Shown: positions 1-64,000 of the stretch, one piece after another | Position numbering within the stretch: the stretch's first letter is position 1 | Layout of the letters: each line of letters begins with the position of its first letter | Assembly: GCF_035594765.1 (NCBI RefSeq) | Contig: NW_026943819.1 | Location: 30,306,703-30,370,702, forward strand | DNA length: 64,000 bases | Direction: 5' to 3' | Source of the DNA: Anolis carolinensis | Taxonomy: Eukaryota | The notes under the pieces: model-generated | The model's input: only the letters and a program-made list of their open reading frames with translations | The model's database searches: none | Told to the model about the DNA's origin: nothing | Position numbers and translations under genes: made by a program

Positions 1-39444: not shown

Positions 39445-41862
39445 GGAGAACTATAACTCCCAGGAACCCATGGAGAACTATAACTCCCAGTAACCTATGG
39501 AGAACTATAACTCCCAGGAACCCATGGAGAACTATAACTCCCAGTAGCCCATGGAGAACTACAACTCCCAGTAACCCATGGAGAAATATAACTCCCAGGA
39601 ACCCATAGCATTTGGCCAATGCCGCATCCGTTCTACAATGCAGACCTACCTAGGGAAGATGCAAGATCTTGGAGAACTATAACTCCCAGTAAGCCATGGA
39701 GAATTATAACTCCCAGTAGCCCATGGAGAACTATAACTCCCAGTAAGCCATGGAGAATTATAACTCCCAGTAGCCCATGGAGAACTATAACTCCCAGTAG
39801 CCCATGGAGAACTATAACTCCCAGTAGCCCATGGAGAACTATAACTCCCAGTAGCCCATGGAGAACTATAACTCCCAGTAGCCCATGGAGAACTATAACT
39901 CCCAGTAGCCCATGGAGAACTATAACTCCCAGTAGCCCATGGAGAACTATAACTCCCAGTAGCCCATGGAGAACTATAACTCCCAGTAAGCCATGGAGAA
40001 CTATAACTCCCAGTAGCCCATGGAGAACTATAACTCCCAGTAAGCCATGGAGAATTATAACTCCCAGTAGCCCATGGAGAACTATAACTCCCAGTAGCCC
40101 ATGGAGAACTATAACTCCCAGTAGCCCATGGAGAACTATAACTCCCAGTAGCCCATGGAGAACTATAACTCCCAGTAGCCCATGGAGAACTATAACTCCC
40201 AGTAGCCCATGGAGAACTATAACTCCCAGTAAGCCATGGAGAATTATAACTCCCAGTAGCCCATGGAGAACTATAACTCCCAGTAGCCCATGGAGAACTA
40301 TAACTCCCAGTAGCCCATGGAGAACTATAACTCCCAGTAGCCCATGGAGAACTATAACTCCCAGTAGCCCATGGAGAACTATAACTCCCAGTAGCCCATG
40401 GAGAACTATAACTCCCAGTAAGCCATGGAGAATTATAACTCCCAGTAGCCCATGGAGAACTATAACTCCCAGTAGCCCATGGAGAACTATAACTCCCAGT
40501 AGCCCATGGAGAACTATAACTCCCAGTAAGCCATGGAGAATTATAACTCCCAGTAGCCCATGGAGAACTATAACTCCCAGTAGCCCATGGAGAACTATAA
40601 CTCCCAGTAGCCCATGGAGAACTATAACTCCCAGTAGCCCATGGAGAACTATAACTCCCAGTAGCCCATGGAGAACTATAACTCCCAGTAGCCCATGGAG
40701 AACTATAACTCCCAGTAGCCCATGGAGAACTATAACTCCCAGTAAGCCATGGAGAATTATAACTCCCAGTAGCCCATGGAGAACTATAACTCCCAGTAGC
40801 CCATGGAGAACTATAACTCCCAGTAGCCCATGGAGAACTATAACTCCCAGTAGCCCATGGAGAACTATAACTCCCAGTAGCCCATGGAGAACTATAACTC
40901 CCAGTAAGCCATGGAGAATTATAACTCCCAGTAGCCCATGGAGAACTATAACTCCCAGTAGCCCATGGAGAACTATAACTCCCAGTAGCCCATGGAGAAC
41001 TATAACTCCCAGTAGCCCATGGAGAACTATAACTCCCAGTAGCCCATGGAGAACTATAACTCCCAGTAGCCCATGGAGAACTATAACTCCCAGTAAGCCA
41101 TGGAGAATTATAACTCCCAGTAGCCCATGGAGAACTATAACTCCCAGTAGCCCATGGAGAACTATAACTCCCAGTAGCCCATGGAGAACTATAACTCCCA
41201 GTAAGCCATGGAGAATTATAACTCCCAGTAGCCCATGGAGAACTATAACTCCCAGTAGCCCATGGAGAACTATAACTCCCAGTAGCCCATGGAGAACTAT
41301 AACTCCCAGTAGCCCATGGAGAACTATAACTCCCAGTAGCCCATGGAGAACTATAACTCCCAGTAGCCCATGGAGAACTATAACTCCCAGTAGCCCATGG
41401 AGAACTATAACTCCCAGTAAGCCATGGAGAATTATAACTCCCAGTAGCCCATGGAGAACTATAACTCCCAGTAGCCCATGGAGAACTATAACTCCCAGTA
41501 GCCCATGGAGAACTATAACTCCCAGTAGCCCATGGAGAACTATAACTCCCAGTAGCCCATGGAGAACTATAACTCCCAGTAGCCCATGGAGAACTATAAC
41601 TCCCAGTAGCCCATGGAGAACTATAACTCCCAGTAGCCCATGGAGAACTATAACTCCCAGTAAGCCATGGAGAATTATAACTCCCAGTAGCCCATGGAGA
41701 ACTATAACTCCCAGTAGCCCATGGAGAACTATAACTCCCAGTAGCCCATGGAGAACTATAACTCCCAGTAAGCCATGGAGAATTATAACTCCCAGTAGCC
41801 CATGGAGAACTATAACTCCCAGTAGCCCATGGAGAACTATAACTCCCAGGAACCCATGGAGA
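39445..41862. repeat. 27-bp minisatellite, roughly 85-90 copies
   Basis: (ggagaactataactcccagtagcccat)n with an interspersed variant unit. Confidence 0.97.
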
Positions 41863-44761
41863 AATATACAATATTCGCAACTGCTCCTCCTCCTCCTCCT
41901 CCTCTTATTTGAGCATTTGCAGCAGGATAAAAATAAAAGCGTGACTCCTGCTGTTTACAAACCCCAATCGGACAGGAAATACCAAGCCACTTGCCCGAAA
42001 CATCGAATTTCGTAACCATTTATTTCACAAAATATATAAAACCCCATCGGGCCCGAAGAAGCCATTGAAAGTCCTGGGAGCTGTAGTTTTGCAAGGCCTT
42101 TGGCCTTCTGTGCCACAGGATGCCGATGTGTCAGCAAACTACAAATCCCAGCATTGCATTGCATTGCATTGAGTCAATGCAATTTAATGAGAGGTGGGGT
42201 CCCGCAAAGAGGATTTCCTGAAGCAGCTTCCCCTTTGGCTTTGGCTCAGCACTATGATGCTCATGCCATGCGCAGCACCCTCATTTTGGGGAGGTGGGCA
42301 TTAGATCCAAGTCAAGATGACATCTGTCAGTCTTCTGGGGTCTACACGGCGATGGCGTTCTGCTTTGGAAGCATTGCAGAGCCCCATGGGAACCTTTGGA
42401 GGTGTCTGACCCACCAAGCGCATGAGCGCGATGCCTCCATGCGCTGCTTGGACGAGAGATAAGGCCGGGGCCTTTCGCACTCCATGCGCTCCCAGAGATA
42501 AGCGCCGTCGGCACCTCTGAGCGCACTTGCAGCTGCCAAGGAGGCTTCCAAAAAAAGGCGCTGGAGCGCGCAGGAAGAATACGCACCCCTGCGCATAAGT
42601 GCATGCATGTGCCCATTCTGTAGGACTGCAGAATCAGCTCCAAGCAAGGCCACAAGGAATAGCGCATGGGAGCAGAACTGCCCTTCATTAACTGAGGCTG
42701 GATCGACACTGCCATACAACCCAGATGATCAAATCAGATAATCCAGATTATCTGTTTTGAACTGGATTATATGCATCTACACCAGTGGTTCCCAAACTTA
42801 TTTGGCCCACCGCCCCCCTTCCAGAACAAATATTACTCAGCACCCCCTGGAAATTATTTTTTAATTTTAATAGCAATTAAATAGAAAGGAAATTGAAAAT
42901 TTCCAAGGGGGCAATGAGTAATATTTTTTCTGGAAGGGGGACGGTAGGCCAAATAAGTTTGGGAACCACTGCTCTACTGTATAGATATATATATAAATCT
43001 GTTCTGTCCATTTCTACCTTAATTCAAATAGCAAAACTACAAAACCCAGAAGTACGAAACTTGGCAACAAAACACATGGTCCTCCCCGCTGTGTTTAGAC
43101 GACAAAACCAAAACACAATTCGAAGTCCATGTCCCTCAAAATCCAAAAACAGCTATGTGCGCATGCGCGGAGCTGGCCCCTGCCCCCACCCTTGGAAGAC
43201 ATACGGGTATTTCAGCAACGCGCGAGCAGCCCAACCACCACGGCAGATGGCTTACCTTAATGTCAGGGGAAAACCTTTACCCTTTACCTTAACTACTAGT
43301 GTAATGAAGTATGAATTTTGGTTTACAGATGTTATGTTTAATTATAGATATATGTTTGGAATGGGTAAGTATTAGAGTTACCAGTGCGTGGGAGATGGTA
43401 GCCAGCTCAGCATTCTGAGGCAGGTTGCCATAGTAACGAGGGCGGAGCCATTTGGAGAAAAAGAGCAGAGTCTAAAAAGAAACTCAGTCTGTGATCTGAG
43501 AGTCACAGGGAAGAGACTGGTTCCAGGTTAGGGAAACCAGGGAAACTCAGATCTCTAGTTGTGTCATATTAAGCAAGTCAAGTGACTTGTTTGGGTTTAT
43601 TTGCAGAGTCTGAGTGGTAAGGGGAAGCAATCCCAGTTAGATCCAAAGTGATCAGTTGATAGCATCGGTTGCAAGAGAAGAAAAAGGTTTAAACTGCTCA
43701 AGGAAAGGAGAAAGTCTTTTGAAAGTGGATTCATCATATGTTATTATTGCAACTGTTGAAGAAAGTGTAACTCTAAGTGAAACTACTAAGCTCTGTGCCT
43801 GAATAAACGTGTTATTGTTCATTCAACATCCAAGCCTCTGTTGCATATATTCTAAACCAAGTTACGCTACCATCTAAAGTGAAGAAGAAGAAGAAAGGGA
43901 AAACACAGGAAAAGGTCTCCTCCCCGAGTCTTTGGTGGTGGCGCATTGCCAATTGGTGGTTGCATCTTTCTAAATTGGTGGCAGTCGTTAATAGTACTTT
44001 GCAAATTGGTGGCAGTGGTGGGATAAAAAGATTCCCCCTGCCTGAAGGAGCCTTAGATGTTCATAGTCCTTTACAACTACCAATTCCTCCATACTTTATT
44101 TCCCATACCACCATACTTCACCACAGCAACGCGTGGCCGGGCACAGCTAGTAGATATATATATAACCAAGGCACAAGAAACGGAGCAAACAGGGCTGGGT
44201 GCTCTTCCAAGGGTGAGAAAGCAAACACAAATGGCACCTGGATGCAAATACAACAATGGTGCCAAAGGGGCCCGATCCCTTGATTCTATAGCACTGAGCC
44301 ACGGCCTTGGAAGTGAGTGGAACCAAACTGCATTAACCGTACAGTGCAGGGAGCCTCCAAGAAGTTGTTGAGACGGTGGCGGCATTGCAACCCAACGTTG
44401 TCCCCAGGACTTTTGGTTGTGGAGGGTTCATAGAGTTTCTCCCCTTGGAGTCCTTCCTCATTAAGGAGAAGAATGTGTCTCTGGAAATAGAGGCAGGGAA
44501 GGGCCGGCAAAAGGGTGATGGGCCGAGCCGCCTTGCTTGTGTCAATGTCATGGGAGAGGCTCCCCACCCGCCCTTATCAGGACCAAAGACCACGATGGTG
44601 GGCGACAAGGAGAGAATCCCAACAATGTCCCGCGGCAGGAACGATGATCGGCCTCTTCGCTTGCTCTTTCGCACAACGCATCTTGAGTCACACTCTATGC
44701 AACACAATCGGGAAAACAAAGGTCCTGTCCCGGGCTTGAAAGTGTTGCTTCCTGTTTAATT

Positions 44762-45644
44762 GTGCGGTCCTTCATTTTTTTTTTTTTTTTGTCAAATATT
44801 TTTATTGAAAATTTTATATTAAGGAATATGAGAAAGAGAAAATAAAAAAAAATTGCACATCGAAAGTGGTAGAACATTGTTTGTTTATAGTAAAGTAGGA
44901 AATAAGGTAGAAAAGAGAGAGAAAAAAGAAAAAAATGAAAAAAAAATTTGCACATCGAAAGTGGTAGAACATTGTTTGTTTATAGTAAAGTAGGAAATAA
45001 GGTAGAAGAGAGAGAGAAAAAAATAAAAAAAATAAAAAAAAAATTGCACATCGAAAGTGGTAGAACATTGTTTGTTTATAGTAAAGTAGGAAATAAGGTA
45101 GAAGAGAGAGAAAAAAAAGAAAAAAAATTGAAAAAAAAATTGCACATCGAAAGTGGTAGAACATTGTTTGTTTATAGTAAAGTAGGAAATAAGGTAGAAG
45201 AGAGAGAGAAAAAAGAAAAAAAATTGGAAAAAATTGCACATCGAAAGTGGTAGAACATTGTTTGTTTATAGTAAAGTAGGAAATAAGGTAGAAGAGAGAG
45301 AGAAAAAAGAAAAAAAATTGGAAAAAATTGCACATCGAAAGTGGTAGAACATTGTTTGTTTATAGTAAAGTAGGAAATAAGGTAGAAGAAAGAGAAAAAA
45401 AAGGATTTTGTTGACTTCCATCTAACTTTAACTGGTTCATCCTAAAAAAACAACTGTATATATACAAATTAATAAATCACCGCATCCCCTTCGTCATCGA
45501 TAACCTCAAAGATTGTCTCTAAATCAGCAAATAGGTTCCAATTACATTTGTTTTAGATAGTCCTTTACCAAGTCCCAATTAGTCTCTTTCTTCGGCAAAC
45601 CTTGATTTGAAGATAACCAATATGTGAGTGCGGTCCTTCATTTT
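44762..45644 (-). mobile_element. 5'-truncated L1-type insertion with an internal ~95-bp x6 tandem repeat
   Basis: 17-bp TSD GTGCGGTCCTTCATTTT, TTTT/AA site, poly(A) tail, ORF2-like C-terminus KKETNWDLVKDYLKQM*. Confidence 0.8.
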
Positions 45645-46424
45645 AAAGGAGTCGTTCTGCTCCAGAAACGTTGTTCTTGTGGAATCGGTTGAGACTCGAC
45701 GATGAGACAGATCTTCCTTGGAAAACTAGAGCAAAATGTGATAGAACCAATCAGGAAATACAGTAGAGTCTCACTTATCCAACATAAACGGGTGGCAGAT
45801 CGTTGGATAAGCCAAAATGTTGGATAATAGGGAGGGATTAAGGAAATTAAGGATTAAGACATTAAATCATTAATTACGTTATGATTTTACAAATTAAGCA
45901 ACAAAACATCATGTTTTACAACAAATCGACAGAAAAGGCAGTTTAAGACATGGTAACGTTACGTAGTAATTACTGTATTTACAAATTTAGCACCAAAACA
46001 TCACAATGTATTGAAAACATCGACTGCAGAAACATCTATATATATAAAAGAGTGATGGCATCATGGCAGCGGACAAAACAACAAAAGTAAACACCCCACA
46101 ACCTTGAAAATTGACAGCACAACCCCTCATCCATGCCTCCAGGTTGATACAACAAAAAGAAAAGAAAAATAAAGTCCTAATTAGAGGGAGAGGAATAATT
46201 GTTTTTATCCAATTGCTGCCAGTTAGAAGGCTAAGCTCCGCTCACTTGGTCTCCTAGCAACCCACTCAGCCCAGGGGACCCTTTACCTTAACTACCACCA
46301 ATTCCTCAATTATTTCCCATACCATCATACTTCGCCACAGCAACGTGTGGCCGGGCACAGCTAGTTAACTACTAAAAGGCAAACTGCGTTGGATAATACA
46401 GAATGTTGGATAAGCAAAGGTTAA

Positions 46425-47290
46425 GAGAGGTCCAACCCAATGATGCCATGCAGGAAAAGCACAATCAAAGCATCCCCGACAGATGGACATCCAGCCTCTG
46501 TTTCAAAGCCTCCAAGGAAGGCGCTTCCACCAGACTCCGAGGCAGAGAGTTCCGCTGCTGAACGGATTGTACAATCAAGAAGTTCTTCCTAATAAAGTTC
46601 AGGTGGAATCTCCTCTCCCGTCCTTTGAACCCATGGCTCCATTGAGTCCTAGTTTCCAGAAAACAGGCCTCTCCGTCTTCCTTATGGCATCCTTTCACAT
46701 ATTTAGACGTGGCTCTTCTCCTGTATCCTTCTCTCAATCTTCTCTTCTGAGGAGATCCAGGTCTTTAAGACACTCCTCAGAGGGATTATTCATGGTCTCC
46801 AGACCTTGGATCCTCTTCCTCTGGACTCCTTAGAGTCAATCTCTCTTTTGGACTGTGGGACCCAGAATTGGACACGGTGTGGTTCCAGGAGAAGAGGTCT
46901 GACCAAAGCAGACCTTCTTCCCTTGATTGGGACACTCGACCCCTTTGGATGCAGCCCAGAATCCCATTGCCCATTTGAGCTGCTGCATCACACTCTTGGC
47001 TCATGTTCAGCTTGTTCTCCATGAAGACTCCAAGATCCTTTTCACATGGAACCATGCCTGAGTGGAGCATCTTATATTTCTCCTTGTTGACATCCACTGT
47101 GTGAGTTTTGGCCAATCATCTCTCTCATGGGTTGAGGTCCTTTTGCCTCCTGGTCTTGTCCTCTGGAGTCTTGACTCTCCCAATTTGGTCCCATCTGAAA
47201 ACTTGATAAGAAGAAGGTCCTCCAAACCTTCATCCAAGTCATTGATGAAGATGTTGTCTGGTCTTGATGGCATCCTTCTTCCATTACTTT
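46425..47290 (-). mobile_element. Degraded CR1 LINE 3' fragment
   Basis: NIFINDLDEG, EKDLGV..KLNMSQECDAAA and EAPSLEALKQRLD motifs with frameshifts. Confidence 0.85.
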
Positions 47291-48167
47291 GCCCACAACA
47301 AGACACAAAGCTATTATTCCAGGTGAGAAGGTCTTCCCAAACCAGAACTTCATCCAAGTCATTGATGAAGATGTTGTCTGGTCTTGATGGCATCTTTCTT
47401 CCATTACTTTGCCCACAAAGAGACACAAAGCTATTATTCCAGGTGAGAAGGTCTTCCCAAACCAGAACTTCATCCAAGTCATTGATGAAGATGTTGTCTG
47501 GTCTTGATGGCATCTTTCTTCCATTACTTTGCCCACAAAGAGACACAAAGCTATTATTCCAGGTGAGAAGGTCTTCCCAAACCAGAACTTCATCCAAGTC
47601 ATTGATGAAGATGTAGTCTGGTCTTGATGGCATCCTTCTTCAATGACTTTGCCCAGAACGAGACACAGCGCCATCCTTCCAGGTGAGAAGGTCTTCCCAA
47701 ACCAGAACTTCATCCAAGTCATTGATGAAGATGTTGTCTGGTCTTGATGGCATCCTTCTTCAATGACTTTGCCCAGAACGAGACACAAAGCTATTATTCC
47801 AGGTGAGAAGGTCTTCCCAAACCAGAACTTCATCCAAGTCATTGATGAAGATGTTGTCTGGTCTTGATGGCATCCTTCTTCAATGACTTTGCCCAGAACG
47901 AGACACAAAGCTATTATTCCAGGTGAGAAGGTCTTCCCAAACCAGAACTTCACCCAAGTCATTGATGAAGATGTTCCTCTCTTGATGGCATCCTTCTTCC
48001 ATTACTTTGCCCAGAACAAGACACAAAGTTATTATTCCGGGTGAGAAGGTCTTCCCAAACCAGAACTTCATCCAAGTCATTGATGAAGATGTTGTCTGGT
48101 CTTGATGGCATCCTTCTTCCATGACTTTGCCCAGAACAAGACACAGAGCCATCCTTCCAGGTGAGAA
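47230..48167. repeat. 120-bp tandem repeat (~8 units) derived from CR1 sequence
   Basis: 120-bp period directly visible. Confidence 0.9.
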
Positions 48168-48349
48168 CTTTGGGCAACGGCTTATGGTGTCCTCCATCCT
48201 CTACGTATGGAGCCCCGGTGCCGAACGGCACGAATTCTCCATCTAGAAATGGTCCTCAGAGAAAACAGAAGTGTTGGGAGGGAGGGTTTGTCCTTCCGCA
48301 CAAGACGAGGGGAAAAAGTTGGCCAACTCTTCCATCGCATCCCGGGGAG

Positions 48350-48576
48350 GAATGTTTACACCATGCTCATTAAGAGAGCGGCGCATTTGTGAGATTAGGG
48401 ACCGAAATCTGGTGGACAGCTTACACTGGAGGAGATAAGGCGGCGAAGGCGACCATCGGAGACCAGATCCAATTACTGAGACCTGGGCGAAAGGGGGTGG
48501 GATCCGGGGGAGAGGCGTCTGCATCACAAGTGCCCGGCCAGAGCTTCCAGACTTGACGAGCTCCGTATATATATAT
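48350..48576 (+). promoter_or_regulatory. BMP10 proximal promoter
   Basis: TGTTTAC (forkhead) at ~48353, AGATAA at 48433, CAAGTG (NKX2-5-like) at 48527, TATA run at 48566-48576. Confidence 0.55.
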
Positions 48577-48637
48577 CTATCTATCTCTATCCACTGCGCT
48601 GAGCCTGGGACGGCCGTATCTCTCTCTAGGTGAAGCC

Positions 48638-49020
48638 ATGGGAAGGGTGACCATGAGGTTGGTGGCCTTGCAGATGTGGGCCCTTGTGTTGCTCAGGTTT
48701 GGAGACGGAGGCCCCATCCGAGACCTGGATGCGCCGGAGGACGTGGCCTTCTTCGACGAGCAGGACCCCGTCCTGCAGAACCTGTTGAAGGCCCTCAACA
48801 TCTCCGAGGTCCCCGTCCAGGAGCCGGCCAAGGTGGAGCCTCCTGAATACATGCTGGAGCTCTTCCACCGCTTCGCCCTGGACAAGAGCTCCATGCCCGC
48901 CGCCAACATCGTCCGCAGCTTCAAGAACGAAGGTAAGGAGACCTTGGAGACCGGCCGGCCGGACGTTGCCTCGCTCTTGGTGACCTCTTGGGCGGCGGGG
49001 GGGGGGGGGGGGGAAGGAAA

Positions 49021-49062
<42 letters not shown>

Positions 49063-49154
49063 TTATTATGACACAGCAAACAAGATAGATATGCTGGATT
49101 TCATATCACAAAATCACAAGTCAAACACTTCCCAAGTGTCTAGGACTGTGTGAT

Positions 49155-49194
<40 letters not shown>

Positions 49195-49279
49195 GACACA
49201 GCAAACAAGATAGATATGCTGGATTTCGTATCACAAAATCACAAGTCAAACACTTCCCAAGTGTCTAGGACTGTGTGAT

Positions 49280-49333
<54 letters not shown>

Positions 49334-49541
49334 TATGACACAGCAAACAAGATAGATATGCTGGATTTCATATCACAAAATCACAAGTCAAACACTTCCC
49401 AAGTGTCTAGGACTGTGTGATGTATGATTATTATTATTATTATTATTATTATTATGACACAGCAAACAAGCTAGATATGCTGGATTTCGTATCACAAAAT
49501 CACAAGTCAAACACTTCCCAAGTGTCTAGGACTGTGTGATG

Positions 49542-49598
<57 letters not shown>

Positions 49599-50445
49599 GA
49601 CACAGCAAACAAGATAGATATGCTGGATTTTGTATCACAAAATCACAAGTCAAACACTTCCCAAGTGTCTAGGACTGTGTGATGTATTTTCGGATGATGC
49701 TGCAGATCCCAGTAGGGTGGTCTTTTGCAGCTGGCAGATCGTAATTTTGTCAATGTCTATTGTTTCCAAATGCCGGCTGAGATCTTTTGGCACGGCACCC
49801 AGTGTGCCCATCACCACCGGGACCACCTGCACTGGTTTCTGCAGAGTCTTTGAAGTTCAATCTTGAGGTCCTGATAGCGGCTGAGTTTTTCCTGTTGTTT
49901 TTCGTCAATGCGACTGTCACCTGGGATGGCGACATCAATGATCCAAACCTTTTTCTTTTCCACAACTGTGATGTCTGGTGTGTTGTGTTCCAGAACTTTG
50001 TCAGTCTGGATCCGGAAGTCCCACAGTATCTTTGCGTGCTCATTTTCCAGTACTTTTGCAGGTTTGTGATCCCACCAGTTCTTTGCTGCTGGGAGGTGGT
50101 ACTTGAGGCATAAGTTCCAATGAATCCTTTGGGCCACATAGTTGTGCCTCTGTTTGTAGTCTGTCTGTGCGATTTTCTTACAGCAGCTGAGGATATGATC
50201 AATGGTTTCGTCGGTTTCCTTGCACAGTCTGCATTTTGGGTCATCAGCTGATTTTTCGATCTTGGCCTGAATGGCCTTTGTCCTAATGTCTTGCTCCTGG
50301 GCTGCAAGGATCATTATTATTATTGTTATTATTATTATTATTATTATTAATGGCCTTTGTCCTGATGTCTTGCTCCTGGGCTGCAAGGATCAGGCCTTCT
50401 GTCTCCTTCTTCAGGGTCCCATTCGTGAGCCAGAGCCAGGTCTTC

Positions 50446-50492
<47 letters not shown>

Positions 50493-50585
50493 GCCTTTGT
50501 CCTGATGTCTTGCTCCTGGGCTGCAAGGATCAGGCCTTCTGTCTCCTTCTTCAGGGTCCCATTCGTGAGCCAGAGCCAGGTCTTC

Positions 50586-50659
<74 letters not shown>

Positions 50660-53655
50660 GCCTTTGTCCTGATGTCTTGCTCCTGGGCTGCAAGGATCAG
50701 GCCTTCTGTCTCCTTCTTCAGGGTCCCATTCGTGAGCCAGAGCCAGGTCTTCTCCTTATCAGCTTTTCCTTCTATTTTGTCATGGAACTTTCCATGCCAT
50801 GTTTTGTTGTGCCAGCTGTCAGCTCTAGTTTGTAGTGCGGTTTTCTTGTACTGGTTTTTTGTCTGCTGTGCTTTGAGGAGTTTGATTTTTGACTTCAATC
50901 AAAGCAGGTTCTTCACTTTGCTTTACATATTTTATTATGATTAAATGTAATAATAGTAGCTATAAGATTAATAAATTGTCTTATTAATGGTTTGATTTTA
51001 ATTGTATGTTTCAATTTTTCATTTGTGTGTTTTTGGTATTTGATGTTTTTGTATGTATACTCTTTTGCATTTGTAAGCCACCCTGAGTCCCTGCGGAGAG
51101 ATAGAGGTGGGGTACAAGAATAAAATAATAATAATAATTAATACTATTAATCTATTAATACTATTACTGCATTTATTATTGTATTTATATGTATTTATTA
51201 TATAATTTCATTGCTGTTGTTGTTGTTTACAGCCTGCCTTTGATTGAGGTGCACAGCAACAAAAGTGACCTCTTTGTTGATTCCCCGTTTGCAGAGCGGC
51301 TCTAGCGGCCCACTTCATATTAATTAATATTACAGCTTATTGTATTTATTACAGCATTGCGCTCTCTTTGTTGTTTTGCAGAGTGGCTCTCACGGCCCAC
51401 TTCATATTGATTAATATTACAACTACTACGGGTATTATTGTTATTGCCTTTATTTCAGCATTGCACTCTATTGTTTTGCAGAGTGGCTCTCACGGCCCAC
51501 TTCATATTGATTAATATTACAACTACTACGGGTATTATTGTTATTGCATTTATTACAGCATTGCACTCTATTGTTTTGCAGAGTGGCTCTCGCGGCCCAC
51601 TTCATATTGATTAATATTACAACTACTACGGGTATTATTGTTATTGCATTTATTACAGCATTGTGCTCTCTTTGTTGTTTTGCAGAGTGGCTCTCACGGC
51701 CCACTTCATATTGATTAATATTACAACTACTACGGTTATTATTGTTATTGCATTTATTTCAGCATTGCACTCTATTGTTTTGCAGAGTGGCTCTCACGGC
51801 CCACTTCATATTGATTAATATTACAACCACTACGGGTATTATTGTTATTGCCTTTATTACAGCATTGCGCTCTCTTTGTTGTTTTGCAGAGTGGCTCTCA
51901 CGGCCCACTTCATATTGATTAATATTACAACTACTACGGGTATTATTGTTATTGCCTTTATTACAGCATTGCGCTCTCTTTGTTGTTTTGCAGAGTGGCT
52001 CTCACGGCCCACTTCATATTGATTAATATTACAACTACTACGGGTATTATTGTTATTGCCTTTATTTCAGCATTGCACTCTATTGTTTTGCAGAGTGGCT
52101 CTCACGGCCCACTTCATATTGATTAATATTACAACTACTACGGGTATTATTGTTATTGCATTTATTACAGCATTGCACTCTATTGTTTTGCAGAGTGGCT
52201 CTCGCGGCCCACTTCATATTGATTAATATTACAACTACTACGGGTATTATTGTTATTGCATTTATTACAGCATTGTGCTCTCTTTGTTGTTTTGCAGAGT
52301 GGCTCTCACGGCCCACTTCATATTGATTAATATTACAACTACTACGGTTATTATTGTTATTGCATTTATTTCAGCATTGCACTCTATTGTTTTGCAGAGT
52401 GGCTCTCACGGCCCACTTCATATTGATTAATATTACAACCACTACGGGTATTATTGTTATTGCCTTTATTACAGCATTGCGCTCTCTTTGCTGTTTTGCA
52501 GAGTGGCTCTCGCGGCCCACTTCATATTGATTAATATTACAACTACTACGGTTATTATTGTTATTGCATTTATTTCAGCATTGCACTCTATTGTTTTGCA
52601 GAGTGGCTCTCACGGCCCACTTCATATTGATTAATATTACAACCACTACGGGTATTATTGTTATTGCCTTTATTACAGCATTGCGCTCTCTTTGCTGTTT
52701 TGCAGAGCGGCCGTGGCGGCCCGTGTCCTCTCCCGGCGCCCGGCGGTACCCGCTGCTCTTCAACGTCTCCGTCCCGGACTTTGAGAAGATCACGCTGGCG
52801 GAGCTGCGTCTCTTCACGCTGGTGGAGCGGGACCACGCGCGGTACGACAGCCTGGGCGGGAAGGTGACGGTGCTGGAGGTCCACCAAGGCGGAGGCGGGG
52901 AGGATCCTAAGAGGAGGGTCCTGGCCTCCAGGCACACCTTCGGCACCGACCACGAGTGGAAGACCTTCGAGGTGACGGAGGCCGTCCGCAAGGCACATCG
53001 ACTCCACGCCAGCCTTCTTCGCCTGGAGGTCCAGATCGAGAACCGAGGAGGAGGAAGAGGAGGAGGAGGAGGACGGGACCCCGAGAGGAGAGTGGACGTC
53101 GACCTGGACACGGAGGCCAAGCACGAGCCGCTCCTGATCGTCTTCTCCGACGACCGGAGCCAGGCCGCGAGGGAGGCCCAGCTCCAGCTCAACGAGATGA
53201 TGGAGCACGAAGGGCCGGTGGCGCCGGAGGAGGAGGAGGAGGAGAACCCCTGGGACCGGGACGGAGACCTCCTCCAGATGCGCTCCAACCTGATCTACGA
53301 CTCGGCCTCTCGCCGGCGGAGGAACGCCAAGGCCGGGGTGGGCGCGGGCTGCAAGAAGGCCTCGCTCCACGTGGACTTCAAGGAGATCGGCTGGGACTCC
53401 TGGATCATCGCCCCGCTGCACTACGACGCCTTCCAGTGCCGCGGGGCCTGCGCCTTCCCGCTGGACGGGCCGCCCTCCACCACGCACGCCATGGCCCGGG
53501 CCCTCCTCCGCCTCGGGGACCCCGACCGGGCCGCCCCCGTCTGCTGCGTGCCCACCCGCCTGGCCCCCATCTCCCTCCTCTACCTGGAGAAGGGCGTCGT
53601 CACCTTCAAGACCAAGTACGAGGACATGGTGGTGGCCGAGTGCGGATGCCGGTAG
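48638..53655 (+). CDS. BMP10: Bone morphogenetic protein 10 precursor, 2 exons, 414 aa
   Basis: join(48638-48932,52706-53655), phase-1 intron. Prodomain motif PPEYMLEL..SMPAANIVRSFKNE, LLQMRSNLIYD, furin site RRRR|NAK, TGF-beta cystine knot DFKEIGWDSWIIAP...CCVPT...ECGCR. Synteny. Confidence 0.95.
49021..50885 (-). mobile_element. R4/Dong-clade LINE fragment in the BMP10 intron, with repeated 3' tails and TAA-separated internal duplications
   Basis: CRLC..HILSCC zinc knuckle, RHN, PD..D, K..Y RLE motifs; (TAA)n tails. Confidence 0.85.
51290..52705 (+). repeat. 100/104-bp tandem array built from the BMP10 splice acceptor
   Basis: Fifteen tttgcag|ag junctions; 612-bp higher-order period. Confidence 0.93.
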
Positions 53656-53839
53656 GGCCGCCCCAAGCCCCCCCCCCCCGGTCAGTGTGGACGGACTCCG
53701 GCCCTTGTACAGCCCCCCCCCCCGGTCTCATTTGGGAGGCGTGTACAGGTCACGGACACGGGGGTACAACGGGGCACTGAGACGGTCAGGGAAGATGGCG
53801 TGGCCCGTGCGGAAAGCGGAGAGACTAAGTGAAAGACAG

Positions 53840-54710
53840 GATGCTATAGGTGCGACTCATGCGCTGCAGCACAGACTGGATCCACACTGGGATATCATGC
53901 GTTATCGCAGGCACGGGAAAACTTTAGTTTCCCCTCCATCCGGTAGGACAGGTCACCATAGGTGTGAATTATGCACTGCAGCACAGACTGGATCCACACT
54001 GCCGTACAATGCGCATAAGGTCTGACATGCTAGGTCCAGCATGTAATGTCTTTCTCTAATCCTCCTCCTCCTCCTCTCCAGATGCTAGAGAAGTACAGGT
54101 CACCATAGGTGCAACTCATGCGCTGCAGCACAGACGGGATCCACACTGGGATATCATGCGTTATCGCAGGCACGGGAAAACTTTAGTTTCCCCTCCATCT
54201 GGTAGGACAGGTCACCATAGGTGCGATTCATGCGCTGCAGCACAGACCGGAACAACACTGGGATATCATGCGTTATCACAGGCACGGGCACACTTTAGTT
54301 TCCCCTCCATCCGGTAGGACAGGTCACCATAGGTGTGAATCATGCGCTGCAGCACAGACTGGATCCACACTGGGATATCATGCATTACAGCAGGCACGGG
54401 AAAACTTTAGCTTCCCCTCCATCCGGTAGGACAGGTCACCATAGGTGCGATTCATGCACTGCAGCACAGGCTGAATCCACGCTTCTGTATCATGTGTTAT
54501 CGCAGGCATGGGCAAAGTTTAGCTTCCCCTCCATCCGGTAAGACAGGTCACCATAGGTGCGATTCATGCGCTGCAGCACAGACTGGATCCACACTGGGAT
54601 ATCATGCATTACAGCAGGCACGGGCACACTTTAGCTTCCCCTCCATCTGGTAGGACAGGTCACCATAGGTGCGATTCATGCTCTGCAGCACAGACTGGAT
54701 CCACACTGCC
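53840..54710. repeat. ~112-bp tandem repeat (~8 units) just after the BMP10 stop
   Basis: Repeats of caggtcaccataggtgcgattcatgcgctgcagcacagactgg. Confidence 0.88.
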
Positions 54711-55682
54711 ATTTCACGTTTTATTGGGCTCTCAATGCAAAGGGACTTTTCTCCTTCCGGACCAAGCTCTGCGTGGCCTCCGCTCCAGCGGCATGCACGC
54801 ACACATGCACGCATGCGGTGTCGGGGTCACATGCCATGTTTCCGCCACTCTCCTCCGACAAATGGCTGCGATAAGAAGGTGTCGGGGCCGAGAAGCCATG
54901 GGCCTGGTGCTTTATTTATACTAAGCTGGAGATTTGTCAGATTCTTTGGGAAGTGTAATTGACGCGGGCAAGTCCATTGGGCCAGACCTTCCCCGGCCTC
55001 CCTTTTAGTCTTTTAAGGCAAAGAGTGCGGCTCCTCCGCCAGAGATAATCAGGACTGACCGACTGACCGACCGACTGACCGACCATCCCCCCCCCAAAGC
55101 CCCCTCCCAGGACTGGACTATTTATTGCTCTATTTATTGACAGATTCTCCTTGTAAATATAATGTAGAATATGGAAATGTTGCATTTTATTTTATTTTTT
55201 TGTGCTTGTAGCTTCTGGTGCATCGAATCGTATCGCAGATTCCCCTGAAAGTGTTTGTAAATAGGCATCGTCATGTTTCCTTTTGTAAAAAAGTGTTATG
55301 CAAAATATAACGGCATCCAATAGACAGGTTTGTCTCTCTCTCTGTGTTGTCGTTGTTATTGCACTGAAGTCAATGGAGAGGCATGAGTTGGCCACGTTTG
55401 AGTTGAATCCGGTTGAATTCCGTGGCTGAATTCCAGGAGGACCGGCGGGCACTTCTTCACGCTTACTCAATTCCATGGAGTGCGACACTTAAACTCCGGG
55501 AAGCCACTGCTCTCGTCATATTAGTTTGGCTTCGAGTGTAGTAGAGAGCATTCTTTGCGCATTTGGAGCATCGGGTCCAGAATTCTTTTCAAATGTTTCA
55601 GGAGGTGATAGGGAACTGGATTTTTTGAAAATCATCTGGATATGTGGCCAGTTCTCTAATGTGATGGCATTCATGAGTGGGG

Positions 55683-55733
<51 letters not shown>

Positions 55734-58648
55734 ACATCATTTCTATTCCGCCCTGTCAATCAGAAGCTGATCTTTGGTGCCCTTACTTCTTCTTTTAATG
55801 CCTTTTTGTTCTACTGGCAAGATGTTATTGCATCCATGCACAGCTATGAAAGTGGGCAAAAAGCATGCACTAAAAAGGACTTTGCTAATTGCAAAGAGTG
55901 CAATAGACAGCTCCCAGGATCGCATTGCATCAATGCATAGCTATGAAAGTGGAGCAAAAAAGCACGGACAAAAAAGGTCTTTGCAAATTGCAAAGAGTGC
56001 AAAAGACAGCTCCCAGGATTGCATTGCATCCATGCACGGCTAGGAAGGTGGGCAAAAAAGCACATACACAAAGGGTCTTTGCAAATTGCAGAGTGCAAAA
56101 GACAGCTCCCGGGATCCCATTGCATCCATGCATGGCCATGAAAGTGGGGCAAAAGGCATGCATCATTTGTACACTCAAAAGGTCTTTGCAAAATTCACCC
56201 TGCTCCAAAAGGCAGGGCATCCCATGCAACCACGAAACCCCGTTGTCCTTTTGCAAAACGTTGTCTGAGCCTTGCTGCCTGCAGTGCCTCCTTTCCAGGG
56301 CATCTTCCCAGAGCAAATGTCAGCCTGCTTTGGGTGCCAAGGAGGTTAATCAGGGCGGGAGGGTGTTGAAAGGCCCTCAGACCCCCAAAAACATTCCCAG
56401 CGTCCAGCGCCCGTGTTGGCCTTTGCTGTGGCAACTCCTTATCTCCAAAGAGATTAGCGGATTTTTCCAATCTCGGTTTGCAAAGATGGATCCATTTCCT
56501 GAGCTGTCACCACCATCACAGGCAGCAGGAGCCAAAACTTCAGCAAAGGCTGCAAGGAGCACATCCGCACCATGGAACGGGCTAGTTGTTGTTGTTGTTG
56601 CTATTATTATATATAATAATAATAATAATAACTTACAATGTTACATTGTTATATTATTATATATCATTATTTTATATTATTATTATATATCATTATTTCC
56701 TGCTTCTTAGCAGGGGGTTGGACTGGATGGCCCATGAGGTCTCTTCCAACTCTACTATTCTATGATTCTATGATTATAATTATATAATTTATTATTTATT
56801 TATTTACAGCATTTATATTCCGCCCTTCTCACCCCGAAGGGGACTCATATATAATATAATGTTATATTATTATTATATTATTATTATATATCATTATTTT
56901 ATATTATTTTATATTATTATTATTATTATATAATGCTATTATATTATTATTATTATATATCATTATTTTATATTATTGTTATTATTATTATTGACACAAC
57001 AACATTGTACAGTATGGCACAGCAAACAAGATAAATATGCTGGATTTTGTATCACAAAATCACAAGTCGAACACTTCCCAGGTGTTGTTGTTATTGTTAT
57101 TATTATTATTATTATTATCTCTGGCTTTGTCCCAGGAGTAATAACTATATACAGTAGAGTCTCACTTATCCAACACTTGCTTATCCAACATTCTGGATTA
57201 TCCAACGCATTTTTGTAGTCAATGTTTAAATATATCGTGATATTTTGGTGCTAAATTCGTAAATACAGTAATTACTACAGAGCATTACTGCGTATTGAAC
57301 TACTTTTTCTGCCAAATTTTTTGTGTAACATGATGTTTTGGTGCTTCATTTGTGAAATCATAGCCTAATTTGATGTTTAATAGGCTTTTCCTTAATGCCT
57401 CCTTATTATCCAACATATTTGCTTATCCAACATTCTGCCGGCCCGATTAGATTGGATAAGTGAGACTCTACTGTATAACTCGCAGGAGTAGTAACTATAG
57501 CGGTTCATGATCTTAAAAACACTTTAACACTGAAAAACCTACAAAATATACTCCCAAAATTGACACAGCCTAGCCTTTCCACTGCTCAGGATGATGGGAC
57601 TTGTAGTCCAACACACTCGAAGCTGAGGGTGATGGGGTTTATAGTCTAGTGCGCATGAAACGGGACGGCCTGGACGGGCGCACAGGGAACGCCATAGAGA
57701 ACGCCCGGAAGCATGCGCATGAGTTCTAGCGCACGGAAGTGGTGGCGCGACACGCTTCAAAGCAACATTCCAAAACAAAGCAGAGCCTCGTATTACGACC
57801 GACCGACCGACCGACCGACCGAGCCGTGTTCCTTGGGAAAAGCGGCTCCGGCCAGAGGTCGAGGTCCGGCTTGCGGAGGCCGTTGGCCTTTCTATAAATA
57901 CGGCCATTAGCGCCCGGTTCCTTCCTTCCTTCCTTCCTTCCTTCCTTCCCGGCTTGACCTCCGAGGCCACAAGGCAACGCTTTCTCAAAGAGGCGCAAAG
58001 GCCCTGCCTGCCAGGAGGAGACGCGGAGCATTTCTGGTGCGCTCTTCCTATCTGCAAGGGAAGTGGGAGAGGGGCCTCGCGGGTGCAAAAACGGACACCC
58101 GCTCACATCCGCTGGCAAAGCAGCCCAGGCTCTCTCTCTCTCTCTCTCTCTCTCTCTTGCGTCATAGGAAAAAATGCACAACATGTTTCCAAGGGCAGAG
58201 CAGGCTTGTGGGACTTTCCATCCGGGAAAGCATTCACGTCTTTCATTCCTGGGCTCTGGCGTCTTGCAAAGGCATCTTGCAAATATTGTTATGTCCGCAC
58301 AACAGCTTGGTGTTCACACTGACCTTGCCGTGATGGCAAAGAAACCCACAATCCAAAAAGCCATCGTAAAACCCAGCAGCCACTCCAAAGGACGCTCCCC
58401 AAAATCCACCTTAAAATCCAGGAAGACAAACCAGAGGAGGCCTCCCCGAAACCCACCTTGGAATTAGGCAGCTGTGCCAAGAAGAGGCCCGAAACCCACC
58501 TTAAAATCCAGGCAAATATCAACAAATTCCCTAATTGTATTATGATAGGTTGTTTTTATATTTTGCTATATTGTATTGTTCTGGGCATGGCCCCATGTAA
58601 GCCGCCCCGAGTCCCCGTTGGGGAGATGGTGGCGGGATATAAATAAAG

Positions 58649-58701
<53 letters not shown>

Positions 58702-58764
58702 CCCACCAAACCCACCTTAAAATCCAGGCAAAGATCCCAACGGATTCCCCACCAAACCCACCTT

Positions 58765-59245
58765 GAAGCTCGGGGGTGATGGGACTTGTAGTTCAATAAT
58801 CTTGAAGCCCAGTGTGATGGGGCTTGTAGTCTAACAACCTTGTGCCCCAAGGTGATGGGACTTGTAGTCCAACACACCTGAATCACAGGGTGATAGGACT
58901 TGTAGTCCAGAAGCTCAGGGCATTGGGACTTGTAGTCCAACAACCTTGAAGCTCAGGGTGATGGGACTTGTAATCCACTGCACTTGAAGCTCAGGGTGAT
59001 GGGACTTGTAGTCCAAGACACCTGAAGCTCAGCGTGATGGGACTTGTAGTCTAACAACCTTGAAGCTCAGGGTGATGGTACTTGTAGTCCAAGACACCTG
59101 AAGCTCAGGGTGATGGGACTTGTAATCCACCGCACTTGAAGCTCAGGGTGATGGGACTTGTAATCCACCACACTTGAAGCTCAGGGTGATGGGACTTGTA
59201 GTCCAACAACCTTGAACCTTGCGGTGATGGGACTTGTAGTCCAAG
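58765..59245. repeat. ~35-bp minisatellite
   Basis: Repeats of gaagctcagggtgatgggacttgtagtccaa. Confidence 0.88.
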
Positions 59246-59785
59246 ACAAATTGCATGTTTTTTTTTCCTCTTCTGTCCAAATACAATTTCTGCCCAATTC
59301 TGCATTTTTGGAAATGCCCGGAATTTCCGAAGTGACATTGCAAACCTTGTAAGCAACAGAAACCCAAATGCACCAGACCTTTTTTTTTAATAAACCCTGA
59401 GGCACCCTCCACGGAGCATCTCGAGGTGCGTTTCTGTTTCCTTTTGTGCGTTTCATTCCTCCGTCTTTCCTTTTCCGTTCATGGCAGAATTGCAATCGGA
59501 CACAGAAAGCGCCCCGTGGCAAACCACGTGGCCAAAACGCACCTCCCTGCGATTGCATTCTCCCTAGTTGGGTTTCCCGTGCATTCGGAATCCCGTTCCT
59601 TTAACGAACGAGCCGTCCTTCCGTTCATATTACTCCATGTCCTGGATTTTGGCAAGTCAAGGAAACGTCCCTTCCGTTCGCACCAAACTATGTCTCCCAT
59701 TGGGACGATTCCTGCAAGGAACGAAAGCTGCTGCCTGGGGAAGGTGGAAATTTGGAAACGTCTTGTTTTGTTTGGTTCCTCCATT

Positions 59786-59981
59786 TCAGTGGTTCTTTCC
59801 CGACCGGATCACGGCCTTCAAGGACTCCTCCAGGAGCCGGTTGGTCTTCTCCAAGTCGTCCCTCGAACCCCGGACCTCTTGCAGCGTCCGCTCCGTTTCG
59901 GCCGATCGAGCCTTTTCCTTCTCGAGTTCTTCCTTGAGCCGCACCAGTTTGGCCCAGACCTCGTAGTTCTCCTTCTCCAGG
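59786..59981 (-). CDS. ARHGAP25: ARHGAP25 last coding exon (coiled coil)
   Basis: tgcag acceptor, LEKENYEVWAKLVRLKEELEKEK...GKNH*, in phase with the preceding exon. Confidence 0.9.
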
Positions 59982-60049
59982 CTGCAAAGGGCACAGACAT
60001 TGAGATCAATAACCCAATCTCATAGAATAATATTGTTGCTCCCCTAATA

Positions 60050-60096
<47 letters not shown>

Positions 60097-60097
<1 letters not shown>

Positions 60098-60748
60098 CCA
60101 AAATGCAGACTGTGCAAGGAAGCTGATGAAACCATCGATCATATCCTCAGCTGCTGTAAGAAAATTGCACAGACAGACTACAAACAGAGGCACAACTCTG
60201 TGGCCCAAATGATTCATTGGAACTTATGCCTCAAGTCCCACCTCCCAGCAGCAAAGAACTGGTGGGATCACAAACCTGCAAAAGTATTGGAAAATGAACA
60301 TGCAAAGATACTGTGGGACTTCCGAATCCAGACTGACAAAGTTCTGGAACACAACACACCAGACATCACAGTTGTGGAAAAGAACAAGGTTTGGATCATT
60401 GATGTTGCCATCCCAGGTGACAGTCGCATTGACGAAAAACAACAGGAAAAACTCAGCCGCTCTCAGGACCTCAAGATTGAACTTCAAAGACTCTGGCAGA
60501 AACCAGTGCAGGTGGTCCCGGTGGTGATGGGCACACTGGGTGCCGTGCCAAGAAATCTCAGCCGGCATTTGGAAACAATAGACATTGACAAAATTACGAT
60601 CTGCCAACTGCAAAAGGCCACCCTACTGGGATCTGCAGCATCATCCGAAAATACATCACACAGTCCTAGGCACTTGGGAAGTGTTCGACTTGTGATTTTG
60701 TGATACGAAATCCAGCATATCTATCTTGTTTGCTGTGTCATACAATAA

Positions 60749-60792
<44 letters not shown>

Positions 60793-60884
60793 ATCTCACA
60801 GTCCTAGACACTTGGGAAGTGTTCAACTTGTGGTTTTGTGATACGAAATCCAGCATATCTATCTTGTTTGCTGTGTCATAATAA

Positions 60885-60919
<35 letters not shown>

Positions 60920-61011
60920 ATCACACAGTCCTAGACACTTGGGAAGTGTTCGACTTGTGGTTTTGTGATACGAAATCCAGCATATCTGTCTTGTCTGCTG
61001 TGTCATAATAA

Positions 61012-61059
<48 letters not shown>

Positions 61060-61210
61060 TGCAAAAGGCCACCCTACTGGGATCTGCACGCATTCTCCGA
61101 AAATACATCACACAGTCCTAGACATTTGGGAAGTGTTCGACTTGTGATTTTGTGATACGAAATCCAGCATATCTATCTTGTTTGCTGTGTCATAATAAAA
61201 TAATAATTAT
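60097..61210 (+). mobile_element. R4/Dong-clade LINE 3' fragment with reiterated tails in the last ARHGAP25 intron
   Basis: Same RLE ORF (60200-60703), inserted after (TAA)n, followed by repeated 3'-UTR units. Confidence 0.85.
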
Positions 61211-61955
61211 TATAATAATAAAACTTTATTTGTATTCCGCCCTATCTCCCCGAAGGGACTCAGGGCGGATTCCAACATAAAATGGCAAACATTCAATGCC
61301 TCCAAAAAGCAAACAAATATTGACATAAAAATCCCAGAGAAACCCCACATATAAAAATAACATTAAAACCTCACATCAATTTAAAGTCTAACATCAATAA
61401 ATTAAACCTAACATCAATAAATCAAACTATGTGTAGTCAAAAAAATTATATAAAAATTATATAGAAATCCAAACAAGCATCCACATTAATGCATTTGGAC
61501 CCAACTTTGACTGTCATAGCTCAATACGATGGAGTCTTGGAAGCTGTTTTACAAGGTCTGTCTCGGCTCGCCGTCAAATAGTGTTGATGCCTCACCGAAC
61601 TACAACTCCCATGATTCCACAGTACTGAGTTCATACATAGTGCATAGCCAGAGTTCAGAAGCACTCGTCCCAAAATGCCAGGTTAGAACACAAAATCCAA
61701 AAGCTTAACATTAATCCCAAGGTATATCCATGAACACGGACACAGGAACTTCTCCAAAGATATATAGGCGTGAATAGGAACATGAAACAGGAATCTAGGC
61801 TGCAGAGACACCTCAATGCAATGGTTTATTGAAGATAGTATGCAAGCAAAAGCAAATCAAAGTTCAAAGTCACTAAAGCAAGGTACAAGGCGCTTAAGAA
61901 TCTGGAAGAAAGGGTCCATAGAAATCCAAACACAAGGATAAACTTCTATCAAGGT

Positions 61956-62052
61956 CAGGGGTCCCCAAACTAAGGCCCGGGGGCCGGATGCGGCCCTCCA
62001 AGGTCATTTACCTGGCCCCCGCCCTCATTTATAATATATTTTTATATTAGTT

Positions 62053-62107
<55 letters not shown>

Positions 62108-62972
62108 TGATGGCATCACGGCAGCGGACAAAACAACAAAAGTAAACACCCCACAACCTCGAAAATTGACAGCACAACCCATCATCCATGCCTCTAGGTT
62201 GATACAACAAAAAGAAAAGAAAAATAAAGTCCTAATTAGAGGGTGAGGAATAATTGTTTTTATCCAATTGCTGCCAGTTAGAAGGCTAAGCTCTGTTCAC
62301 TTGGTCCCCTAGCAACCCACTCAGCCCAGGGGACCCTTTACCTTCACTACCACCAATTCCTCAATACTTTATTTCTCATACTACCATACTTCGCCACAGC
62401 AACGCGTGGCCGGGCACAGCTAGTATATATATATATATAGATAATATTATCATGTTATACAATATAATACTAATAATAATACCATATAATAATATTAATT
62501 ACATGTTATATATTACATATAATATTACAGTATAGTGGTATGGTTCAATATAGTAATATATAATGCTAATATTGTGCTATGCTAATAATATAATATATTG
62601 TATGTACATACAGCTGCTCTGAGTTCCCTTCGGGGTGAGAAGGGTGGGATATAAATGTAGTAAATGAATAAATAAATAATTTTAGACTTAGGCTCACCCA
62701 CTAGACTTGAAGGCACACAACAACAACAACAACAACAATCCTAATTAAATTGACTATCTCATTGGCCTGATAGGTTTATGTTGGTTAAAATTGTTTTCAT
62801 TTTAAAATATTTTATTGTTCTTTCATTGTTGTTGTTGTTTTGCACTACAAATAAGACATGTGCAGTGTGCATAGGGATTTGTTCGTATTTCTTTTTCAAA
62901 TAATAATTTGGCCCCTCAACAGTCTGAAGGATTGTGGACCGGCCCCCTGCTTAAAAGGTTTGAGGACCCCTG
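61956..62972. mobile_element. Non-autonomous hAT element with nested Helitron
   Basis: CAGGGGTC TIRs with 8-bp TSD ATCAAGGT. Confidence 0.88.
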
Positions 62973-63457
62973 ATCAAGGTAATCGAAACTAGACCAAGGA
63001 ACAGGATCATGAACTGGAACAAGAGATTCAAAATGCAAAGCTTTCGGGAACATGACTTGATAATCCAAAATACCCAGGAACAAGAACAAGAACCAGAAGA
63101 AAGCTCAAGATACAAGGCTTGCAGGAACTTGGCATAAAAGACCGAAGGAAACGTGGAACAAGAGTCCATGAAGCAGGAACAACCTCTCAATGAGCAAAGT
63201 TACCACCTCTGAGCTCACTCTCAGAAGCAGTTCCTCTTAAACTGGAATCAAGTTTTGGGCCCCGCCCCCTCCCCTAGCCCCGCCCCCTAACAGGCGCCGC
63301 AGGACAGGGATAGAAGCTCAGCCCTGCTTCAGAGCTCGTAACTCCGCCCATCCCAGTCCTGGCCACCCATTTGTTGGCCCCGTCCACAAATGGGGCGGCA
63401 GGCCAAATAAGTTTGGGAACCACTGGTGTAGACGTTCTCCCAAAGGTGGGCCTTTAC

Positions 63458-63990
63458 CTTGCCATTTGCTCCTCGTAGTCCTTCTTCTGCGCCTCCAACT
63501 CCCTTTCCAACTCCGTGATCCTCTTCCGAAGAGAGTCAGGATCCTCCGAGTCGCAAAAGTCTCGATCCGGATTAGGAGGGGGATCTGGGGACCCGTTTTG
63601 CTCCGGATCTGGATCGGGACCCTTTCCGGGGTCATAATGGCTTCCCGGGGTCAGAGGCCGCTCTGCTTCTCGGACCGGCTTCCCGGTTTCCTGCGCGGAA
63701 GGGTTTTCCGCGTGGGGCAAATGCAGGAGCCTGGAGAGGCCGTGGGAGGAGGTCCGCTTGTGGCTCCGTCCAGCGGAGGAAGGAACGGGATGGAGCTGCG
63801 CCAAGGACGAGGACGAGGTCCAGAAGCTGCTCCGGAAAATGTCGTTTTCGCCCAAGCCCGGAACGGTCCCAAAGCATTTCCGGTTGGGAAGCGTCTGCGT
63901 CCGCTTCCGGGGCTCCGGAGCCGCCCTGGCCGGCAGTTCCCCGTGGCCTTCCGCGGAAGGGCCTCTCCCGGAGGGTTCTCCATCGTCTCT
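63458..63990 (-). CDS. ARHGAP25: Rho GTPase-activating protein 25, penultimate coding exon
   Basis: PRKRTQTLPNRKCF, DIFRSSFW, HKRTSSH and SLRKRITELERELEAQKKDYEEQ match the ARHGAP25 C-terminal region. Acceptor ttgcttccag at the window edge; phase-2 GTAAAG donor. Confidence 0.88.
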
Positions 63991-64000
63991 CTGGAAGCAA

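Follow-up and report, generated by a model that had tools for sequence, protein, structure and literature searches.

How is a single working 3' splice site recognized when 14 copies of it stand upstream in the same intron? The BMP10 gene of the lizard Anolis carolinensis raises this question. We analyzed the gene within a stretch of 64,000 nucleotides (the window; all positions are those of the window), and the upstream copies of the acceptor are called decoys below. Statements from the literature rest on the available parts of the cited papers.

The two coding parts of the gene (Table 1), once joined, translate to 414 residues, and the second of them matched the Pfam families PF00019 (TGF_beta) and PF00688 (TGFb_propeptide). 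Among the 120 matches listed for exon 2, BMP10 of A. sagrei stood at the top (83%), and those that carried a gene name were all BMP10. Compared with solved prodomains in the PDB, exon 2 gave an E value of 5e-42 for BMP10 and 3.6e-13 for BMP9. Judged by these comparisons, the gene is BMP10 rather than BMP9. It is intact, and since its mature domain is identical to that of A. sagrei at 105 of 108 positions (97%), it is maintained. The donor at 48932 and the acceptor at 52705 are backed both by spliced contigs and by a protein alignment that stays in register over the junction. Mouse BMP10 has two exons (PMC9908740), and by extrapolation exon 2 is probably terminal in the anole. Scanning of positions 53656-58642, about 5 kb 3' of the stop codon, revealed neither AATAAA nor ATTAAA before a first AATAAA at 58642. 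The same flank holds a tandem array of 5.5 copies of 112 bp (54095-54708). In the mature domain (53340-53655), 91% of third codon positions are G or C. This domain is unusually divergent: its identity to the gorilla ligand is 64/107 in the anole, 72-78/107 in five other squamates and 98/108 in the alligator, which suggests that evolution of the ligand sped up in squamates and a second time on the stem of the anoles.

The original prediction of 14 tandem copies ahead of the acceptor was confirmed: the array runs head-to-tail from 51295 to 52705, and all 15 acceptor-like AGs sit exactly at the coordinates given for them. Tandem Repeats Finder described it with a period of 100, 13.3 copies, 92% matches and a score of 2252. 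As claimed, the units end in a pyrimidine tract followed by TGCAG (14 of 14 decoys) and restart like exon 2. The first 17 bases past the AG occur in three decoy types, which agree with the beginning of exon 2 at 14, 12 and 13 positions. None of the 1,901 other CAG sites on the two strands of the window reached a match of at least 12/17, so that the likeness of the decoys to exon 2 is not due to chance. The predicted unit length of 100 or 104 bp applies to units 2-14, but unit 1 has only 87 bp; from 5' to 3', the AG spacings are 87, 100, 100, 104, 100, 104, 104, 100, 100, 104, 100, 104, 100 and 104. Some 30-34 bases ahead of the AG, the units carry a motif that we take to be branch-point-like by its resemblance to the consensus. 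Each unit also carries further AGs on which the prediction had not remarked, at 23 or 27 bases ahead of its main AG and at 2 bases past it.

The array comprises nine distinct sequences among its 14 units. Units 2-14 account for eight of them in 13 units (identity 89-100%, mean 94%), and unit 1 is the most divergent, matching the other units at 73-80 of 104 columns. Five of 21 pairs of variable columns showed all four combinations, a pattern as in a minisatellite that is turning over. A repeat within the array, in which one long block recurs at an offset of 612 bases (Table 1), hints at unequal exchange. Elsewhere in the 64-kb window, a search for copies of the unit yielded nothing beyond weak low-complexity matches. 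Acceptor-like sites as such are common: outside the array, 222 YAGs with at least 14 pyrimidines in 21 bases were counted on the forward strand, including nine in unique sequence of the BMP10 intron. By sequence, the distinctive point is that the decoys are copies of a working site.

Table 1. Positions of the BMP10 coding parts, the intron and the acceptor-side array in the window
Feature	Position	Strand	Description
BMP10 exon 1, coding part	48638..48932	+	98 codons plus 1 base; spliced contigs start at 48559-48574
BMP10 intron	48933..52705	+	3,773 bases, GT..AG, phase 1; first decoy after 2,362 bases
Unique AT-rich intron stretch	51138..51228	+	Best match to the unit body
First decoy	51255..51311	+	Own pyrimidine tract, AG ending at 51294, 14/17 exon-2-like bases with in-frame TAG
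Unit 1, divergent border unit	51295..51381	+	87 bp
Higher-order duplication in the array	51345..52490	+	51345-51878 and 51957-52490 exactly identical; 534 bases, offset 612
Units 2-14	51382..52705	+	100 or 104 bp: 17 exon-like bases, AT-rich body, branch-point-like motif, pyrimidine tract, TGCAG
Twin acceptor	52309..52501	+	193 bases identical to 52513-52705; first difference 3 bases into the exon side
Two alternative in-frame AGs	52602..52678	+	AGs ending at 52603 and 52678; would add 34 or 9 prodomain residues
Working acceptor AG	52704..52705	+	Contig ends at 48932 continue with 52706-52735 in runs X9, X18 and X20
BMP10 exon 2, coding part	52706..53655	+	Prodomain, furin site, TGF-beta domain, stop; 69% GC

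Evidence on splicing came from assembled contigs matching exon 1 in four sequencing runs of four studies, chosen from 24 listed. The runs are presumed to be RNA, with the tissue unlabelled, and the joined GT..AG form was taken as the mark of splicing. In X9, X18 and X20, which belong to three studies, a single exon-1 contig each was found (depths 28, 193 and 7, respectively); it leaves at 48932 and goes on into exon 2 (first 30 bases). No contig end in these three runs led into a decoy, in assemblies that drop rare variants. The contigs therefore reveal the majority form and give no junction ratio, and in steady-state sequence a site that is not used looks like one that is used and whose product is then degraded. 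The contig of the fourth run, X6, continues unspliced into the intron at a depth of 4 and is uninformative on acceptor choice. A processed BMP10 retrocopy is an improbable source of the joined contigs: X6 held the unspliced form only, and the spliced contigs showed no other letters on exon 1. The word shares of the runs, considered as a possible sign of the array in other animals, were 0.87-0.92 for the top DNA-sized runs and 0.80-0.85 for the spliced ones, and exon-only words made up 0.81 of the distinct words; the margin amounts to a few sampled words.

The twin acceptor at 52501 offers the closest comparison with the working site. Because the two are identical over 193 intron bases, the branch point, the pyrimidine tract and the AG cannot separate them, and from this identity the choice of acceptor likely rests on the exon side. 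The pyrimidine count in 21 bases is likewise 16 at the working site and at seven of the 14 decoys, and 14 at the other seven. On the exon side, we used GC and U content as proxies for enhancer features: the 100 bases past the AG are 70% GC and 19% U at the working site versus 35-41% GC and 38-43% U at the decoys. Where two 3' sites compete in human internal exons, preference usually falls on the upstream one, though to a lesser degree under exon definition (PMC9225289, available text), so that passing over 14 intact sites on the upstream side departs from the default. The use of the last site in BMP10 fits exon definition. The first alternative of the original prediction, that strong exon definition selects the last acceptor, is thus in agreement with splicing to 52705 in three of four runs, with none to a decoy and with the identical intron side of 52501; selection itself is what we infer from these observations.

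Two other roles of the units were considered and rejected. A ratchet point of recursive splicing is an AG directly followed by a donor GT. The main AGs of the array precede AG and not GT, and the GTs within the units, compared by eye, match the gene's own donor poorly. A 50-base cassette exon in each unit, running from the AG to an internal GT, would have a poor donor and a following intron of 50-54 bases.

Splicing of exon 1 to a decoy had been predicted to reach a stop within about nine codons (TCA TAT TGA). This stop was confirmed for 13 of the 14 decoys, with a conceptual product of 107 amino acids; in the first decoy (51294), a TAG comes earlier, after three codons, and the product has 101 amino acids. 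None of these products encodes the ligand, and their transcripts would gain 1,025-2,350 untranslated bases. The accompanying claim that EJC-dependent nonsense-mediated decay (NMD) would not apply to the last exon was too strong as a statement on decay, since an EJC-independent branch of NMD exists (PMC10680754) and the terminal position of exon 2 is extrapolated from mouse. Only three of 154 AGs in the intron restore the frame: the working one at 52705 (414 residues), 52678 (9 residues more) and 52603 (34 residues more). Use of the latter two was not seen in the spliced contigs of the three runs. The AG at 52677-52678 lies 27 bases before the working acceptor, and its nine added residues would include two cysteines. 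Being about 7 bases past the likely branch point, it is probably too close for use.

Arrays that repeat a splice site are known from other animals. In amphioxus, "mirage" minisatellites with tandem units over an intron-exon border were described in the globin genes BflGb6 (acceptor side) and BflGb9 and in Adh3, troponin C and PGBD5, and were reported to leave splicing intact (PMC3087553, PMC3902484, available text). The BflGb6 units join the 3' end of an intron to the beginning of exon 2; their signals are intact, splicing is normal, array length is variable and the borders are divergent (PMC3087553). By its sequence, the BMP10 array is such a mirage, showing five of six mirage features. Its units are minisatellite-like and lie head-to-tail; they span the intron-exon border of the host gene, and their ends are the working acceptor's own intron end. 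Furthermore, the splice signal is kept in many units (TGCAG in every decoy), splicing at the authentic site is retained as the majority form in three of four runs, and concerted turnover is accompanied by a divergent border unit, as at mirage borders (PMC3087553). For the sixth feature, length instability between haplotypes or cells, the 612-base internal duplication gives no more than a hint. The BMP10 array differs in having 14 decoys instead of the three to six of BflGb6, only 17 exon bases per unit and a probably terminal exon, and in its host, an amniote with a gene that is essential in mouse.

Human minisatellites at donor sites are a second point of reference: F7 intron 7 (37 bp), LMNB2 (100 bp, 10-15 units), PDGF intron 4 (81 bp), IFI6/6-16 and CBS intron 13 (PMC1557585). 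In F7, LMNB2 and PDGF, only the authentic donor next to the full exon is used, whereas neighbouring repeat-borne donors are used too in IFI6 and CBS (PMC1557585, available text). They share with the BMP10 array an end unit that spans the border and an intact splice site repeated many times; LMNB2 also agrees with it in unit size and roughly in copy number. However, the human arrays repeat the 5' donor downstream of an exon, while the BMP10 array repeats the 3' acceptor upstream, so that its decoys, unlike the human donor copies, are transcribed first and lie nearer to the partner site. In contrast to IFI6 and CBS, no use of adjacent copies was seen in the BMP10 contigs. In the open-access literature (most subscription papers lie outside it), no report of the BMP10 array or of any reptile mirage was found, and the available text of PMC10078293 and PMC13196383 describes no array that repeats an acceptor.

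The explanation that we consider probable is that the array copied the BMP10 intron-exon border 14 times, that the last copy is chosen by virtue of its GC-rich exon, and that the spare copies are functionless by-products of repeat turnover. Proteins bound to exonic enhancers, together with terminal-exon definition, would favour the last AG, which stands ahead of 950 bases of coding exon with 69% GC. Each decoy AG would be disfavoured, as it is followed within 17 bases by U-rich sequence of 35-41% GC. Rare decoy products would be fragments of 101-107 amino acids lacking the ligand and candidates for EJC-independent decay.

The array may have originated in a short duplication of the intron end plus 17 exon bases, in which the intron segment was partly lost. 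The piece in the middle, made of those 17 exon bases and the intron end, would then have been amplified and shuffled through conversion or unequal exchange; the copy farthest 5' would retain older intron context, and the working acceptor would be repeat-derived. The first decoy, which has a longer intron end of its own, is possibly a relic of the original acceptor. The unique AT-rich stretch at 51138-51228 is likely the source of the unit body, on moderate evidence: control windows reached its score in 0, 0 and 1 of 1,516 cases for three unit bodies, with low-complexity sequence and overlapping windows. Next to it, 51072-51135 is the end of a short dispersed repeat with about 80% matches at 9783-9847 and 61225-61275, and its AAT tail runs into the AT-rich stretch resembling the unit body, which may derive from a decayed retroelement tail. 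The third codon of exon 2 is Leu in the decoys and in A. sagrei and Pro in the working exon, a hint that the decoys may have kept the ancestral state; CpG decay could account for part of this.

Tandem repeats make up 30% of the window, with nine minisatellite arrays (period at least 25, at least four copies, at least 85% matches), which makes an array at this place unremarkable. An array at 47228-48167 has 7.8 copies of 120 bp and lies about 400 bases upstream of the region where the BMP10 transcript starts; an adjoining frame resembles a reverse-transcriptase fragment by eye and had no significant Pfam support. A minisatellite at 39670-41868 has 81 copies of 27 bp and open frames of 752-807 codons on both strands, probably because the unit length is divisible by three. 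The BMP10 intron also holds a retroelement fragment on the reverse strand (49021-50753) with a weak Pfam match to zf-RVT, 91-96% copies of which lie at 249-852 and 60093-60648; short segments adjoining its ATT microsatellites are tandemly duplicated several times. Among the 17 other long frames of the window, Pfam returned a single weak retroelement match.

Different readings of the same observations have to be weighed against turnover without function. It is unlikely that the decoys are used appreciably and that their products are lost to EJC-independent decay or fail to survive contig assembly through rarity and heterogeneity, the array then costing BMP10 output without being a selected regulator. 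Their pyrimidine tracts, branch-like motifs and AGs are intact, the extra untranslated bases would meet a decay branch that does exist (PMC10680754), and if use were divided among 14 sites, each single junction would be rare, in contigs that drop rare variants; IFI6 and CBS do use repeat-borne donors (PMC1557585). This reading is opposed by the three spliced runs, one at a depth of 193, in which no contig ended in a decoy, and by RT-PCR on amphioxus mirages, which suggested no interference (PMC3087553, available text). Somewhat more improbable is a leaky amniote mirage on the acceptor side, in which the decoys together would divert a measurable share of BMP10 transcripts into unproductive splicing and array length would act in wild anoles as a heritable dial on a dose-sensitive cardiac ligand. 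Structural masking, in which local RNA structure would hide the decoy AG or pyrimidine tract and exon-side sequence would not be decisive, is the least probable reading of all. Short stems around the AG are possible in each unit in some folding windows, but with three window sizes the pyrimidine tract was unpaired at 0.42-0.59 in the decoys versus 0.53-0.54 at the working site. The unpaired probability of the AG was 0.04, 0.35 and 0.31 at the working site versus 0.13-0.67 at the decoys, so that the working AG is as paired as theirs or more so.

We regard it as very unlikely that the array is a selected rheostat, the second alternative of the original prediction, in which the number of copies determines how much splicing is unproductive and hence the dose of BMP10. 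The gene is essential in the heart of the mouse; in one human family, dilated cardiomyopathy co-segregates with a heterozygous nonsense allele (PMC9857772). Dose may therefore matter, although mice heterozygous for a Bmp10 null allele are both viable and fertile (PMC9857772, available text). Early stops follow at every one of the 14 main decoys, yet they are expected from AT-rich intron sequence anyway. Mirage arrays vary in length (PMC3087553), but the arrangement matches a class of repeats that reportedly leave splicing undisturbed (PMC3087553, PMC3902484, available text). Moreover, comparable minisatellites without gene context fill the window, and the spliced contigs, which drop rare forms, contain no decoy junction. 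That the array or its length is an artefact of assembly is more improbable still. The 534-base exact duplication could be a mis-joined block, five N gaps lie elsewhere in the window, and one amphioxus mirage was reportedly mis-assembled in a draft (PMC3087553). Against this stand the nine distinct sequences among the units, the recombined columns and the divergent border unit, which are unlike assembly stutter; there is no N in or near the array, and eight decoys remain after removal of the duplicated 612-base block. The array as such is better established than its exact count of 14.

In summary, the array is real, non-random and a member of a known repeat class, and it is most likely neutral. 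It extends mirage repeats, a described oddity, to a reptile and to a gene that is essential in mouse. It also provides a natural experiment, in which two acceptors with the same 193 intron bases stand 204 bases apart and use is seen at the downstream one only. Such twin acceptors could serve to weigh exon-side sequence and terminal-exon definition against rules of proximity or first come in the choice of a 3' splice site. At the CBS and ABCA7 VNTRs, repeat length reportedly changes the isoform ratio. If decoy use in BMP10 were measurable and dependent on array length, it would amount to a simple control of the dose of a cardiac BMP by repeat length, in a lizard whose many public data sets would allow its study.
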